A DNA stretch of 64,000 nt from a virus. Under the pieces are notes generated by a model that worked only from the letters and a program-made list of their open reading frames with translations, ran no database searches and was not told where the DNA came from. The stretch's first letter is position 1. The number at the start of each line of letters is the position of its first letter. The translations under genes were made by a program, and so were the position numbers. Shown here piece by piece: positions 1 to 64,000 of the stretch. The stretch lies in IMG/VR virus record IMGVR_UViG_3300019776_000961, positions 129,221 to 193,220 of that record; one strand, given 5' to 3'.

Positions 1-238
1 TCTTATTGACATTATTAACAATATGTTCTTTCTTTAAATCACGTAGTGTTTCACCAAAGACAGCAAAATATACAGCATCAGCAATAGTAGACTTACCAAC
101 ACCATTACGTCTATCTTCCTTATCCTTATTAATACCTGTAATAATATTGAGTCCTTGATTAAAGGATACACTTACAGGCTCTGTACCTACAGACAGAAAA
201 TTCTTTATCTTAACATTTTTAAAATTTATATATTTCAT
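1..238 (-). CDS. gp46: Recombination endonuclease ATPase subunit (SbcC/Rad50-like), N-terminal part; runs off the window
   Basis: Own translation from ATG at 238: MKYINFKNVKIKNFLSVG...GLNIITG...NGVGKSTIADA (Walker A). ATGA overlap with the gp47 stop. Confidence 0.9.
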   Translation of the reverse strand, partial: MKYINFKNVKIKNFLSVGTEPVSVSFNQGLNIITGINKDKEDRRNGVGKSTIADAVYFAVFGETLRDLKKEHIVNNVNK

Positions 239-1281
239 GCGTTAGTTGCTCTCTTGTATAAATCCATGCAGTAATTGATTACTTCAGATTTGTTTTCAAT
301 ATCGAGTACATTTACAAACTCTTCTATTGTCTTTTGTAAGTCAACACCGGTAGCGTCGTAATTTTGATCTTCTATTACAATACTATCATCATAAAGAGAG
401 TAATCAACCGAAACCGAAAACGGATTAAAATTAGATATCTTTTTTAGTAAACTATCTATATTGTCAGAGCTAACCTTTTTATCGACAATAAGTTTAACTA
501 TATTATTTTTAAATACTTCCTTAATGTCAGCTTGTTTTGCAATTTCTGTAATACCGATTTTTTTATGCTTTGGTGAAATAGTATTTTCAATAAATTCATA
601 TTTACTACTATTAATATCTAATATATAATAACCCTTCGTTGTACCCGTATCACCAAAGTCCATCTCAAATGGGTTACCAACATATACGATTGTACCGTTA
701 TCATAGACACGTTCATCTCTCAAATGAAAATGTCCTGTCAATATTAACTTTGATCTATCAAGAAGGTCACTTGTCTTTGTACCGTGGTCACAAAGTTTAA
801 AGCTATTCATCTTAAAGCTTTCAATCTCTAAGTGACCAAACATAATATCTGACTGAGGCAGGTCAGATATATTAGAACCCCAAGGAAGGAAGGTAAGTTT
901 TTTACCAAGGACTGTAAATGTCGTTGGTTGTTCTATAACAGTTATATTATCTCTACCGTTAAGAATAGAAAGTGAATTGATATCCGAGCGATCTTTATAA
1001 TATGCATCATGATTACCGACTATAATAACAATATTAAATTCTTTCCATTTAGTAAGAATTTGATTTACAACATGAATAGTATTAACTGCTACTTCGTCTC
1101 TATAATGAAATACATCACCAAGGATAAAAATATCTTTTATCTCCTTTGCGTTTAATTCACTCTTGAGCCATTCAGCCCAATTAAGAGCTGTTTCATGCCA
1201 AAAAATACTATTCTGGTGTACACCGATATGTAAATCAGCAATACAGCATACTCGATTAGTGTTTAAGTGTAAGTCTTTCAA
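235..1281 (-). CDS. gp47: Recombination endonuclease nuclease subunit (Mre11/SbcD-like)
   Basis: Metallophosphoesterase motifs DLHIG, LGDVF, GNHD, GHFH; lies between gp55 and gp46 as in T4-like phages. Confidence 0.92.
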   Translation of the reverse strand: MKDLHLNTNRVCCIADLHIGVHQNSIFWHETALNWAEWLKSELNAKEIKDIFILGDVFHYRDEVAVNTIHVVNQILTKWKEFNIVIIVGNHDAYYKDRSDINSLSILNGRDNITVIEQPTTFTVLGKKLTFLPWGSNISDLPQSDIMFGHLEIESFKMNSFKLCDHGTKTSDLLDRSKLILTGHFHLRDERVYDNGTIVYVGNPFEMDFGDTGTTKGYYILDINSSKYEFIENTISPKHKKIGITEIAKQADIKEVFKNNIVKLIVDKKVSSDNIDSLLKKISNFNPFSVSVDYSLYDDSIVIEDQNYDATGVDLQKTIEEFVNVLDIENKSEVINYCMDLYKRATNA

Positions 1282-1283
1282 GA

Positions 1284-1901
1284 TTAATAATCGTCTTCTC
1301 CATCATCGCTTGGATCAACGTAGATATGTGCACCACCGTTTTCATCGGGGTTAAGCATCATTTCCGTATATACCTTCTCTTTGTATTCGTTAAGAGTCTC
1401 GTGATGTCGTTTTTCTTTCTTAATTCTATTAATAAACGCATGAAATGCAATAGTAGTAAAATATGAAAATGGGTTAAAACCAGAATCAAGCTTAAATTTT
1501 TTATTCTTAAGAGCAGAAAACATTTTGACAATCGCATCACCAACCATTTCTTCTTTATAGGAATAATTGATGAAGTTACCAGCAAATGAAAGACCATGCG
1601 CTATCTTATTGATACTATCACCTAGTTTAAATGTAACATGTCCGGTTTTATAAAACTCTCGTATTTCTTCCTCAAACTCTCTACTATTGACATAATGCTC
1701 ACGTTCACGTGGCTTTAATTTTTTAGCTACCGGTGCTTCTACTACACTCTCAACTGGCAGTATAATATCGCTAATAATAGCCTCATGCACTTCACCGCTA
1801 TCAATAACATCCTCAATAGGAATATCAAGAACTGCAGGCTTTTCTTTTATGCTATTTTTCTGTGATTTCTTTGATAGCAAATTTGATTTTTTCTTTTTCA
1901 T
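1284..1901 (-). CDS. gp55: Late-transcription sigma factor
   Basis: HYVNSREF...NFINYSYKEEMVGDA...NPFSYFTTIAFHAFINRIKKEK matches the gp55 family; adjacent to gp47. Confidence 0.9.
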   Translation of the reverse strand: MKKKKSNLLSKKSQKNSIKEKPAVLDIPIEDVIDSGEVHEAIISDIILPVESVVEAPVAKKLKPREREHYVNSREFEEEIREFYKTGHVTFKLGDSINKIAHGLSFAGNFINYSYKEEMVGDAIVKMFSALKNKKFKLDSGFNPFSYFTTIAFHAFINRIKKEKRHHETLNEYKEKVYTEMMLNPDENGGAHIYVDPSDDGEDDY

Positions 1902-3330
1902 AAAGTGAGATACGTTTGTCGAGATGCGCTGAGCTATAGCGATAGTTATCAGCTACATCAAATATTATAAGTTGTGTCTTATCCTTATGCAACCTAAGAC
2001 CACGACCTATGGACTGTACTATTTTAATTTTCGCTTTACCGCCGCATGCAAAAATTATGTAATGTAAATTCTTAATATTAACACCGGTAGAGAATATTTT
2101 AGAGATAGCGACAACTATAATATCATTATGTAGCTCCATTAATTGTCTAACTTTTTCACGCTCTGTAATTTCAACTTCTCCACGAATAAAAAATACCTGC
2201 TTACTAGGGTGTTGTTCTTTTATTATATCATACAACAACTCTCCGTGCTCTATATAATCAACCATTACCAGTGAGTTGTTCTTGAGGTTACCCATTAGAG
2301 TGCTTATTGTTCTATTTCTAAATTGACTCTGTATGAGATATTTGACTTCAGCTCGATATTTATCCGATGCATTATCACCTATAGGCGGTATATCTCGCTC
2401 AGGTAGTTTGTGATTTAATTTAAGCACCTGTATTTGAGCACCTGTAATATAATTATCCTGTCTTAAATCATAACTATGCTTTTCATAGATGACAGGTCCA
2501 ATTTTACCAATTATATTCCACTGATCGAGTTTATCTTCAGGCATTGTACCAGTAAATCCAAAGCGATGCGGTGTCTTAACACGCTTAAGAATTTTGTTAA
2601 TTTCATTGCCCTTGCGTATTTTGTGTACTTCATCAACTACAAGTACATCAATCCCCTCTATCCAATCTAGATTAGAATTCTTACTCTGTAGAATGCCGAT
2701 GTTTGCGACAATTACGTCAGAAGTAAGATCGAGGTCATCATCTCCTGTCCATTTTGATACCTTAAACGGAACGTTATAATCAATAAAATCCTGTGATGTT
2801 TGCTCCACGAGACCACGATCAGGTACAATAAACAAACACTTAAATGTGTTTTTATTATATGGTGATTTGTATATGCTGTATATTTTTGTTAGAAGAGAGG
2901 CAGATGTAAGTGTTTTACCACCTGCAGTAGCGAGTATAATAGTACCGCGGCCGTTGAATAGGCATTTCTTTACAATTTCTTCCTGATAATCTCTAAGAGG
3001 TATCTTGAGAGGTAATATTTCGTTCTTAAAATCTAGCTGCTGATGCCAGCCGTATCTTGCAGGGTAGACAGTATCAAATAAATCTTTACTAAAAATCTGA
3101 CCACCTGTTATCTGCTTTTCGGTTATATATTTCTTAATCTCTTCAACTAAGCATGGTTCAAAGCGACCTGTAGGTGTTATAGCATATGTACGCGGTGGTA
3201 AGAACCTACCATATCGTCGCATAAATTTAGCACCTTCATTCTTAACAGAAAAGTACTCACGAATATCATCAAAGTTCTCGCCTTTGAGAATACCCATTTT
3301 CTTTGTACTGTCAAAATCAAACTCTACCAT
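1852..3330 (-). CDS. uvsW: SF2 DNA helicase UvsW
   Basis: LRDYQ, ATAGGKT, DEVH, FGFTGT, QSIGRGLR motifs. Start taken at MVEFDF, directly after the uvsY stop. Confidence 0.92.
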   Translation of the reverse strand: MVEFDFDSTKKMGILKGENFDDIREYFSVKNEGAKFMRRYGRFLPPRTYAITPTGRFEPCLVEEIKKYITEKQITGGQIFSKDLFDTVYPARYGWHQQLDFKNEILPLKIPLRDYQEEIVKKCLFNGRGTIILATAGGKTLTSASLLTKIYSIYKSPYNKNTFKCLFIVPDRGLVEQTSQDFIDYNVPFKVSKWTGDDDLDLTSDVIVANIGILQSKNSNLDWIEGIDVLVVDEVHKIRKGNEINKILKRVKTPHRFGFTGTMPEDKLDQWNIIGKIGPVIYEKHSYDLRQDNYITGAQIQVLKLNHKLPERDIPPIGDNASDKYRAEVKYLIQSQFRNRTISTLMGNLKNNSLVMVDYIEHGELLYDIIKEQHPSKQVFFIRGEVEITEREKVRQLMELHNDIIVVAISKIFSTGVNIKNLHYIIFACGGKAKIKIVQSIGRGLRLHKDKTQLIIFDVADNYRYSSAHLDKRISLYEKEKIKFAIKEITEK

Positions 3331-3331
3331 A

Positions 3332-3721
3332 TTACGTTGTCTCAAGCTTCATTATCTCTACTAAATTCTTGATATCAAAAGTAGTGCTGCTTAATGTCTT
3401 CTCTGTTTTTTCTAACAGCTCAATAACTAATTTCTTCTCTTCAATAGTTTGCTGCATTTCAATTAACTCGGGTCGCTGTTCAACAGCTTTTAAAATAACA
3501 GGCAACGAGAGATCAACTGTTGAACCTTTTTTAATCTCCTCTGTTAGTTTTGTCTTTAACGCATTAAGACGTCTTGTCTCTTGAGTTACTTCCATTTTTA
3601 ATCGAATGAGCCTTCCTGCCCATTTGTGCTTAGTTGCAGGTAAGCGTAATTGATAATCTTTTAAATTAAGCTCATTAATTTTTAGATCCTCTTCTAACTC
3701 TTTTATATATTCTGCTAGCAT
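3332..3721 (-). CDS. uvsY: UvsY-like recombination mediator
   Basis: 129-aa helical protein ending TFDIKNLVEIMKLE, immediately upstream of uvsW. Confidence 0.6.
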   Translation of the reverse strand: MLAEYIKELEEDLKINELNLKDYQLRLPATKHKWAGRLIRLKMEVTQETRRLNALKTKLTEEIKKGSTVDLSLPVILKAVEQRPELIEMQQTIEEKKLVIELLEKTEKTLSSTTFDIKNLVEIMKLETT

Positions 3722-3750
3722 TAACTTAAATAATAGTATAAGGACTCAAA

Positions 3751-4008
3751 ATGTCAACAAATCTTTTTAAAAATACGTTTTTACGAATGCTGTCTGAAGA
3801 TGCAAATACAGCTGCAGGAGTCTTTGGTCCTGCTGCTGCGGCGGCTGCAGCTAATCCTGCAATGCAGGGTGATCAAATTTATAATCCTGGTAACAGTCTG
3901 CCGGCTGATCCGGCGAGCCTTGCACTCGGTAAAAAGGTAGTCAAAGGTAAGGGTAAGAAAAACAAGTATAGATTCCCTATTGCACGTAGACAAAGAATAA
4001 AAACATAA
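3751..4008 (+). CDS. Hypothetical protein with F-x3-F-x3-L-x-E leader and basic C-terminus
   Basis: MSTNLFKNTFLRMLSE, Ala-rich middle, Lys/Arg-rich tail. Confidence 0.6.
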   Translation: MSTNLFKNTFLRMLSEDANTAAGVFGPAAAAAAANPAMQGDQIYNPGNSLPADPASLALGKKVVKGKGKKNKYRFPIARRQRIKT

Positions 4009-4019
4009 TAATTAACTAC

Positions 4020-4451
4020 GTGGAACATGGTCACTGGATTCTGAATGAAAGCATCATTATTGATGAACGTACATTTGGCTTTATATACGAGATAACTAAT
4101 AATATTCTCAATAAGAAATATATAGGTAAAAAGCAATGTATAAGCCGGATCAAGCGTAGACCTCTTAAAGGTAAAACACGCAACAGAATTGATCATAAGG
4201 AATCCGACTGGAAGACATATACAAGTTCATCTAATGAGCTTAATTTAGATATTGAAAAATACGGTAAAGATAACTTTACATTCAAAATTATTAAAGCCTG
4301 CGGATCTAAGTGGGAGCTTGCATACGAGGAAATAAAAGAACAAATAAGTCAAAACGTCTTGTTAAGAGATGATTACTATAACGGTATTATAAACGTACGA
4401 ATTGGTACACCTCCTAAGGATATAAAGCAATCATACTTGAATTCCCTTTAA
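4020..4451 (+). CDS. Small GIY-YIG-like (Seg-type) endonuclease
   Basis: GFIYEITN...KKYIGKKQ...WKTYTSSS...YYNGII. Confidence 0.75.
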   Translation: MEHGHWILNESIIIDERTFGFIYEITNNILNKKYIGKKQCISRIKRRPLKGKTRNRIDHKESDWKTYTSSSNELNLDIEKYGKDNFTFKIIKACGSKWELAYEEIKEQISQNVLLRDDYYNGIINVRIGTPPKDIKQSYLNSL

Positions 4452-4470
4452 ACCAATATACACTTAAGGG

Positions 4471-5028
4471 GTGGTAGATGATATTATTTTTTCTGAATAT
4501 AATTTTAGGTTAATAGACTTTTGTAGACTACTAAAAGCATCGGAAGTTACTATTATTAATGAAATGTATGTATATGGTTTGCTTGAAAAACCAAAAATTA
4601 CAAAGGATGTAAAGAAAATTTTAATGCATCATATAACATTATGCTTGTGTTCTAAATTACTCACTGCTACAGGAAGAGAGAAATGGATTGTCTATTTTAA
4701 TAAAGATGATCTCAATAATAGCCTACTTCATGAATATTTTCCGGAGATAGGCACATTAATAGAGTTGTTTCTTAATAAGTTAAAAAAACTTCTACCTGTA
4801 AGAATATTCACAAACGGAAAGACATTTAGTGAGTTACAGAAAATAGTATTAAAGAGAAACGGTGAAAGAGATGAGTTTATAGCAAATATAAGACTCTTTT
4901 TAGAAAGCATTAATTTTAGTACATTTACATTTAGCAAAATAAAAATTTTTACGCAAAAACAAGGTTTAACGTTTTTAAATAGGGAATTCTTTAATACACT
5001 TAAATCAAAACAGCTTCTTCTTACATAA
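4471..5028 (+). CDS. Hypothetical protein
   Basis: 185-aa ORF filling the gap between neighbours; no motif recognised. Confidence 0.6.
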   Translation: MVDDIIFSEYNFRLIDFCRLLKASEVTIINEMYVYGLLEKPKITKDVKKILMHHITLCLCSKLLTATGREKWIVYFNKDDLNNSLLHEYFPEIGTLIELFLNKLKKLLPVRIFTNGKTFSELQKIVLKRNGERDEFIANIRLFLESINFSTFTFSKIKIFTQKQGLTFLNREFFNTLKSKQLLLT

Positions 5029-5031
5029 ATG

Positions 5032-5039
5032 TATAAATA
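5032..5039 (+). promoter_or_regulatory. T4-type late promoter TATAAATA; representative of at least 15 copies listed in findings
   Basis: Exact TATAAATA 6 nt before ATG 5046; gp55 is encoded in the window. Confidence 0.75.
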
Positions 5040-5045
5040 CTTCAT

Positions 5046-5501
5046 ATGAGTTTTCTTAAGAAGTACCAAACGTATCTAAATTTAGTTACTGAACAGGATG
5101 AACAAGGTGTTCAGCCACAGGATGCAACAGCACCTGATGCGGCCGCAGCTGTTCCTGCAGCACCAAGTGAGCCTACAACAGTAGCACCAGAGGGTTATGT
5201 GAACCTCGTTAAGCTTCTTGCAAAATCACTCGCAATGAATATTCCTGTTGGCAATATTGATGCGTTATTTGCTACAACAGAAGTTACAAGTGAGAATGCT
5301 TTTAATACGCAGGATGAGTTGGAGAAGTTTTTAAAGGAAAATGAAATACAATCTGATAATCCTGAAAGACTTGAAAATATTAATTATAAAAAATTTATAA
5401 GTTCAGTTAATGCTACAAATTTTGAACAAAAATTAAAACAGTTAATTACAGCAATGGAGCAAAGAGATCCTTCTGTTAAACAACTTTTCCCTACAAGCTA
5501 A
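5046..5501 (+). CDS. Hypothetical late protein
   Basis: Late promoter upstream; leader MSFLKKYQTYLNLVTE followed by a Pro/Ala linker. Confidence 0.7.
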   Translation: MSFLKKYQTYLNLVTEQDEQGVQPQDATAPDAAAAVPAAPSEPTTVAPEGYVNLVKLLAKSLAMNIPVGNIDALFATTEVTSENAFNTQDELEKFLKENEIQSDNPERLENINYKKFISSVNATNFEQKLKQLITAMEQRDPSVKQLFPTS

Positions 5502-6829
5502 TGAAGTACAAGAGTTTAAAAGAAGTATATGCAGAAAAAAGTCTAGGTATTGTATTGCCGCCTCTTAGACGTCAACTTGCATATCAGAATATTTTAATTA
5601 ACGAAGGCGGTGCAGGTGGTAGTATGATCCATCCATTCGATGTACCAGGGGTACGAACAGGTACAGATCTAATAGATATATTTGATGAAGCTGTAAAGAG
5701 TATTCAATCAGAAAGACCCGCGGTAAAGATTGATGGTGCAAATGTCTCTATTAAGATTGCACGCGATATTGAAGGTAATATCAATCGTAATGCAGAAGGT
5801 GGAATGGAATTCGGTATTGAAAGAGGTACAAAGAAAGAAGATGATATAAAAGGTGTTACTCTTGACCGACTCGGATCACGTTTTGTTAATAAAGCTGATC
5901 CCTCAAAGCCACACGGTCTTATTGAAGCTGGTGGTATAATTCTCAATATTTTTAATACAGCATTACCATCGATTGAAGGTGATCTTCAAAAGCTAAAATT
6001 TTTCGGCAAAGAAGACCAGCGATTCTTCAATATGGAGTATGTTTATGGTCATACAAATGTCATCGGTTATGATAAGAACTTCCTCGCAATACACGGTATT
6101 AATGAAATTAATATAGTAACAAGAAAAGCGAAAGAAGTTGGCTACAATAAAAATGTACTTGAGAGTATTATAAAGAAGATACGCCCTATTGCAAAACAAT
6201 ATGGTTTTGATGTATATAGTACAATACCTGCAGAGTTTGATGAAGATAATACTGAGGTTGATTTCAGCCCGGCCCTTAGAACTAATTTAACTGTAAGATA
6301 TACACCAGAACATGCTGTTACAAAGTCTATTGCTGCGTGGTTAAAAGAGTGTAATAATCCGACAGGCAAGACAGTTGTACTCGCTGACAATAAGCGCATA
6401 AGTGCTATGGGGTTACAGAATTATGGAATTATAATGCAAGGCACACCTCTCGATACAGCTATAAAAGACGGCAATGATGTACAAATAAATGATGCGATCT
6501 GTGGTGCGGTATTTTTACATGCAACACTTCTTATGGGGCAAATACTTAAAAACTCATTGCGTTCTGATATTGGGCATGTAGGTGCGCATGAAGGTATTGT
6601 TGTACGTAATTTAATGTTTAAAGGCAAACCTGTCGGTGTACCTGTAAAATTCACAGGTGAATTTATCGTTGGCAAGGAAGCTGGTAAGTTTGCAAAGAGC
6701 CAGGATGATGAAGATGCAAATCAGCAAATGGTTAATAATTTAAATCGTGGTTATATGGCTGAACCACGGATGCCATGGTCAGGTCCAGGTGAAGGTAATC
6801 CTCCTGGTACAACAGGTGTTAATGTATGA
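5501..6829 (+). CDS. Hypothetical late protein with KxDG motif (possible ligase/nucleotidyltransferase fold)
   Basis: MIHPFD...AVKIDGAN...HEGIVVR resembles ligase motifs I (KxDG) and IV (EGxVVR). Confidence 0.5.
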   Translation: MKYKSLKEVYAEKSLGIVLPPLRRQLAYQNILINEGGAGGSMIHPFDVPGVRTGTDLIDIFDEAVKSIQSERPAVKIDGANVSIKIARDIEGNINRNAEGGMEFGIERGTKKEDDIKGVTLDRLGSRFVNKADPSKPHGLIEAGGIILNIFNTALPSIEGDLQKLKFFGKEDQRFFNMEYVYGHTNVIGYDKNFLAIHGINEINIVTRKAKEVGYNKNVLESIIKKIRPIAKQYGFDVYSTIPAEFDEDNTEVDFSPALRTNLTVRYTPEHAVTKSIAAWLKECNNPTGKTVVLADNKRISAMGLQNYGIIMQGTPLDTAIKDGNDVQINDAICGAVFLHATLLMGQILKNSLRSDIGHVGAHEGIVVRNLMFKGKPVGVPVKFTGEFIVGKEAGKFAKSQDDEDANQQMVNNLNRGYMAEPRMPWSGPGEGNPPGTTGVNV

Positions 6830-7467
6830 AGTTTGATTTCCTATTTGAAGAATTAATTAATCAGTTTAAACCTTCAGGCGGCAAAACTGTCGCTATTTTA
6901 CCTGGAGGATTTAAACCACCTCATAAAGGGCATTTTGATGCACTTAATTATCTTCTTGAAGAAGCTGATAGTGGTATTGTTTATGTAGGTGGTAAAGTAA
7001 GAGAAGGTGTCAATATTACAGCTGATCAATCAAAACAGATCTGGGATATTTATAAAAAGTATCTCAGCAAACCTGTTGAGGTTTATATAGCAACAGATAT
7101 TAAGACAATACCTGGGCCGAACGGAGAACAGCCAAAAAATGAATACATACAATCACCCATTCAGGCTACCTACCAGTACGCCAATACACATAATAATGAA
7201 AATATTATTGTAGGTATCGGTCCGGAAGAAGATCCAAATGAATTAAAGCGTTATGCAACTTTTCAAAAGAATCCTGAAAAATATCCGCTAGTAAAAATTG
7301 TGAATATACCGCCAATGCATAAAAGAATCTCTGGAACAGCAATACGTCAGAAGATTGCATCAGGTGCAAGGGATGCTGTCGAATACTTTATACCGACACA
7401 TAATGATGGTAGTCAGTTAATTTCTAATCAAGATAAGCAGAAGATTGCTAAGATTCTTGGTATCTAA
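6826..7467 (+). CDS. Cytidylyltransferase-like (HIGH-class) nucleotidyltransferase
   Basis: ILPGGFKPPHKGHF (HxGH) and RISGTAIRQ motifs. Confidence 0.8.
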   Translation: MKFDFLFEELINQFKPSGGKTVAILPGGFKPPHKGHFDALNYLLEEADSGIVYVGGKVREGVNITADQSKQIWDIYKKYLSKPVEVYIATDIKTIPGPNGEQPKNEYIQSPIQATYQYANTHNNENIIVGIGPEEDPNELKRYATFQKNPEKYPLVKIVNIPPMHKRISGTAIRQKIASGARDAVEYFIPTHNDGSQLISNQDKQKIAKILGI

Positions 7468-8112
7468 TTACTTCTTTGCTTCAAGAGCTGTAATTGTCTC
7501 ATAGAGTACATTTTCAATTACATCTTTTGATTCTGTAGCTAAAAGTTTTTTAAGTACACTTAATAGTGAACCTCCTCCGGAAGAAATAGAATTATATAAA
7601 TCATGTTCTGTTTCTTCCTCTATATTCTCGAGGTCACTATCTACTTTATTCTTAAACGCCTGATAGTCCTGATAACCATATACTGATTCAATACCTTTTT
7701 GTGCTTCAACAATTTTAGCAAGAACCCATGGTTCAATATGTTCACTTCCTTCGATTAAATCATGTAACATTGCTGAAAGCTTTACTAAACGATATAAACT
7801 CTGTTTTGCCATATCAGCATTTTCATGTTCTTCACCACCAGGCACACCTATTTCACCTTCACAGGTTTCACATGCTTCATTATCCATATAGCAGCTTTCA
7901 CAATCCTCCTCCGGATTTGCATTGCCACACGATCCACCACAACCACAGCTACATCCTCTTACAGGTGGTTTAAAATCCTTAATTTGTGTACTGTGATCAC
8001 CACCAAACTGACCAGGTCCATCAGCATCAACAGCATTATAATCAACAGTATCCTCTGTAATTATCTTATGTGTATATATCTCATTGAGAAGGTGATAATC
8101 TTTTGCAAACAT
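7468..8112 (-). CDS. Cys-rich hypothetical late protein
   Basis: Start reassigned to MFAKDYHLLNEIY (TAAATA 7 nt upstream); GCSCGCGGSC and CESC...CETC clusters. Confidence 0.65.
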   Translation of the reverse strand: MFAKDYHLLNEIYTHKIITEDTVDYNAVDADGPGQFGGDHSTQIKDFKPPVRGCSCGCGGSCGNANPEEDCESCYMDNEACETCEGEIGVPGGEEHENADMAKQSLYRLVKLSAMLHDLIEGSEHIEPWVLAKIVEAQKGIESVYGYQDYQAFKNKVDSDLENIEEETEHDLYNSISSGGGSLLSVLKKLLATESKDVIENVLYETITALEAKK

Positions 8113-8150
8113 ATACAAATATTTAGTCTTTCTGCTGTATAAATAATAAT

Positions 8151-8462
8151 ATGCGAGGTTTATTTGAGTCATACTTTATATCGCTTTTAGAAGAAAAAAA
8201 CGGACCAAGTCTTTCTATAAAACGCGGTGAGAAATTACCTGTAAGTAGAGGTGGAGGTCTAACAGCAAAGGGTCGTAGAAAGTATAATAGAGCAACAGGA
8301 TCTAATTTAAAAGCACCTGTTACCGGAAAGGTAAAGAAAGGCTCAAAGGCATCAAAAAGAAGAAAAAGCTTTTGTGCACGCTCACGAGCTTGGATTCCAG
8401 CAGGTGGGTGTGCAGGTAAGAAAACACGTGGTTGCGCAGCAAGAAGGAGATGGAAATGCTAA
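8151..8462 (+). CDS. Basic phage protein (DUF6321-like, from memory of the family)
   Basis: GGLTAKGRRKYN...NLKAPV...RRKSFCAR; TATAAATA 5 nt upstream. Confidence 0.65.
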   Translation: MRGLFESYFISLLEEKNGPSLSIKRGEKLPVSRGGGLTAKGRRKYNRATGSNLKAPVTGKVKKGSKASKRRKSFCARSRAWIPAGGCAGKKTRGCAARRRWKC

Positions 8463-8950
8463 CATTTAAACAATTTTTAGACGAAAAGCATTGCTGGAAG
8501 GGCTATGTAAAGCGTGGTATGAAGAAGAAAGGTAACCGCATGGTTAACAACTGTGTTAAAGAGGATACTGAAAATCGTCCTATACTCGGTGTTGTAGAGG
8601 AAATGATTATAGATGGTGTTGGTAAGTGTCTCGCAAAAATTGATAGTGGCAATGAAGCTTATAATGTACTCCATGGCGTCGATGTTGTAATAGGAGATAA
8701 AGAATTCACATGTACAACTCTTAATGATAAACAAATACGCAAACCATTAATTAGTACAATTCAAATTAACATCGGTAGCGGTATAAAAGAAGAAAGACCG
8801 GTTACAACATTTGATATTGTTTTAGATGGCAAAACTTATAAGAATATACCATTTAGTATATCTGATCGTACTGAAAATGAAGAAAAGGTTCTCGTTGGAG
8901 AACCCTTTATTCGTGACTTAAATGCTCTTATCGATGTAGATAAGAAGTAA
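8456..8950 (+). CDS. RimK-associated/retropepsin-like aspartyl protease with N-terminal CWKGY module
   Basis: LAKIDSGN (catalytic D-S/T-G), EERPVT, SISDRT...VLVG; start MLTFKQFLDE. Confidence 0.75.
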   Translation: MLTFKQFLDEKHCWKGYVKRGMKKKGNRMVNNCVKEDTENRPILGVVEEMIIDGVGKCLAKIDSGNEAYNVLHGVDVVIGDKEFTCTTLNDKQIRKPLISTIQINIGSGIKEERPVTTFDIVLDGKTYKNIPFSISDRTENEEKVLVGEPFIRDLNALIDVDKK

Positions 8951-9601
8951 TTACTTCTTCATATTTGAAATGAAGTCATAGAATTCTGCGCGTGTCGCAG
9001 CATCGTTGAGGAAATCACCGCTCAACTTACTAGTCTTCATCTCACAACCATCGTGCTTTACACCGCGGAGACAAGCACAAGTATGTGTAGCACTCACCAT
9101 AACTGCAACCCCGTCATTCTGCTCACAAACATCATCAATTGCATTATGAATCTGAACCGTAAGGCCTTCCTGAATCTGAGGCCGGCGTGCGTAATGCTCT
9201 ACAATACGATTAAGCTTTGAGAGCCCGATAACACGTCCTTCCTTGGAGGGTATATATGCAACGTGTGCTACACCGGTGAAAGCTAGATGATGATGACTAC
9301 ACATTGACTTTACAGGTATACCGCCCTGGAATACCATTCCATCATAACCGTTACTTGGAAATGATGTAATCTTCGGTGGTACCTCATAACATCCAGCTGC
9401 AAGATCATTAACAAACGCCTTAGCAACTCTAAGCGGTGTACCAGTGCTATTAGGATCATCACGCCAATCAAAGCCGAGTGCATCCAGATATGCCTCATAA
9501 GCTTTAGCAGCTCTTTCAATTATTGATTGCTTTTCTTCAGTAGAGCGTGGGTGATTACCATTAGCTTCTTTAAGCTTAACTTCTTTAGTATATTCTTCCA
9601 T
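8951..9601 (-). CDS. folE: GTP cyclohydrolase I
   Basis: SMCSHHHLAF, GLSKLNR, RPQIQEGLT, HTCACLRGV. Start at MEEYTK. Confidence 0.95.
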   Translation of the reverse strand: MEEYTKEVKLKEANGNHPRSTEEKQSIIERAAKAYEAYLDALGFDWRDDPNSTGTPLRVAKAFVNDLAAGCYEVPPKITSFPSNGYDGMVFQGGIPVKSMCSHHHLAFTGVAHVAYIPSKEGRVIGLSKLNRIVEHYARRPQIQEGLTVQIHNAIDDVCEQNDGVAVMVSATHTCACLRGVKHDGCEMKTSKLSGDFLNDAATRAEFYDFISNMKK

Positions 9602-9655
9602 AGTTATACCTACTATAATAACCACATATTGCTGTAATTCAACATAAATATTTTA

Positions 9656-10078
9656 GTGAAATACAATTTGGTTATTGAAAATCAATTAAAGAGACTTACA
9701 TCACTGCAGAAAGTACGTGTCAAAGTTGACCCAAGACATGTAAGCGCAGAATCTGATCTTAGTAATTGTCCATCATATGAAGGATATGTTCTAGAAGAAG
9801 GTTTATCAAAGCTTAAGATTCTTGTTATGCCACCGGATCTATCAATAGAAGAGATACCTGCAGAATTAATTGAATTCTTAGCAGACGAGCAAAAAGAAAA
9901 TGTATATGAAGAGCTTATTGTACACATTATTGATAAGCTTAACCTTAAAGAGGGTGATCCGCTTATTCAGCAATTATTAAATTGTAGCAATATAGATGAA
10001 ATAGAACAATTTATAAGTAATCAGGGCGTAGATGATGAACAACTCTCAGAATTATATAAGGAGTTTATTATATCATGA
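9656..10078 (+). CDS. Hypothetical late protein (SH3-like N-terminus possible)
   Basis: CATAAATA 5 nt before GTG; KVRVKVDP...YEGYVLEE. Confidence 0.65.
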   Translation: MKYNLVIENQLKRLTSLQKVRVKVDPRHVSAESDLSNCPSYEGYVLEEGLSKLKILVMPPDLSIEEIPAELIEFLADEQKENVYEELIVHIIDKLNLKEGDPLIQQLLNCSNIDEIEQFISNQGVDDEQLSELYKEFIIS

Positions 10079-10653
10079 ATAAATTTGATCAATTAGCTAA
10101 TGCAGCATTAGCTGAAGAAGGTATTGGAAGACATTTAAAGGCGATAGGTAGATCGGTCATATCACCATTAGCTATAGCACAAGGTGCTGGCAGCGTCTTA
10201 AAAGGTGTAGGTAATGTAGCAGGAGCATTTGGTGCAAAGACTTGGCAGGATGTACTTTCAAAACCCGCTGACATTGCTGCATCGGCAAAAGAAAAATACA
10301 AAGAATTTCAAAAATGGAAGCGTGACCCTGATTACTTGAGAGATAAGGAAAAATGGTGGGAAGGCGATGCAGGTAATATGGAGAAAAAATTACCAAGTAG
10401 AGGCGACATTTTTCAACTAGTTCTTAATAAAAAAGCCCTAAAAGGACAAGTCGTAAAAAAGAGAAAATCAGGTACTGATATTATCTATAGCATTTTAACA
10501 AATGCAAAAGATGTAAAGTCAATTGAATTAATAATTAGTAAAGATGGCAGATTTACATCTAATCTACGTACGAAATCCGGCAACATTAAAACAAATATTA
10601 ATGCAAGGCTTATGCCTACAGGTAAAAAGGGATATTGGATTTTAAAAGTATAA
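10075..10653 (+). CDS. Hypothetical late protein
   Basis: ATGA-coupled to the upstream ORF; leader MNKFDQLANAALAEE. Confidence 0.65.
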   Translation: MNKFDQLANAALAEEGIGRHLKAIGRSVISPLAIAQGAGSVLKGVGNVAGAFGAKTWQDVLSKPADIAASAKEKYKEFQKWKRDPDYLRDKEKWWEGDAGNMEKKLPSRGDIFQLVLNKKALKGQVVKKRKSGTDIIYSILTNAKDVKSIELIISKDGRFTSNLRTKSGNIKTNINARLMPTGKKGYWILKV

Positions 10654-10661
10654 ATATTTTT

Positions 10662-10883
10662 ATGCCATATAGAATTGTTAAATCAGGTAATAAGTTTAAG
10701 GTGATGAAGAAAGGTGGTGATGGCCATGTTTTTGGCACTCACCCATCCAAAAAAGCAGCTCAAAAACAAATATCTGCTATATATGCTAATGAATCAGAAG
10801 AGACCAAAACAAAGGTTAATGAATCATTTGATGATTTAGTCAATAATTTTTTAAGAAATATTCATTTTCCTAAAAATAGTTAG
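10662..10883 (+). CDS. Small basic phage protein
   Basis: Start reassigned to MPYRIVKSG (TATAAATA 5 nt upstream); GTHPSKKAAQKQISAIYANE. Confidence 0.65.
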   Translation: MPYRIVKSGNKFKVMKKGGDGHVFGTHPSKKAAQKQISAIYANESEETKTKVNESFDDLVNNFLRNIHFPKNS

Positions 10884-10998
10884 TTGCCTTTTATTCGGCA
10901 CTCATTATAATATTAATAGATATAGAAAGAATAGTACTATCTGTTATTTTCTGATATATTAGTTGATTACAGAAAAAGCGATAGTATACTGATATTAT

Positions 10999-11673
10999 AT
11001 GAATTTTAAAAGTACTAAGATTATTGAATTAGGGAGTTGTGCATTTAGACAATTCGGAGCCAATCATAGTCATTGTCAGTATCTACATGGTTATCAGCTT
11101 AAAGCTAAATTTGTTTTTGGATCATCCTCATTAGATAGTAGAAACTGGGTTGTTGACTTCGGTGGTCTTAAGAAACTTAAAGAGACTTTACAAAATCAAT
11201 TCGATCATACACTTTGTATTGCAGCAAATGATCCATGTATTGATCTTTTTAAACAACTTGAAAATGCAGGAGCATGTGTTCTTCGTATCATGCCTGATGG
11301 TGTAGGTATAGAGAAGACAGCAGAATGGTGTTTTGAAGCAGCTTCATCATTTGTTACACAACACTACGGTGATCGTTGTTGGGTAGAATCAGTTGAAGTA
11401 TTTGAACATGAAGCAAATTCAGCTATTTACAGTAAACCAAAGGAAATAACTTATGCAAAAGCTGTTCATTCAGTTGACACACAAGATCTGCCAAATATTA
11501 CATCGACAAATAATGTTCAGGAACCGGAAGTTAAAACAGTGGCTGAAAATACTATATCATCTGCAGCAGGAATTGATTCAGGTAATATACACCGGCCAGA
11601 GGGTGTACCACTGAGAAATCCAGTTACATCAGGATGGGGTAACCCGTTTAAGGGAACAAGTTGGGGTGTGTAA
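10999..11673 (+). CDS. queD: 6-carboxy-tetrahydropterin synthase QueD-like, with C-terminal extension
   Basis: SHCQYLHGY, WVVDFGGLK, FDHTL, EHEANSA. Confidence 0.85.
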   Translation: MNFKSTKIIELGSCAFRQFGANHSHCQYLHGYQLKAKFVFGSSSLDSRNWVVDFGGLKKLKETLQNQFDHTLCIAANDPCIDLFKQLENAGACVLRIMPDGVGIEKTAEWCFEAASSFVTQHYGDRCWVESVEVFEHEANSAIYSKPKEITYAKAVHSVDTQDLPNITSTNNVQEPEVKTVAENTISSAAGIDSGNIHRPEGVPLRNPVTSGWGNPFKGTSWGV

Positions 11674-12086
11674 TGAATGCAGAGCATTTGCATCAAATTT
11701 ACGGCGGTGACATAGCCGATTACATTAACCTTCCTAAAGAAGGAATCAAAGCTGTACGAAACATTAATCAATTAATTGCTAGTGATAATGCACTAGAGAG
11801 TATATATGATAGTCAAGTTAAGCAAAAAGGTGCCATTGATACTTCTAACATATATGTTAATAGGCCAAATATGCAGAGCTTAATTGAACGTCAGCCTGAT
11901 AAATTTGAACAGATGCTAGCTGATACACTCAATCGCGTAGCACGTGAAATTGGTGCTGTTGATGAGGTACCGGTACGCGAAGTACCTAGTGTGCAGCCGA
12001 GGGAGCAGACCCAGGACGATATTCGTCATGCACAAAATGAGATTGTCCGTGCAATGGCTGAGTTGAAGGACCTCGGAGCTCTTTAG
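11673..12086 (+). CDS. Hypothetical protein
   Basis: TAATG overlap with the queD stop (start MNAEHL); the 3' end overlaps the phoH tail. Confidence 0.55.
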   Translation: MNAEHLHQIYGGDIADYINLPKEGIKAVRNINQLIASDNALESIYDSQVKQKGAIDTSNIYVNRPNMQSLIERQPDKFEQMLADTLNRVAREIGAVDEVPVREVPSVQPREQTQDDIRHAQNEIVRAMAELKDLGAL

Positions 12087-12867
12087 TATTTGTTACAGGC
12101 ATAATACCTTTGAATACATGTGTAACATAACGGCAGAGCTCTGAACGTACAATATGATCTTCAGTAAGTTCAACACAATGTACACCGTGTTGCTTTGCAT
12201 CTTCATTATCGAATGCTTTATAGACAGTATTAAAGCCTGATTTACCACTTGGTAAATCTGATTGATCAGGGTCACCACAGATAATCATTTTACTAAATTC
12301 ACCCATACGTGTAAAGAGTGTCTGTAGTTCGCGAATTGTTAAATTTTGACTCTCATCACAGCATACAAATTTTACTGCAAAGTGTAAGCCACGCGCAAAG
12401 TTAATAGGACAAATAGTTATTCTATTATCTTTATGTAAGCGATGAATTTGTGGCTCTGTTACGAGCTCTGTAAATTTTTCATTAAAAGGCGTCATATATA
12501 CATTAACCTTTTCGTTAATGTCACCTGGTAAATATCCAAGCTTTGAATCTGAACTCTCGACTGCTGACCGTACCAGTACAATATCTGATACTTTTCTTGT
12601 ATTAAGAAGTTGCAAACCAAGATACATTGATAAAATTGTTTTTGATGTACCAGCAGGTCCCTTGAGAATCATAAGTTTTGTATTCTTATCAAGAAAGAGA
12701 TTTATAATTTCCTTCTGCTTATCTGTCCAAGGAAGCTCTCGAACATTAAGAGTGAAATCAATTTTCTCTCTTTGGGCTACGTAGGGCGAAGTGTCGTTAG
12801 AAACAGGCTCGACACTTTTCGCTAAGGGAGCGGAGGCAGCTGTTTTCACAGCTTTCTTCTTTTTCAT
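11986..12867 (-). CDS. phoH: PhoH-family ATPase
   Basis: GPAGTSKT, LGYLPGD, ARG, DESQN, GDPDQSD, IVRS. Confidence 0.92.
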   Translation of the reverse strand: MKKKKAVKTAASAPLAKSVEPVSNDTSPYVAQREKIDFTLNVRELPWTDKQKEIINLFLDKNTKLMILKGPAGTSKTILSMYLGLQLLNTRKVSDIVLVRSAVESSDSKLGYLPGDINEKVNVYMTPFNEKFTELVTEPQIHRLHKDNRITICPINFARGLHFAVKFVCCDESQNLTIRELQTLFTRMGEFSKMIICGDPDQSDLPSGKSGFNTVYKAFDNEDAKQHGVHCVELTEDHIVRSELCRYVTHVFKGIMPVTNTKELRGPSTQPLHGQSHFVHDEYRPGSAPSAAH

Positions 12868-12929
12868 CTTAAATTATTTAATCAAAGTTCACCGTTGATA
12901 TCTACATAAAATAATCTATTATTATTGTA

Positions 12930-13694
12930 ATGAGTACTATTGATATTAATACAGAGAGTCTTTTTTTATCTGATGATAAAGTTTTTTATACTATAGAAGG
13001 GGAGGGTGAGTATGTAGGTAAGCCTTCTGTTTTTATGCGCATGTCAATGTGTAATTTAACATGCATTGGTTTTTCATCACCTGATTCACCAAACGGTTGT
13101 GACTCCTTTGTATCATGGTCAGTAAAGAATAAAATGACATTTGCAGAAATTTTTAAGCTTATGGAAGATAATAACTACGTTCAGCATCTTGCTGATGGAG
13201 CTATTCTCAAGCTTACAGGTGGTGAACCTCTCATTCAACAAAAACAACTTATTAAGTTTGTTAAAGCATTCATGCAGAAGTATGAGATTCTTCCTATTAT
13301 TGACTTCGAGACTAATGCTACATTAATGCCTGATCCAGAGTGGAGAGAGCTCTACGGTGCTACATTTACTACATCACCTAAGCTTCGTTCAAACGGTGAT
13401 CCTGAGGATAAAACATATAAACCAGAAGTCCTTAAGTGGCATTCAGAGAATAATTCAGGATTTAAATTTGTCATTAATTCAGATAAGGATATTGAAGAGA
13501 TTTGGGAGAAATACGTTAAAGATAAAAATGGTATTAATGTTAAGCTTAACCGTATTTGGTTTATGCCATGTTGCGGATCACGTCAAGAACATTCTGAGCG
13601 CTCGGCTGCAGTTGCTGAGTATGCAAAGGCACTTCATGTTAATTTTAGTCCGCGTCTTCAGCTTGTAATTTGGGATAAAGCACTAAAGGTATAA
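12930..13694 (+). CDS. queE: 7-carboxy-7-deazaguanine synthase (radical SAM)
   Basis: FYTIEGEG..VG.PSVFMR, CNLTC...CDS, LTGGEP, ETN, SPK, PRLQ. Confidence 0.9.
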   Translation: MSTIDINTESLFLSDDKVFYTIEGEGEYVGKPSVFMRMSMCNLTCIGFSSPDSPNGCDSFVSWSVKNKMTFAEIFKLMEDNNYVQHLADGAILKLTGGEPLIQQKQLIKFVKAFMQKYEILPIIDFETNATLMPDPEWRELYGATFTTSPKLRSNGDPEDKTYKPEVLKWHSENNSGFKFVINSDKDIEEIWEKYVKDKNGINVKLNRIWFMPCCGSRQEHSERSAAVAEYAKALHVNFSPRLQLVIWDKALKV

Positions 13695-13705
13695 TAAATA
13701 CTTTG

Positions 13706-14203
13706 GTGATAACGTTTAGAGAATATTATATAATAACTGAGGGTACAGACGTAGATAATGCGTTAACCACTCTACCAAAGAAAGAAGTAAATAAGGAACG
13801 GAATGCTTCCAAATATCTAGATATCTTACAACTTGCTCTTGATACAGCTGGTATTGTTACGACAGCAATACCACCTGTTGAAATGGGAATTAATGCAACA
13901 AACGCTATTATCTCAGCATTACGTGCTGCTGCTGAAAAGACACCAAATAAAAGAAAGAAGCATTTAATAAATGCAGGTATTAATATTATATCTCTAATAC
14001 CAGGTGCTTCTCTAATTAAATTTCTCAGATTACGCAAAGCACCAGCTGTTGCAAAGACAGTTATCAATCTTAAAAGATCAGTTGATACTTACAGTAAAGC
14101 ACGTAATGCACAATCGGCGTATAAATTAGCTAAATTAACTAAAAAATCTTTACCAAAAGAAGTCAAGCGATTAGTACCATCAGTATCTAATCCAGGTAGA
14201 TAA
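13706..14203 (+). CDS. Hypothetical late protein
   Basis: AATAAATA 5 nt before GTG 13706; leader ITFREYYIITE; hydrophobic/amphipathic core. Confidence 0.6.
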   Translation: MITFREYYIITEGTDVDNALTTLPKKEVNKERNASKYLDILQLALDTAGIVTTAIPPVEMGINATNAIISALRAAAEKTPNKRKKHLINAGINIISLIPGASLIKFLRLRKAPAVAKTVINLKRSVDTYSKARNAQSAYKLAKLTKKSLPKEVKRLVPSVSNPGR

Positions 14204-14244
14204 AAAAATATTGCACCTAGGTTATTACTAATTAAATAGTATTA

Positions 14245-14982
14245 ATGAGAATCGCAATTGTAGGCAGTGCATGTCAGGGTAAGACTACGTTAGTAAACGA
14301 TATAATAAAAAACTGGCCTGTATATACAGCGCATCAATCATCTTATCGTAAAGCTGTACGCGAAAAGAATCTTCCTATTAATAAGGAGACAAATCAGAGT
14401 ACGCAATTTGAGATTCTTAACTGTCTTATAAACGATCTCAAAGGTTATTCAAGTACTGATAATGTAATATTTGATAGATGTCCTCTTGACAATATAGTTT
14501 ATTCATTATGGAGTAATGCAAAGAATGAATCTGATATTGACGATGAATTTATAAAAAAGTGTATACCGCTTGTGCAGGAGAGTATGCATAATTTGGATAT
14601 CATTTTCTTTCTTCCAATTACAAGCGTCGCACCTGTAACAATAACAGAAAGAGCAGAGCGTGAAGTAGATCCTACTTATATTCAAGAAATTGATAATATC
14701 TTTAAGGGCATATCACACAGTTATTATCGTACTGGAGTGTCACCGTTCTTTCCTGATGAAGACCGTCCACCTATTATAGAGATCTTTGGTAATCCACAGG
14801 AAAGAATAGAGATGATTAAACTCTACTTAGGTGAGACAGGTAGTTTAGTAGATGGTGATAGTATATTTACAGCTCAGAGTATAGAAGAAATGGAGCAATT
14901 GTTAGAGATACAAAAGACTTTAGGTATTGAAGCTGAAAAAGAAAATAAGCTTAAAGACGAAATAATGCGCGGACATAAATAA
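14245..14982 (+). CDS. P-loop NTPase/nucleotide kinase (AAA_28/NadR-like)
   Basis: IAIVGSACQGKTT, IFDRCPLD. Confidence 0.75.
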   Translation: MRIAIVGSACQGKTTLVNDIIKNWPVYTAHQSSYRKAVREKNLPINKETNQSTQFEILNCLINDLKGYSSTDNVIFDRCPLDNIVYSLWSNAKNESDIDDEFIKKCIPLVQESMHNLDIIFFLPITSVAPVTITERAEREVDPTYIQEIDNIFKGISHSYYRTGVSPFFPDEDRPPIIEIFGNPQERIEMIKLYLGETGSLVDGDSIFTAQSIEEMEQLLEIQKTLGIEAEKENKLKDEIMRGHK

Positions 14983-14986
14983 TTGT

Positions 14987-15202
14987 GTGGAACAATTTAA
15001 TAAAGCATTAGAGCAAATAGAAGAAAATTTTAAGCCTATCAAGACCGTCAAGCGCGCTTTTTATCCGCGTAATTTTCAACTATCTGAGGAGTTTGTAAAT
15101 GCTTTTAGAGGTGAATATAAACGCCTTATTGATGAAGGTATTCAGCCTAATAAAGCCTTAAGTAGAATTACTAAGGCTCTTCTCTTTCACGTAAGAGATT
15201 AA
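14987..15202 (+). CDS. Hypothetical protein
   Basis: 71-aa ORF with GTG start directly after the upstream stop. Confidence 0.55.
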   Translation: MEQFNKALEQIEENFKPIKTVKRAFYPRNFQLSEEFVNAFRGEYKRLIDEGIQPNKALSRITKALLFHVRD

Positions 15203-16089
15203 CTACCGATAGAATTCTGTGTAGTTAGTACTCTGTAGTAGATGTTTGTTGAAACAGCTAAGGCAGATGGTACACCAATAGTAAAGTTAAGATCGTATCC
15301 ATTAATACCTACGACCACCGAGCCCGGTACAATACCCGGAACTATTGGCATTGTAGAAAGGGATGGTATCACTGTAATAAGACTAGTTAGTGCAGTAGTT
15401 AATGATGCATAACGATTTGAATTAACCGGTGAAATACCAGAAAGTGCCATTATTTGTGTTGCGACGTTAGCCAATGCGTTAATTGAAATAGTAGATATAT
15501 CTTGTGTACGTGCTTCTGGTGTTAAGATAAACTGACTATAATCACTTGCATATTGAGAAACACTAAGCTGTGGATTTATATAAAAGAAATTCGGAATAGA
15601 TGCCTGTATTGTATTACTTCCTGCAGGAATAGTCGCAACACCAACAAAATATTCACTTGAATCAGTTACATTTTTAAACAGTGAAAGCATGTAACTTGTC
15701 ACTGTTGGTATTGTTGTTTGTGTAATCTGCTTATAGACAGGGTTATTGAAAGTATTAGATGACGCACTTAATACAATACCTTTTGATATAGTAAATCTAT
15801 CATAAAAATCATTTGATGAATCTGCACCTTCACCTTGACCTGTTGATACGCTAGCAGCTGTAAGTGAGTTAATAGAAGCGCTTCCAATTATAGTATTGGT
15901 ACACGTGAGAGTACCTGTAATTGTTGCATTATCATTGATATCTGTTTCTACTACATTAAGATTGCCGAAATCAATTGTTTGAGTACCGTTTGGTGTTTGT
16001 ACTAATATTAAGTCACCAGGTACAAGCAATTGAGCTTGTGGTAAGCTTGCAACATTAATTGCATTACTATTGGATGGATTGATTGCCAT
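15199..16089 (-). CDS. Putative virion structural/fibre protein
   Basis: TATAAATA 6 nt upstream; S/T/I/N-rich beta-type composition; N-terminus INVASLPQAQLLVPGDLILVQ typical of fibre/baseplate proteins. Confidence 0.55.
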   Translation of the reverse strand: MAINPSNSNAINVASLPQAQLLVPGDLILVQTPNGTQTIDFGNLNVVETDINDNATITGTLTCTNTIIGSASINSLTAASVSTGQGEGADSSNDFYDRFTISKGIVLSASSNTFNNPVYKQITQTTIPTVTSYMLSLFKNVTDSSEYFVGVATIPAGSNTIQASIPNFFYINPQLSVSQYASDYSQFILTPEARTQDISTISINALANVATQIMALSGISPVNSNRYASLTTALTSLITVIPSLSTMPIVPGIVPGSVVVGINGYDLNFTIGVPSALAVSTNIYYRVLTTQNSIGS

Positions 16090-16121
16090 TATGATTATTT
16101 ATACTAAAATATCAAAAAACC

Positions 16122-16940
16122 ATGAATAATAAAATTGGAATCGGTATTGTAACGTGTAATAGGCCGAATTTTTTCGTTAAATGCTTAAGATCAATGCCAG
16201 GTAACTACATAATTGCAGTAGTTAATGACGGATCTGATTTTGACAAAACAGATTTAAATAAATTACTAACAGAGAAAAAATTTACATATATTCATAACAC
16301 TGTTAATCAAGGAGTCGGCAAATCAAAAAATTTACTATTTAAAACCCTGCTCGATGCAGGATGTGATCATATCTTCATAGTTGAAGATGATATTATTGTT
16401 AAAGATCATAACGTTTTTGAAAAATATATAGAAGCTCGTAATATTACCGGTATACAGCATTTTAATTTTGGGTATCACGGTCCTGCAAATAAAGCAGGAA
16501 TATCGGGTGGTAAGCCTGTGCCACGTCATGTAATTGATTACGGTTCAGTTAAGATAGCGCTCAATCAACATAGCGTAGGCGCCTTTTGTTATTATACACG
16601 CGAAGTTTTAGAAAAAGTTGGTCTTATCGACGAAGATTTTCATAATGCATTTGAGCATGTTGAACATGACTATAGAATAGCTAAAGCTGGTTACTGCACT
16701 CCATATTGGAATTGGCCAGATCTTGCCAATAGTATGGATTATTTAGATGAGATTGAATGCTCAGAAAAAAGTAGTGCTATTAGACCGCGTAAAGATTGGC
16801 AAGAGAATATTCAGAAAGGTGCAAAATTGTTTCTTGATAAGCATGGTGTATTACCAGCCTGGCAGAATGCTGTACCTGATACTACAATCGATAACATAAA
16901 AACTATTCTCAAGAAAATATATAAGAAGTATGGAAGATAA
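16122..16940 (+). CDS. GT2-family glycosyltransferase
   Basis: IGIVTCNR, VVNDGSD, GVGKSKN, IVEDD, EHVEH. Confidence 0.85.
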   Translation: MNNKIGIGIVTCNRPNFFVKCLRSMPGNYIIAVVNDGSDFDKTDLNKLLTEKKFTYIHNTVNQGVGKSKNLLFKTLLDAGCDHIFIVEDDIIVKDHNVFEKYIEARNITGIQHFNFGYHGPANKAGISGGKPVPRHVIDYGSVKIALNQHSVGAFCYYTREVLEKVGLIDEDFHNAFEHVEHDYRIAKAGYCTPYWNWPDLANSMDYLDEIECSEKSSAIRPRKDWQENIQKGAKLFLDKHGVLPAWQNAVPDTTIDNIKTILKKIYKKYGR

Positions 16941-17757
16941 AATTGATTTAAAAGGTTTAACGTTTTTGTTTCATGTTAGAATTGATACAGAGGAACGCGC
17001 AAGAAACCTACAAATAATAAACAAGTATCATAATAAGAATTTTACTAACTATAAAAACATTTACATCGAAGATGATGTAAAAATGAACATCCCTAAGTTA
17101 ATAGATATCTCTGATAGAGATACTTACGTCTTTACGTACAATGATGATCAATGGAATAAGTGTGCATCGTTTAATAAAGGTATTGCATTAGCAAAGTCAG
17201 AGTTAATTGCATTTCATGATTTAGATGCGATTATATCGCCTGAACAGTTCACAGATGCAATTAATCAGTTACTTGAAGATAAAGAAGCAGGCTTAGTTTA
17301 TCCGTATAACGGTACATTCTTATGTGTTAATAAGCAGCTTAAAGATGAATTTGCTAATGAGCTTGATTCAAGCTATTTTATAAAATACTGGCCGAGTGTA
17401 ATGCAGGTTAACTATAGCGATGGTAATGTATTAGTTGGTAGTCTCGGTAGTGTAGGCGGCTGTGTTCTCGGTAGACGTGATAATATAATAAAGGCTAATG
17501 GTTATAATCCAAATTTCAAAGGATGGGGGTACGAAGATAACGAATTTCCACGACGTGTTCATGTATTCGGTTTTTCGGTCTCCAAACTTACAAATAATAA
17601 GCATGTCTTATGGCATCTACCACACGATGGTCCGGGTGCTTCGGTTAAAGTAGAAAACCCTTATCATGAGCAAAATAGACAAATCTGCTCATTCGTTGAA
17701 ACAGCACCAAAGAGCGATGTTATCAAATATACAAAGGAGAGCTGGAATATAATATGA
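16930..17757 (+). CDS. GT2/GT7-like glycosyltransferase
   Basis: FNKGI, FHDLD, GYNPNFKGWGYEDNEF. Confidence 0.85.
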   Translation: MEDKIDLKGLTFLFHVRIDTEERARNLQIINKYHNKNFTNYKNIYIEDDVKMNIPKLIDISDRDTYVFTYNDDQWNKCASFNKGIALAKSELIAFHDLDAIISPEQFTDAINQLLEDKEAGLVYPYNGTFLCVNKQLKDEFANELDSSYFIKYWPSVMQVNYSDGNVLVGSLGSVGGCVLGRRDNIIKANGYNPNFKGWGYEDNEFPRRVHVFGFSVSKLTNNKHVLWHLPHDGPGASVKVENPYHEQNRQICSFVETAPKSDVIKYTKESWNII

Positions 17758-18536
17758 TTATACCGAGATTAAAAGGCGGTCTTTGTAATCAGATGTTTAC
17801 AATCGCTGCAGCTGCAGCGAGAGCGAAAGATCTAGAAACTGAAGTATGTATCAATTATCGTGGCCTACCACATGTAGGTGGACAGGGATTTAATCCTTTA
17901 CGATACAGGGAAACACTCTACAGTAATATTAAGGAAACAGATACTATGTTTCATAATGTTTATGCAGAACCCGACTGGTCTTATTCACCAATAACGTGTT
18001 CCGATAATACTATTATTGACGGGTATTTTCAATCTGAAAAACATTTTGCAAAGTATTCAGATTATATAAAAAATCTTTTTATCTTTCCTGATGCAATAAG
18101 AAATAAGATCAACAACGCACTAACGAAATTTGATAAGAAAATATTAACTGTACACATAAGAATGGGTGACTACTTACAGCCAAGCTATATGAGTACGCAT
18201 TTTATATGTAACCGTGATTACTACATTAATGCACTTAAGAATTACAATTTAAATGATTATACAATCATTGTTTGTACTGACGATGTTGCAAGCTATACAA
18301 AATATATTAATATAGAAAATGCCATTCTTTGTAATAGCAAGGACGAGCTAGAAGACCTCTATATGCTCTCACAAGCAGATTCATCCATTATGTCAAATAG
18401 TACTTTTTCTTGGTGGGGTGCATATCTAGGCAAAAATAAAGAAAAAATATGTGCACCTAGTCGTTGGTTTGGTGCTGATGGACCAAAAGACTATAAGGAC
18501 ATTTATAGAGATTGCTGGACAATTATAGACGTATGA
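17754..18536 (+). CDS. GT11 alpha-1,2-fucosyltransferase-like
   Basis: GGLCNQMF, GYFQSEKHF, VHIRMGDY, SNSTFSWWGAYL. Confidence 0.9.
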   Translation: MIIPRLKGGLCNQMFTIAAAAARAKDLETEVCINYRGLPHVGGQGFNPLRYRETLYSNIKETDTMFHNVYAEPDWSYSPITCSDNTIIDGYFQSEKHFAKYSDYIKNLFIFPDAIRNKINNALTKFDKKILTVHIRMGDYLQPSYMSTHFICNRDYYINALKNYNLNDYTIIVCTDDVASYTKYINIENAILCNSKDELEDLYMLSQADSSIMSNSTFSWWGAYLGKNKEKICAPSRWFGADGPKDYKDIYRDCWTIIDV

Positions 18537-19357
18537 AACAAATTAACATAAGAGATAGTAATTTTGCACACCATCCTGAGTCAATGACTCATGAGAAGAA
18601 AGCAACATTCATTAAATGGTGCCGTGATAATATAGCTGTAAGTGATTCGTGTTTTATAACAGATCTACACTTACATGAAGTTGACAAGTGTCATGCAAAA
18701 AGAAAAATAGCGATGCTTGTAGAACCACGCGCTATTAATCCACACGCATATGCTTTCATTGAACAAAATCATAAAAAGTTTGATTATGTTCTTACTTTTG
18801 ATAAAGAGCTTTTAGATCGAGGAGCAAATTTTTTATTTTATCCTTTTGGTGTTTGTTGGGTTAAGGATTTCTCAACACCTGTAAAGAGCAAAATATGCTC
18901 TATGATTGCTTCAAATAAACGAATGACACCTGGTCATAATTTTAGACAGGATGTTATTGAACGTTTTAGTGGACGTGTCGATCACTTCGGTAACGGCTTT
19001 AAAAGAATTGAAACAAAGGAAGAAGGTCTACAAGACTATTATTTTTCTATCGTACTCGAAAATTCACGTAACGATTATTATTTCTCTGAAAAAATAATTG
19101 ACTGTTTTGCATGCAAAACAATTCCTATATACTGGGGTTCTAACGTTGAACCGTTTTTTGATACTTCAGGTATTATAGTATTTAATACTATGGAGGAACT
19201 CGAGAATATATACAGCAAGCTATCTGTTGAGTTATATAACTCAATGAGTGAGGGAATGCAGAATAATTATAAAAAAGTAAAAGAGTATGAGATACCTGAA
19301 GACTGGTTATTTAAGAGGTACCCGTTTCTCTTCGACTCACCTCTTGCTATAATATGA
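18533..19357 (+). CDS. GT10-like (fucosyltransferase-like) glycosyltransferase
   Basis: KEEGLQDYYFSIVLENS...YFSEKIIDCF...IPIYWG. Start at MKQINI. Confidence 0.8.
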   Translation: MKQINIRDSNFAHHPESMTHEKKATFIKWCRDNIAVSDSCFITDLHLHEVDKCHAKRKIAMLVEPRAINPHAYAFIEQNHKKFDYVLTFDKELLDRGANFLFYPFGVCWVKDFSTPVKSKICSMIASNKRMTPGHNFRQDVIERFSGRVDHFGNGFKRIETKEEGLQDYYFSIVLENSRNDYYFSEKIIDCFACKTIPIYWGSNVEPFFDTSGIIVFNTMEELENIYSKLSVELYNSMSEGMQNNYKKVKEYEIPEDWLFKRYPFLFDSPLAII

Positions 19358-20100
19358 AAGTAGCTGTTATACGTCAACCCGCTGGTTTAGGGGATATTCT
19401 ATTTACCTATAAGGTTGCAGAAAAGATAAATGAAAAATTTAAACCTGAGCAAATAATATGGCCGGTCTGTAAGGAGTATTCTGATATTAAAGATTATATT
19501 GATACCCCGTCCAATATACATTTTGTTAATGAGGATAGTGAGTTTCCTGGTAAGAAGTTATATGACTCCTTTATTCGTCAAGTTGTAAATATAGATGATA
19601 TAACCTATATACCTCTGCAATATAGTTGTGAGTCGACATATGGTTATTTTAATTTTCAAGAAAACCTATATTCAAAATATAGCTTTGTCGGTCTAGATTA
19701 TAAAAATTGGGCCGTTTATGTAAAGCTTAAACGCAATCACGAAAAGGAAGAAAGCTTGTTCAATCTCAAAGCTCCTAATGAACCGTATATTCTTGTTAAC
19801 CGTAATTACGGTACAAATCCTCAGAAGAGACAAGATATTGCTCTTACATCAAAATATAAAATTGTAGAATTTGATTACGAGCCTGGGTATAATCTATTTG
19901 ACTGGATAAAACTTATTGAACAAGCAGAAGAAGTACACACACTTCAGACATCCCTTGCTTATTTGCTCGACATTCTTGGTAAGCAAAGAGTACATATCTA
20001 TCACAGAGCAGTAAAAAAAGCAGATATTGCCGGTACAGATCAAGACTCTTTTTACTATTGCAAAAAAATACATAACCCAGAATGGATTTTTGAATCTTAA
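19354..20100 (+). CDS. Hypothetical protein in the glycan operon (possible glycosyltransferase)
   Basis: QPAGLGDILF N-terminus resembles GT-B G-LGD motifs. Confidence 0.55.
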   Translation: MKVAVIRQPAGLGDILFTYKVAEKINEKFKPEQIIWPVCKEYSDIKDYIDTPSNIHFVNEDSEFPGKKLYDSFIRQVVNIDDITYIPLQYSCESTYGYFNFQENLYSKYSFVGLDYKNWAVYVKLKRNHEKEESLFNLKAPNEPYILVNRNYGTNPQKRQDIALTSKYKIVEFDYEPGYNLFDWIKLIEQAEEVHTLQTSLAYLLDILGKQRVHIYHRAVKKADIAGTDQDSFYYCKKIHNPEWIFES

Positions 20101-20118
20101 GCAATATAATAATAGGGT

Positions 20119-21096
20119 ATGACATATCTAATCACTGGTATTACTGGCTTTGCCGGGCCACATCTTGCTAATCTTCTTATTGAAAACGGACATACTGTTT
20201 ACGGTCTTGTAAGAAACTCAAACGGTCGCGAGACAGATATTCTCGACGTTGTACCAGAAGAAAACTTTCAAAAAATTAAGTTCCTTTATAGCGACTTAAC
20301 TAATTTCCGTACACTCAATAACCTTTTTAAGGAAAATAAGTTTGACGGTGTATTTCATTTAGCAGCACAATCTCACCCACCAACGAGCTTTATTGACCCT
20401 ATCGGTACAATGGAAGCCAATGTAATGGGTAGTGCGAATCTGATACAGGCAATTCTTGATAATCAGCCTGAATGTAAATTGATGTTCTGTAGTACTTCTG
20501 AAGTTTACGGTAATGTTGGTATTGACGGTCGTAAGATTAAGATCACTGATTTCTTACTTCCTGCTAACCCATACGGTGCAAGTAAGGCTGCTACCGATCT
20601 TTACTTACAGGAACGTTTTGAAAATAAGCAGCTCCGTGGTTATATTACACGTGCCTTCTCACACACCGGGCCTCGACGCGGCAAGACGTTCTCAATCTCA
20701 TCTGATGCATATCAAATTGCAAAGATGATGAAGGGTCTTCAGGATAAGACACTTCTTGTTGGTAATTTAAAGTCAGTTCGTGTTGTGCTCGATGTTCGTG
20801 ACATTGTTAATGCATATTATCTTTTAATGTTATCAGATAAATCTGATGGAAAGGTGTTTAACGTCTCCGGTGATGTGCCGCATGAGATGGGTGTATATAC
20901 AGATATGCTTCTTGAGAAGAGCGGTTTGACAGATGTAGTAAAGGAGATTTCACCTAAGCTCTACCGTCCAATCGATATTCATTATCAACACGGTGATTGT
21001 TCAGAGCTCGTTGACATTACAGGTTGGGCACCAAAGCGAACCCTCGACCAAACAATGGGTGATCTTCTCAATTATTGGCTCGGTAAAATTAACTAA
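20119..21096 (+). CDS. gmd: GDP-mannose 4,6-dehydratase / Rmd-like extended SDR
   Basis: LITGITGFAG, HLAAQSH, STSEVYG, PYGASK, VGNL..VR...DVRD. Confidence 0.8.
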   Translation: MTYLITGITGFAGPHLANLLIENGHTVYGLVRNSNGRETDILDVVPEENFQKIKFLYSDLTNFRTLNNLFKENKFDGVFHLAAQSHPPTSFIDPIGTMEANVMGSANLIQAILDNQPECKLMFCSTSEVYGNVGIDGRKIKITDFLLPANPYGASKAATDLYLQERFENKQLRGYITRAFSHTGPRRGKTFSISSDAYQIAKMMKGLQDKTLLVGNLKSVRVVLDVRDIVNAYYLLMLSDKSDGKVFNVSGDVPHEMGVYTDMLLEKSGLTDVVKEISPKLYRPIDIHYQHGDCSELVDITGWAPKRTLDQTMGDLLNYWLGKIN

Positions 21097-21097
21097 T

Positions 21098-21703
21098 ATG
21101 GGTTCAATAAGAAGCTTTGATATCGCTGAAATTAAGCAGCGTACCGGAATTTCTACATTTGTAGAAACAGGTACACTCTATGGCGATGGTGTTGATTATG
21201 CACTCTCTTGCGGTTTTGATAGAGTTATTTCAATTGAAATAGAACCTAAACTAGTTGTAAAGGCTGAGCAAAAATATAAAGATAATAATAAGGTTGAAAT
21301 TGTTCACGGTGATTCATCAACAGTAATACCAGAGATTACTGAGTTTATGGAGGAACCGGCTTTATTTTGGCTTGATGCACACTTCCCTGGGGCTGATGCT
21401 GGTATTTGCGAATATACAGCAGAGCAAGATTATAATAGAAGACTTCCTCTTGAAGCCGAATTAAAAGCAATTCATAAGCGTGGCAAGCCTGATGTTATTA
21501 TCTGTGATGATCTTTGGATATATGAAGACGGTGATTATGAATCCGGTAGCTTTAATGATCATTGCGCTCGTCACGGGCAGAATATGACAAGAGAGCAAAT
21601 TTGCGGAAAAAATCTTGATGAAATTTGTGCTCTTTTTGAACCGACTCACAAGATTAAGAAATACTATCACCAACAGGGCTTTATTGTCTTCATGCCTAAA
21701 TGA
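21098..21703 (+). CDS. Class I SAM-methyltransferase-like protein
   Basis: FVETGTLYGDG, SIEI, GDS, FWLDAH, ICDD. Confidence 0.7.
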   Translation: MGSIRSFDIAEIKQRTGISTFVETGTLYGDGVDYALSCGFDRVISIEIEPKLVVKAEQKYKDNNKVEIVHGDSSTVIPEITEFMEEPALFWLDAHFPGADAGICEYTAEQDYNRRLPLEAELKAIHKRGKPDVIICDDLWIYEDGDYESGSFNDHCARHGQNMTREQICGKNLDEICALFEPTHKIKKYYHQQGFIVFMPK

Positions 21704-22497
21704 AAGTTGTAACGAATTTTGATCATAACTATCACGACGACCCTATTCGATATTTTAAGTTCGAGGAGTTTCAGGATATTGCGGAGGATAGCATCCTCTT
21801 CGTAGGTGCACATCCGCATCAGAGTATTGCAGAACCTGCTGATGTACCAAAGTATTTCTTCAGTACAGAAGAGCAATCTTGGTCACAGGATGGTACTGAT
21901 CAATATCTTTCCTTTGTAGATAAGATTCTTACGATATGTCCACCGAGTGTTACTGGTAGACAAAAAAGACAGGCAGCGTTCTTTCCCCTTAATACAAAAG
22001 ATATACCATCAGATATAGAAAAAAAATATGATGTAATATATACAGGATTTGCTGGCGGTGATCATATCTCTAAATTATTAGATGTAATTAAAAATTTTAA
22101 TTATAGATTAGTTAGCTTTAGCAGTCACGGTGGTCTTACAACAGACTTAAATGCATCATATAAGGATAAACTTAATTTAATTGCACAATCTAAGCTTTGC
22201 ATTACTCATAATCAAACCGGTACAGGCACACCTCAATTGAAGAGTAGAATTTTTGAAGCTGCATTTTGTAAGAGCCTCATGCTTGTTCTTCGCGATGAAT
22301 ATAACATCGTAGAGGAATGGTTTACTCCAGAAGTTGATTTTATCTATTATGATATGGACAATCTTGAGCAAACAATAAAGGCTTGTCTACAGGAGCCTGA
22401 GGCATGTGAGGAAATAGCTAATAATGCATTTAATAAGGCAACTACTAATTATACGACAGAAAAGTTTATAGAAAAATATATAGGATTTAAAAAATGA
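21700..22497 (+). CDS. GT-B glycosyltransferase (CgeB/Glyco_trans_1_2-like)
   Basis: KSRIFEAAFCK...EEWFTPEVDFIYY...IANNAF. Confidence 0.75.
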   Translation: MKVVTNFDHNYHDDPIRYFKFEEFQDIAEDSILFVGAHPHQSIAEPADVPKYFFSTEEQSWSQDGTDQYLSFVDKILTICPPSVTGRQKRQAAFFPLNTKDIPSDIEKKYDVIYTGFAGGDHISKLLDVIKNFNYRLVSFSSHGGLTTDLNASYKDKLNLIAQSKLCITHNQTGTGTPQLKSRIFEAAFCKSLMLVLRDEYNIVEEWFTPEVDFIYYDMDNLEQTIKACLQEPEACEEIANNAFNKATTNYTTEKFIEKYIGFKK

Positions 22498-23429
22498 ACA
22501 AGTACATTGTAACAACAACTATTAATTCTCCAACTGAAGCAACGCTTAAGTTCTGTGAGAAGAAGGATTGGAATTTTATTATTGTAGGTGATACGAAGAC
22601 ACCAGAGTCTGAATACCGTGAACTCGAAGATCGTTATCCAAATGTTGAATATCTATCACCTGCACAGCAGGAAGAGAAATATGATATCTTGAGCGATACT
22701 ATTGGATGGAAGACAATTCAACGTCGTAATATCGGGTTTGTACATGCATATAATAAGGGTGCTGATGTACTCGCAACGGTTGATGATGATAATATTCCGT
22801 ATGAAAATTGGGGTGAAAATCTTTATATTGGACAGGAGATAGAGTGTGATAGCTATACAACAGATAATCTAGTGTTTGATCCACTTGCTGTAACTAATCA
22901 CAACTACCTCTGGCATCGCGGTGTTCCAATTGAACTTCTTCAGAAAAAGAACAATGTAACATATACAGGTAAAACAAAACGTAAAGTTTTGATTCAAGCA
23001 GATCTCTGGGATGGTGATCCAGATATTGATGCAATGGCTCGACTGACATATAAGTCACTCGTTAAGTTTAATATTACTCGACCTTATTGCAGTAATGTAA
23101 TTTCACCGTTTAATAGTCAAAATACATTTATTGCTCGCGAAGTAATACCGTATTATACGGTGCTACCCTACGTGGGACGCATGGACGATATTTGGTCTAG
23201 TTATTACGTACAGACACTCTTCAAAGACAATCTTATCTACGCACCAGCATCGGTCTATCAAGATAGAAATGTACAGGATCTTATTACAAATCTAGAGAAA
23301 GAAGTTATTGGTTATCGCAACACGTTAAGCTTTATTCTTTCAAATTGTGATTATAACTGCAATTTTATTCCAGAAGAAACAAGACAGTTCTTCAAGACAT
23401 ATAGAGCTTGCTTCTCCGATCAACTTTAA
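22494..23429 (+). CDS. STELLO/DUF288-like glycosyltransferase-related protein
   Basis: IVTTTIN.PT, VGDTKTP, RRNIGF, DDDN, PFNSQNT, RMDDIW. Confidence 0.75.
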   Translation: MNKYIVTTTINSPTEATLKFCEKKDWNFIIVGDTKTPESEYRELEDRYPNVEYLSPAQQEEKYDILSDTIGWKTIQRRNIGFVHAYNKGADVLATVDDDNIPYENWGENLYIGQEIECDSYTTDNLVFDPLAVTNHNYLWHRGVPIELLQKKNNVTYTGKTKRKVLIQADLWDGDPDIDAMARLTYKSLVKFNITRPYCSNVISPFNSQNTFIAREVIPYYTVLPYVGRMDDIWSSYYVQTLFKDNLIYAPASVYQDRNVQDLITNLEKEVIGYRNTLSFILSNCDYNCNFIPEETRQFFKTYRACFSDQL

Positions 23430-23440
23430 TAAAGTATAGC

Positions 23441-24436
23441 ATGAAGACAGCATTAGTATTAGGAGCCGGTGGCTTTATCGGTAATCATCTTGTTAACCGC
23501 CTCAAAGACGAAGGTTATTGGGTGCGTGGAGTTGATTTAAAATATAATGAATATCAGGAAACAAGAGCTGATGATTTTGTAATTGGTGATTTAACTGATA
23601 CTTTAGTAGTGAGAAATGTTATGTGGGCACCAGAGCAAAAAAGCTATACTGAAGGTTCATTTGATGAAGTTTATCAACTCGCAGCTGATATGGGCGGCGC
23701 AGGTTATATTTTTAGCGGTGAGAATGATGCAAATGTTATGCACAATTCTGCAACAATTAATCTTAACGTTGCTGATACAGCTGTAAAGAATAATATTAAG
23801 AAGCTATTTTACAGTAGTAGTGCGTGTATGTATCCTGAGCATAATCAGTTAGATCCTAATAACCCAAACTGTGAAGAGAGTAGTGCATATCCTGCTAATC
23901 CTGATAGTGAATACGGCTGGGAAAAACTTTTTAGTGAGAGACTATTTCTCGCATATAATCGAAATTATAAGCTGAATGTGCGCATTGCACGCTTTCATAA
24001 TATCTTTGGACCAAAGGGTTCGTGGAATAACGGTAAGGAAAAGTCACCAGCAGCAATATGTCGTAAGGTAGCTCAGGCAAGGACTGGTGAAGAAATAGAG
24101 ATCTGGGGTGATGGTGAACAGACACGTAGCTTCCTTTACATAGACGAATGTCTTGAGGGTGTTCGTCGTTTAATGAATCAAGATGAATTTCTCGGCCCTG
24201 TTAATATTGGATCTGATGAAATGGTCACAATTAACAAACTAGCAGATATCGCATGTGAAATCGGAGGTAAAACACTTGTAAAGAAGCACATACCTGGTCC
24301 CCTCGGAGTGCGTGGTAGAAACTCTGATAACAATCTTATTTTTGCTAAACTTGGATGGAAGCCAACTCTTTCACTAAAAGAAGGTTTAACAAAAACTTAC
24401 AACTGGATTAACGAGCAAGTTCATTTACAATCGTAG
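23441..24436 (+). CDS. GDP-mannose 3,5-epimerase-like SDR
   Basis: GAGGFIG, QLAADMGGAGYI, YSSSACMYPE, PDSEYGWEKLFSE, RFHNIFGP, GVRGRNSDN. Confidence 0.9.
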   Translation: MKTALVLGAGGFIGNHLVNRLKDEGYWVRGVDLKYNEYQETRADDFVIGDLTDTLVVRNVMWAPEQKSYTEGSFDEVYQLAADMGGAGYIFSGENDANVMHNSATINLNVADTAVKNNIKKLFYSSSACMYPEHNQLDPNNPNCEESSAYPANPDSEYGWEKLFSERLFLAYNRNYKLNVRIARFHNIFGPKGSWNNGKEKSPAAICRKVAQARTGEEIEIWGDGEQTRSFLYIDECLEGVRRLMNQDEFLGPVNIGSDEMVTINKLADIACEIGGKTLVKKHIPGPLGVRGRNSDNNLIFAKLGWKPTLSLKEGLTKTYNWINEQVHLQS

Positions 24437-24437
24437 T

Positions 24438-25025
24438 ATGATTGTAACAGATATTAAAAACTACGACGGAAGTATTCTACACTCACGATTTGCTTACAAG
24501 TACTTTCGTGACAGAACACTACCTATTGGTAATATTATTGCTTTCCGTGCACCTATGCATGTAGAGGCTGAGGGTATGATTGACACAGAGGATGTACTCA
24601 ATAATGATTATATCTATAGTGATGATGCAATTAATTTTTTATGGGAGATCCCTAATCTAGATTCTTTCGGTGCTGTCGCGTACCAGAGACTCCTCAATAC
24701 ACAGATTGCGAATATTCTAAGTATAAAGTACTTGAGAGCTCCCATTGAAGTTGATGGTGATGACCTTATTGTATATAAGGAGCATAATCAAGGCGGTGTC
24801 ACACAGGTAAAGGGTAAGTGTAGTGTAAGTATTACCTATTCAAAGAATAATGTAGCTCTTGGACACACAGGTATTAATATTGAAGCTGGAAAGAAGGCAC
24901 CTGCCTTTGCATTCTCTACAAGACTTGGTGATACAGAAGCAGAAGAGTTGATGAAGACAGTAATTGATATCTTTTATAAGATGAATGAAGATATCTTCCT
25001 CGCTACTACAAAGGTTATTAGCTAA
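24438..25025 (+). CDS. DUF366-like protein (BPL/LplA-like fold)
   Basis: YDGS.L...AY, IAFRAPMHV, SDDAINFLWE, YQRL, DGDDL, KCSVSI, GHTGINI recall the DUF366 family. Confidence 0.65.
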   Translation: MIVTDIKNYDGSILHSRFAYKYFRDRTLPIGNIIAFRAPMHVEAEGMIDTEDVLNNDYIYSDDAINFLWEIPNLDSFGAVAYQRLLNTQIANILSIKYLRAPIEVDGDDLIVYKEHNQGGVTQVKGKCSVSITYSKNNVALGHTGINIEAGKKAPAFAFSTRLGDTEAEELMKTVIDIFYKMNEDIFLATTKVIS

Positions 25026-25388
25026 GTGACGATATTTGATGTTATTGCGAGCGTTCTTTTCAAGAACAAAAAGAATTGTCTAACATCTCATGATGAAGAG
25101 AGTACATTCTCACCATACCTTGTTAATAGGTGGGCAAGTATGTATTCTCCTCAGCTTGCAAAAGAAGCAAATACTTTAAACAAGTATGTTGGTATCTTTG
25201 AGAATAAACTCGATCTTTATAATCTATTTGTTGCTTATTATTCAAAAGTTTCACCCAAAAAAATTCAATACTTTAAGAAGGTAAAGAAAACAAATGATGA
25301 AGAAGATCAGACAATTGCATTATATGCAAAGAATCTCGAACTATCAAAGCGTGAAATAAATGAATACATTGCCTTTTTAAAAAATTAA
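25026..25388 (+). CDS. gp62: Clamp-loader small subunit-like
   Basis: FSPYLVNRWAS...ANTLN...KKIQYFKK pattern of T4-like gp62. Confidence 0.6.
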   Translation: MTIFDVIASVLFKNKKNCLTSHDEESTFSPYLVNRWASMYSPQLAKEANTLNKYVGIFENKLDLYNLFVAYYSKVSPKKIQYFKKVKKTNDEEDQTIALYAKNLELSKREINEYIAFLKN

Positions 25389-25400
25389 ATAAGTTCTTAT

Positions 25401-25865
25401 ATGTCTATCTCTATTGATAATTTAGCGCCACAGAAAAGTCTTATTGACTTTTCCGCTTTACCAAAAAATTCTTTTAATTCAGTTTTCTACGGTTACAATC
25501 TTAAGCAAGTTCTTGACGATATATTGCTCGTTAACTACGTTGATCAAACAGACGACGGTCGTGAAATTATACGTAATGGTATTCACGTGCCTGTAAATGC
25601 TGAAACAAAGGCATGGAGAATTGGTAAGGTTATTCTAGCTGGACCGAACGTTCGTTTTACGAAGGTTGATGACTATGTCTGCTTTCCCAATAACCTAGGT
25701 GTACCGGTCGCTAATCTTGATATTGATGGTTACGGTACATTAAACTCTGGAATCTTTCTAAACGAACAACGCATTTTTGGTATTTGTTCTGTACGTACTG
25801 ACGATAATGAAAGTGTCGCTGCCCACATTAAAAAATCTTCTACTAAGCAACGTCGCAGAGATTAA
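25401..25865 (+). CDS. groES: Co-chaperonin GroES-like
   Basis: VLDDILLV...NGIHVP...GKVILAGP...KVDDYVCFP...FLNEQRIFG. Confidence 0.75.
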   Translation: MSISIDNLAPQKSLIDFSALPKNSFNSVFYGYNLKQVLDDILLVNYVDQTDDGREIIRNGIHVPVNAETKAWRIGKVILAGPNVRFTKVDDYVCFPNNLGVPVANLDIDGYGTLNSGIFLNEQRIFGICSVRTDDNESVAAHIKKSSTKQRRRD

Positions 25866-26184
25866 GTTCTATCGTCGTCGGCTTAAGCCGGGATCATCTC
25901 CTACAAGGAGAATGCTCTGTACGAATTCACTCAATTTACTCAATAGTGTTGAAGGTCGTCTCGCTTTAAACTATAGACGCGCTATCAACATGCCGAAGTT
26001 TGATCCTACACAAAAAAATCTAGTTATAACGTGGGATATTATAATGCAGGATTATCGATGTATAAATGCAAGTGCGTGTGACCTTATACAGGTAATACCA
26101 GCGAACAAGGAATTCTGGAAATTTTTTAACGAAAAGTTAGCTGGTATGTCAGCCCCAGAAAAAATTAATTTCATGAACGTATGA
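25807..26184 (+). CDS. WYL_2/DUF2693-like SH3-fold protein
   Basis: AEIKFYRR...RRMLCT...ITWDIIMQDYRCI. Confidence 0.6.
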   Translation: MKVSLPTLKNLLLSNVAEIKFYRRRLKPGSSPTRRMLCTNSLNLLNSVEGRLALNYRRAINMPKFDPTQKNLVITWDIIMQDYRCINASACDLIQVIPANKEFWKFFNEKLAGMSAPEKINFMNV

Positions 26185-26528
26185 CATCAATAGATCAAAT
26201 AGAAGAACATATTAAACCGCTTCTCCTCACTGAGACTACATTTACTCTCGAGGGTAAAAAAATAAAAGTCGGTCGCCTTATTCTATTTTGCATACGTGAT
26301 TTTTTCTGCGTTTTTACGTTTATCGATAGCGCAAAAAATAAGCGTACTACGTATGAGATACCTTATCCGTTTAGCATAGAAAAGGAAAATAATAATTTAA
26401 TTTTCGATTATACTATTGAGGCGTTTAGTGAAAAAAACGCAGAAATACAAGCTCAGGCAAACGCTTTGCAGTTTCAGAAAGTTTCAAAACTTTTTAATAA
26501 AAAACTCATTGTTACTTCGCGCATATAG
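26181..26528 (+). CDS. Hypothetical protein
   Basis: ATGA-coupled ORF; no motif recognised. Confidence 0.6.
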   Translation: MTSIDQIEEHIKPLLLTETTFTLEGKKIKVGRLILFCIRDFFCVFTFIDSAKNKRTTYEIPYPFSIEKENNNLIFDYTIEAFSEKNAEIQAQANALQFQKVSKLFNKKLIVTSRI

Positions 26529-26542
26529 TATATACTATAATA

Positions 26543-28171
26543 GTGCGAAGCAGTTTAAAGACATTATTTCCAAGCGACTACGTCCCGACGCAGCAACAAG
26601 CAAAACTTTTAGATAAGATTGATATAGGTCTTCAGAAAAACAAATTTGTAATTTGTTGTGCACCAACTGGCTCAGGTAAAAGTATGCTAGCGCGTACAAT
26701 AGCTGAATTATCAGATGAACCTACAGATACAACCCGTGACCTAATAACAAGCTATAGAGCTTTTAAGCAAGACTTCTCCGGTCAGTTTATACACGAACAA
26801 GATTGCCTTGCTGAGCCAGCGTTTGGCTCCTTCGTACTCACAATTACTAAATCTCTTCAGGACCAATATCTTAGTCTTTTTGAAACTACAGATATCTTAA
26901 AAGGAAAATCAAATTATATATGTGCAGTAGACGATAACTTCATGGTAGATTTAGCACCGTGTACGTTTGCTTCATCTATTAAAGATGATTGCTGGGCTAA
27001 GAATAAATGCGGTTACTATACAGCAAGAAATAACGCACTGTTGTCAAGATTCGCTGCATTGAATTATAAGATGTTTCTTGCCCTGCCTAATCACGTTAAA
27101 AGAAAAAATGTTATTATATGTGACGAGGCCTCAGAATTAGAAGACGAATTAATAAGGCAATTTTCTGCTGAAATAATATATGAGAAGTTAAAGCAGTGTG
27201 ATATTAAACACAAACAACTCATCACAGATAATCAAGAGCGAGCTCGCGCTTGGATATACGAACTACTTGAACGTATAACTAACTCATTAGAGGATATTAT
27301 GACAATCGCAGCAAAGACACCAACAATGTTGTCACGAGCTGAAAAAATTAAATTTCAGTATCTTAAAAATTTACACAAGTCGCTAACTACAATTGATTCC
27401 ATGTGGGATAAATGTGAATATGTTATCGACGTTGATGCAAATAAAGTATCTTTTACACCTCTGAAAGCCGATTCTCTTGCACGACATATTTTTGATTACG
27501 CAGATAAGGTGGTTCTCATGTCTGCAACGATCATCGATCATGTACATTATGCGCGTTCATTGGGTATAAAAGACTACACATATGTAGAAGAGGAGAGCGG
27601 TTTTGATCCGAATAAATCACCTATCTATGTTTCTACAGCTCTTAAGCTCAACCATAAAAATCTAAAAACTGAATTACCAAAGGTATGCGAACAGATTCGA
27701 CAGATTGTTGATCATCATAAGAACGAAAAAGGAATTATTCATACCCATACACAAGAGATAACGAACTTTCTTCAAGAACGCTTTTGCGATAGTGACAGGT
27801 ATCTGTACCGTGATATAGTTACAAACAATGAGGCAATTCTTAAAGAACATAGCGCAAGAAAGGATCCAACAGTTCTCGTATCACCATCACTAACATACGG
27901 GATTGATCTTAAGGATGACTTAGCTAGGTTTCAAATTATAATTAAACTGCCATTCCTTCCGTTAGGATCAAAGCGTATTAAGAAAATGTTTGAATTAGAT
28001 AAGGTGTGGTATGAAAATAAAATGTTAAATGCTATCGTACAGGCCTGCGGAAGAGCGACTCGCAGTAAAGATGATCATTCTGTAACGTATATTCTCGATG
28101 GAAATTTCATTAACGTGCTGAGGAATGCAAAGAATAAGCTACCAAAGTATTTTATAGATAGAATACATTAA
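26543..28171 (+). CDS. DinG/XPD-like helicase
   Basis: APTGSGKS, KGKSNYIC, C...C cluster, CDEA, MSAT, GIDLKDD..RFQII.KLPF, QACGRATRS.DD. Confidence 0.88.
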   Translation: MRSSLKTLFPSDYVPTQQQAKLLDKIDIGLQKNKFVICCAPTGSGKSMLARTIAELSDEPTDTTRDLITSYRAFKQDFSGQFIHEQDCLAEPAFGSFVLTITKSLQDQYLSLFETTDILKGKSNYICAVDDNFMVDLAPCTFASSIKDDCWAKNKCGYYTARNNALLSRFAALNYKMFLALPNHVKRKNVIICDEASELEDELIRQFSAEIIYEKLKQCDIKHKQLITDNQERARAWIYELLERITNSLEDIMTIAAKTPTMLSRAEKIKFQYLKNLHKSLTTIDSMWDKCEYVIDVDANKVSFTPLKADSLARHIFDYADKVVLMSATIIDHVHYARSLGIKDYTYVEEESGFDPNKSPIYVSTALKLNHKNLKTELPKVCEQIRQIVDHHKNEKGIIHTHTQEITNFLQERFCDSDRYLYRDIVTNNEAILKEHSARKDPTVLVSPSLTYGIDLKDDLARFQIIIKLPFLPLGSKRIKKMFELDKVWYENKMLNAIVQACGRATRSKDDHSVTYILDGNFINVLRNAKNKLPKYFIDRIH

Positions 28172-28182
28172 TAAATAATTCT

Positions 28183-28992
28183 GTGCAGACTCAAACGTTT
28201 CACTTCGAGGTTAAGGATCTTCTTACGCAGTTTATAGCTGCGTTCGACGATATTATTATTAATCGCTACGATAAAAATAGAAACGTTGTAAGTAAACTAC
28301 AAGTACGTTATGTTTATTCACCTAAGCAGCGTGTTATATATGATCTTGTTAATAAAGCTCAGAACATAACTATACCTGTTGTCTCCATTAGTATTAGTAA
28401 TATCTCAAGAGATGAAAGCCGTGTTTTTAATAAGATCGGTGGTTATTTTTATGCTAAAGGAGCTAGTGATAATGACAAGTATGCTACTTCTACCAGTTAT
28501 AAGAGCCCGGTCCCTGTTAACATCGGCATTAACATGTCGATTCTTACTAAGTTCCAATCCGACATGGATCAAATTTTATCTAACTTCATTCCTTATAATA
28601 ACCCATATATCATTCTCTCATGGAAGTTACCTGATGATGTAGCTACAGGTGGTTTTAGTGTACCGCAGGAAATTCGTAGTGAAGTGCTCTGGAGCGGGGA
28701 TATATCTATGACGTACCCAACAGATATTAATGCTTCTGAAAAGTACAGAGTTGCCGGTGATACAACCTTTACAATAAAAGGATGGTTATTTCCGGCGCAG
28801 ACAAACGATGTTGGCAATATTTTCTATATTGATACACACTTCTATAATTCAAGAAACGTAACATTGTATAATGATCTATCTGGTGAGACGTTTACATACC
28901 CTGTTTCGACAGGTCTCGTAAGTGATCAAGATAACATTACAATTAACGGTTACCCGCAGATTACCAATACAGGGTTTAATTTAAACAGTTAA
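28183..28992 (+). CDS. gp15: Tail sheath stabiliser/terminator gp15-like
   Basis: F..FDDIIINRY...VRYVYSPKQR...FTIKGWLF; late promoter 5 nt upstream. Confidence 0.75.
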   Translation: MQTQTFHFEVKDLLTQFIAAFDDIIINRYDKNRNVVSKLQVRYVYSPKQRVIYDLVNKAQNITIPVVSISISNISRDESRVFNKIGGYFYAKGASDNDKYATSTSYKSPVPVNIGINMSILTKFQSDMDQILSNFIPYNNPYIILSWKLPDDVATGGFSVPQEIRSEVLWSGDISMTYPTDINASEKYRVAGDTTFTIKGWLFPAQTNDVGNIFYIDTHFYNSRNVTLYNDLSGETFTYPVSTGLVSDQDNITINGYPQITNTGFNLNS

Positions 28993-29036
28993 TTTGAGTT
29001 TCAACCCTTTCTTTATAAATAATTATTGCTTTTATT

Positions 29037-30818
29037 ATGGCTGATTCAACAAACCCGGATAGAGAGAGTACATTTGGTCGTAGTTTGATGAGATATATCT
29101 CGTCTAAACTCCCGTATCAATCTCTTAGCGTACAGGACAGGATTGAGCAGCTAAACCCTAAATACGATACATTTTTTGATAAAGGTACTCATAGAGATGA
29201 AGCACTAATAAGACAGTCCATCTCATCATCATTTCAAACAACTGATGATCTTTATGCAAATGTAATTCAAAACAAGGATTACCATAATTTCATGTATGCC
29301 AATATCCAGCCGGATAAAGGCAAGAGATTAATGGATTATCGTGTTATGGCAGCTTTCTCCGAAGTTGCTGACGCATTAGATGAGATATGTGATGAATTTA
29401 TTAATAAGGACGAAAACGGAGAAATTATTAAACTTCGTTTTGTAGAATCTGAATTATCAGAGGAGCAAAAAACAAAAGTTAAGAAAGAATTTAGAAAGTA
29501 TGTAAATTTCTTTGATCTCGAACATAACGGATGGGAGTACATTAGACAGCTTCTTGTTGACGCTGAGCTTTACTTTGAACATATCATACATAAGAAGCAT
29601 CCGAAGGAAGGTATTCTCGGTGTCGTAATGGTGCCATCCGATGTTATTGATCCAATTTTAGAAAATGTACAGAACATGGTCGTAAAAGGTTATCTACTAA
29701 GAAAGCCAATTTATGATGCAAAGAACCCTGGTAAGGTCGCAAAAGTAGAGATGATACCTATGGACGTAAATCAAATTACGTACATTAATTCAGGTATTTG
29801 GAACGAATCAAAAACTTTACGTTTACCGTTTATTGAAAATGCAAGACGTGCTTATCGTCAGTTGAGTCTTATTGAAGACGCTATCGTCATTTATCGATTA
29901 GTGCGTGCGCCAGAGCGTCTCGTCTTTAACGTCGATGTAGGTACAATGGCACCTGCAAAAGCTGAAGCGTATTTACGTAAGCTCATGACCAATTACTGGT
30001 CAAAGCGTACTTACGATGCTAATCAAGGTGCTACTGTTCAGAAGTTCAATCCTCAGTCCATGCTTGATAGTTTTTGGTTTGCAAAGCGTCAAGGATCAGA
30101 AGGTACATCTGTTACTCAATTACAAGGTGGAGCTAACTTAGGTGAGTTGACTGACTTAATGTACTTTGTAAAGAAGCTCTACAAGTCACTCAAAGTACCT
30201 GCGTCTCGTCTTAACCCTGAAGAACAGTTTAAAGACGGTATGGATATTCTTCGTGAAGAGTTAAAGTTTGCTCGCTTCATTATAAGACAGCAGCAGCGTT
30301 TTGCAGAAGGTCTGAAGAATGGATTTGTAACTCATTTAAAACTTCGTGGCATCTGGGAAGAGCTAAAGCTTCGCGAGACACATCTCGATTTACATTTCAA
30401 CCCACCGACAAACTTTTACGAACTACGCGAGCAGCAAAAGCTACAGCTCAAAGTTGAAAGCTTCAATGGCATTACACAGAGTGACTTTGTATCAAAGACA
30501 TACGCACAGAAACGCTACCTCGGATGGTCTGATTCTGACGTTATGGCTAATAGAGAGTTCCTTAGAAAGGATCGTGAACTTATGTGGGAGCTTGATCAGA
30601 TTACTAACGGTGGACCCAATTGGGATGAAATGGGTACAGCAGCTCCAGGTCAGGCACCAGCAGGTGGCGGAGGCATTGGCGGTGCGCCATCTGAAACACC
30701 ACCGGCGTTTGGGCCTGCACCAACTGGCGGTGAAGCTCCAGAAGCTGGTGCACCAGAAGCAGCTCCTGCAGAAGCACCGCCGGCATCAGCACCAGCCGCT
30801 GGAACACCAACCGCTTAA
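29037..30818 (+). CDS. gp20: Portal protein
   Basis: VADALDEICDE, LIEDAIVIYRLVRAPERLVFNVDVG, FWFAKR.G..GT.VT.L.GG, LREELKFARFI. Confidence 0.95.
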   Translation: MADSTNPDRESTFGRSLMRYISSKLPYQSLSVQDRIEQLNPKYDTFFDKGTHRDEALIRQSISSSFQTTDDLYANVIQNKDYHNFMYANIQPDKGKRLMDYRVMAAFSEVADALDEICDEFINKDENGEIIKLRFVESELSEEQKTKVKKEFRKYVNFFDLEHNGWEYIRQLLVDAELYFEHIIHKKHPKEGILGVVMVPSDVIDPILENVQNMVVKGYLLRKPIYDAKNPGKVAKVEMIPMDVNQITYINSGIWNESKTLRLPFIENARRAYRQLSLIEDAIVIYRLVRAPERLVFNVDVGTMAPAKAEAYLRKLMTNYWSKRTYDANQGATVQKFNPQSMLDSFWFAKRQGSEGTSVTQLQGGANLGELTDLMYFVKKLYKSLKVPASRLNPEEQFKDGMDILREELKFARFIIRQQQRFAEGLKNGFVTHLKLRGIWEELKLRETHLDLHFNPPTNFYELREQQKLQLKVESFNGITQSDFVSKTYAQKRYLGWSDSDVMANREFLRKDRELMWELDQITNGGPNWDEMGTAAPGQAPAGGGGIGGAPSETPPAFGPAPTGGEAPEAGAPEAAPAEAPPASAPAAGTPTA

Positions 30819-30824
30819 TAATAT

Positions 30825-31907
30825 ATGATGGACTGTACAGCAATTACACCTATAACCGCTTTTCAGAGCACAAACTTAAGCTCTAAAATCGATACATTTA
30901 CACGACTTGGTCAGCGTATTACACGCTCACTAGGTGCACCAATGGTGAATGTCGAAATACACTCTGACCAGCTTTACGAGAACATTTCACAAGCTTGTGA
31001 ACTATTTACAAAATATGCCGGGCAAACAGAAGAGTATATTGTCTTTAACTCTGATATCTATATTGATAATGTTGGTGTAAGACTGGATCAGTTATTCAGT
31101 GTTACACCTTACTTTAATAAGACAAACACAGTTTCAAAAACAGTCTATGTCGCTACATCAGCGATTCCTGGTGCGTACTTCGCTAACTCCAATCAACTTT
31201 CTGCTACATACATTAATGGTATTTTTGTAAATCAAATTCTAACTACAACAGATTACCTTAGTGTTATCAACTTTAATAGTGCAGCTGCATATACGTTTGC
31301 ACCATCAGATGCCGATCAAACACAACGCGTTAATAGCTTCGACTATGACATCATGGATTATCGTAAGGTTGTCGATATCTTTAATTTTGAAGAAGGTACA
31401 AGTGATGGTGTCAACACACTCTTTACTATCGAACAGACACTAGCGCAGCAAACATATTTTAGTTATGCGATGGGTAACTATGGTTTCGATCTTATCAGTT
31501 GGTACACATTGAAAAATTGGCTTGAAGTACGTGAGAAAATGTTAGCTATTCGCCGTTACTTTACATTTGATCCACGTACACAAAATCTCGTACTTTATCC
31601 ACCACCACGTACACCTGGATCAGGTAGTCATTTCTGGGGCATACTTGCATGTCACGTAGAAAGACCGCTACGTGATATTATCAAGGAGCCTTGGGTATAT
31701 CAATACGCTCTCGCTCTTTCAAAGATTACAGTAGGTAATGTACGCGGTAAATACAACAACACCCAGATGTTTGGCGGTGGTTCTATCAACGGCGGTGATC
31801 TATTACAACAAGGCCTTGCTGAAAAGCAAGCATTAGAAGATAAGTTGTTTACCGGAGCTTCACCCGGCTTTGGTGATGCTGATCCGCCACAATTCTTCAT
31901 TGGATAA
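30825..31907 (+). CDS. gp13: Neck protein gp13-like
   Basis: RSLGAPMVNVEI, WVYQYALAL.K, RGKY, FGGGSING, PPQFFIG. Confidence 0.85.
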   Translation: MMDCTAITPITAFQSTNLSSKIDTFTRLGQRITRSLGAPMVNVEIHSDQLYENISQACELFTKYAGQTEEYIVFNSDIYIDNVGVRLDQLFSVTPYFNKTNTVSKTVYVATSAIPGAYFANSNQLSATYINGIFVNQILTTTDYLSVINFNSAAAYTFAPSDADQTQRVNSFDYDIMDYRKVVDIFNFEEGTSDGVNTLFTIEQTLAQQTYFSYAMGNYGFDLISWYTLKNWLEVREKMLAIRRYFTFDPRTQNLVLYPPPRTPGSGSHFWGILACHVERPLRDIIKEPWVYQYALALSKITVGNVRGKYNNTQMFGGGSINGGDLLQQGLAEKQALEDKLFTGASPGFGDADPPQFFIG

Positions 31908-31934
31908 CAAAGAACTACACTCATAAATTATAGT

Positions 31935-33356
31935 ATGATTTATGAGGCTTTATATAAGCTGTATATAACTACCGCTCTTAAAAATGGTATAACAGATATC
32001 ATTAGTTACGAAGATTTTAAAAAAACTACCGCTGAGGTATATGAATTAACATATAAAAAATATTACCCTGATTTAGATTTAGAAAAATCGAACGTTGCTG
32101 ATTTTGAAGGTAAGACTGACGCAGAGACAATAATTCAGTACGTTGTAAGCCATCACTGTAATAAACTAAAAAAAGATAATAGCTTCTGCAGACCTCATAA
32201 GGAACAAATTGCACGTAAGCCATATTTTGCTGGAAAAAGATATGCGTGCATTGCTCCATACCGTACGCTGAGATTTGAATTTAACGGTAATATGACTGTT
32301 TGTTGTGCTAACAAATATCACGTTATCGGTACGTATCCAGAAAACTCACCAAAGGAAGCGTGGGAAGGCAATCAACTAGCAATGTTAAGACGAGCAGTTG
32401 CAAACTATGATTTTCATCTTGGTTGCCAGACATGCATGCATCAAATTTTAATTGGTAACGAAATGAATACGATGATGGAGGCTGCAAATAGCCAAGATGA
32501 GTTGCTTAATAGTAAGAAGGCATGCGTTCAAAGTGAAAAGAAGTATCCTGCAGAATTAACTTTTCAATTACAAAATAATTGTAACTATGAGTGTATAATG
32601 TGTTCAGGTGAGTACTCGTCATCAATATGTAAAAACAGAGATGGCAAGTTACCGCCACCTAGCGTGTATGATGACACATATATCGAGAAAATTACACCGT
32701 TTCTACAACATGCTGAAAGTTGTAATTTTCTAGGCGGTGAACCTTTCTTAATACCCATTTATTATAAAATGTGGGATATTATTCGTGATATAAATCCAAA
32801 TTGTGCTGTTAATATTACATCCAACGGCTCTATCTATACTAAGAGAATTGAAGATATGCTTTCAAATCTACCTAATGCAAGAATTATTATTTCACTCGAT
32901 TCTTTAGTACCAGAAACATATGCGTATATAAGACGTAGAGGTGATCTTAATGTAGTGTTGAATAATATTGAAAAGTTTCTGGCTACAAAAAAACTCACCT
33001 CCCTTGCAGTCTGCCCTATAATACAAAATGTTTATGAGATACCTAATTTTGTAAAGTTTTGTGCTAAAAGAAATATTAATATTTGGTTTAATAATGTTAC
33101 CGACATTATTAGTGATAATGATACCTATCATTATAAAGACCTTTACGAAAACGGTATAGCGGAAAATACTAATAAGGTAGTATATAACGAGGACCGTATT
33201 AATGAATTTAGGTTATGGACACTACCGCAAAAAGAAAAAATTAAAATCAAAAACGAATTATGTAGTCATTCGTATCCTCTTGAGTATCAAACAAAGGTTA
33301 CGAGTTTTATAAACTTTTTATTAAATTATTCACGTGATACCGCTCCAAAAGAATAG
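31935..33356 (+). CDS. Radical SAM protein with N-terminal SPASM/twitch-like Cys domain
   Basis: CIAPY...GNMTVCC...CQTC; NNCNYECIMC (CxxxCxxC); FLGGEPF; ITSNGS; ISLDS. Confidence 0.85.
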   Translation: MIYEALYKLYITTALKNGITDIISYEDFKKTTAEVYELTYKKYYPDLDLEKSNVADFEGKTDAETIIQYVVSHHCNKLKKDNSFCRPHKEQIARKPYFAGKRYACIAPYRTLRFEFNGNMTVCCANKYHVIGTYPENSPKEAWEGNQLAMLRRAVANYDFHLGCQTCMHQILIGNEMNTMMEAANSQDELLNSKKACVQSEKKYPAELTFQLQNNCNYECIMCSGEYSSSICKNRDGKLPPPSVYDDTYIEKITPFLQHAESCNFLGGEPFLIPIYYKMWDIIRDINPNCAVNITSNGSIYTKRIEDMLSNLPNARIIISLDSLVPETYAYIRRRGDLNVVLNNIEKFLATKKLTSLAVCPIIQNVYEIPNFVKFCAKRNINIWFNNVTDIISDNDTYHYKDLYENGIAENTNKVVYNEDRINEFRLWTLPQKEKIKIKNELCSHSYPLEYQTKVTSFINFLLNYSRDTAPKE

Positions 33357-33792
33357 TAAATTTAGACAAGGCGTTTATAAGCCTAAGAACCTTAGCAAGT
33401 ATATAGGAAAGGAGAACCCTGTGTATAGGTCAGGTTGGGAGTTAAAATTTTTCCGCTGGTGTGATGATAATACTAATGTTATAGAGTGGGCGAGTGAAAG
33501 TATAATCATACCATATGTCAGTCCATTAGATGGTAAGGTGCATAGATATTATACAGATGGTGTAGTAGCTCTTAGAGAAGGAGATACAGTAACTAAGTAT
33601 ATTATAGAGATAAAGCCGAGCTCACAAGTATTACCGCCAAAACCTGGTAATAAACGCAAATCAACAGTAATTTATGAAAATAGCAGATGGATACAGAATC
33701 AAGCCAAGTGGGCTGCGGCAAGAGAATGGTGTAAGAAGAAAAATTACAGCTTTAAAATCTTGACAGAAACAGAGCTCGGCTTAAATAAATAA
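33334..33792 (+). CDS. gp4: Head completion nuclease gp4 (TnsA-like)
   Basis: YKPKN..KYIG, YRSGWE, WASE, HRYYTD, IEIKP, NQAKWAAA..WC. Confidence 0.92.
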   Translation: MIPLQKNSKFRQGVYKPKNLSKYIGKENPVYRSGWELKFFRWCDDNTNVIEWASESIIIPYVSPLDGKVHRYYTDGVVALREGDTVTKYIIEIKPSSQVLPPKPGNKRKSTVIYENSRWIQNQAKWAAAREWCKKKNYSFKILTETELGLNK

Positions 33793-33815
33793 CATCTTAA
33801 ACAATAAATATTTTT

Positions 33816-34475
33816 ATGTCATTACGCCTACTTGTAGAAACGCCCTCATTAGATCAATTCGAATACATTGAGGAGCAAAAGAATGTAAAAGGACCATCGA
33901 CTCTCAAAATTCGTGGCGTGTATATGGAGTCAGAATCTGTAAACAAGAATCAACGTATCTATACAGAAGGTGATATGCGCCGTGAAGTTGACCGTTATAT
34001 TAACGAAATGGTTAGACCAAAGCGTGCCCTTGGTGAATTAAATCACCCTGCCTCCGCGGAAGTAGATCTTGAAAGAGCATGTCACATGGTAACCGATCTA
34101 CACTGGGAAGGTAAGACAGTAGTTGGAGAATCAGTTGTTCTCTCCTCACCTACAGGTCAAATTGTTCGATCACTCATTAATGACGGTGTTAAGGTTGGTA
34201 TGTCAAGTCGCGCCCTTGGTCAACTTTCAGAAGAGGGTCACGGCATTAACCGCGTTAATGAGATGCGTCTTATCGCAGTTGACTGTGTTGCTGATCCATC
34301 TTGTCCTAAAGCTTTTGTAAACGGTATTCTTGAAAGTAAGCAATTCGTCATTAACTCTGACGGTCGACTTGAAGAATACTACGACAGATTTGAAAACGCT
34401 CTCAAGAAGCTACCTCGCAATGATGTACAAGCATATCTTAAGGAGCAAGTAATGGCCTTCCTAAGTAAGCTTTAA
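33816..34475 (+). CDS. gp21: Prohead core protease
   Basis: NKNQRIY, ALGELNHP, GVKVGMSSRALG, DCVADPS.P.AFV.GILE. Confidence 0.95.
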   Translation: MSLRLLVETPSLDQFEYIEEQKNVKGPSTLKIRGVYMESESVNKNQRIYTEGDMRREVDRYINEMVRPKRALGELNHPASAEVDLERACHMVTDLHWEGKTVVGESVVLSSPTGQIVRSLINDGVKVGMSSRALGQLSEEGHGINRVNEMRLIAVDCVADPSCPKAFVNGILESKQFVINSDGRLEEYYDRFENALKKLPRNDVQAYLKEQVMAFLSKL

Positions 34476-34479
34476 TTGT

Positions 34480-35811
34480 ATGTCAAAAAAAGCAGTAAAT
34501 GAACAAATGAGTCTTGTACCGCCAATCGGCGGTGTGGGTACTGCTATTACTCCTACACAAAGTAGTACACTAGGTGTTGGTACAAAAAAATCACAAACCG
34601 CTGCTATTACACAAAATCTTGTAAAACAAATTAATGCAGTCTCTGCAGCTAGGAAAGTTAATCAACAGCAGTTACTTCAGCTTGTTAACCAGCTTAAGCA
34701 ATCCATCGCTCAGGATGAATCAAACGAGGAAACATCAAAGCGCAAACTTACAAAAGAAGGCATTAAGCCGAGTACAATTGGTACGATTGGAGGCAGTATC
34801 ATCGGCGGCGTAGCTGGTGGTGCGGCAGGAGCATTTGGTGGACCTGTGGGTATATTTGCAGGCAGAGCTGCAGGAGCAGGAATTGGAGGTGAAATCGGTA
34901 AACAGATTGCTAATAAAATTGCACCCGATAAAAACGGTGAAGATGATGAAGAAAAATCTAAGAAAAACAAGCGCCGTAAACTAAATAATAAAAAAGACAC
35001 TCTTATGGCTAACAAGAATTCAAAAAGCAACGTACAAGAAGGTACAATAGGCAGACTTGCAGGAAGTGCATTAGGTGGCGCAGGTGGCACTGTACTCGGC
35101 GGATTAGCGGGTACAGTAGTTGGCGGTCCCATTGGAGGTATTATTGGTTCTACTCTTGGCGGCGCGGCTGGTAGTCTTAAGGGTGCTCAGATCGCTGGCG
35201 GTGGTACAGGTATTAGCCCTGAGCAAAATGAACAGACATCTAAGCAAGGTCATTCTGTACACGCCCTTTTACAAAACGGATTTCGCGTTACTCATACAAA
35301 GCATGAAGATCATGGTGATGTAGTTGTTCTTACAAAAAAGACCGATAAGCACACAACAAGAACAGCGGAAGTGGAGCCTGATGGTTCTGTTTCTGGTGGC
35401 TCGCTTGATAGCTTCCTTGGCCACGATCAAGATGAAAATACTCTTGGTAGGACATTAGGTAAAGCTGCAGGCGCTGGTCTTGGTTCTGCCGCAGGACGAG
35501 TAGCAGGCGGTGCACTAGGACGTACAGCTGGTCTCCTTGGTGGTCCACTCGCTCCAATAACAGTACCGCTTGGTGGAGCTATTGGTTCAGCTATAGGTGG
35601 AATGGGCGGTGCAAAAGCAGGCTGGAAGACCACAGGCGCTGTTCAAAAGAAAGCCGGTGAAATTGGCAAGAAGCTCATGCATAAAGAAGCAGTAACTACA
35701 ACAAACTTTTTAAAGGCGATTTCACAGAAAAATTACGCCCAGGCCGATAAATACTTAGGAAGTCTCGTTAATGAGAAACTAAAGCGTATTATTAACAAGG
35801 CCTCAAAATAA
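34480..35811 (+). CDS. Gly/Ala-rich protein with three glycine-zipper modules (possible core polyprotein)
   Basis: Repeated GxxxG segments separated by acidic (NEE/DEE/NEQ) and basic linkers; lies between gp21 and gp22. Confidence 0.7.
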   Translation: MSKKAVNEQMSLVPPIGGVGTAITPTQSSTLGVGTKKSQTAAITQNLVKQINAVSAARKVNQQQLLQLVNQLKQSIAQDESNEETSKRKLTKEGIKPSTIGTIGGSIIGGVAGGAAGAFGGPVGIFAGRAAGAGIGGEIGKQIANKIAPDKNGEDDEEKSKKNKRRKLNNKKDTLMANKNSKSNVQEGTIGRLAGSALGGAGGTVLGGLAGTVVGGPIGGIIGSTLGGAAGSLKGAQIAGGGTGISPEQNEQTSKQGHSVHALLQNGFRVTHTKHEDHGDVVVLTKKTDKHTTRTAEVEPDGSVSGGSLDSFLGHDQDENTLGRTLGKAAGAGLGSAAGRVAGGALGRTAGLLGGPLAPITVPLGGAIGSAIGGMGGAKAGWKTTGAVQKKAGEIGKKLMHKEAVTTTNFLKAISQKNYAQADKYLGSLVNEKLKRIINKASK

Positions 35812-35819
35812 ACACTTTT

Positions 35820-36704
35820 ATGGAAAAAAACATCTCTCAAGTTCTTAAAGAAGCAACAAAAGACATCCTCACAGAGGACGTGCTTCAGGAAATCGAAGCT
35901 GCATTTAATTCTGCAGTAGAACAAAAAACACTCATTCACGTTGAGAAGGCTCTTAACGAACAGGATGAAGATTATGCCAAGAAGCTTGAGACATTAATCG
36001 AAGCAATTGATAGCGATCACACAAACAAGCTTAAGGCTGTTGTTGAAGCTCTTGATGCAGACCGCGCTGCTAAGCTACAGGCTGTAATCGAGAAGTATGA
36101 ATCCGCTCTTGTTTCCGAAGCCAGTGATTTTAAAGGTACCCTAGTTGATCAAATCAGCAATTACCTTGACCTATATCTTGAAGAAAAACTTCCTTTTGCT
36201 GAAGTGCAAGAAGCAGTCAACAACAAGAGAGCAAATGCAGTTCTTAATGAGATCCGCAATATGCTTTCCGTTGATATGGCCCTTGCAAAGGACAGCATTA
36301 AGGATGCCATCGTTGATGGTAAGTCAAGACTTGATGAAGCTGCAACCCAGCTTGAAGCTGCTACTAAGCAGATTAACGAACTAAAGAGTAGAGTAACTCG
36401 TGCAGAGTCAGAACTCATCCTCGAGAAGAAGCTTTCTTCACTCGAAGACGAAGAGAAGACATACATGAGAAAAATGCTCAACGGCAAATCAGCCAAGTTC
36501 GTTGTTGAAAATTTCGATTACACACTCGGTCTTTTCAACAAATCTGAAGAAGAGCGGCTCAACAACCTCAAGACAGAGGCTATTACAGAAGCAGTTGCTT
36601 CTAAGGTCGATCGCCCAGTGATCGAAGAGTCTGTCGAAGAGGAGGTTGCTGGTGATTCAAATCCTTCATTTAATCTTTACCTTTCTGAGTTAAAGAAATA
36701 CTAA
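35820..36704 (+). CDS. gp22: Prohead core scaffold
   Basis: Acidic coiled-coil; IEAAFNSAVE..., LDLYLEE, ends YLSELKKY; directly before gp23. Confidence 0.85.
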   Translation: MEKNISQVLKEATKDILTEDVLQEIEAAFNSAVEQKTLIHVEKALNEQDEDYAKKLETLIEAIDSDHTNKLKAVVEALDADRAAKLQAVIEKYESALVSEASDFKGTLVDQISNYLDLYLEEKLPFAEVQEAVNNKRANAVLNEIRNMLSVDMALAKDSIKDAIVDGKSRLDEAATQLEAATKQINELKSRVTRAESELILEKKLSSLEDEEKTYMRKMLNGKSAKFVVENFDYTLGLFNKSEEERLNNLKTEAITEAVASKVDRPVIEESVEEEVAGDSNPSFNLYLSELKKY

Positions 36705-36782
36705 TTTGTATTTGAGGTATTACCTGAATAGAGGTACCACGTTGGTACCATGGTCGACAAATCGAAAGAAATTAAATTAACT

Positions 36783-38273
36783 ATGTCAAGCATTCGTCCT
36801 TCTCAGTCTTACATCGATGAGAATCGCGCTAAGCTTCTTGTTGAAAAGTGGGCTCCAGTATTGGATTACACTTCAAACAATGTAGCGGCGATCGAAGATG
36901 ATCACACACGTCTTAACACAGCTATTCTTCTTGAAAACCAAGAAAAGTACTGTTTTGAGTCTGCCAACCAATCCGGTGGCACAGGTGGCGTGTTCAACAC
37001 AGGCAGCATCAATAACGGTGCATACGGCAATCAGTTCCCATCACAGAACGATAACGCCTATGCTCCTGGTGACGCCCGTCTTCCAAAGATCCTCATCCCG
37101 ATGATTAGACGTACATTCCCTGAGCTTATCACTAACGAAATCGTTGGTGTTCAGCCAATGAGTGGTCCAGTTGGTCTTGCTTTTGCACTCCGTTATAAGT
37201 ACGAAGGCTCACTCCTTGGTGCAACCAATGGCAATGGATCCGATGGATCCCTCAACGCTGGTTCAACAACAAGTTACAGTGCAGCTGCTTCTGGCGCTGA
37301 ACTCGGGTATCAATATCTTGATACACGTTTCACAGGTGCTTCTTCACAGGCTCTTTCTGGTGCTCCGGGATACTTCCCGATGGAGCCTCAGGATCAGGGT
37401 GTTGCAGCTCTCCTTAGCCAGTTCGAACTATCCAGTCAGATTCCTCAGATCGTTGTCTCCTTCGAGAAGACCGCAGTTGAAGCCGGCACACGCCGTCTCG
37501 CAGCTCGTTGGTCCGTCGAACTCGAGCAGGATCTTAAGAACATGAACGGTATCGATATCGATACTGAGCTCACAAACGCTATGTCGTATGAGCTTCAGGC
37601 CGAAATCGACCGTGAAATGATCATCCGTATGGTACAGACAGCCCTTAACACAGGTTATGGTTCTGGCTTCTCCGTATGGTCACCTGCTTCGGCAGATGGT
37701 CGCTGGTTGGTAGAGCGTAATCGTGACTTCTATCAGAGACTCATCGTTGAGGCTAATCGTATTGCTGTACGTAACCGTCGTGGTGCTGCTAACTTCATTG
37801 TAGCAACTCCTCGCGTTTGCGCAATCCTTGAAATGCTCCCTGAATTCCAGTGGGTACCTGTTCAAGGTAACGTCAATACTCAGCCCGTCGGTGTTGCAAA
37901 GGTAGGTTCACTCGCTGGTCGCTTCAATGTATACCGTGATACACGTACAGAGGCACAATACGAAGCATCCTTCGGCAATAACCTTGCCGGTGCACGCTTC
38001 CCAAGTGGCGCTACACGCTCCGCTCGCCTCGATTACGCACTTCTCGGCTACAAGGGCCCTGAGTTCTACGACACTGGTATCATCTACTGTCCTTACATTC
38101 CTGTAATGGTTCAGCGTACCATTGGTCCTAACGATTTCTCACCTCGTGTTGGTCTATTAACCCGTTACGGCGTTGTAGATAACATCTTCGGTGCAAATCT
38201 TTATTACCACGTCATCATCCTTCAGGGTCTTGGTGCAGCGTTCACACCTGCTACTCAGTCTGTATACTTCTAA
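36783..38273 (+). CDS. gp23: Major capsid protein
   Basis: LVEKWAPVL, TAILLENQ, LIPMIRRTFP.L...EIVGVQPMSGPVGL.FALR, AELSNAMSYE-like segment, YCPYIP, TRYG. Start taken at MSSIRP; 36750 is an alternative. Confidence 0.96.
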   Translation: MSSIRPSQSYIDENRAKLLVEKWAPVLDYTSNNVAAIEDDHTRLNTAILLENQEKYCFESANQSGGTGGVFNTGSINNGAYGNQFPSQNDNAYAPGDARLPKILIPMIRRTFPELITNEIVGVQPMSGPVGLAFALRYKYEGSLLGATNGNGSDGSLNAGSTTSYSAAASGAELGYQYLDTRFTGASSQALSGAPGYFPMEPQDQGVAALLSQFELSSQIPQIVVSFEKTAVEAGTRRLAARWSVELEQDLKNMNGIDIDTELTNAMSYELQAEIDREMIIRMVQTALNTGYGSGFSVWSPASADGRWLVERNRDFYQRLIVEANRIAVRNRRGAANFIVATPRVCAILEMLPEFQWVPVQGNVNTQPVGVAKVGSLAGRFNVYRDTRTEAQYEASFGNNLAGARFPSGATRSARLDYALLGYKGPEFYDTGIIYCPYIPVMVQRTIGPNDFSPRVGLLTRYGVVDNIFGANLYYHVIILQGLGAAFTPATQSVYF

Positions 38274-38306
38274 GAGGTATAATCGGAGATCGAAAGATCA
38301 CAAAAG

Positions 38307-38340
38307 AAAACCCGGTCGAAAGGCCGGGTTTTCCCTTTTT
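38307..38340 (+). terminator. Rho-independent terminator after gp23
   Basis: AAAACCCGGTC-GAAA-GGCCGGGTTTT followed by CCCTTTTT. Confidence 0.85.
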
Positions 38341-38382
38341 AAAGTGAAATATTTTGTCAGTAGAGAATAAATATTTGTACAT

Positions 38383-38862
38383 ATGGCTTACGAAACACTT
38401 TTAAACGTCACAGCACAACTCTCCGCTGTTAACGCATATTCTATTAATACAAGCAGTTTAGCTGCAACTCTCACATTTAATATCAGTGGCACGACACTTG
38501 GTGCATCCCAAAATGATGAAGCTGCAAAGCTCACACTTTCCCTTGGTCGTGTAGGTCCATTAAGTGCTGCAACACTCAGTGCAACAACTGTTGCATTTAC
38601 ATTGAGTTCAGCAACAGCTGGTAATAATGATAATTTCGCAGCTGGTGTTGTTACATCAAGTCAGTTTGCTACTAACAGTGCTATCTTCACTGTAGCATTC
38701 CCAGCATCAAGAGATCTTCTCACAACAACATTGAGCTTCTCCGCCAATGCATCAACAATCGTTGTAACAAGCGGTGTGATCGACAATTTCTTCTATCTTA
38801 ACGATCTGCAGAAAGTTCGTACAACAGCTGGTCATTCGAGACTTGTCAGTTATCTCGGTTAA
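38383..38862 (+). CDS. Putative virion (decoration-type) protein
   Basis: Late promoter 9 nt upstream; S/T/A-rich beta composition; follows gp23. Confidence 0.6.
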   Translation: MAYETLLNVTAQLSAVNAYSINTSSLAATLTFNISGTTLGASQNDEAAKLTLSLGRVGPLSAATLSATTVAFTLSSATAGNNDNFAAGVVTSSQFATNSAIFTVAFPASRDLLTTTLSFSANASTIVVTSGVIDNFFYLNDLQKVRTTAGHSRLVSYLG

Positions 38863-38881
38863 TCGTAATACATATAGAAAT

Positions 38882-38913
38882 AAAAAAAGAGGAGACTTTC
38901 GTCTCCTCTTTTT
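38882..38913. terminator. Bidirectional terminator between convergent genes
   Basis: AAAAAGAGGAGAC-TTTC-GTCTCCTCTTTTT. Confidence 0.85.
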
Positions 38914-38932
38914 GTTTATATGTCAGTACCGA

Positions 38933-39862
38933 TTACTGACCCATTGCTTTTAACGTATAATTTTGAACACTAATTAAACCGACAGGTAGCAGATCAGCTC
39001 TACTAGCGCGTACAGGATTAATGTCGAGCGAACCACGTCGTGAATAGAGTAGTGATACACAGCAATCCTCAACCTCAGGATGCTTCATAATACTTGTAAA
39101 GAGCTTCTCAGCACAGAACTCATGGAACTCGTTAACCTCACGCAAGGAGACAATCTCCTTAAAGAGTGACTCCGGATCTACAGCCATTCCATCCTTTGAG
39201 ATGATATGGATATAAGCAGCTCCTGTGTCCTTCTGCTTTGTATGACGGCAGCGTGAACGTAATGCGTTTGTAAAATACTTGCTTGATACCTTCTCACTAT
39301 CTTCAGGATGAAGTTTTGCAAACTTAATATGACTCTCCTTAGCATTATAGTCAGTAATATTGACTGTATTAGCTCTATCAAGAAGCTCCCAGAATAAATC
39401 CTTATAACCTTCAAGAGGAAAAGTAAGAGGCTGGGTATCAGCACCTGATGGGAAGAACTTTACATCAACAGGTGATCCAATACATGCAGTAAGATCGATA
39501 GCGATTTGCTTCTCGTAATTAGCGATAGCTTGTTTCACCGTTTCACCCATCTTACACATATCAAATGAATTCATATAAAGCTTGGCTGACTTTGACTCAA
39601 CCATGAACTCTGAATCAGCTTTATAGGTGTACTTGACTGTACCCGCTACAGGATACCCATTATTAAGAAGGAATGTAGCTTCATGACAGTGCCATGTATC
39701 ATAACCAAGAAACTCGCCACCAGTAATACCCCAATCCTTACGAGCAAGCTCACGAGGCATAGGGTTGAGAAGTGAAGGGTCAAATTGCTCGGTATAGACG
39801 GCATATGAAGCTGAAGACCCGAGCGTCTTCGATGCAATATCAGTTAGTGTAGTTGTGAACAT
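38933..39862 (-). CDS. queF: NADPH-dependent preQ0 reductase (two-domain, E. coli type)
   Basis: LG...Y...DPSLL.P.PR, ESKSAKLYMNSF, LRSRCRHTKQKDTG, EFHEFCAE, YSRRGSLDINP.R. Confidence 0.9.
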   Translation of the reverse strand: MFTTTLTDIASKTLGSSASYAVYTEQFDPSLLNPMPRELARKDWGITGGEFLGYDTWHCHEATFLLNNGYPVAGTVKYTYKADSEFMVESKSAKLYMNSFDMCKMGETVKQAIANYEKQIAIDLTACIGSPVDVKFFPSGADTQPLTFPLEGYKDLFWELLDRANTVNITDYNAKESHIKFAKLHPEDSEKVSSKYFTNALRSRCRHTKQKDTGAAYIHIISKDGMAVDPESLFKEIVSLREVNEFHEFCAEKLFTSIMKHPEVEDCCVSLLYSRRGSLDINPVRASRADLLPVGLISVQNYTLKAMGQ

Positions 39863-40413
39863 AAAATCATTTTAATCTGTTCCATTCGTTGTTCAACTGT
39901 TCCTTTTACTCGAACAACTTTATTATGTAGAACACTTCCGTAAGTAGCTCCGCTCATTACTTCTTCAAATATCTCAATCATCTTATTTCTAAATTCAACA
40001 TCGATACTTCTCTCACCATCATCCACTAACTCAACGTCATAAGGATCAGGGTATATAATGTAATCGAGCTTATCAATGAGTTCACCATATACACCTTTTG
40101 CATAATCAAATACCCATTTAGATACTTTACCTTCTAAGTGTAAATACCCTGTATAACACAGTCCATCAAGAATACAGCGATCTAAGATCAAACCCTGTTT
40201 CTCGTGCGATATAAGACTATTCTCAATATGTTTATTAATGATTAAGCACTGAGTAATATTACTACCAGCCTCGTTAATCGGAACATTGAATTCCCTCTTT
40301 ACAAGTCTAGTTACTTCGTCAACAAAAGTAAATTGATCACTATAAAGCTCTTTACAAGCTTTCAATAGAGTCGTCTTACCTGTACACTGTGCTCCTGTAA
40401 AACTTACAATCAT
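39844..40413 (-). CDS. P-loop nucleotide kinase-like (AAA_28)
   Basis: FTGAQCTGKTT, ILDRCILDG, LVDDGERS. Confidence 0.75.
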   Translation of the reverse strand: MIVSFTGAQCTGKTTLLKACKELYSDQFTFVDEVTRLVKREFNVPINEAGSNITQCLIINKHIENSLISHEKQGLILDRCILDGLCYTGYLHLEGKVSKWVFDYAKGVYGELIDKLDYIIYPDPYDVELVDDGERSIDVEFRNKMIEIFEEVMSGATYGSVLHNKVVRVKGTVEQRMEQIKMILCSQLH

Positions 40414-40429
40414 TTAATGAGTATAATTA

Positions 40430-40777
40430 CTACTTCGCCCACTTGCCACGATGAACAATCTCAGCAATTATGCTGTATACAGCTGCGTCAAGGAATGCAT
40501 CAAATACTGATTCATTGGCAGACTCTAGACTATTCTTTCTTAGGACAAGATTAATGAGACGCTGCAACTTGTCATTCAAACGGACAACAATTGCTGAAAT
40601 AGATGCCTTGCGTTCCTCCTGAGTGTTGAGGGAGGAGCCAAGCGAGATGTTACCAGGACCGTAATCAAACTGCTTCTTACAAAAAGTAGCATAATGATCA
40701 GCCTGAATCTTTTTGAATTCAGCACATGTTTCTGGATACTGTGTTTCGATTGTTTGGATTATTTCTTCAATTGACAT
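40430..40777 (-). CDS. DUF1599 / nucleotide-modification-associated domain 1 (Nmad1)
   Basis: F.KKQFDYG..N, VRLNDKLQRL.NL, ESVFDAFLDAAVYSII. Confidence 0.8.
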   Translation of the reverse strand: MSIEEIIQTIETQYPETCAEFKKIQADHYATFCKKQFDYGPGNISLGSSLNTQEERKASISAIVVRLNDKLQRLINLVLRKNSLESANESVFDAFLDAAVYSIIAEIVHRGKWAK

Positions 40778-41312
40778 AATTTTTTAAAAGATCTCTCCAG
40801 AGGAGAATTGCTGCACTCTTAAGACGTGCGTTAAAATGTTGAAAGTTTGTTCTTGGGTTCTCTAACGGAAAACTTGCAATAATCTCGCCTTCATCAACCT
40901 CCGGTGATACTCTGTGTAATACACACCCCACAACATCATGGTCTGCATTAAATGCTCTAATCTGTGGATCTTTACCTTTCAGTTCTGGATGCTCTGTAAT
41001 TAAGCCAGGGTGTAAATTATAAATTTCATATTTTTCACATACTGATTTTGGAATTATACGCAGGTAACCATGTAAAGTGACAATAGGATTCTCATACTGA
41101 CTAAGAATGTCATGATAAACATTCTCATCAGGCTTAATATCAGTTTGAATAAGCTTACATCCTTTCTTTATGATTTCATTCATAAAGTAATCAATATCAG
41201 AAAGGTCTTGTTTATTTGTTACAATACAGTCTGGCTGAGTATTAAAATACATACAGAGATTTGCAATCTCTGATCCAGTTTGTGAAAAAAATGTAATCCA
41301 GGACCTCTTCAT
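40767..41312 (-). CDS. dpdN: PurN-like formyltransferase, probable dPreQ1 formyltransferase
   Basis: FFSQTGS, LHGYLRII, YNLHPG, HRVSPEVDEG (PurN Asn/His/Asp positions); context between queF and a DpdA-like gene. Confidence 0.7.
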   Translation of the reverse strand: MKRSWITFFSQTGSEIANLCMYFNTQPDCIVTNKQDLSDIDYFMNEIIKKGCKLIQTDIKPDENVYHDILSQYENPIVTLHGYLRIIPKSVCEKYEIYNLHPGLITEHPELKGKDPQIRAFNADHDVVGCVLHRVSPEVDEGEIIASFPLENPRTNFQHFNARLKSAAILLWRDLLKNYVN

Positions 41313-42127
41313 CGACGAATAGTCTTTTTAAACATTGATGTATTATAGTTTACTGTCTCAAGCTGATCAACGCTAAATTCATATTCAATTAAATCTGCTA
41401 GCTTTGTCGATGGCTTAAACGGCAAACCATAATCAGCATCATACTTTAAATTGTGAATAGCTGCAACAATTGGATTGCTCGTATCACAGCTTACAATGTT
41501 ATGAATATTATTATCGACATAATAACGGAACTCTCTTGCAAGAGAACAACCAAGAAGGTGATGCGGTTTATCCCATCTCCAAGCACCGTATTCAATCAAT
41601 TGACTAATAAACCGCTGACGACCGGAGCACCATCTCTCAAGAGAAGTCTTACCCTCACCTGTAATTTCATAGTAAGAGAAGTCGAAACTTATAGCAATCA
41701 TATCTGCTGAATCTGCCATAAACATATAGCATGCAAGAAGATCATTCCACGTCTTACCCTGAACTGCACCAATTGCCTTTGTTATACAATGTTGCTTAAC
41801 TTGATCAATCTTACCAGTCTCAACCCAATTACTAAAGCTTGTAACAGTACCAACAGTGTCCTCGAGAACATCAGGTACTATAAACATATTTGGCTTAAGA
41901 TCAACAGCCTCAGCTAAGAATTTATCAGAATCAAAAGAGTGTCCAAGTTCAAAGATTGAGTTGTCAAGAAGCACTTCCCTATTATAGATCTCTCGTGAAG
42001 CTTTGAAGAAGTTTTTATATGTTGGATATTTCTCGAATAAATGTACGAGTGCGTAATCGAAATCATTATAACTACGTGAGCTTTCTAGAATAGAAATAGG
42101 AGATTCATGAGAGACTTTCATTAGCAT
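41309..42127 (-). CDS. dpdA: TGT-superfamily DNA guanine transglycosylase (DpdA-like)
   Basis: LLDNS.FE, IVPDV, AVQG, HHLLG, SCDTSNP align with the TGT/DpdA motif order; operon with queF. Confidence 0.75.
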   Translation of the reverse strand: MLMKVSHESPISILESSRSYNDFDYALVHLFEKYPTYKNFFKASREIYNREVLLDNSIFELGHSFDSDKFLAEAVDLKPNMFIVPDVLEDTVGTVTSFSNWVETGKIDQVKQHCITKAIGAVQGKTWNDLLACYMFMADSADMIAISFDFSYYEITGEGKTSLERWCSGRQRFISQLIEYGAWRWDKPHHLLGCSLAREFRYYVDNNIHNIVSCDTSNPIVAAIHNLKYDADYGLPFKPSTKLADLIEYEFSVDQLETVNYNTSMFKKTIRR

Positions 42128-42163
42128 ATCTAAAATATAAATGTAAATAATAATAAATCAACT

Positions 42164-45100
42164 ATGGAATATCCGACATATTATGGAAATTATATGGGTA
42201 TCGTTGTACAGAACAACGATCCATTGCGCCAGGGTAGAGTAAAGGTATTTGTTCCACACATTACACCAACCGTGTATAGTGGGTGGACCGATCAACTCGG
42301 TAATGATGGTGATATAGCCTTTAAGTTTCTTGGTCAGAACGTCTTTAGTGATATTGATGCTAAAGTTCTTGAGAGTATTAAGAAGGTACTACCTTGGGCA
42401 AGCGTTGCTATGCCAATTGCTGGTGAAGTAGCATCCGGACGCTACCATAGTAGTGATGATTTTGGTACAACAAGTGATTCGAGTAATGTTGATGAACTAC
42501 AAATTAAGGAAACAAATAAAAACCAAACAGGCGCTAACCCTGATGGTACAGGAGATAAACCTGGTAATCTTTTTGATCAGAATGCATTCATGCTTAGTGA
42601 TGCATTTAATAATCCTGCTGATACCAACGTTAATAACGTTAATAAGTTAAGTTATAACTATAAGCCCGAGACATACAGTAATAAAGCAAAAGGTGCATTT
42701 GCTATACCAAGAGTCGGTGCTCACGTTTGGGTATTTTTTACTGAAGGTGATCCTCTCAAACCTGTTGTGTTTGCCGCAGCATTCGGTGCGAGTGATTGGG
42801 CTGGTATCTATGATGTACATTCAGATGATCTTGGTCAGGATTATCCAGGTGAATATGAAAATTTTAAAAATAAAACAAACAATGGTGCGTATAATATCAA
42901 TACCGAGACGTATAGAAACAAATACGTTATAAATCAAAAGGGAGGTACTCTATCGTTTGTTAATACTGATCAGCGCGAACTTCTCAAGCTTACACATTTT
43001 TCAGGATCTTTTAAGGAATTTAATAATCAGGCAAATATTGAACTTGCCGTTAACAATGATCAAAAATTAGTTCTTGGTGATTCATTCTCTACTGTACGCG
43101 GTACACGTAATGAATATTCACAGATGGACTATGACTGCGTGGTAGCAGGTGATAGTTATAGAAAAGTTGGTGACCCAGGTCGTGTCTTTTTATACGAACA
43201 GTGGAAGCAGAAAATGAATGATATAGCTGATACCAAACAATTGTTTGATATTCAGAGATGTGATGCAGTAAACGATAAACTAAATACTAAGCTTCTTAAA
43301 ATAAACTCTACCAAACAAAAGAAAGCTGGTGTGCCTGCTTTGTGTCCTGTATGTACAGATATTGATACATACAATAGATCTATTGCTGCAAATAATTTGT
43401 TTACCGATGTAACAGGTACTTTTGGCTACAAAGTTTCAGTTAGTACAAGTGATAATAATACCGGTTCAACAGGCGCAGGTGGCGGAACAGAGACATCCGG
43501 AGGCATATTACCTGTACATCAACTCGATGCAGCAGGTCATCCGTTGGATGGCCAAGCACTCTACGGTTGGACAATGACGCCGAGAGGTGTACTAATTAAT
43601 AGTACTGGAGCTATTGTAGATAATGGATTCAAGCCATTAGTGCGTGTACCCGGGTTCATGCCCAACACTGTTCCTAAAGAAAAATGTCCATTATGTCTCG
43701 GACCATATGGTAAGCTACCTGGATTTAGTCCAAGCTCTTTCGGTGGCGTTTGGGTACCAGATCCTGAAAAAATTGCATTACCTTTACAGTACGCAAGAAT
43801 CATACCTGAGCTAGCAAAAATAGAAGCAGCAATGGGCAAAGGAGGTACAGAAGTAATTGAAATAGAAAAGAATAAGATTGAGACTATCGGCCTTGTAATG
43901 AACGACTGGGGTGCTATACGTGTCGATATGTTCGGTAAGTGTGAACCAGCTCAAGTTCAGGTTCATGAGACACACACTGCAATGGTTCAATGTCCAACAC
44001 CCCTTGTAGAAGTTGTACAGGTTGATGATCTACCTGGTGGTACGTATACCTTAAACGTTGCAAATAGATATAGTCTTCTTGTTGGTGCAGGTGGTATGAA
44101 CATGAAATCATACGGTGTTGTAAACATCTCCGGTGCCATGACAAACATTACAGGTGAACAAGTCAATATTGGTAGTGCACTTGAAGTAACGATTGATGGC
44201 GGTAAGAGACTTGCACTTGTTGCTGACGTATTAACACTTACTCAGCGTGATAAAGATCAAGTTCTCGTTGACAGTGATCTTGGTGTTACTGGTAAGACAG
44301 TTATAAGAGGCTCACTATTCGTTGAGGGCCCTATCTTCTACAGTGAAGCTCACACTGTCGGTGCATTACACGCCACACTACCTCACCAACACTCTGGTAG
44401 CGCTGCTCCTGGTACACCTGAGACAGGAAAAGTAACCCCAATGGGTACTGCAATAACAAGTGATACAGCTCATTTTGATGAAGTGACAGGTACACCTAGT
44501 ATTGGTTCCGCTGGTGTTGATATAGGAGCTGATCCATTAACACCAGTATATATGGGCTACGGTGATACAGGTCGTGCCGTTGGTTGTTTACCGGAGGATT
44601 TATTTATTGGTGTAGCACCAACTGGAACTACGTATAATGCTACTATTCACTCTATTACTAACCCATTCCTTAACGGTTCCTGTACCATAGAAATCACATC
44701 ACCTGTACCTGTGGTTGCAAAGCCTAACGTAATGCACGTTCAAACACAGTATACACCTACAACAGTAACAGCACCTGTCTTAAGTCTAACAGAGCTCGAC
44801 ATACAGCTTAGATCCATAGGTGACGAAATAGGTATCGTCACAGCAATTGGTACTAATATTAAAGGCGCATATATACCTGGTGCAGGTTATGGTGATATAG
44901 ATACACAGTTAAATCTCCCTCTTCGCGGTCTACCAAAGATTCCAAGAGAAAAATTAATAAAAGAAATGGCAGTAAAACAATCAGCCCTTAACGCGCCCAT
45001 TGTATGTGTAGGTGATGGTGGTCATTATGATGCTATTACAATGGCACCAACCAAGTATTCATTCCTTGGCAGCAATACAAAGCTTGCTACTACTGTACAA

Positions 45101-45199
45101 GATCATAGAGCTGATTATATACGCGGTCTTGGTCAGCTGCAGGGTTCTAATGCTGCATTCAGTAACAATAGTAATGTTACTGAATCATCGTTCACCTAA
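42164..45199 (+). CDS. gp5: Baseplate hub/spike gp5-like (OB-fold N-terminus, beta-helix repeats)
   Basis: YYGNYMGIVVQNNDP..QGRVKV..P, LPWA, IPRVGAHVWVFF..GDP..PV, H.SGSF.E; no lysozyme motif recognised. Confidence 0.75.
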   Translation: MEYPTYYGNYMGIVVQNNDPLRQGRVKVFVPHITPTVYSGWTDQLGNDGDIAFKFLGQNVFSDIDAKVLESIKKVLPWASVAMPIAGEVASGRYHSSDDFGTTSDSSNVDELQIKETNKNQTGANPDGTGDKPGNLFDQNAFMLSDAFNNPADTNVNNVNKLSYNYKPETYSNKAKGAFAIPRVGAHVWVFFTEGDPLKPVVFAAAFGASDWAGIYDVHSDDLGQDYPGEYENFKNKTNNGAYNINTETYRNKYVINQKGGTLSFVNTDQRELLKLTHFSGSFKEFNNQANIELAVNNDQKLVLGDSFSTVRGTRNEYSQMDYDCVVAGDSYRKVGDPGRVFLYEQWKQKMNDIADTKQLFDIQRCDAVNDKLNTKLLKINSTKQKKAGVPALCPVCTDIDTYNRSIAANNLFTDVTGTFGYKVSVSTSDNNTGSTGAGGGTETSGGILPVHQLDAAGHPLDGQALYGWTMTPRGVLINSTGAIVDNGFKPLVRVPGFMPNTVPKEKCPLCLGPYGKLPGFSPSSFGGVWVPDPEKIALPLQYARIIPELAKIEAAMGKGGTEVIEIEKNKIETIGLVMNDWGAIRVDMFGKCEPAQVQVHETHTAMVQCPTPLVEVVQVDDLPGGTYTLNVANRYSLLVGAGGMNMKSYGVVNISGAMTNITGEQVNIGSALEVTIDGGKRLALVADVLTLTQRDKDQVLVDSDLGVTGKTVIRGSLFVEGPIFYSEAHTVGALHATLPHQHSGSAAPGTPETGKVTPMGTAITSDTAHFDEVTGTPSIGSAGVDIGADPLTPVYMGYGDTGRAVGCLPEDLFIGVAPTGTTYNATIHSITNPFLNGSCTIEITSPVPVVAKPNVMHVQTQYTPTTVTAPVLSLTELDIQLRSIGDEIGIVTAIGTNIKGAYIPGAGYGDIDTQLNLPLRGLPKIPREKLIKEMAVKQSALNAPIVCVGDGGHYDAITMAPTKYSFLGSNTKLATTVQDHRADYIRGLGQLQGSNAAFSNNSNVTESSFT

Positions 45200-46152
45200 A
45201 CAGACTGAGTAAAGTATTTTACTTTACGTAGATCTTCTAGCTTTGTACCTCCTGCATAACTAATAGCGCTTTGCAGATCTTCTTGTATTTCTTGCATTTT
45301 TTGAAGATATGTCATTGTATCAGCTTCTATTAACTCTCGTTTTCCTTCAATGTTCTTATTGTGACCCTTATTGTAGAAGCTAGCTGATCCGTAGTATTCC
45401 TTTAATGTCTCACCAGTATGAGGGTCCTTAAATGTAGCTGATGGACTATCAGCGAGTTTTGCAAACATACTTCCTGCCATAACCATTGATGCACCTGCAA
45501 CAATTGCCTTAGCTATATCACCGTTACAACGAATACCACCATCGGCGATAATAGGTATATGAACAGGCATCTTATTAATACATGAAAACATCGGCATTGT
45601 AAAACCTGTTTTATCTTTTGTTGTACAAACATACCCCTGACCAATACCTACCTTCACAACGTCAGCACCCCATTTAATTAAATCATATGCTGCTTCATTA
45701 GTTACAATATTACCAGCGATAATTTTTGTCCCGTTATCGCGAAACTTTTGTAAATGAGCTAGCGTATCCTTCATCTTCTTGTGGTGACCATGAGCAATGT
45801 CAACGGTAATAAAATCAACTCTATGTCCAGAGTTGTATAACTCTTGTAGTATTTTTATATCACTATCATTTACACCTACGCTAATTGACACAAGCCTCCA
45901 GCCCTCATAATTAGCAATTCTTACGAGTTCAACAGTATCAACATCAAAGCGATGCATGATGTAAAAATAACCATTATTAGATAGCGTGCGAGCGGTATTA
46001 ATATTAATAGTACACTTCATATTTGAAGGTACAACAGGTACGTTAAATTCAAAACCTGCGAGTTCTGTGGTTGTATTAGCGAGTGATCTTGAATCAAGAT
46101 CGGAATAACTGGGTACTAAAACAACGTCTTTATAATGTAGTGCTTGCATCAC
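45196..46152 (-). CDS. guaC: GMP reductase
   Basis: VPVVPSNM, MHRF, VDIAHGH, AGNIVT, KVGIGQGYVCTT, ADGGIR..GDIAKA, EYYGSAS, DLQSAISYAG. Confidence 0.9.
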   Translation of the reverse strand: MMQALHYKDVVLVPSYSDLDSRSLANTTTELAGFEFNVPVVPSNMKCTININTARTLSNNGYFYIMHRFDVDTVELVRIANYEGWRLVSISVGVNDSDIKILQELYNSGHRVDFITVDIAHGHHKKMKDTLAHLQKFRDNGTKIIAGNIVTNEAAYDLIKWGADVVKVGIGQGYVCTTKDKTGFTMPMFSCINKMPVHIPIIADGGIRCNGDIAKAIVAGASMVMAGSMFAKLADSPSATFKDPHTGETLKEYYGSASFYNKGHNKNIEGKRELIEADTMTYLQKMQEIQEDLQSAISYAGGTKLEDLRKVKYFTQSV

Positions 46153-46165
46153 TACTAATAGTAGA

Positions 46166-46372
46166 TTACTGGTTCTTCTTTTTCAAGTAATCTTTTTTGT
46201 GGTACAACATCCAGTCGAGTAATGCCTTCTCCCAACCTACATCTCTACCTGCTTTTTCTGACAAATACCACTTATTTTCCTCTATCTGTTTCTTCTCCTC
46301 TCTGTATTTCTTAAAGAGGAGTGTATTTTCAAGAGGAAATTTCTCCATAAAAATATTTATGGTTCCGGCCAT
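46166..46372 (-). CDS. DUF4032-like small protein
   Basis: IEENKWYLSEKAGRDVGWEKALLDW. Confidence 0.65.
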   Translation of the reverse strand: MAGTINIFMEKFPLENTLLFKKYREEKKQIEENKWYLSEKAGRDVGWEKALLDWMLYHKKDYLKKKNQ

Positions 46373-46779
46373 ATGTATTCTAAATTTGTAGGAACCTCAG
46401 GCCAAATATGCTTATAAAATTCAGGCTTCTTTTGTATAAGCATCGATTTGTGCGATATATGCAAATCAGTATTACCTAACCAACCTGGCATACTATTCGT
46501 ATCTCTCACATCATAATGTGCTTTAATTTTCTCTAAGCATGTGTCCTTATATCCCCTCGCTCTCCATGCAAGACAAATTTGCACACCATATTCAACCAAA
46601 GCGTTAGGTGTCTTGCTCCACATCTTCGTACAGGGATGATTAGACCAACCCCTGCCTTTTGACAAACCACGAATTTTATTAAGCATTTGTAAAACTTCCA
46701 CTCGCTGCTTACCTAGGCGCTTTTGATCTAATACCTCGCCTGATTTATAAAAATCGTTATACGGAAGAAATGTTTGCAT
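46357..46779 (-). CDS. Pyrimidine-dimer DNA glycosylase-like (MSMEG_6728/DenV-related)
   Basis: MQTFLPY, LD.KRLGKQRVE..Q, HPC.KMW, W..RGY.DT, SH.S.L..K.P..Y. Confidence 0.8.
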   Translation of the reverse strand: MQTFLPYNDFYKSGEVLDQKRLGKQRVEVLQMLNKIRGLSKGRGWSNHPCTKMWSKTPNALVEYGVQICLAWRARGYKDTCLEKIKAHYDVRDTNSMPGWLGNTDLHISHKSMLIQKKPEFYKHIWPEVPTNLEYIWPEP

Positions 46780-46915
46780 TTATATACAATAGAGTAATAT
46801 TATTATTAATGCAATAAAAAAAGGAACAGTAGTATACTACTAGTAACTTCCTCAGTTCCCGCCAACCCGCCCCTAGTAGAACATACTTCTGCTCCTTCGA
46901 GAAAAGTATTTAGTT

Positions 46916-47536
46916 CTATCCTCTACTCTTTTTGTAATTTTCTACTATTTGCTTTAAGGCTTTAAAATTAGAAGAGTTTGCAGTATTCTTATTGCTGAGA
47001 ATAAAAATTGTAATATAGCCAACTGATTGAAAATATGGAATATCTTCACTTGAGAAAATATTCTCATACATTTTATTAACTGAGATGTGCTCTTTAGCGA
47101 GGAGAGTAATGCACTCACTATCAATAGGATGCACACCTGGAGCTACATGTGTAGCGCAGTTATTACAGTGGAGGTCATATTTTTTTAATACTTGTTTATA
47201 TCGCTCTACAGTGTAATTGAGACCGGTATTGAGATCGTTTAAGTCATTAATTAGACCATTAAATGATGGGTGTAGATTAAATGTTATACCTCTAAAAAAT
47301 AATGGGTATACTTCTGGTTGATGTACGAAATGAATATAATCGTTTGATTTAAAATCCTTACCTAGATGATGACGAAGATGATCATACTTGTCATTAATTT
47401 TAAATCCAATTAAGCAGAACGGATAATTGTCATCGGAAATTAACTCAAAGCCTGAAGGGTCAATTTCTTGGTCTACTGTGTTTGTATCGATTAAATTCAT
47501 TACTACGCATTTTATACTAAGCGTAGGTAGAAGCAA
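46916..47536 (-). CDS. Hypothetical protein
   Basis: 206-aa ORF; the true start may be downstream (MNLIDT). Confidence 0.55.
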   Translation of the reverse strand: MLLPTLSIKCVVMNLIDTNTVDQEIDPSGFELISDDNYPFCLIGFKINDKYDHLRHHLGKDFKSNDYIHFVHQPEVYPLFFRGITFNLHPSFNGLINDLNDLNTGLNYTVERYKQVLKKYDLHCNNCATHVAPGVHPIDSECITLLAKEHISVNKMYENIFSSEDIPYFQSVGYITIFILSNKNTANSSNFKALKQIVENYKKSRG

Positions 47537-47929
47537 CTATTTTACGTGTCGCAGGAATTCACTTATACAGACCGATAATATCGAGCATACTCCAGCAATA
47601 CAAGCAGCCATGACACTTGTCTTCTTATTCCAATTAATATGATGATCAGTTCTTCTCTTTTCAAACTCTTGAGTTATTTGGTATGAAATTAAATTGAATC
47701 GCTCATTAACAACATCGGTAATATTTTTAAACTTGAGCGTCATTTCAGTATCTATGGATTCAAAGCTTGAATCCATTTTTTCTTCCATGGTAGTTAGCCT
47801 ATGCTCTAGTTTTGAGACCTGATTAACTAACGATGGTGCGCCGTTACCTTGATAAACCGTTCTATACAAGGAATCGAGATCTCTGCGCATTTCTTCCATA
47901 TCGCGCACTGCATAATCGTGCTCATTCAT
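47537..47929 (-). CDS. Coiled-coil protein with C-terminal transmembrane segment
   Basis: VYQGNGAPSL, coiled coil, hydrophobic VMAACIAGVCSILSVCI. Confidence 0.6.
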   Translation of the reverse strand: MNEHDYAVRDMEEMRRDLDSLYRTVYQGNGAPSLVNQVSKLEHRLTTMEEKMDSSFESIDTEMTLKFKNITDVVNERFNLISYQITQEFEKRRTDHHINWNKKTSVMAACIAGVCSILSVCISEFLRHVK

Positions 47930-47939
47930 AGATTTATAA

Positions 47940-48227
47940 TTATTTATTGTTGATTGTAAAGCTATATGATAGTATGCCGTTTTTTAAGGAATATACTTTT
48001 CCAGTTGTTTTACCTTTGCTATCCTGTACAACTATTGTCAATTTATCCTGCGTTACAATAGGGCCGTTTATTATCATTACATTGCCGAGATTTATACTAT
48101 ATGATCTAACGCCACTATTTAAATCAAATACATTTATCTTATTCTTTCCGTCAATAACAGCTGAATATGCTTTAACAATTTGTGCTGGCTTATATTTTAC
48201 AGCTGTTGGCGTTGATACTTTACTCAT
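47940..48227 (-). CDS. Hypothetical late protein
   Basis: Start reassigned to MSKVSTP, with TATAAATA 5 nt upstream. Confidence 0.6.
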   Translation of the reverse strand: MSKVSTPTAVKYKPAQIVKAYSAVIDGKNKINVFDLNSGVRSYSINLGNVMIINGPIVTQDKLTIVVQDSKGKTTGKVYSLKNGILSYSFTINNK

Positions 48228-48273
48228 ATAAGTATTTATAATTCCCAGGGTATCTAATAAATAATTCAATAAT

Positions 48274-49617
48274 ATGGCTAATCAAATTGTTAAGATTCTT
48301 TTTAGAAGTGGTACCGATCTACAGCGTAGAGAGGCTTTAGGTACTGGAATTACATTTACAAATGGTGAGCCAGCATGGGTTGTTGATACACAGCGCCTCT
48401 TCGTCGGTGACGGACAGACCACAGGTGGTATACCTGTTGATACCAAAAATTTCGGATCTATTGGTACGTTGTTTGGCAATTACGGTGGTACAGGTCTATC
48501 ACAAGAAGCATATTATACATTGACGGGCGCTGAAATTGGTGACTTTGTATACGATCGGTCAACACGCGGTATTTATGCACTTTCAAGTAAAAGCGCAGTA
48601 CCTCCTCTTGCTACTGATTTTGAAAATTACAGCTTCACTGTATTGATAAATCCTGAAGTCTTTTATTTTGACAATTTAAAGCAACTTCAAATTCAACAAG
48701 GTGGTATTATACCACAATATATTTCCCAAGGCTGTGTAGGTGGAGGGTTAGTAAAATATGATGCAAATGCACCTATTACTATTGCAGTAAACGGAGTTGA
48801 TAATTCATTGCTAGCAACCATGCCTGCTAATACTGTTAAATTAAATCCTAGCTTCAATACAAATAATGTAACAGACATGGTCGTAGGACCTGGTCAGTTC
48901 GTAGGCAGAACAGATATATCAACAGTAACAGCACTAGACTTTTCTGTACTACTTGCTCAAGCAAACTTCCAAGGCACGAACGGCGTTATAGTAAACAGAC
49001 CTACTGCAACATCAACTACTGTAAGTTTATGCTCTAACGTATTTTTATTAAATCCTACAGCAACAACTTTAAATATATTCCCTTCTACTACAATAAATTC
49101 GTCTCTTAGTGTAACAGGTAATATTAATAATATAGGAAGGATTACCGCTACTGATACGATTAGTGCGCGTGGTAATTTGTACGCTGGTGGTACATTAACC
49201 TGTGGTAATGTGACATGTGGTTCAGTCTTTACACAAGATAATGATATAACTACAGGAACAGGTAATGTATATACTAATAACATTTTTGCAAACGGTGATA
49301 TAACAGCGTTCTATACTTCAGATATACGTCTTAAGGATAACGTTAAACCAATTAATAATGCTCTGCATACACTTGATAACATCAACGGTTATACATTTAC
49401 CTGGAATGCATCAGCAAGTAACACCGGCGAAGATATCGGGTTAATTGCTCAAGAGATACAAAATACAATACCACAGGCTGTAAGTATTAAATCTAATGGT
49501 TATCTTGGTGTAGATTATCAACGTATTGTGCCGTATCTTGTATCATGCTTAAAAGAGCTAAAAATTGAAGTCGAATCACTAAGAGGTGAATTAAATGCAA
49601 TTCGAAGCAACAGTTAA
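48274..49617 (+). CDS. Tail fibre with Mtd_N-like N-terminus and C-terminal peptidase S74 chaperone
   Basis: GEPAWVVDTQRLFVGDG; SDIRLKDN...GYTFTW...GLIAQE...VDY..IVP.L...KEL. Confidence 0.85.
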   Translation: MANQIVKILFRSGTDLQRREALGTGITFTNGEPAWVVDTQRLFVGDGQTTGGIPVDTKNFGSIGTLFGNYGGTGLSQEAYYTLTGAEIGDFVYDRSTRGIYALSSKSAVPPLATDFENYSFTVLINPEVFYFDNLKQLQIQQGGIIPQYISQGCVGGGLVKYDANAPITIAVNGVDNSLLATMPANTVKLNPSFNTNNVTDMVVGPGQFVGRTDISTVTALDFSVLLAQANFQGTNGVIVNRPTATSTTVSLCSNVFLLNPTATTLNIFPSTTINSSLSVTGNINNIGRITATDTISARGNLYAGGTLTCGNVTCGSVFTQDNDITTGTGNVYTNNIFANGDITAFYTSDIRLKDNVKPINNALHTLDNINGYTFTWNASASNTGEDIGLIAQEIQNTIPQAVSIKSNGYLGVDYQRIVPYLVSCLKELKIEVESLRGELNAIRSNS

Positions 49618-49825
49618 AGAGCTTCTCGAAGGTTATAATGTATCGGGAAGAACTGGAGCACCTCCAGTGCCTGGTGATGCTGGTGATACGCGACAGTTAG
49701 GTGGAGCAGGCGGTACAGGCTATATAGGCAATACTCTTGAAACTATCACCATTGATGATAGACTTCTTAACAAGAAGAAGAGATTGAAATTACGACGTAA
49801 CAAGATTCGCAAGAGAGTCAGTTAA
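49595..49825 (+). CDS. Small hypothetical protein with leader
   Basis: MQFEATVKELLEG, Gly/Pro-rich middle, basic tail. Confidence 0.5.
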   Translation: MQFEATVKELLEGYNVSGRTGAPPVPGDAGDTRQLGGAGGTGYIGNTLETITIDDRLLNKKKRLKLRRNKIRKRVS

Positions 49826-50275
49826 ATTATCCCAAGGAAATTCTAACCATACACTACTGTCGAATATATCAACAAAGTGATCTGGTAACAAAGCTGTACC
49901 ATTCTTCACGTAGAGAGTACAAAATTGGGGGTGTATTTTATAACCAGCTAAATACCTTTTAATAAAAGCGAGTGTTGTGCCCTTATCAGAAAGATCATCA
50001 ACCACAAGTATATTCATATTTTTACTTGCTGCAAGAAAGTCACTATCAGGGTATTGATGTACGACGATATTATTCTGTGTTTTGTCATCACTATAACTTT
50101 GTATAGCGAAGTTCACGACCGTCTTTACGTTTAAATGATACGCAAGAAGTGCACCGGGTATACATCCACCACGACTTACTGTTATAATAGCGTCAATATC
50201 CTTTAATTGCTTAGAAAGCAATAATGTATCGGTAATTATTTTACCCCAAGAAATAACGGTCTTTTCGCTAGACAT
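49790..50275 (-). CDS. Type I phosphoribosyltransferase (purine salvage-like)
   Basis: VSRGG.IPG, ILVVDDLSDKGTTL, WLEFPWD; TATAAT 6 nt before ATG. Confidence 0.88.
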   Translation of the reverse strand: MSSEKTVISWGKIITDTLLLSKQLKDIDAIITVSRGGCIPGALLAYHLNVKTVVNFAIQSYSDDKTQNNIVVHQYPDSDFLAASKNMNILVVDDLSDKGTTLAFIKRYLAGYKIHPQFCTLYVKNGTALLPDHFVDIFDSSVWLEFPWDNLTDSLANLVTS

Positions 50276-50306
50276 GCCAACATTATAGAAAGAATATCGC
50301 TACTTT

Positions 50307-50582
50307 CTACTGTAAAATTTCATTAATGTCTTTTATTACGCTATTAAGCGTATGTAGAATTACAGCGTAATCTTCCTTCCGACCAACGGTACTTCTATTG
50401 GAACACTCCATTAATTTTTTTGCAATTACTGTCTTTAATGAACGATGTGTTTCTTCCGCTTGATTATAAACTTTTGAATATTCATTTGGCGTATACATAT
50501 AGGAATCTGTATTACGTGTAGTATTATTGATACCGAGTTTACTCTCATATATCATATAAATTGACTTCGATGCATCGTTCAC
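50307..50582 (-). CDS. Hypothetical protein with leader
   Basis: MNDASKSIYMIYES. Confidence 0.55.
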   Translation of the reverse strand: MNDASKSIYMIYESKLGINNTTRNTDSYMYTPNEYSKVYNQAEETHRSLKTVIAKKLMECSNRSTVGRKEDYAVILHTLNSVIKDINEILQ

Positions 50583-50597
50583 CTAATTATTTAATAA

Positions 50598-50843
50598 ATG
50601 CCTAAGAAAAAGAAAGAAATCATTGAGAAACTAATTAATGATCACGTACGCGAAACAACCTTAGATTATATAGTCAATACATATTATCTATATAAGGTTT
50701 GTGAGGGGTGTGATGCTGTACTATTATATGAGCGAGCCATATGCCCGCGCTGCAAGGCTTATAGATTTGAGAGCGGTAAAAAGATCATAAAGAAGCAAGT
50801 TGAACTCGCTAAACAAAAGAAGGATGTCTATTTCGATCTTTGA
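50598..50843 (+). CDS. Zn-ribbon protein
   Basis: YKVCEGCD...CPRCKAYRF. Confidence 0.65.
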   Translation: MPKKKKEIIEKLINDHVRETTLDYIVNTYYLYKVCEGCDAVLLYERAICPRCKAYRFESGKKIIKKQVELAKQKKDVYFDL

Positions 50844-50992
50844 GCTTCCTCATCCACAAAATGATTGAGCTTTGTAGATAGGTATTTGACTCTATTCATA
50901 GCGAGAGTCTTTTCACTACCTTTAAGTTTTTTAGCAGCAAGATATTCATCAATAACATAATCAGCTGTTACTTTGACGTTCTTCTTTTTCAT
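50828..50992 (-). CDS. 54-aa basic hypothetical protein (below the ORF-track cutoff)
   Basis: Own translation MKKKNVKVTADYVIDEYLAAKKLKGSEKTLAMNRVKYLSTKLNHFVDEEAQRSK. Confidence 0.45.
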   Translation of the reverse strand: MKKKNVKVTADYVIDEYLAAKKLKGSEKTLAMNRVKYLSTKLNHFVDEEAQRSK

Positions 50993-51023
50993 GGCAAAAT
51001 AATTAATCAGCGTATTAATTTCT

Positions 51024-51398
51024 TCAACCTTTATAGGTTAATTTAGTTTTAGGATCTACATCCATCTCTGCTGCAACAAGCATATATTTGAGAGTACTAA
51101 AAGCTACTTCATACTCTTCTTTATCTATAATACCTTCCTTAAAAGCATCAGCAAGGCTATCAGAGGTTTCTACAACATAGTTCTTTACAAACTGTAATGT
51201 ACTGTAGGGAGTATCTTCTGCATACTTTGCTACAAGATTTTTAACAAGTTTGGTATCATGTGGACTTTCATTACCCTCATGAAGGTTATCTTGTAAATCA
51301 CTTACGTATGAGTCTTCACGCTTTTTATGAAAATCTTTAAGCTGCTGTCTAAGATCATCAAACATCCGCTCATGAATGATTTCTGCGGATAGTTTCAT
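51024..51398 (-). CDS. Hypothetical protein
   Basis: 124-aa ORF in a co-directional run. Confidence 0.6.
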   Translation of the reverse strand: MKLSAEIIHERMFDDLRQQLKDFHKKREDSYVSDLQDNLHEGNESPHDTKLVKNLVAKYAEDTPYSTLQFVKNYVVETSDSLADAFKEGIIDKEEYEVAFSTLKYMLVAAEMDVDPKTKLTYKG

Positions 51399-51406
51399 AT
51401 ACTTTC

Positions 51407-51727
51407 TTACTTCTTTCTATGAAGTCTGTTGCTTGTACGGATCTCTTTAAGAACAAGATCTTTTAGTGCATCTGTAGCGCACATATTATTAAGAAGTTCT
51501 ACTATTAAAATTGCAGCCATTCTTGCCTGAAATGGTGTATGAATAAAAGGAAGTCTTATCCAGTCCTTTATATCTTTCTTTGGCTGCTCTACTGCCTTCT
51601 GCTCATTTTGACTACCAATAGGTGTACCGAGTACAGGTGATTGTGTAGTTGCGACAGTAGCACCTGGTACAGTTACTTCCTGTACGAATGTATAAGCATC
51701 AGCAATATATCTACTATCTTTTAACAT
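51407..51727 (-). CDS. Hypothetical late protein, D-x2-[LI]-x2-AY leader family
   Basis: MLKDSRYIADAY; AATAAATA 7 nt upstream. Confidence 0.65.
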   Translation of the reverse strand: MLKDSRYIADAYTFVQEVTVPGATVATTQSPVLGTPIGSQNEQKAVEQPKKDIKDWIRLPFIHTPFQARMAAILIVELLNNMCATDALKDLVLKEIRTSNRLHRKK

Positions 51728-51756
51728 ATATTAATATTTATTCAACAAATGTTACT

Positions 51757-52170
51757 TTATATCTGTCGACCACGTGGTACAGGAATTAAAGCAGGTATTG
51801 TACCCGGTGCTGCTTCATCAGAAGTATAAATCGTATCACCAATTTTTGTTATGTTCGAAGTAACAAAGCGCTGATTGTTATTATGTTTGATAAGCTCGCG
51901 TATTCTTGATGCATGTTCCTCAAGATCACTAATATTAAAAATCATATTTTTATCACCGCTAAAAACTTTAGAACCCTGAGGCGGCTGTTGCAGTTTAGAT
52001 GGCTGCGCTGTACCCTCTGGTGGTATGACCGAAGTAGGTGTAACTGGCTCTGCTTGCTTTGCAGTTTCAGATTGATCATTACTCTGACCCATCATGTCAT
52101 TCTCAACAACCGGCTTATACATATCGTTATAAGCCTTAGCAAGATAAATTTTGTCTCTTAAGCCTATCAT
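51757..52170 (-). CDS. Hypothetical protein, leader family
   Basis: RDKIYLAKAY...VVE. Confidence 0.6.
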   Translation of the reverse strand: MIGLRDKIYLAKAYNDMYKPVVENDMMGQSNDQSETAKQAEPVTPTSVIPPEGTAQPSKLQQPPQGSKVFSGDKNMIFNISDLEEHASRIRELIKHNNNQRFVTSNITKIGDTIYTSDEAAPGTIPALIPVPRGRQI

Positions 52171-52694
52171 TGTTTTAAAAGGCGATCACTTGAATAGTCG
52201 TATTGATTTAAACGACCAACGTTAACAGAGCTTCCGATATCAGTAATGTATTTGTCATCCTGTGGTGGAAATATAACCTTTGGCCCGCGTTTTGGATAAT
52301 ACTTGATAACATAATCAAATGTAAAATCTTTACCCTTACTACCAAACTTATTTGGTACCACACTACTATTTGGACCTGATTGATTTACCTGATCGGGTCC
52401 TGAACGCATACGTACAAGAACCTTACCTGGTGCTACAATCTTTTGTATCTCACCATATGCGGATATCTTCTGATTATAACCTTCAGGTTGATATATTACA
52501 TTTACATATTTTGTACCCGTCTGATACTTAAAAATCTTTTCGTCATGCTCAATCTGATCGACATCATTTTGTTCTTTTTCGAGATCTTCATGCTCTTGGG
52601 CACCAGCGCGTATATCTTCATCTCTAAAATCAGCATCTGACTCAAGATATATTCTTGAATAAGCTTCAGCAATAAGGTGTAAATCGTTTTTCAT
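52167..52694 (-). CDS. Hypothetical protein, leader family
   Basis: MKNDLHLIAEAY...YLE. Confidence 0.65.
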   Translation of the reverse strand: MKNDLHLIAEAYSRIYLESDADFRDEDIRAGAQEHEDLEKEQNDVDQIEHDEKIFKYQTGTKYVNVIYQPEGYNQKISAYGEIQKIVAPGKVLVRMRSGPDQVNQSGPNSSVVPNKFGSKGKDFTFDYVIKYYPKRGPKVIFPPQDDKYITDIGSSVNVGRLNQYDYSSDRLLKQ

Positions 52695-52695
52695 A

Positions 52696-53466
52696 TTATG
52701 AAAGCCCGTTAATAATAACTTTATTTAAACCTTCTTTATGAGCTAGCTCAAATGCTGCATTAACAGCTGCACTATTGTAGTATGACTCACCACCCCAATT
52801 ATACCAGAGTATACCGGTTTCTGGGTCCTGGGCGTTAGTTATAGATGGTCCGCGATCAGCGCGATCCTCACTATACTCCTCATGAGCCTGTAAGCAGTGG
52901 GCTTCATAAGCACTAACTGCATCCTGTACCTTGCTATCAAAATAGCTATACCCCATGTTATCTAACATACTATAAATAACACTAGAATAGATACCAACAA
53001 TACCTGGGTAGTATCTAGACTCTTCACCCTTTGTCTTAAAAGCATCTTCAACAATACGGTGAATATCATTTGCTGTTAGGGGCTTATTTGCCTCTTCTGC
53101 GTTCTCACCTCTTGCATTACGTTCCTTCATACTATTCCATGTACGGAGGGTATTAGCAAGGTGAACGGCAACCTCGGCAACAGAATATTCTTTATATGGA
53201 AACCTTTGCTTACCGACACCAATTTGATGATTACTTACGTCTTGGTGCTCTTCATAGAGACCATTCTTTAGATCATCTGCGTCTGTAGGCTTATATCTTT
53301 CAATCACCTGGATAATAGCATCTTTAACATCTTGAACTGAGCAATTGCTCTTATATTTTTCAAGAGCTGCTTGAATCTCTTCATCAGATGGTATCAATGT
53401 ACCTTCTGCGTTTTCTGTTAGCTTCTTTTTATAAGCTTCAAAAATTAAATGTATATCTTTATTCAT
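52696..53466 (-). CDS. Hypothetical protein, leader family
   Basis: MNKDIHLIFEAYKKKLTENAE. Confidence 0.7.
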   Translation of the reverse strand: MNKDIHLIFEAYKKKLTENAEGTLIPSDEEIQAALEKYKSNCSVQDVKDAIIQVIERYKPTDADDLKNGLYEEHQDVSNHQIGVGKQRFPYKEYSVAEVAVHLANTLRTWNSMKERNARGENAEEANKPLTANDIHRIVEDAFKTKGEESRYYPGIVGIYSSVIYSMLDNMGYSYFDSKVQDAVSAYEAHCLQAHEEYSEDRADRGPSITNAQDPETGILWYNWGGESYYNSAAVNAAFELAHKEGLNKVIINGLS

Positions 53467-53804
53467 TATACAACACCTGGTTGAATTGATCCATCACCCT
53501 CTATACCAACCCCGCACTCATCATCAGCGCCTGGAACTTCTTCGTTCTCCGGATGACGAGCATGAGCTGATTCAGCACCGTCATTCCAGACAGTCTGACA
53601 CCATTGATGAAAATCTTCCTCTGTCCATGCACCTTCTTTTACAGCGTGATATGCATCCCAGAATGGATAATTATGAAAGCTAATGTCTTTTTTAGCCTGG
53701 TCGTATTCAGCTACCTCCTTAGGATCGAGACCGAGTTCTGTCTCAGCATTTTCGGTAATAGCTTTTTTATAAGCCTCAAATAAAAGATGGATATCTTTGT
53801 TCAT
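53466..53804 (-). CDS. Hypothetical protein, leader family
   Basis: MNKDIHLLFEAYKKAITENAE. Confidence 0.7.
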   Translation of the reverse strand: MNKDIHLLFEAYKKAITENAETELGLDPKEVAEYDQAKKDISFHNYPFWDAYHAVKEGAWTEEDFHQWCQTVWNDGAESAHARHPENEEVPGADDECGVGIEGDGSIQPGVV

Positions 53805-53860
53805 AAATTATCATAAGTATTTATTTCTCCACCTACCTAATTAAATAAATTTATTAATAT

Positions 53861-54898
53861 ATGTTATCTTTTAGTCAATACCTTACCGAAGCTGTAGCAC
53901 CTAATAAAGGCGATGTTTTTGAATTTGTCTTCGCAGCAGCCTGTATCGCCTATATCCTTAACCCAGGTAGTGTTACTACTAAGCAAGTATCAACAATCAT
54001 GGACAACTACTTCCAGAAGAAGTATACATATAAGTCAGGTGATAAAACAATAACATTTAATACTGCAAAACTTCCAGAGGCTGCTCTTCTTGCCCTACAG
54101 AATCAAAAATATAGAAATTCACCAGAGGTTAATCAGATTAAGGATTCGGCAATTCATTCCGTAACATCTGCATCAACCATACTCGATGAGGTTAATGAGA
54201 TGAAAGGCAATATTGCTGTAGCACCAATTGGTACTTCAGATCAATCAGGTACAAAGTCAGACGTTGATATTTTAGTTGATAACAAGGTTGTGAAGAGAAT
54301 CTCATTAAAGTACGGTTCAAAGACATTTGGTCAATGGGCAGGGACTGATGTTGCAGTTCAAATTAAAGAGGCATTAGCTAATATTGGTATTAAAGTAACC
54401 CCTCAAGACCTCTCCGTCCTCGATCCAAAGACATTAAAGCTAGTTGGTATCTATACCGATAGAAATGATCCTAACTATACAACCAATGATAAGCTTAAGC
54501 TCTTCAAGGCCGTACAATCAATATTTGATAAGATCCAGAGTAAGAAACCAAACCCACAAGTCATTAATGATGGTTTTCGGGCCGCTGTACAAGGTGAGGA
54601 GCCAGATATTATAGCAATATCGGCAGCAGGAAAGGCGGTACAAATCTTTGATCCTAAGTTCTTCAGTAAGTTTGAAACCGGTCTTAAGAGCTCAGTGCTT
54701 GATTGGGAGACAGAGAGTGAGGGTGGGAACCCATCATTAGTACTTCGTGCTCACTCCAGGAAGGATAACAAGTCATATAAGCTATTCAAGATCCGTTTTA
54801 GATTTGACGCCGATGCTAAGAAGGATGGTTATAAGCTCCGTACACGCACCTATCTGGAGATCTACCCGGAGATTAACAAATTTATTTCTCAATTCTAG
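53861..54898 (+). CDS. Putative PD-(D/E)xK nuclease-like late protein
   Basis: Leader MLSFSQYLTE; KGDVFE...KSDV...ISLK pattern. Confidence 0.5.
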   Translation: MLSFSQYLTEAVAPNKGDVFEFVFAAACIAYILNPGSVTTKQVSTIMDNYFQKKYTYKSGDKTITFNTAKLPEAALLALQNQKYRNSPEVNQIKDSAIHSVTSASTILDEVNEMKGNIAVAPIGTSDQSGTKSDVDILVDNKVVKRISLKYGSKTFGQWAGTDVAVQIKEALANIGIKVTPQDLSVLDPKTLKLVGIYTDRNDPNYTTNDKLKLFKAVQSIFDKIQSKKPNPQVINDGFRAAVQGEEPDIIAISAAGKAVQIFDPKFFSKFETGLKSSVLDWETESEGGNPSLVLRAHSRKDNKSYKLFKIRFRFDADAKKDGYKLRTRTYLEIYPEINKFISQF

Positions 54899-55012
54899 GA
54901 GTTCCCCTACACACGCCCGGCTCCCGAGCCTTGCGCCTGGAACGAGGAGGAATACTGATTGTTCCGATAGTACATCCGGTAAATCAGTAACTCCTTTAAT
55001 CAGAAGAAGTTA

Positions 55013-55255
55013 TTAGTTTTCTCTTACGTGCCCTTTAGCCAGTTTAGAACGCTTATACCAGACACACCACCCACGAGGTGAGATCGAGCCCTTGACGGCG
55101 GTACACTGATTAGGGGCACGAAACATGGTACAGTTCTGACAGATCTGACCATTACGAGGACGGGCTTGGTATTCAGCGTCTTCTTTAGAGTGCTTGGGGT
55201 GGTGCCTATAAGCTCTCTTCTCTAATAAAAATTCTACTATACGGTTAAAGATCAT
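55013..55255 (-). CDS. High-potential iron-sulfur protein (HiPIP)-like
   Basis: AEYQ..P...QICQNCTMF...CTAVKGSISPRGWCVWY: four Cys in HiPIP spacing with GWC. Confidence 0.8.
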   Translation of the reverse strand: MIFNRIVEFLLEKRAYRHHPKHSKEDAEYQARPRNGQICQNCTMFRAPNQCTAVKGSISPRGWCVWYKRSKLAKGHVREN

Positions 55256-55707
55256 TCTTTTTCAGCCTCAATTTCTTTTTGGGTCTCTACCTTTAAAGCA
55301 GAGGTTCTATCAATAAAGACTTCCTTTATATTCTTTACCTTAAGAACGGAATTAACAAAGTCAATTACCTTCTTCTTCGAGAACGCATTACAGGAAAAGA
55401 TATCTACCTGCATTAAAGGAGGCTTAGACTTATTCCAGGTATGGACGGAGATATGGGAGCTAGTAATAATAGCAAAACAGGACCAGCCTTCGGTTTCAGG
55501 GTACGGTAAATGGATAGCCTTTGGTCCATAGACAATCTTCATTCCAATCTCGGTAGCTAGATCATCGACAAAGCTAATGAGGTCTTCTGCCTTATTAGGC
55601 ATCTCCTCAAGCTCCAAACGTATAATAAGGTGGTAGTGCGGACGATCATCCTCCTCCACAATCAATTTAGTATAGGCTTCATTAAGAAGCTCAATATCCT
55701 TATTCAC
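55252..55707 (-). CDS. speD: S-adenosylmethionine decarboxylase-like pyruvoyl enzyme
   Basis: GWSCFAIITSSHISVHTW...QVDIFSC; carries leader MNKDIELLNEAY. Confidence 0.75.
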   Translation of the reverse strand: MNKDIELLNEAYTKLIVEEDDRPHYHLIIRLELEEMPNKAEDLISFVDDLATEIGMKIVYGPKAIHLPYPETEGWSCFAIITSSHISVHTWNKSKPPLMQVDIFSCNAFSKKKVIDFVNSVLKVKNIKEVFIDRTSALKVETQKEIEAEKE

Positions 55708-55715
55708 ATAGGTAC

Positions 55716-55988
55716 TTATCCCCCGGCAATAGCCGGAACAATAGATACCTCATCCTTTTCGCTTATACACGCATCGGTTCCCGCCCCGAACCGGATATCC
55801 TCTCCGTTCACGTATATATTAATAAACCGGTTAATTGAGTCATCGGAAGCACAGATTCGTTCCTTCATACCAGGGTAACCAAATTCTAGATTCTCAATAA
55901 GCTCTCTAATGGTTCCGGCTTCACAGAAAACAGTATCAGCTCCATTGGTTAGCTTACGTAAAGGAACGGGAATTAATACAGTAGCCAT
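55716..55988 (-). CDS. MoaD/ThiS ubiquitin-like protein
   Basis: VLIPVPLRKLT, INIYVNGEDIR, EVSIVPAIAGG (C-terminal GG). Confidence 0.88.
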   Translation of the reverse strand: MATVLIPVPLRKLTNGADTVFCEAGTIRELIENLEFGYPGMKERICASDDSINRFINIYVNGEDIRFGAGTDACISEKDEVSIVPAIAGG

Positions 55989-55989
55989 A

Positions 55990-56271
55990 TTAAGATACTA
56001 CCTCCCATTCCTTCCCTAGATATCCCATACTATATTGACCCCAGAACCCAGATTCACTACCGGACTTCTTATAGATATCAAAGAGTTCCTTTTCATACTG
56101 TTTGAATGCATGGTGACCGGGAATAACAATACAAAACAGTTTTTCCTGGAACATAGCCTTAAGAATCTTAATGCTCTGAATACTATATGATTCAATCTTC
56201 TCCTTAATACCAGGAACAATATCAGATACAAAGATACAATAGCTTTGTTGGAATAACTCAGATTTAAGCAT
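55990..56271 (-). CDS. Hypothetical protein
   Basis: 93-aa ORF ending 1 nt before the MoaD-like start. Confidence 0.5.
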   Translation of the reverse strand: MLKSELFQQSYCIFVSDIVPGIKEKIESYSIQSIKILKAMFQEKLFCIVIPGHHAFKQYEKELFDIYKKSGSESGFWGQYSMGYLGKEWEVVS

Positions 56272-56300
56272 ATCTCTAATATAGATACAAGATTATCTAA

Positions 56301-56329
56301 TTGCAATGGTGAAATGATGTAGATATAAT
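56301..56329 (+). promoter_or_regulatory. sigma70-type promoter
   Basis: TTGCAA-17 nt-TATAAT, 9 nt before ATG 56339. Confidence 0.7.
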
Positions 56330-56338
56330 ACTACGTAT

Positions 56339-56476
56339 ATGGCAACACAAAAGACTAAAAACAATATCGTATCTAACGGCTCAAGAGGGGCTCAGAAGTT
56401 CATGGCCGCCTATCACCGGAATGCTGGTATTAAATCGAGGGCCCAGAGATCGGATGCCGGTAAGAAGAGGAAGTAA
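56339..56476 (+). CDS. 45-aa basic peptide (below the ORF-track cutoff)
   Basis: MATQKTKNNIVSNGSRGAQKFMAAYHRNAGIKSRAQRSDAGKKRK behind a near-consensus promoter. Confidence 0.55.
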   Translation: MATQKTKNNIVSNGSRGAQKFMAAYHRNAGIKSRAQRSDAGKKRK

Positions 56477-56481
56477 GCTAA

Positions 56482-56823
56482 TTAGTACGCACCAATGAGT
56501 GCGTTGGAGGTATACTCTTCTGGTATATTAGGGGTGGCAATGTACCAGGCACTAGTATCAATTCTCTTTGCCAGAGATGGATAGGTTTCAATCAAATCTT
56601 CACCGATAACAACCTTAACTGGTAACCACCTAGTAACAGGTGAACCGGTGGCTTTGCCGGCTAGAGCGTAGCGCACGTCTACCTTCTTATATGGGTTAAC
56701 AAGATAGGCTTCCATATCTTCAGGAAATACAATGAACTTATAACGTTCAGGTGAAACGGGTACAAGACGTGCGGAATTCGTACGAATATATGCCTCGTTT
56801 AATAGATGACTATCATTATTCAT
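56482..56823 (-). CDS. Hypothetical late protein, leader family
   Basis: MNNDSHLLNEAY; TATAAATA 9 nt upstream. Confidence 0.65.
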   Translation of the reverse strand: MNNDSHLLNEAYIRTNSARLVPVSPERYKFIVFPEDMEAYLVNPYKKVDVRYALAGKATGSPVTRWLPVKVVIGEDLIETYPSLAKRIDTSAWYIATPNIPEEYTSNALIGAY

Positions 56824-56859
56824 ATATATTAGTATTTATAGGTTTAATAAAGTAGAAAT

Positions 56860-57087
56860 TTACTTCTGCGGTAAATTAATAGTAATGATAACGGTGTTAG
56901 TATCTCTCTTTGTAGATGTAGATATAACACTACTTGTAGTAGCACTATCACTGATAATACCACCCCCTGTCTTGTTAAGGAGGGAAGCTACACTTCCGGC
57001 GATATCAAAGATTGTATAAGCAATACAAAACAGAGCTATACAGAGAAACGGGTTGAGTCTATTGAGGCTAAAATCAAACTTCATCAT
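56860..57087 (-). CDS. Small membrane protein (late)
   Basis: One hydrophobic segment; TATAAATA 5 nt upstream. Confidence 0.55.
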   Translation of the reverse strand: MMKFDFSLNRLNPFLCIALFCIAYTIFDIAGSVASLLNKTGGGIISDSATTSSVISTSTKRDTNTVIITINLPQK

Positions 57088-57275
57088 ACGGGTATTTATA
57101 CCGAGGAGCCTATATAGAAAATCCTCGCAGACGCGCTAAAAAAAATTTTGCTAAAAAAAGTTGGCATGGGGCCTATAGAATTCCAACCCCCTTTCCCTAT
57201 ATGGTTAAATTCCCGTGCTTGGGGATATATCCCCGTGGGGGTTTTAGAACCCCCTATACGGTTCTAGAAACCCAC

Positions 57276-57458
57276 CTAGCGCTCTAGAAGGTGTATGCTA
57301 TAGCGGAGAGATGGCTTACTAGTAGTACCATCTACTATACGATGATAGATCTTATTGGAGAGGTATCCAATAAGGTACCAGCATAGTAGACCTATCATAC
57401 TGGCTATGATCCATGATACGATCTTCACCTTACTATACCTATAGCCTTCTTCAATCAT
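57276..57458 (-). CDS. Small membrane protein
   Basis: ATGA-coupled to the upstream gene; one transmembrane segment. Confidence 0.45.
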   Translation of the reverse strand: MIEEGYRYSKVKIVSWIIASMIGLLCWYLIGYLSNKIYHRIVDGTTSKPSLRYSIHLLER

Positions 57459-57694
57459 ACAGCAATGGCTAGCTCTTTGAGCTCATCATCCACAGTGGCG
57501 TACGCCCTATTAAGAGCGTCTTGAATACCGCTACTATAACCCTTAACCTCCCAATCAATAATGGCCTGGAGAGTACCCAGAGCATAGCTGTGGGCGTACT
57601 GGCGATTGTTCTTCTTATCCTGGAGCTCAACAATCTTGTTAACCAGCTCCTGGACGGTGATATCTTTCTCTGTGTGCTTTATTTTATTTTTCAT
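57455..57694 (-). CDS. Leaderless early gene (MKNKIKH...)
   Basis: Start reassigned to the ATG 6 nt after TACAAT. Confidence 0.75.
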   Translation of the reverse strand: MKNKIKHTEKDITVQELVNKIVELQDKKNNRQYAHSYALGTLQAIIDWEVKGYSSGIQDALNRAYATVDDELKELAIAV

Positions 57695-57731
57695 ACGATG
57701 ATTGTATATGGAATCTGTTTGAACCTCCAGC

Positions 57732-57920
57732 TTAAACGGCCTGGGCGTACGACTCATGCGTCTTCCAAAGGTCTCGCATCTCACGTCTTAGCTTATTGTA
57801 TTCAGCAGAGCGTTCGGTGCTGGATGTAAACTTAGCCATCCTCTCATAGTACTCCTCAAGAGTCTTGGCCGCCTTGGTTACGTTGTCGTAGTATTCGTCT
57901 ACTGTGTTCTTATTTTTCAT
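57732..57920 (-). CDS. Leaderless early gene (MKNKNTVDE...)
   Basis: TTGACC-17-TATACT-6-ATG. Confidence 0.75.
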   Translation of the reverse strand: MKNKNTVDEYYDNVTKAAKTLEEYYERMAKFTSSTERSAEYNKLRREMRDLWKTHESYAQAV

Positions 57921-57962
57921 ACGATCAGTATAAGGTCTAAAGGTGGAACGGTCAAGCCTCTT

Positions 57963-58166
57963 CTACCAACGCACCCTCCGCTTGCTATAGTATTCCTCGA
58001 CCGTGCACCCGGTTTCGTATTCCCCGAGCATCTCGTTCTCCGATTGCTGCTCACGAAGACTGTCCAGCTCGTTATTGATTCGGCTGAGCTCTCCAAGCCC
58101 CCTTGCCAAGTTGGCCTGAGCTTCAAGTTGCATGATTCGGTATTGGATAGTGTTCTTATTTTCCAT
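57963..58166 (-). CDS. Leaderless early gene (MENKNTIQ...)
   Basis: TTGACC-17-TATACT-6-ATG. Confidence 0.75.
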   Translation of the reverse strand: MENKNTIQYRIMQLEAQANLARGLGELSRINNELDSLREQQSENEMLGEYETGCTVEEYYSKRRVRW

Positions 58167-58197
58167 ACTATCAGTATAATGGAATCTGGCCGAACGG

Positions 58198-58467
58198 TCA
58201 AGCCCCTTCTACGACAAATCCATGCATGTCCCGGACAGTGTTCCGCTCCTCCAGGGCCTCTTCATCCTCTCTTAACTCCTCCTCGAAGACATTAACCAGA
58301 TACTCCCATTGAGCGTTAGTGTACTTAAAAGGATCCAAGGCCGCGCGGACATAGTTGATGTTACCAGTCCTAATGGACTTCCTCCAGACGCTATTCAGGT
58401 ACTCGTCGTTGTCAATCCAGAGCTCAAGCTCGCGATCGGAATGAATGGTAAGGTCTAGGTTTCTCAT
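58198..58467 (-). CDS. Hypothetical early protein
   Basis: RELELWIDNDEYL; its TGA stop lies inside the next -35 box. Confidence 0.7.
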   Translation of the reverse strand: MRNLDLTIHSDRELELWIDNDEYLNSVWRKSIRTGNINYVRAALDPFKYTNAQWEYLVNVFEEELREDEEALEERNTVRDMHGFVVEGA

Positions 58468-58468
58468 A

Positions 58469-58576
58469 TTAGCGAGGCATGAGGGCGAAGGCTACGATGT
58501 TAATAACAACCACGGCTGAGGTAGCAGCAAGGAGCCAGAGGTTGATCGGGTTATTGACGTTGTTCTTATTTTTCAT
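58469..58576 (-). CDS. Leaderless 35-aa membrane peptide (MKNKNNV...)
   Basis: TGGAAG-17-TATACT-6-ATG; hydrophobic C-terminal half. Confidence 0.65.
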   Translation of the reverse strand: MKNKNNVNNPINLWLLAATSAVVVINIVAFALMPR

Positions 58577-58613
58577 ACTATCAGTATAAGGGAATCTGAA
58601 AGGAACTTCCAGC

Positions 58614-58805
58614 CTAGAATCCGTATGATCGAAGAACCAGATAGGCATGTCCTTCATCCAGGACATCGTTGTACTTATCAATGGCTACAGACATATGATT
58701 AACGCCACAGAAGTCATCCCTATCAGGATCGTATACAGTGACGTCATCATTGAGACGGTCTACCGGGATCTCCATGAGAGACTTGATGAGTTGTTTGTAG
58801 GTCAT
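58614..58805 (-). CDS. Hypothetical early protein (MTYKQL...)
   Basis: Start reassigned to the ATG just after the upstream TAA. Confidence 0.65.
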   Translation of the reverse strand: MTYKQLIKSLMEIPVDRLNDDVTVYDPDRDDFCGVNHMSVAIDKYNDVLDEGHAYLVLRSYGF

Positions 58806-58806
58806 A

Positions 58807-59028
58807 TTAGTGGCGGCAGAGTTCCAATCCGTGTCTGATGATCTCGTCAAATCCTCCGTAGCTATTGTAGAGGGAGACGATCTGGTGGTTGACGTCTGAG
58901 GAGCCAATCTCTTCAACACCCCACTCCTTCAGCTCAAGCTTGGCCGTATTCCGGACCAATCCCGCGATCCCTGCATCCAGGGCCTTATACTCTGTCATTA
59001 CTTCTTCGAACGTTTTTCTATTTTTCAT
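58807..59028 (-). CDS. Leaderless early gene (MKNRKTF...)
   Basis: TTGAGT-17-CATAAT-6-ATG. Confidence 0.75.
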   Translation of the reverse strand: MKNRKTFEEVMTEYKALDAGIAGLVRNTAKLELKEWGVEEIGSSDVNHQIVSLYNSYGGFDEIIRHGLELCRH

Positions 59029-59065
59029 ACTGTAATTATGGCTTCTGATTGTGGAACACTCAAGC

Positions 59066-59326
59066 TTATTCCCTGGCCCATCCTTCGGCCAAGTCTTGGA
59101 CGTAGCAGCTAAACTCACCGTTCATACAAGCGTTTTCAACGGCAACGGCAGCCTCTTCATATTCGGTGTCCTCTGTGAAGATAATGTCAACAGCCTCCTT
59201 GTAATCAGGAGTATTCATGAGCTCCTTAAGGTCGTTAAGTGCTTCGTAGATCTTACCAGATAGCTTCTCGTACTGGCTGGCGATATCGATGATGGCTTCG
59301 GGTGTCAGTTTGTTCTTATTTTTCAT
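59066..59326 (-). CDS. Leaderless early gene, tandem paralog B (MKNKNKLTPEAII...)
   Basis: TTGAAG-17-TATACT-6-ATG; similar to 59364-59633. Confidence 0.8.
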   Translation of the reverse strand: MKNKNKLTPEAIIDIASQYEKLSGKIYEALNDLKELMNTPDYKEAVDIIFTEDTEYEEAAVAVENACMNGEFSCYVQDLAEGWARE

Positions 59327-59363
59327 ACGATCAGTATATTGTACTTTGAAAGGAACTTCAAGC

Positions 59364-59633
59364 CTATTCCTTCTCCCAGAGTCTGGTAATCTCTGAGAGA
59401 TCCTGGATGAAGCAGCTAAATTCGCCACTTAGGTTTGCATTCTCTACAGCGACGGCAGCCTCTTCATATGCCTCATCTTCGGTGTAAACAATGTTAGCAG
59501 CCTCCTTATACTGAGGGGTTCCCATCAGGTCTCTCAGGTCGTTAAGGGCGTCGTAAACCTTGCCTACGATTCCTTCGTAAGCGCTAGCGATTTCGATGAT
59601 GGCTTCGGGTGTCAGGGTGTTCTTATTTTTCAT
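59364..59633 (-). CDS. Leaderless early gene, tandem paralog A (MKNKNTLTPEAII...)
   Basis: TGGAGG-17-TATACT-6-ATG. Confidence 0.8.
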   Translation of the reverse strand: MKNKNTLTPEAIIEIASAYEGIVGKVYDALNDLRDLMGTPQYKEAANIVYTEDEAYEEAAVAVENANLSGEFSCFIQDLSEITRLWEKE

Positions 59634-59652
59634 ACTATCAGTATAAAGGATT

Positions 59653-59811
59653 CTAGATGGAACCTCCAGCCTCAAGGGTCGAAATTACCTCCATCCAGGC
59701 CTCACGCCATGACTTGAACTCGTCTCCGGCCATGGCGAATTGATTGACCATTTCGCGGATGTTAGCGATGAGCTTCTGATTCTTTTTGCTTACCTTGTTC
59801 TTATTTTTCAT
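59653..59811 (-). CDS. Leaderless early gene (MKNKNKVSKK...)
   Basis: TTGACT-17-CATAAT-6-ATG. Confidence 0.7.
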   Translation of the reverse strand: MKNKNKVSKKNQKLIANIREMVNQFAMAGDEFKSWREAWMEVISTLEAGGSI

Positions 59812-59859
59812 ACCATCATTATGATGGCCGAACAAGGAATAGTCAAGCCCGAAAAATGC

Positions 59860-59899
59860 GAAAGCGCACCGGTGCCAGCTTCCTGCCCGGTGCGCTTTC
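59860..59899 (-). terminator. Stem-loop upstream of a cassette promoter
   Basis: 13-bp perfect inverted repeat GAAAGCGCACCGG/CCGGTGCGCTTTC with 14-nt loop. Confidence 0.65.
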
Positions 59900-59954
59900 T
59901 TATTGTTGTGTTCTCTTTCGCTGGCTTTACAGGACCCTCTTTGGAGGGTGATTC

Positions 59955-60182
59955 TTAATCGATCCTCGTGGCGCGGAAGCCAGTGGGGATCTTCTTGAAG
60001 GAGTATTCAAATCCCTCCTTCTTGAGCTTCTGATACATCTTGCACCCGTTCGGCTTAGCCTTCCATCCCCAGAGGATGAAGGAGCGTCCAATGGCCGTAG
60101 AGCGCCAGGGATACTTGGTTGTGTTGAAGGGCCGTCCAGGCTTACGCGAGGAGATGGTCTTGGATTCGATCTTGTTAACCAT
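59955..60182 (-). CDS. Small basic, putative DNA-binding protein
   Basis: RKPGRP...KYPW...GRSF...GFRATR. Confidence 0.6.
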   Translation of the reverse strand: MVNKIESKTISSRKPGRPFNTTKYPWRSTAIGRSFILWGWKAKPNGCKMYQKLKKEGFEYSFKKIPTGFRATRID

Positions 60183-60187
60183 TTGGA

Positions 60188-60556
60188 TTAGGCTCCCTTC
60201 TTGGTCTTGCCGTTATAACGGAGGATCGTAGCACCATCGAGATCCTGGATCGGAGACTCAAACGTTGATCCGAGAATACCTTTGATCTCAGCAACGGTCT
60301 TTCCAGAGCGGAGAAGCTTAGCGACGTCGCGGGAGACGTAGTGCTTGAGGATGTCCTCGGTGGAGCAATTACGTGCCTCAGCCTTCTTCGCAAGGTAAGC
60401 GGCGTTGGTATAGCGTCCGACTCCGGTGACCTGACAGACAAGCTTCGGCGTGATGGTACGAGCGGTCTTCTCGACCTTGGGCTGCGCACTTTTGATGGTC
60501 TTGCGCTTAACCTGGCTCTTAGGAGCCACTGTTTTGGTTTCGACTGTGGTAGTCAT
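60188..60556 (-). CDS. Basic hypothetical early protein (MTTTVETK...)
   Basis: Own promoter TTGCCG-17-CATACT, 13 nt before ATG. Confidence 0.65.
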   Translation of the reverse strand: MTTTVETKTVAPKSQVKRKTIKSAQPKVEKTARTITPKLVCQVTGVGRYTNAAYLAKKAEARNCSTEDILKHYVSRDVAKLLRSGKTVAEIKGILGSTFESPIQDLDGATILRYNGKTKKGA

Positions 60557-60601
60557 ATTCTTGATCTTTAGTATGGCTGAATGTATTCGGACCGGCAAGA
60601 T

Positions 60602-60781
60602 TTATTTTGTGGTACTTGGACCAACGAAAACGTAGGCCGCATTAAGAATCAAACCGATGCAAATGACATAGAAGTAATAGAACGGTACAGGGTTATGATC
60701 GAGCATAGTTAATCCTACGTGTGCGCAAACGACGACGTTGATGAGATTAACAATAAGGGAGGCGATATCAAGTTTAGACAT
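60602..60781 (-). CDS. Small two-transmembrane protein (MSKLDI...)
   Basis: Two hydrophobic segments. Confidence 0.55.
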   Translation of the reverse strand: MSKLDIASLIVNLINVVVCAHVGLTMLDHNPVPFYYFYVICIGLILNAAYVFVGPSTTK

Positions 60782-60797
60782 GTTGTGTTGTTTGGGG

Positions 60798-60959
60798 TTA
60801 TGACCAGAGCTTATACTCATAGTCGGTGATCCTGTTCGTATCCTGGAGGCTCTGTACCCAGCTTGAGTGCGTGGTGCGGAGCATGGCCTCCAGGACGGGT
60901 GATGGCTTACGATTACGTCTCAGAAGATCTTCGATTGTATTAAGAATAAAGCTAATCAT
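60798..60959 (-). CDS. Hypothetical protein (MISFILN...)
   Basis: Start reassigned to the ATG just after the upstream TAA. Confidence 0.5.
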   Translation of the reverse strand: MISFILNTIEDLLRRNRKPSPVLEAMLRTTHSSWVQSLQDTNRITDYEYKLWS

Positions 60960-60960
60960 T

Positions 60961-61191
60961 TTAGTCAATAGCGAGCTTATGATCATCGAGAGTTTGGTGA
61001 ATGTAATCACCCTCGCTCTCATTGCAATAATGTTCCCAGAGGTAGAGGTAAGGGTTAGTAAACTTAGAGCAAACAAATCCAACGTTTATAATATGACTCC
61101 GAACCTTAGGCGGAAGTGAGAGGATTGAATCGATGAAAGCATCGTAGTAGTTTGCGTCGACTTGTTCTTCGTTGGTGTTTTTATTTTTCAT
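60961..61191 (-). CDS. Leaderless early gene (MKNKNTNEE...)
   Basis: TTGACC-17-CATAAT-6-ATG. Confidence 0.75.
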   Translation of the reverse strand: MKNKNTNEEQVDANYYDAFIDSILSLPPKVRSHIINVGFVCSKFTNPYLYLWEHYCNESEGDYIHQTLDDHKLAID

Positions 61192-61233
61192 ACTGTAATT
61201 ATGGCTTCTATTTGTGGAACGGTCAAGAGGAAA

Positions 61234-61306
61234 AAGCGACCTAGGTGATTAATGTGGCATAAGTGCCCGTCCGGAGATCTCCTCCGACACTATTCCTAGG
61301 TCGCTT
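61234..61306 (-). terminator. Long structured stem-loop/terminator upstream of a cassette promoter
   Basis: 12-bp perfect inverted repeat AAGCGACCTAGG/CCTAGGTCGCTT enclosing two small hairpins; U-run follows on the minus strand. Confidence 0.65.
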
Positions 61307-61314
61307 GTTAAATG

Positions 61315-61533
61315 TTAGTAAATGTCCTCGGCTTCTGCAAGCTTTGATTTGAAATATTCTGAAAAGAAGCCCTCTTCGTAGAGGTAGTCACCAAGCTTCT
61401 CCATGTCCTTCTCAGAGAATAGCTTCTCATCAGCAGCTAGGATCATCAGATCATTCTCTGGAGTCACCCAAGCACACCATGGGCGTCCAAAGGCTTCAAT
61501 GTACATCATTCTATCTAGGTCGGCGTGTGTCAT
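61315..61533 (-). CDS. Hypothetical early protein
   Basis: 72-aa ORF in a co-directional run. Confidence 0.6.
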   Translation of the reverse strand: MTHADLDRMMYIEAFGRPWCAWVTPENDLMILAADEKLFSEKDMEKLGDYLYEEGFFSEYFKSKLAEAEDIY

Positions 61534-61534
61534 A

Positions 61535-61912
61535 TTATTTGTTCAACCTCCATCCAGCCTCTTTGTAGTCGACGATAGGGAACCCATTCTCGTCATGGTG
61601 ATCGCAATCAACAAGATAGATGTATTCGATGTCTCCATGGTCTTCGATGCAAGGTCCGATTCCACAGAAGCTCAGAGGATTAGGATTCTCATCATCACAC
61701 TGACTGATAGCGTACCAGACGATGTACTTAGCTGCCAAGTACTCCGCGTCGTTGAAGCGTGTATCTTTAGCCTGTTCCTTGACGTCCTGGAAGAACTTCT
61801 GAAGCTGGTTCAAACGACCGCCTTCACCATCAGGATAGCCATCCCAGTGGACGTAGATGTTTGCACGAACTGTTCCTCCATCGGAGAATTTGACTTGTGA
61901 GCGTGTTGCCAT
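61535..61912 (-). CDS. Conserved phage hypothetical protein (MATRS...YVHWDGYP type)
   Basis: MATRSQV...IYVHWDGYP...EYIY. Confidence 0.75.
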   Translation of the reverse strand: MATRSQVKFSDGGTVRANIYVHWDGYPDGEGGRLNQLQKFFQDVKEQAKDTRFNDAEYLAAKYIVWYAISQCDDENPNPLSFCGIGPCIEDHGDIEYIYLVDCDHHDENGFPIVDYKEAGWRLNK

Positions 61913-61954
61913 ATTGTTTATTGATTGTAATTGGTTTGGGTTGGAACTTAAAGC

Positions 61955-62176
61955 TTAAAACAGCCCGGCTGGATCGGCCTCTGTGTCAATGAACTCCTGA
62001 ATCTCTTCAAAGAGCGCAGGTACCTCTACAGCGTATCCTTCTACAGTCTCCAACCGGCTATCGATGATCTTTCCGTCTTCGTTGAAATAATCGACGTAGC
62101 GGTAGGTTTGATCATCCTTCTGGACGGTGTAGGACTTGGTGACAATCTTGTCGGTATCGATGGCTAGAATCTTCAT
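61955..62176 (-). CDS. Hypothetical early protein
   Basis: ATGA-coupled to the upstream peptide gene. Confidence 0.6.
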   Translation of the reverse strand: MKILAIDTDKIVTKSYTVQKDDQTYRYVDYFNEDGKIIDSRLETVEGYAVEVPALFEEIQEFIDTEADPAGLF

Positions 62177-62304
62177 GCGTATTGGAGGTTGTATTTTGCT
62201 TTGCGGTTGTAAGCTTTCTTGTTACGAAAGGCCTTCTGTTTGGGAGCGAAAGGTTGTCGCACCTTCAGCTCTTTGATTTCTATGATCCACTTCTCATTTT
62301 TCAT
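62173..62304 (-). CDS. Leaderless 43-aa basic peptide (below the ORF-track cutoff)
   Basis: MKNEKWIIEIKELKVRQPFAPKQKAFRNKKAYNRKAKYNLQYA after TTGAGT-17-CATAAT-6. Confidence 0.7.
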   Translation of the reverse strand: MKNEKWIIEIKELKVRQPFAPKQKAFRNKKAYNRKAKYNLQYA

Positions 62305-62322
62305 ACATTCATTATGAATGCA

Positions 62323-62532
62323 TCAGGGGGAACACTCAAGCCGAAAATCGTCCAAACAACCTTCAATCATCTGGAGGGCTTCCTTCTCAGTGATTCCTTC
62401 CCACCACACATCATCTATACAAATGATATCTGGCAGGTCGTTTAAGCCGAGACCAAACTCTTTATGGCACTTGAGGTTTAGCGCTCGACGGAACTCCGAC
62501 CTCGATACTGTAGGTTGATTAAGCAGTGACAT
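62323..62532 (-). CDS. Hypothetical early protein
   Basis: FGLGLNDLPD...WW; the stop falls inside the next promoter spacer. Confidence 0.6.
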   Translation of the reverse strand: MSLLNQPTVSRSEFRRALNLKCHKEFGLGLNDLPDIICIDDVWWEGITEKEALQMIEGCLDDFRLECSP

Positions 62533-62971
62533 ACTTCAAAGTCTTGCAAGTTGCGTTACAATTCTTGACGTAAGGGCAGTCATCACACCGCTTGAAATCC
62601 AAGTAGATATCAGGCCGGATGCACACTCCATTCTCAGTCATTTCTGATACGAGTTCAGGAGAGTCCTTCAGAGCAACCTCCCGGGATACGTATGGCTTGA
62701 GCTTGGGTACCTCATATGACTCGATCTTAACGTCCTTCTTCTTAGCCCTCTTAACGGTTACTTTCTTCACCTTCTTAGGCTTGGAAGCGCTCACACATGA
62801 ACGGCATTTGAAGGTCTCCAAAAGGGTTTCAATCCCACCGTACTTCGCAATCTTTCCTTCGAGGTTAGTCCCGAAGCAGGTGATGTGGGTGGTGCATTCC
62901 GTACAAACAATCTTCTTGTTCAAGAGGTGTCCGGTCTTTTTGTAGCTGTTCAGCTGTTCTTTATTTTTCAT
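62519..62971 (-). CDS. Leaderless early gene, Cys-rich (Zn-binding) protein
   Basis: TTGCAA-17-CATAAT-6-ATG; CTEC, CRSC, CDDCPY..NC. Confidence 0.75.
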   Translation of the reverse strand: MKNKEQLNSYKKTGHLLNKKIVCTECTTHITCFGTNLEGKIAKYGGIETLLETFKCRSCVSASKPKKVKKVTVKRAKKKDVKIESYEVPKLKPYVSREVALKDSPELVSEMTENGVCIRPDIYLDFKRCDDCPYVKNCNATCKTLKYVTA

Positions 62972-63099
62972 ACGTTCATTATGGCTTCTGGATTCGGAAC
63001 TTGCAAGCTATTCGGAAGGCAATCTCCCCTCCGATTCGCCGTGCTGGTGGTATTGATTGGCAATTCAAACTGGGTCTCCCAAGGGCTCCCAGGGAGATT

Positions 63100-63315
63100 C
63101 TATGAATGATCCGTTTGTTTCAGCAGCATCTCGTCAGCTGCACATGCATTAGATGCTTCTTTCAATTCAGAATAGTTCTCCATTACAAAGAGATATTCTT
63201 CCTTTGTGAGTCCGGTTGCCGTTCGAGCCTGCGAGCTGAACATATTGTAATGTCCTCCCTTTCGGACTCGTTCGTAGGACTTAAACTGATTGATTTGTTT
63301 CTTTGTGAAGTCCAT
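63100..63315 (-). CDS. Conserved phage hypothetical protein
   Basis: YERVRKGGHYNMFS..A...GLTKEEY...NYSEL. Confidence 0.7.
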   Translation of the reverse strand: MDFTKKQINQFKSYERVRKGGHYNMFSSQARTATGLTKEEYLFVMENYSELKEASNACAADEMLLKQTDHS

Positions 63316-63317
63316 GA

Positions 63318-63596
63318 TTATGCGATAGCTGGGGTATTCTTCTTGTTAAATGCTTCAGCTCGGTCCTGGATTCCAAGCAGTTCACCGACAATATTCTCAA
63401 GCTTAGTAATCTTCTGTCCGATAAAAGGATCATCGGAACGAAGCACCTTATGGAGACACTTAACTACATCCTCAATCTCTTCTAACGTATAGAAAATGTG
63501 CATGGATTTGTCATCCTCACACATAGAGTTAATATCAGCAGCGCGAACGCGGTTTTGGAGTTGGGTTGGCTTGTTCATCCATTCTTTATTTTTCAT
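63318..63596 (-). CDS. Leaderless early gene (MKNKEWM...)
   Basis: TTGAAG-17-TATACT-6-ATG. Confidence 0.75.
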   Translation of the reverse strand: MKNKEWMNKPTQLQNRVRAADINSMCEDDKSMHIFYTLEEIEDVVKCLHKVLRSDDPFIGQKITKLENIVGELLGIQDRAEAFNKKNTPAIA

Positions 63597-63627
63597 ACAA
63601 TCAGTATATTGGAATTCGAAAGGAACT

Positions 63628-63798
63628 TCAAGCGGAAAGTTCGACAATGATATATTCTTCTCCATCCCAGGAGCGCAAATCACCTTCCTGCTCTTCCATT
63701 CCTTCGGTGATTTCTTCAATGGTCTCATCCTCATCCAGGACAATGTAGTCAGCCTGGCCATTGTAGCGATTGATCTGTAGATATTTACTATTTTTCAT
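63628..63798 (-). CDS. Leaderless early gene (MKNSKYL...)
   Basis: TTGAAG-17-TATACT-6-ATG; its TGA stop lies inside the next -35 box. Confidence 0.75.
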   Translation of the reverse strand: MKNSKYLQINRYNGQADYIVLDEDETIEEITEGMEEQEGDLRSWDGEEYIIVELSA

Positions 63799-63829
63799 AC
63801 GTTCAGTATATTGGAATTTGAAAGGAACT

Positions 63830-64000
63830 TCAAGCAAGAACCGGCTCAACAGGTCCAGCCGGTACATTTAGAAAACGCTCCTCGACATAATAACGATCGT
63901 ACCTGCATAGATCATATGTATTAGAATCCCAATCCTTTTGAGCCTCTTTCATATAGATGTTGATAGCCACAGCGGCGTCTTCTTTGGATGAATAGACACC
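63830..64000 (-). CDS. C-terminal part of a hypothetical protein entering from outside the window
   Basis: Own translation ...GVYSSKEDAAVAIN...EPVLA-stop; the TGA is inside the -35 box of the next cassette. Confidence 0.6.
   Translation of the reverse strand, partial: GVYSSKEDAAVAINIYMKEAQKDWDSNTYDLCRYDRYYVEERFLNVPAGPVEPVLA

Follow-up and report, generated by a model that had tools for sequence, protein, structure and literature searches.

An uncultured T4-like myovirus carries, as a single five-gene operon, a cassette of the type that places 7-(formylamino)methyl-7-deazaguanine (fdPreQ1) in DNA, and we put at about one half the probability that with this cassette the replacement of guanine is made in the nucleotide pool, i.e., before replication. 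The operon is found within the 64,000-nucleotide stretch analyzed here (the window). Its parts list, as well as its relationship to immuto_2-6A, a Flavobacterium phage with fdPreQ1, is read from homology, while the nucleotide-pool route is what we infer. The fdPreQ1 system itself is already known, though so far with fdPreQ1 DNA from a single cultured phage group, and what is new here is comparative evidence, as surveyed over 179 viral loci.

Exactly five open reading frames are found on the minus strand between positions 38933 and 42127, co-directional and tightly packed as an earlier note on this DNA had claimed, with overlaps of 4, 11, and 19 nt along with one 16-nt gap at their junctions. 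The operon ends at a bidirectional intrinsic terminator hairpin (38884..38913; stem of 13 bp, flanked by runs of T on each strand), and is preceded by a sigma-70-like promoter site (42134..42161, minus strand; TTGATT-16-TATATT, a consensus match only), the -10 box of which ends 6 nt upstream of the ATG of the first gene. Since identical gene order is seen in dozens of independent viral contigs, this arrangement is not one of chance; in a blastn search of the operon against cultured phages there were zero matches. The phage also encodes a family B polymerase and the large subunit of ribonucleotide reductase (RNR). All five of the gene assignments made in the earlier note are correct, with that of Nmad1 resting on transitive and fold evidence.

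The first gene (41309..42127, minus strand; 272 aa) specifies a 7-deazaguanine transglycosylase of the DpdA3 family, within the TGT superfamily. The protein itself has zero Pfam matches and zero PDB sequence matches, and is recognized as DpdA-like, indeed as DpdA3, by its tblastn identities to the founding members of that subfamily, 44% to gp206 of immuto_2-6A (a ‘DNA guanine transglycosylase’) and 47-48% to gp056 of the Campylobacter Firehammervirus CP220, with alignments covering 92-94% of its length (E 3e-54 to 5e-54). The family profile has as its sole PDB match Salmonella DpdA (7UI4; E 0.15, which is weak), as aligned over HLLG...D-x-S-x-P, and hhalign against E. coli TGT (E 0.0023) aligns GxVQG and KPxxLxG motifs. 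These TGT-type motif alignments are weak statistically yet congruent. Over 75 diverse homologs, LDNSxFE, GxVQG, HLLG, and D-T-S-x-P show little or no variation, with D55, E60, D86, R170, H190, G193, D215, S217, and P219 as invariant residues and no zinc-site cysteines among the invariant columns of that alignment. The Asp of D-x-S-x-P, a putative nucleophile, is thereby conserved. A single-sequence AF2 model (pLDDT 36) is unusable for fold comparison.

TGT-type motifs that retain a putative nucleophile, along with a sole PDB match that is to a DNA-acting DpdA, argue for DpdA3 as a highly efficient DNA transglycosylase, one which would replace G with preQ1 or formyl-preQ1 in newly made DNA, with other genes of the cassette serving as pool helpers. 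The kinase, Nmad1, GMP reductase, and phosphoribosyltransferase (PRTase) would then simply accompany the cassette, perhaps by keeping dGTP low, supplying FolE with GTP, or salvaging the guanine released. To our knowledge, all characterized TGT and DpdA enzymes in fact act on polymers, and we know of no TGT-superfamily enzyme acting on free nucleotides. DpdA3's defining authors state this model as well, reading DpdA3 as a DNA transglycosylase and all 7-deazaguanine modifications as post-replicative (PMC10516641), which is a point against the nucleotide-pool route. We view this published explanation as a serious contender, though one with odds falling well short of even.

Following DpdA3 is a DpdN-type (PurN-like) formyltransferase (40767..41312, minus strand; 181 aa), which was rightly called PurN-like given its match to Formyl_trans_N (PF00551; E 3e-11, 43.6 bits versus a cut-off of 26.1) and its 45% identity, across 98% of the protein, to immuto_2-6A DpdN (YP_010114479). 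Its best PDB matches are GAR transformylases. The N-x-H...D catalytic triad is intact, with conserved NLHP and EVDEG aligning to PurN N106, H108, and D144, and an SQTGSE loop aligns with the PurN phosphate loop, triad and loop both being conserved in 122 homologs. The operon's last gene (38933..39862, minus strand; 309 aa) encodes a bimodular QueF, the preQ0-to-preQ1 reductase, as had also been proposed: Both Pfam domains match above their cut-offs (QueF_N, E 2e-23; QueF, E 2e-9), and the NCBIfam equivalog TIGR03138 gives 178 bits, under its cut-off of 293. Present too are ESKSAKLY, C205, and EFHE, which we take to be the QueF motif and catalytic-cysteine features.

Elsewhere in the window are FolE (GTP cyclohydrolase I; 8951..9625, minus strand; PF01227, E 2e-47), a QueD-like PTPS protein (10999..11673, plus strand; PF01242, E 7e-14), and a probable QueE-like radical SAM protein (12930..13694, plus strand), the latter matching only Fer4_12 (E 3e-5) and assigned by context, while a QueC gene is found in the phage record 7 kb ahead of the window. 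These phage-borne genes, in combination with the operon, would lead to preQ1. With DpdN thus co-encoded with DpdA and with genes for FolE through QueF, it is predicted that guanine in virion DNA is replaced by fdPreQ1 or a very close derivative. That prediction, already made in the earlier note, is supported by homology and synteny with immuto_2-6A, in which fdPreQ1 has been measured (PMC10516641). As immuto_2-6A is the closest characterized relative, the phage would be another member of a known system.

The two phages share the order DpdA3-DpdN-kinase-QueF (kinase 31% and QueF 38% identical, DpdA3 and DpdN as above), a full preQ0 pathway, and a genomic PRTase. They differ in that here Nmad1 is found between DpdN and the kinase, where immuto_2-6A has no such gene; two genes ahead of its DpdA3, immuto_2-6A carries a PRA-PH (MazG-like) ‘hydrolase’ instead. 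Additionally, a GMP reductase that is near the cassette here is absent from the 18-kb immuto_2-6A region examined, and the immuto_2-6A polymerase, encoded beside the cassette, is of family A. Every G of immuto_2-6A is fdPreQ1 (345,000 per 10^6 nt), with its kinase and hydrolase assigned no role (PMC10516641). CP220 has DpdA3 and, immediately after it, the same kinase family (32-35% identity), lacks both QueF and DpdN, has dADG as product, and in place of Nmad1 carries upstream, at position -1, an HD-phosphohydrolase fused with an AAA_33 kinase. Replacement of G is complete in CP220 as well, and cells infected with this phage have been seen to contain ADG nucleoside in their cytoplasm (PMC10516641).

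QueF and preQ0 genes also serve the queuosine pathway of tRNA, and so the cassette might be viewed as modifying tRNA rather than DNA. A search of the phage record, however, found no canonical TGT; a formyltransferase, kinase, and pyrophosphatase would be needless for tRNA modification; and the homologous cassettes of immuto_2-6A and CP220 go along with fully modified DNA (PMC10516641). A role in tRNA modification is exceedingly improbable as a result.

The published pathway leaves two of the five genes, the kinase and Nmad1, without explanation, just as the earlier note had observed: The fdPreQ1 paper (PMC10516641) nowhere mentions a kinase, and among the papers searched there was none in which DpdA3 phages are proposed to use a kinase or to modify before replication. 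The kinase gene (39844..40413, minus strand; 189 aa) encodes a P-loop nucleoside/nucleotide kinase that is NadR-RNK-like, its P-loop assignment being borne out by a full-length match to AAA_28 (E 8e-14, 52.6 bits versus a cut-off of 27, profile positions 2-164 of 164), with Walker A and DDGxR lid motif present. Its PHROG match is phrog_2107, ‘thymidylate kinase’, and such record labels for the family are automatic. As a profile its PDB matches are to thymidylate kinases, NadR ribosylnicotinamide kinase, and deoxynucleoside kinase (E 0.002-0.01), and its alignment with NadR (6gye) spans the whole domain, DDGxR motif included. The protein has no match to the thymidylate kinase model PF02223, and the PDB profile matches are weak and in part to the N-terminal half only. 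The kinase weakly resembles both a NadR nucleoside kinase and a thymidylate kinase, with its substrate unreadable from its sequence, which is a point against the nucleotide-pool route. A second P-loop open reading frame of the genome (L192:1474-2031) is unrelated to the kinase, and, as it has weak polynucleotide-kinase/ATPase PHROG matches, it supplies no general dNMP kinase.

The kinase gene follows that of DpdA3 in 122 of 133 and 102 of 108 adequately flanked loci (92-94%), and in the minimal, A-kinase-QueF form of the cassette it abuts or overlaps DpdA3. Among cultured phages, full-length kinase homologs are found only in DpdA3 carriers, always adjacent. The core cassette is DpdA3-kinase-QueF. 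Fusions of DpdA3 with DpdN were found, and among the 150 best representatives there was no fusion of DpdA3 with the kinase. The translational coupling of kinase and DpdA3 extends across very distant phage lineages, which argues against the published model.

Between DpdN and the kinase is a DUF1599/Nmad1 four-helix protein (40430..40777, minus strand; 115 aa). Its direct match to DUF1599 (PF07659) is sub-threshold (14.4 bits, E 0.009, with a cut-off of 25), and hmmscan at E 0.01 returned zero Pfam matches, such that the Nmad1 assignment, as given previously, holds by way of PF07659-carrying homologs (51-55% identity, E 1e-28 to 1e-30) and by way of fold, i.e., an AF2 model (pLDDT 89) that matches many viral BFVD ‘Nmad1’ models (best E 4e-7, TM 0.85). 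By ESM features (0.96), 27 of 30 matches fall in DUF1599 clusters. Against the PDB the sequence gave nothing or only spurious LRR matches, and the model (Foldseek, VIA-align) gave helical-bundle matches at noise level only, with AF_0060 (2p06; Z 6.0, 83 residues), HisE (1yvw; Z 5.9), and iMazG (2q73) all within that noise.

In other clades the slot occupied by Nmad1 is filled by a PF18909 dATP/dGTP diphosphohydrolase or by a PRA-PH/MazG-like hydrolase. Nmad1 is found in 49 loci, PRA-PH in 18, and PF18909 in 7, with zero loci having two. As hhalign between sets was not significant, whether Nmad1 versus PF18909 (E 0.095, the motif YGxxN[IW]xxG being common to both) or Nmad1 versus PRA-PH (E 0.5), only positional equivalence of these families is shown. 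The non-significant fold and profile links of Nmad1 to all-alpha NTP pyrophosphatases, and the 28 of 108 loci with no pyrophosphatase in the flanks fetched, are points against the nucleotide-pool route. As the phage record contains no MazG, HD, PRA-PH, or PF18909 genes, Nmad1 is the only protein that might fill the pyrophosphatase slot, and is a candidate dGTP pyrophosphatase.

With the nucleotide-pool route, Nmad1 (elsewhere a PF18909, PRA-PH, or HD hydrolase) would cleave dGTP, both removing the canonical nucleotide and supplying dGMP or dG. DpdA3, as a minimal TGT-type exchanger, would then put preQ1 in place of the guanine of that free deoxynucleotide or deoxynucleoside, DpdN would formylate the aminomethyl group using 10-formyl-tetrahydrofolate as donor, and the AAA_28 kinase would phosphorylate the modified deoxynucleoside or monophosphate, which would be unacceptable to host kinases. 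Host NDK would generate the modified triphosphate, the phage family-B polymerase would incorporate it, and released guanine might be recycled by PRTase and GMP reductase. That DpdA3 is such an exchanger of free deoxynucleotides or deoxynucleosides, instead of a DNA transglycosylase, and that with a dGTP-cleaving enzyme and the kinase it makes up a pre-replicative dNTP pathway, is something we would rate as just short of an even bet.

The nucleotide-pool route is favored here, contrary to the published post-replicative model, because of the conserved kinase, the mutually exclusive hydrolases of the Nmad1 slot, and the presence of GMP reductase in the cassette of many relatives. It is supported further by the DpdA3-DpdN fusions, by the cytoplasmic ADG nucleoside, and by the absence of DNA modification when DpdA3 was expressed alone in E. 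coli (PMC10516641), the latter also speaking against the published model. A dedicated dGTP-cleaving enzyme, moreover, makes little sense if dGTP is incorporated first. Other members of the family, bDpdA, DpdA1, and DpdA2, have TGT-type motifs in common with DpdA3 but are 380-440 aa, versus its roughly 270 aa, and are without a kinase link. They modify 0.1-30% of G post-replication, often at set motifs, whereas in all three DpdA3 phages tested replacement of G is complete (PMC10516641), a difference which likewise counts against the published model. Gene neighborhood nevertheless cannot separate pool-shaping helpers from obligatory pathway steps. Of the roles suggested earlier for the kinase and Nmad1, an extra nucleotide-level step is strengthened, i.e., by the kinase being a near-universal DpdA3 neighbor and by recognizable dNTP pyrophosphatases being found elsewhere in the Nmad1 slot, while still being one that we infer; a further modification is unsupported for either protein and is possible only for GMP reductase.

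Known analogy lends the nucleotide-pool route additional support, in the form of MazZ, DatZ, and PurZ, which make up the 2-aminoadenine Z-genome pathway of cyanophage S-2L (PMC8342488). The logic is alike: a dNTP diphosphohydrolase yielding dGMP, a dNTPase removing the canonical nucleotide, and base conversion at the monophosphate level prior to replication, with PF18909 of sister cassettes having as its very family name ‘dATP/dGTP diphosphohydrolase’. The two differ in target base, and in the use of an adenylosuccinate-synthetase-like PurZ versus a TGT-like base exchanger. The hydroxymethylcytosine pathway of phage T4 achieves 100% replacement using gp56 dCTPase, gp42 dCMP hydroxymethylase, and gp1 dNMP kinase. 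This is the same layout of pyrophosphatase, monophosphate modifier, and dedicated kinase, as an analogy only, the protein families being unrelated and the base a pyrimidine.

The cassette family is seen in no fewer than 541 stretches of IMG/VR and, with clustering at 50% identity, in no fewer than 1263 protein clusters, and complete guanine replacement probably is therefore common in aquatic T4-like phages; single-protein scans with distant representatives returned one locus or none. Should the nucleotide-pool route be true, then an orphan kinase family would gain a function, as would DUF1599/Nmad1 (for Nmad1, its first), and the failure of DpdA3 in heterologous tests would be explained. The mechanism now accepted for the deazaguanine systems of highest efficiency would change, and a compact set of enzymes would be at hand with which to make 7-deazaguanine dNTPs, as well as DNA that is fully substituted and resists restriction. 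A DpdA3 acting on free nucleotides would be the first TGT-superfamily enzyme of that kind.

A small PRTase (49790..50275, minus strand; 161 aa; Pribosyltran, E 7e-11; phrog_8995) may serve in guanine or preQ base salvage. As it is found in the window, in the immuto_2-6A cluster (gp211), and, as a recurring family, in 16 other loci, and as the phage encodes an RNR large subunit, preQ0 or preQ1 might instead be joined with PRPP to form a ribonucleotide, which the kinase would convert to the diphosphate and RNR and NDK to the dNTP, with DpdA3 clearing residual G. ToyH, of toyocamycin biosynthesis, is reportedly a precedent (McCarty and Bandarian, in 2008). PRTase is much more variable in its presence than DpdA3 and the kinase, however, being close to just some 13 of 106 loci with good flanks, and a universal DpdA3 would be left without a main role and the dGTP-type pyrophosphatases without explanation, making this route unlikely.

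The GMP reductase homolog (GuaC type; 45196..46152, minus strand; 318 aa; IMPDH/GMPR domain, E 3e-57) is an accessory gene of the cassette, flanked by DpdN and Nmad1 in 21-28 related loci and 3 kb away from the cassette here. That placement, along with its absence from the immuto_2-6A region examined, could imply a different final base, i.e., a 7-substituted 7-deazahypoxanthine in DNA following removal of the 2-amino group. For such removal there is precedent in ToyE, which acts on a 7-deazaguanine nucleotide. With PRK05458, however, it is near the equivalog cut-off (323 versus 344 bits; TIGR01306, 279 versus 466), GuaC-type genes of phages that lack any deazaguanine genes share 41-45% identity with it, and it is not universal within its clade, with guanine recycling a simpler role, all of which leaves another final base as quite unlikely.

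Window positions 38933-42127 are filled by five minus-strand open reading frames, where an earlier note on this DNA had described five co-directional genes. These genes are tightly packed, with three of their junctions being overlaps (of 4, 11 and 19 nt) and the fourth a 16-nt gap. Between the last gene and a convergent one is a bidirectional terminator, a hairpin of 13 bp (38884-38913), and a sigma-70-like site on the minus strand, TTGATT-16-TATATT, ends 6 nt ahead of the ATG of the first gene, DpdA3. Given this packing, the end hairpin and the sigma-70-like site, the layout looks like that of a single operon. With the -10 box only 6 nt from the DpdA3 ATG, i.e., leaving no room for a Shine-Dalgarno sequence, the resulting mRNA may be leaderless. 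DpdA3 and a 1011-aa baseplate gene are divergent, with just 36 nt from one start codon to the other (42125-42165), and within this common spacer the plus-strand baseplate gene is preceded by TATAAATG, which is T4 late-promoter-like.

The first protein, of 272 aa, returned no match in sequence searches of Pfam, NCBIfam and PDB. Its identity to the annotated DpdA of Flavobacterium phage immuto_2-6A is 44%, and to gp056 of the Campylobacter phage CP220 it is 47-48%; these are the proteins which define the DpdA3 subfamily (PMC10516641). A profile from 75 diverse homologs had Salmonella DpdA (7UI4, E 0.15) as its sole PDB match, and with hhalign the protein aligned to E. coli TGT (E 0.0023) at the GxVQG and KPxxLxG signatures. 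Invariant among the 75 homologs are D55, D86, H190-L-L-G193 and D215-T-S-x-P219. ESM features place the protein beside clusters labelled either queuine tRNA-ribosyltransferase or DpdA. Modification of tRNA rather than of DNA is a minor alternative. A search of the record for a canonical TGT found none.

The second protein (181 aa; 40767-41312) is a PurN-like formyltransferase, DpdN, which is 45% identical to that of immuto_2-6A, has its N-x-H...D triad intact, and possesses a conserved SQTGSE loop that aligns with the PurN phosphate loop. The fifth, of 309 aa, is a bimodular QueF in which the QueF motif and catalytic cysteine are present. FolE, QueD and a QueE-like gene are found at 8951-13694, with QueC 7 kb ahead of the window. 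The immuto_2-6A cluster, consisting of DpdA3, a 50-aa ORF, DpdN, a ‘thymidylate kinase’ and QueF, has the same gene order, and in that phage's DNA 7-(formylamino)methyl-7-deazaguanine (fdPreQ1) replaces every G (PMC10516641). This synteny, in combination with the fdPreQ1 measured there, makes the earlier prediction of fdPreQ1-type DNA for the window phage a well-founded one. That prediction alone represents a further example of a known system; with Nmad1, a GMP reductase and a PRTase added, the operon is instead a variant of that system.

Three IMG/VR scans yielded 179 loci with a DpdA3 homolog (38-99% identity), the neighboring genes of which were clustered and then HMM-searched. The cassette family is carried by at least 541 IMG/VR stretches, and the DpdA3 protein family comprises 1263 clusters at 50% identity. 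Among the 133 loci with 3.5 kb or more of downstream sequence, QueF was present in 127, the kinase in 122, DpdN in 106, Nmad1 in 45 and GMP reductase in 21. The most frequent architecture is DpdA3-DpdN-kinase-QueF (21 loci), followed by the window's own form, DpdA3-DpdN-Nmad1-kinase-QueF (19 loci), and then, at 16 loci each, by DpdA3-DpdN-GMP reductase-Nmad1-kinase-QueF and a minimal DpdA3-kinase-QueF in which the first two genes abut or overlap. From these frequencies and architectures, the cassette core is DpdA3-kinase-QueF. CP220 has neither QueF nor DpdN.

DpdN is conserved far less than are its neighbors, with 42-50% identity across loci L009-L049, where DpdA3 is at 70-84%, Nmad1 at 85-94% and QueF at 71-92%; one locus only, L008, carries a 98%-identity copy. 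These values suggest a formyltransferase gene that evolves fast or has undergone allele replacement. DpdA3-DpdN fusion proteins were found. Other fused DpdA3 homologs (P0382, P0274, P0261 and P0300; 344-586 aa) are joined to DUF3310, to a 317-aa N-terminal extension that had no match in Pfam, or to a homing-endonuclease-like NUMOD3 tail. Two related loci (L031:8810-10393 and L039:2662-5585) have insertions that separate DpdA3 from DpdN, consisting of genes for 425-527 aa.

The fourth protein, of 189 aa, is an AAA_28 P-loop kinase whose likeness to the NadR ribosylnicotinamide kinase spans the whole domain, with that to thymidylate and deoxynucleoside kinases being weaker. Full-length homologs among cultured phages occur in DpdA3 carriers only and adjoin DpdA3 every time. 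The third protein, of 115 aa, is a DUF1599/Nmad1 protein. Its direct family-model match was sub-threshold, PF07659 is present in homologs that are about 52% identical, ESM features concur, and a confident four-helix predicted model (pLDDT 89) matches many viral Nmad1 models. In clades without Nmad1, its place between DpdN and the kinase is taken by an ORF for a PF18909 ‘dATP/dGTP diphosphohydrolase’ (E 1e-20). A MazG-like PRA-PH hydrolase is located two genes upstream of DpdA3 in immuto_2-6A and 23 further loci, and CP220 has, directly upstream, a fusion of an HD-phosphohydrolase with a second kinase. Of the 108 loci that are well flanked, Nmad1 is present in 49, PRA-PH in 18 and PF18909 in 7, with no two types together; MazG, HD, PRA-PH and PF18909 genes were sought in this phage's record and none was found. 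Such a pattern suggests one function that is filled by different proteins. The two recognizable alternatives to Nmad1 come from families whose annotation is nucleoside-triphosphate pyrophosphatase. Fold matches of the Nmad1 model to AF_0060, HisE and iMazG, along with a YGxxN[IW]xxG motif in common with PF18909, only hint that Nmad1 is a putative enzyme of that kind.

The analysis supports the interpretation given in the earlier note. As that note had held, the kinase and Nmad1 are not explained by the published pathway; a kinase is never mentioned there (PMC10516641). We favor, at a probability of roughly one half, guanine replacement at the level of the nucleotide pool, i.e., prior to replication. 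dGTP would first be cleaved, DpdA3 would exchange the base on a free deoxynucleotide or deoxynucleoside, DpdN would formylate, the dedicated kinase would phosphorylate the modified product, and the phage polymerase would incorporate it, with the released guanine salvaged. Homology supplies only the parts list. Each of these steps we infer from the linkage of the genes, from the fact that every one of the three DpdA3 phages tested shows 100% replacement, and from the failure of DpdA3 alone, for which no activity could be obtained in E. coli (PMC10516641), with the T4 hmC and Z-genome pathways as analogies. The main rival is the published view, in which DpdA3 is treated as a DNA transglycosylase and all such modifications are called post-replicative (PMC10516641), with the helper proteins then shaping the nucleotide pool; we consider this plausible but the less probable of the two. 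The conserved partners in the operon call the published DpdA3 mechanism into question in a specific and testable way.

A GuaC-type GMP reductase (45196-46152) is encoded 3 kb from the operon, whereas in many relatives its gene is part of the cassette. That this enzyme might act as ToyE does, making a deaminated final base, is a minor alternative. A small PRTase gene (49790-50275) has a counterpart in the immuto_2-6A cluster, and members of a PRTase-like family lie close to DpdA3 at 16 loci; a PRTase-RNR route likewise is a minor possibility. Just past the GMP reductase is a 140-aa MSMEG_6728-family protein (46357-46779, minus strand; NF038085, 165 bits, over cut-off). Two to three genes from QueC are a stand-alone class-II glutamine amidotransferase and a glycosyltransferase (genome 119715-120410 and 119038-119718, both minus strand), and at other loci an amidotransferase is again found downstream of the cassette (neighbor cluster 28). 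Gat-QueC fusions give rise to archaeosine-type bases in phage 9g, a precedent that makes an amidated by-product, or another branch of the pathway, conceivable.

The source virus is an uncultured T4-like myovirus. The window, of about 35-40% G+C, is the final 64 kb of a 193-kb IMG/VR record with a completeness estimate of 88%, and encodes a T4-type portal, prohead protease, gp23-type capsid protein and baseplate hub, with a family-B DNA polymerase, a RecA/UvsX-like protein, a DnaB-like helicase and gp32 just upstream. A 473-aa radical SAM protein with a twitch/SPASM domain (31935-33356, plus strand; NF033640, E 4e-40) is encoded within the head genes, in the interval from the portal-proximal genes to the prohead protease. 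A 185-aa P-loop protein (genome 2003-2560, plus strand), with a GLSGAGKT Walker A and an FTGIDSPYE motif, weakly matched a polynucleotide-kinase PHROG, and we take it to resemble adenylylsulfate (APS) kinase.

Follow-up and report, generated by a model that had tools for sequence, protein, structure and literature searches.

A repeated promoter-plus-start unit in an early-type gene array

Thirteen copies of a repeated unit precede small genes on the minus strand of the window, i.e. the whole stretch of 64,000 nt that was analyzed. It is likely, with a probability of about 0.7, that they are early promoters of the host sigma70 type giving rise to leaderless mRNAs, and that they are built as linkers running from the stop codon of one gene through a promoter to the start codon of the next. 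Judged by sequence features, the units would act as promoters, transcription would start at the ATG, expression would be early and the A-rich head of the coding sequences would have a role of its own. The units are located in the following region:

57276–64000, minus strand: early-type gene array with approximately 26 small ORFs (35–150 aa)

The GC content of the array is 44–47%, compared to 32–38% across most of the window. The source is a T4-like phage, as the window encodes portal, major head, baseplate and tail-fibre genes, and T4-type late boxes are also present. By analogy to T4, the array probably represents a hyperplastic block of early genes in an uncultured T4-like phage from a lake. 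The 10 largest array proteins gave no Pfam family match and one PHROG match of unknown function, and Pfam and PHROG matching of array proteins revealed neither a recombinase nor an endonuclease. The contig (193,220 bp, ends without overlap, CheckV completeness 88%) truncates the array, and the ORF at its end is open at the 5' side. Since the contig stops inside the array, the complete array would have at least 13 cassettes.

All 13 units share one layout, in which the -35 and -10 hexamers are separated by a 17-nt spacer and 6 nt ending in GT lead from the -10 hexamer to an ATG that opens an ORF. These elements and the positions of the 13 ATGs agree exactly with the original prediction. From -38 to +15 the cassettes are as follows (-35/-10 hexamers after the ATG position):

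63784–63836, minus strand: cassette 1, ATG 63798, TTGAAG/TATACT, TGA of the preceding gene within the -35 hexamer
63582–63634, minus strand: cassette 2, ATG 63596, TTGAAG/TATACT, TGA of the preceding gene within the -35 hexamer
62957–63009, minus strand: cassette 3, ATG 62971, TTGCAA/CATAAT, gene product a 150-aa Cys-rich protein
62290–62342, minus strand: cassette 4, ATG 62304, TTGAGT/CATAAT
61177–61229, minus strand: cassette 5, ATG 61191, TTGACC/CATAAT
59797–59849, minus strand: cassette 6, ATG 59811, TTGACT/CATAAT
59619–59671, minus strand: cassette 7, ATG 59633, TGGAGG/TATACT, first of two tandem paralogues
59312–59364, minus strand: cassette 8, ATG 59326, TTGAAG/TATACT, second tandem paralogue
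59014–59066, minus strand: cassette 9, ATG 59028, TTGAGT/CATAAT
58562–58614, minus strand: cassette 10, ATG 58576, TGGAAG/TATACT, gene for a 35-aa membrane peptide
58152–58204, minus strand: cassette 11, ATG 58166 (ATGGAAAAT), TTGACC/TATACT
57906–57958, minus strand: cassette 12, ATG 57920, TTGACC/TATACT
57680–57732, minus strand: cassette 13, ATG 57694, TGGAGG/TACAAT

The -10 box is TATACT in seven cassettes, CATAAT in five and TACAAT in one. In an independent consensus scan, 10 of the 13 passed the cut-off for a sigma70-like promoter with 17-nt spacing, whereas the three whose -35 hexamer contains TGG did not. The core word GTATGRAAAAT has 13 matches in the window against 0.24 expected, a number reached in none of 100 shuffles. 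It also occurs 13 times in the whole contig, always on the minus strand between 57694 and 63798. A scan of the 193 kb with a -38 to -1 matrix returned 13 sites at 26–47 bits. The genome-wide motif scan that had been suggested as a check recovered the 13 cassettes and no further copies in the 193,220-bp contig. The next-best sites (12.7 and 6.0 bits, all others below 4 bits) were two degenerate promoters within the array block:

61912–61955, minus strand: degenerate promoter of the same family, TTTAAG/TACAAT, ATG 11 nt past the -10 box, no A-rich head
60556–60601, minus strand: degenerate promoter, TTGCCG/CATACT, ATG 13 nt past the -10 box, no A-rich head

Their spacing implies putative leaders of approximately 5 and 7 nt, respectively. 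Another 75 units come from 17 loci on about 13 other viral contigs. A matrix restricted to the promoter (-38 to -7) found 149 unique promoters in this phage group, and an ORF-opening ATG is positioned exactly 6 nt past the -10 box in 117 of them and at 7 nt in five. The canonical head is absent from 31 of the 117. The stop codon of the upstream gene is at -40 in 33 of 110 cases and inside the -35 hexamer in 18.

Based on this layout, the repeats would be strong promoters for the primary (sigma70-type) RNA polymerase of the host. The preceding gene would end at -40 or within the -35 hexamer, followed by the -35 element, 17 nt, the -10 box and the ATG. The A of the ATG, 7 nt past the -10 box and preceded by T at -1, would be placed at the usual start of the sigma70 holoenzyme. 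Thus the mRNA should have AUG at its 5' end, and its translation would proceed with neither a leader nor a ribosome-binding site. The 6 nt between -10 box and ATG, T at -1 and A at +1 fit such a start, whose position we infer from a single rule, that of sigma70 spacing.

Conservation of the promoter and of the A-rich coding head

When 83 unique units from this contig and 13 related ones were compared, information was concentrated in columns -35 to -32, -12 to -7, -2/-1 and +1 to +15, and most spacer positions vary freely. The repeat does reach about 15 nt into the coding sequence, as originally noted. In 10 orthologous cassettes of the window and the relative L008, consensus promoter positions are 92.5% identical and variable promoter positions 64%. 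Identity is 94% in the first 15 coding bases and falls to 58% at third codon positions in the gene bodies. Whole-unit gene conversion was ruled out as an origin of this pattern, because non-orthologous cassettes of the window are only 33% alike at the variable positions. Conservation across the 83 units also extends to GC at -37/-36, T(T/C)C at -28 to -26 and CC at -16/-15, which are outside the E. coli consensus. These extra positions are unexplained by sigma70 recognition and were counted against it.

The first 15 coding bases are constrained at the nucleotide and not at the peptide level. Codon 2 is AAA in 101 cases and AAG in three, whereas gene bodies use AAA at 33%; codon 3 is AAT in 90 cases and AAC in at most one, with 48% AAT in gene bodies. 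Residues 4 and 5 of the proteins vary (K/R/E/S and N/K/E/I) while the A-richness persists, and the nucleotide string is retained in variants with one extra A, whose peptide reads MKNKE instead. The claim that unrelated proteins all begin with MKNKN is exact for six of the 13; the others start with MENKN, MKNKE (two proteins), MKNKI, MKNRK, MKNEK and MKNSK. The first 12 nt have a predicted unpaired probability of 0.89, compared to 0.52 in internal controls (p = 3e-17). The A-rich bases may thus provide an unstructured 5' end and may also help promoter escape, and the common MKN(K)(N) terminus would be a by-product of a head selected as nucleotides.

Start codons and read-through

For 75 of 117 genes there is no alternative to the ATG as start codon, as no in-frame ATG, GTG or TTG occurs upstream before a stop codon. 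All 13 cassette genes start with ATG and lack a Shine-Dalgarno (SD)-like word, the combination typical of leaderless genes. Of 240 ORFs, 8% have an SD-like word ahead of their first ATG, which equals the internal-ATG control and indicates that SD sites are not used genome-wide. In one L008 orthologue the ATG is replaced by ATC, and the next ATG is 15 nt further downstream. A late T4-type TAAATA box is located 5 nt ahead of the ORF start in 24 cases and 6 nt in 13. The late boxes and the early cassettes are thus unrelated promoter classes that both adjoin start codons.

A strong hairpin followed by a U-run precedes only two of the 13 cassettes (ATG 61191 and 59811):

61232–61306, minus strand: long branched hairpin, then U-run, directly upstream of cassette 5 (-35 kcal/mol, z -6.1); probably a terminator
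59852–59899, minus strand: GC-rich hairpin, then U-run, directly upstream of cassette 6 (101-nt stretch -39.7 kcal/mol, z -4.6); looks like a classical intrinsic terminator by its predicted fold

Within the -45 to +3 cores, 12 of the 13 cassettes fold no better than shuffled sequences (z -0.6 to +2.0), the exception being that of ATG 59811 (z -2.5). As so few terminators are located upstream, most cassette ATGs must also be part of read-through polycistronic RNAs, and leaderless initiation would not be their sole route of translation. In this respect the proposal of leaderless early mRNAs was overstated. The proposal is nevertheless borne out in part, as it agrees with the geometry in 117 of 149 promoters, the sole start codon in 75 of 117 genes, the lack of SD sites and the nucleotide-level constraint on the head.

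Gene shuffling between relatives

Relatives and strains differ by whole cassette-bounded genes, although other changes are not bounded by cassettes. The 127 cassette genes form 64 families, 38 of them singletons, and family order differs among contigs. L008 contains one extra unit of a promoter and a 47-aa gene between two cassettes, at the joint of cassette 5. Its homology to the window ends 10 nt past the ATG of cassette 12, where a different gene follows between cassettes 12 and 13. The tandem paralogues of cassettes 7 and 8 correspond to only one copy in both L008 and strain X5 (95% identical, from another study), which at this site has a net loss of 307 nt, equal to one unit. In X5, the cassette 10 promoter is also interrupted by about 477 additional bases. 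Four differences from L008 are not cassette-bounded, namely a replacement at 62176–61535 and changes at 60958, 60182 and 58467. About half of the homology-block ends lie within cassettes, against 13 of 25 gene starts that have one, which does not point to an enrichment relative to ordinary gene boundaries. As repeated units, the cassettes may also serve as joints for gain, loss, duplication and swapping of genes. Two cassette subfamilies appear to have spread inside the array, and the gene family of cassette 13 is present in 12 of 18 arrays compared (13 members), usually in last position.

Alternative explanations

The units could instead be mainly translation-initiation regions in read-through transcripts of a host without SD usage, with the -10-like box and the A-rich head recruiting ribosomes (e.g. 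via protein S1) and promoter activity being weak or incidental. The missing upstream terminators of most cassettes and the unstructured 5' coding bases are compatible with this, as are the SD-free starts of the genome as a whole and of array genes without a cassette, and the CAA-rich leaders without SD that precede one conserved gene in relatives. It is nevertheless unlikely, since a -35 hexamer kept 17 nt from the -10 box, with 92.5% identity against 64% in the spacer, has no role in translation, and the constant 6 nt from -10 box to ATG is what the start-site rule predicts. Quite improbable is also a middle-type or phage-specific promoter class, in which a modified host polymerase or a phage factor reads the extra positions at -37/-36, -28 to -26 and -16/-15. 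These are conserved in the 83 units outside the classical consensus, and two TTCC-like boxes are spaced by about one helical turn; however, the full -35/-10 pair at 17 nt suffices for sigma70-type recognition. The contig gave no match to the AsiA/MotA family, which is a weak argument as the record is incomplete and positive controls were also unmatched.

Selection of the shared N-terminal peptide itself, as a tag for degradation, targeting or packaging of early proteins, is very doubtful. MKN or MEN does open 13 of 13 proteins, six of them with MKNKN, but codon choice at synonymous sites is fixed and departs from the local preference (AAA 101 to AAG 3; AAT 90 to AAC at most 1), residues 4–5 vary with A-richness retained, and the extra-A variants keep the nucleotides at the expense of the peptide. 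We give as little credit to the repeats being primarily recombination or mobility sites of a selfish element with a secondary likeness to promoters. Gene gain, loss and swap between cassettes and the apparent spread of two subfamilies would suit such an element, but the array proteins matched neither a recombinase nor an endonuclease in the Pfam and PHROG searches, the conserved positions are polymerase contacts plus the start codon, and several rearrangements are not cassette-bounded.

Beyond the sigma70-type leaderless promoters, a wider reading is tentative and in our view falls somewhat short of even chances. The 55-nt unit would be a self-contained linker of stop codon, full promoter, +1 start codon and A-rich head, with the head acting as a leaderless-initiation module co-selected with the promoter. 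The whole T4-like lineage would be leaderless or SD-free in early and late genes, in a host not using SD pairing, and an ORF of any kind that recombines into place downstream of the unit would be expressed immediately.

Relation to known systems

The closest known system, which the original prediction did not name, is that of the promoter-early stem-loops (PeSLs) described in the T4-type phages RB49/phi1, T4/PST and KVP40/nt-1 (Arbiol 2010, PMC2839356; Comeau 2014, PMC4122927). Like these, the array combines repeated, predicted sigma70-like early promoters (17-nt spacing in 13 of 13, 10 of 13 by the independent scan) with a position in a hyperplastic region of a T4-like phage, upstream of small ORFans. 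Both types of repeat span from the stop codon of the preceding gene to the next start codon. Relatives of PeSL phages show indels and gene replacements at the repeats; in the array some such changes are bounded by the repeats and four differences are not. PeSLs, however, possess a stable stem-loop terminator, an AT-rich upstream region and an SD site ahead of the start codon, and mini-circles can arise by exchange between neighbouring repeats (PMC2839356, PMC4122927). The array units have no leader and no SD site at the 3' end of the motif, the ATG is 7 nt past the -10 box, the repeat continues 15 nt into the coding sequence, and a stem-loop is associated with only two of 13 units, in both upstream of the -35 element. 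The array is best read as a PeSL variant without a ribosome-binding site and mostly without a stem-loop.

In Deinococcus-Thermus, genes with a -10 box adjoining the ORF are expressed as leaderless mRNAs, and the arrangement also functions in E. coli when a -35 element is added 17 bp upstream (PMC12340547); such genes also occur in Actinobacteria (PMC3160421). A -35 element added at 17 bp strengthens their expression (PMC12340547, PMC3160421). These genes share with the array a -10 box that ends a few bases ahead of the start codon, a lack of SD sites and an mRNA beginning at AUG, which for the array is predicted. They are dispersed cellular genes, mostly without a -35 element and without a common coding head, whereas the array has a full -35/-10 promoter as a repeated, portable phage unit with a fixed A-rich head.

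The data suggest that a widespread freshwater branch of T4-type phages puts early and late promoters directly against start codons without SD sites. If mapping confirms this, the cassette would represent a minimal unit of promoter and start codon that occurs in nature and measures about 55 nt, and the idea of PeSLs would be extended to regulatory repeats that act as shuffling joints without stem-loop or ribosome-binding site. As the A-rich head is held at the nucleotide level, the array would then be a convenient system to study what makes leaderless messages efficient. T4-type phages are a textbook model of phage gene expression, with early genes described as having leaders and ribosome-binding sites. 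The start-associated sequences of Cluster K mycobacteriophages reportedly resemble the cassettes as a short conserved word repeated at gene starts, but are said not to be full promoters and to have no -35/-10 geometry. The host-takeover module of Bacillus phage SPO1, whose early genes unlike those of the array have leaders with strong ribosome-binding sites and no known common coding head, is similar to it in that small early genes of unknown function are densely clustered at one end and served by many strong host-type promoters.

The putative promoter-start cassette in the early block

The array of cassettes in the early block (window 57276-64000, minus strand) is real, strongly non-random and conserved. 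The core word GTATGRAAAAT is expected 0.24 times in the window but was observed 13 times, and a motif scan of the whole contig, as had been proposed, returned exactly these 13 array copies, all on the minus strand from 57694 to 63798. The copies, named here by the position of their ATG, were aligned on that codon. All 13 contain a -35 element at -35 to -30, a 17-nt spacer, a -10 box at -12 to -7 and 6 nt ending in GT directly before the ATG. Word count and alignment thus bear out the original observation of 13 units with a fixed promoter-ATG geometry. An independent consensus scan called sigma70-like promoters with 17-nt spacing at 10 of the 13. When the 193 kb were scanned with a matrix covering -38 to -1, the 13 sites scored 26-47 bits, followed by two degenerate promoters in the same block, and the remainder stayed below 4 bits.

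Exact searches of IMG/VR with the part from the -10 box to the head (the first 15 coding bases, ATG included) identified 75 further units, spread over 17 loci of about 13 contigs and each with an ORF behind it. In the logo built from 83 unique units, the conserved features are a TA(A/G) stop at -40 to -38, GC at -37/-36, TTGA at -35 to -32, T(T/C)C at -28 to -26, CC at -16/-15, the -10 box, A at -5, GT at -2/-1 and an A-rich head through +15. A promoter-only matrix (-38 to -7), in which bases after the -10 box play no role in detection, yielded 149 unique promoters. An ORF-opening ATG is located exactly 6 nt past the -10 box in 117 of them (79%) and at 7 nt in five. The canonical ATGAAAAAT or ATGGAAAAT is absent in 31 of the 117. 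As the ATG spacing is kept in these 31 units, the distance between promoter and start codon is held independently of the head.

In L008, the locus most closely related to the window, the orthologue of cassette 63596 (L008:8926, minus) harbors ATC in place of ATG in an otherwise intact cassette, and the next in-frame ATG follows 15 nt downstream. Promoters of the cassette type also occur opposite to the array strand in three related loci (L001:4800, L003:730 (plus), L015:3792 (minus)), where they drive a conserved stretch of about 100 nt without a start codon. This stretch may represent a small RNA; a copy in the window was not detected, perhaps because the contig end has cut it off. The 3' part of the cassette gave 13 single matches in 185,579 prokaryote genomes, all in unrelated MAGs and none with the promoter part (matrix score <8); due to the absence of that part, they were rejected as a host clue and regarded as chance matches.

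The A-rich head as a nucleotide signal

It had been proposed that the repeat runs about 15 nt into the coding sequence, so that all proteins begin with MKNKN. The extension itself is confirmed by the logo and by the identity with L008 over +1 to +15 (table below). The peptide is exact in only six of the 13 proteins, the other seven differing at residue 2, 4 or 5. Among the 117 promoter-defined genes, codon 2 is AAA in 101 and AAG in three, and codon 3 is AAT in 90 and AAC in at most one, compared with 33% AAA and 48% AAT in the bodies of the same genes; the gene bodies of the window contain 12 AAA versus 57 AAG. Residues 4 and 5 vary while the A-richness is kept, and variants with one extra A retain the base string with an altered peptide. 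The predicted unpaired probability of the first 12 nt is 0.89 versus 0.52 in internal controls. This indicates that the head is a nucleotide signal and not a peptide.

Identity between the window and L008 in ten orthologous cassettes
Head (+1 to +15): 94%
Consensus promoter positions: 92.5%
Variable promoter positions: 64%
Gene bodies, codon positions 1 and 2: 81%
Gene bodies, third codon positions: 58%

At the variable positions, identity among non-orthologous cassettes of the window is just 33%, which argues for selection on particular bases and not for homogenisation of whole units. Two cassette subfamilies, the first marked by TATACT and a spacer rich in TTCC, the second by CATAAT, suggest copying of units.

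Start codon and probable leaderless messages

Translation from longer upstream starts was considered as the alternative to initiation at the cassette ATG. An in-frame ATG, GTG or TTG upstream of it and before a stop is lacking in 75 of the 117 unique cassette genes (5 of 13 in the window). The longer starts of the ORF listing are TTG or GTG triplets within the -35 element or the preceding gene. The preceding gene has its stop at -40 in 33 of 110 cases, and in 18 of 110 the TGA of the -35 element serves as the stop; there is no intergenic slack, and the previous gene usually ends within the unit. The arrangement of the reading frames identifies the cassette ATG as the predicted start codon.

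The sigma70 holoenzyme starts transcription about 7 nt past the -10 hexamer, preferentially at a purine (+1) that follows a pyrimidine (-1). In the cassettes, the A of the ATG occupies the position 7 nt past the -10 box, and the base before it is always T. No Shine-Dalgarno (SD) signal was detected anywhere in the contig, as SD-like words precede the first ATGs of 240 ORFs in 8%, just as they do with internal ATGs as the control, and the bases ahead of starts in this genome are poor in G. The T4-type late box TAAATA precedes 37 ORF starts, at 5 nt in 24 cases and at 6 nt in 13, and the late messages therefore look leaderless as well. It would be difficult to account for two unrelated promoter classes both abutting the start codon if messages beginning at or near the AUG did not work well in the host. 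In Deinococcus-Thermus, a -10 box adjoining the ORF leads to leaderless expression, which works in E. coli with a -35 element 17 bp upstream (PMC12340547), and leaderless mRNA is bound by ribosomes via the 5'-terminal AUG according to a passage in PMC5312081 citing Brock 2008. The array most likely consists of early promoters that yield leaderless messages, with a start site that we infer, in a modular form resembling the promoter-early stem-loops (PeSLs), the repeated early-promoter cassettes of T4-type phages.

A strong hairpin with a U-run immediately precedes cassette 61191 (-35 kcal/mol, z -6.1) and cassette 59811 (-39.7 kcal/mol, z -4.6), and the two are predicted to split the array into at least three blocks. 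Folding revealed no significant structure at the other cassettes. As most cassettes are not preceded by a structure, their ATGs also lie within read-through RNA from upstream promoters. Thus leaderless initiation is not the sole route, and SD-free internal initiation must work in the host too. In related loci, a CAA-rich leader of 35-50 nt separates the same promoter type from a conserved Cys-rich gene (L005:4478 and 6538, L012:1451, L015:7637, L017:57), which is related to the 150-aa protein of the window (62971). This leader would represent an SD-free leadered alternative in the same phage group and supports SD-free internal initiation. The hairpin before 61191 (61232-61306, minus) is long, branched and conserved in L008, and exceeds the size that a simple terminator needs. 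Stem-loops within the cassettes were not significant and were rejected; the -10 box and GTATG are slightly complementary only because both words are rich in TAT.

Comparison with PeSLs and gene turnover

The pertinent passages of PMC2839356 and PMC4122927 describe PeSLs as repeated sigma70-like early promoters with a stem-loop terminator, an AT-rich upstream region and an SD site ahead of the start codon, which populate the hyperplastic regions of T4-type phage genomes and bring about indels and swaps there. The units of the window have the predicted promoter, the genomic location and the span from stop to start codon in common with them, and they too appear to be associated with gene turnover. 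They lack the SD site and the leader, mostly lack the stem-loop, and reach into the coding sequence. Thus they are a variant of the PeSL kind rather than members. The literature searched, the coverage of which is incomplete, contained no account of PeSL-type cassettes that are leaderless in T4-like phages.

Across all loci, the 127 cassette genes fall into 64 families, including 38 singletons, and family order varies from contig to contig. One family recurs in 12 of the 18 arrays that were compared and mostly occupies the final position. At the junction of the terminator with the 61191 gene, L008 harbors an extra promoter and a 47-aa gene; the window has one promoter at this place, whose 5' side is like the first L008 promoter and whose 3' side is like the second. 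The genes that separate cassettes 57920 and 57694 are unrelated in the window and L008, and homology stops 10 nt past the ATG. L008 has only one gene where the window has the tandem paralogues 59633 and 59326. A single copy of this pair, a net loss of 307 nt or exactly one unit, is likewise present in a 7-kb contig that stems from another study and shows about 95% identity. This contig also has about 477 additional bases in the interval 58615-58595, within the promoter of cassette 58576, and a replacement starting 15 nt past the ATG of cassette 58166. Four differences to L008 are not bounded by cassettes (a replacement at 62176-61535 and changes at 60958, 60182 and 58467). By our count, 7 of 14 homology-block ends between window and L008 lie in cassettes, compared with 13 of 25 gene starts that have one. 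The alignments indicate that cassettes serve as joints; with a single close relative, they cannot be shown to be favoured above other gene boundaries. In contigs of related strains from the source study (X2-X4), a cassette-like piece directly adjoins 60786, a position just ahead of the gene for the small membrane protein, and also 61227; on their short sides these joints measure only 46-52 nt.

The phage and its early genes

The single contig of 193,220 bp (linear class, 88% complete), whose final 64 kb are the window, comes from an uncultured T4-like lake phage, with portal, major head, baseplate hub and tail-fibre genes of T4 type in the window and 22 tRNA genes in the contig, among them Lys-UUU. 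Megablast against deposited phages gave no match. AsiA and MotA were without a match in this 88% complete record, in which the controls were silent too. The contig terminus falls within a 5'-open ORF of the array and the contig ends do not overlap, so 13 cassettes are a lower bound.

The GC content of the array block is 44-47%, versus 32-38% across most of the window. Rfam returned nothing meaningful for 56500-64000, the sole match being an archaeal snoRNA family (17.5 bits, E 0.69). None of the ten largest array proteins matched a Pfam family, one matched a PHROG of unknown function, and a protein atlas yielded no more than weak zinc-ribbon leads for the 150-aa protein. In the gene bodies of the early block, AAA accounts for 17% of Lys and AAT for 37% of Asn codons; the values in 147 long ORFs elsewhere in the contig are 52% and 72%. 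Codon usage in the early genes may be adapted to the tRNA pool of the host, before the phage tRNAs become available. The best conserved array protein is a 35-aa membrane peptide (58469-58576, minus), which shows 97% identity with L008 and is present in two copies in L015.
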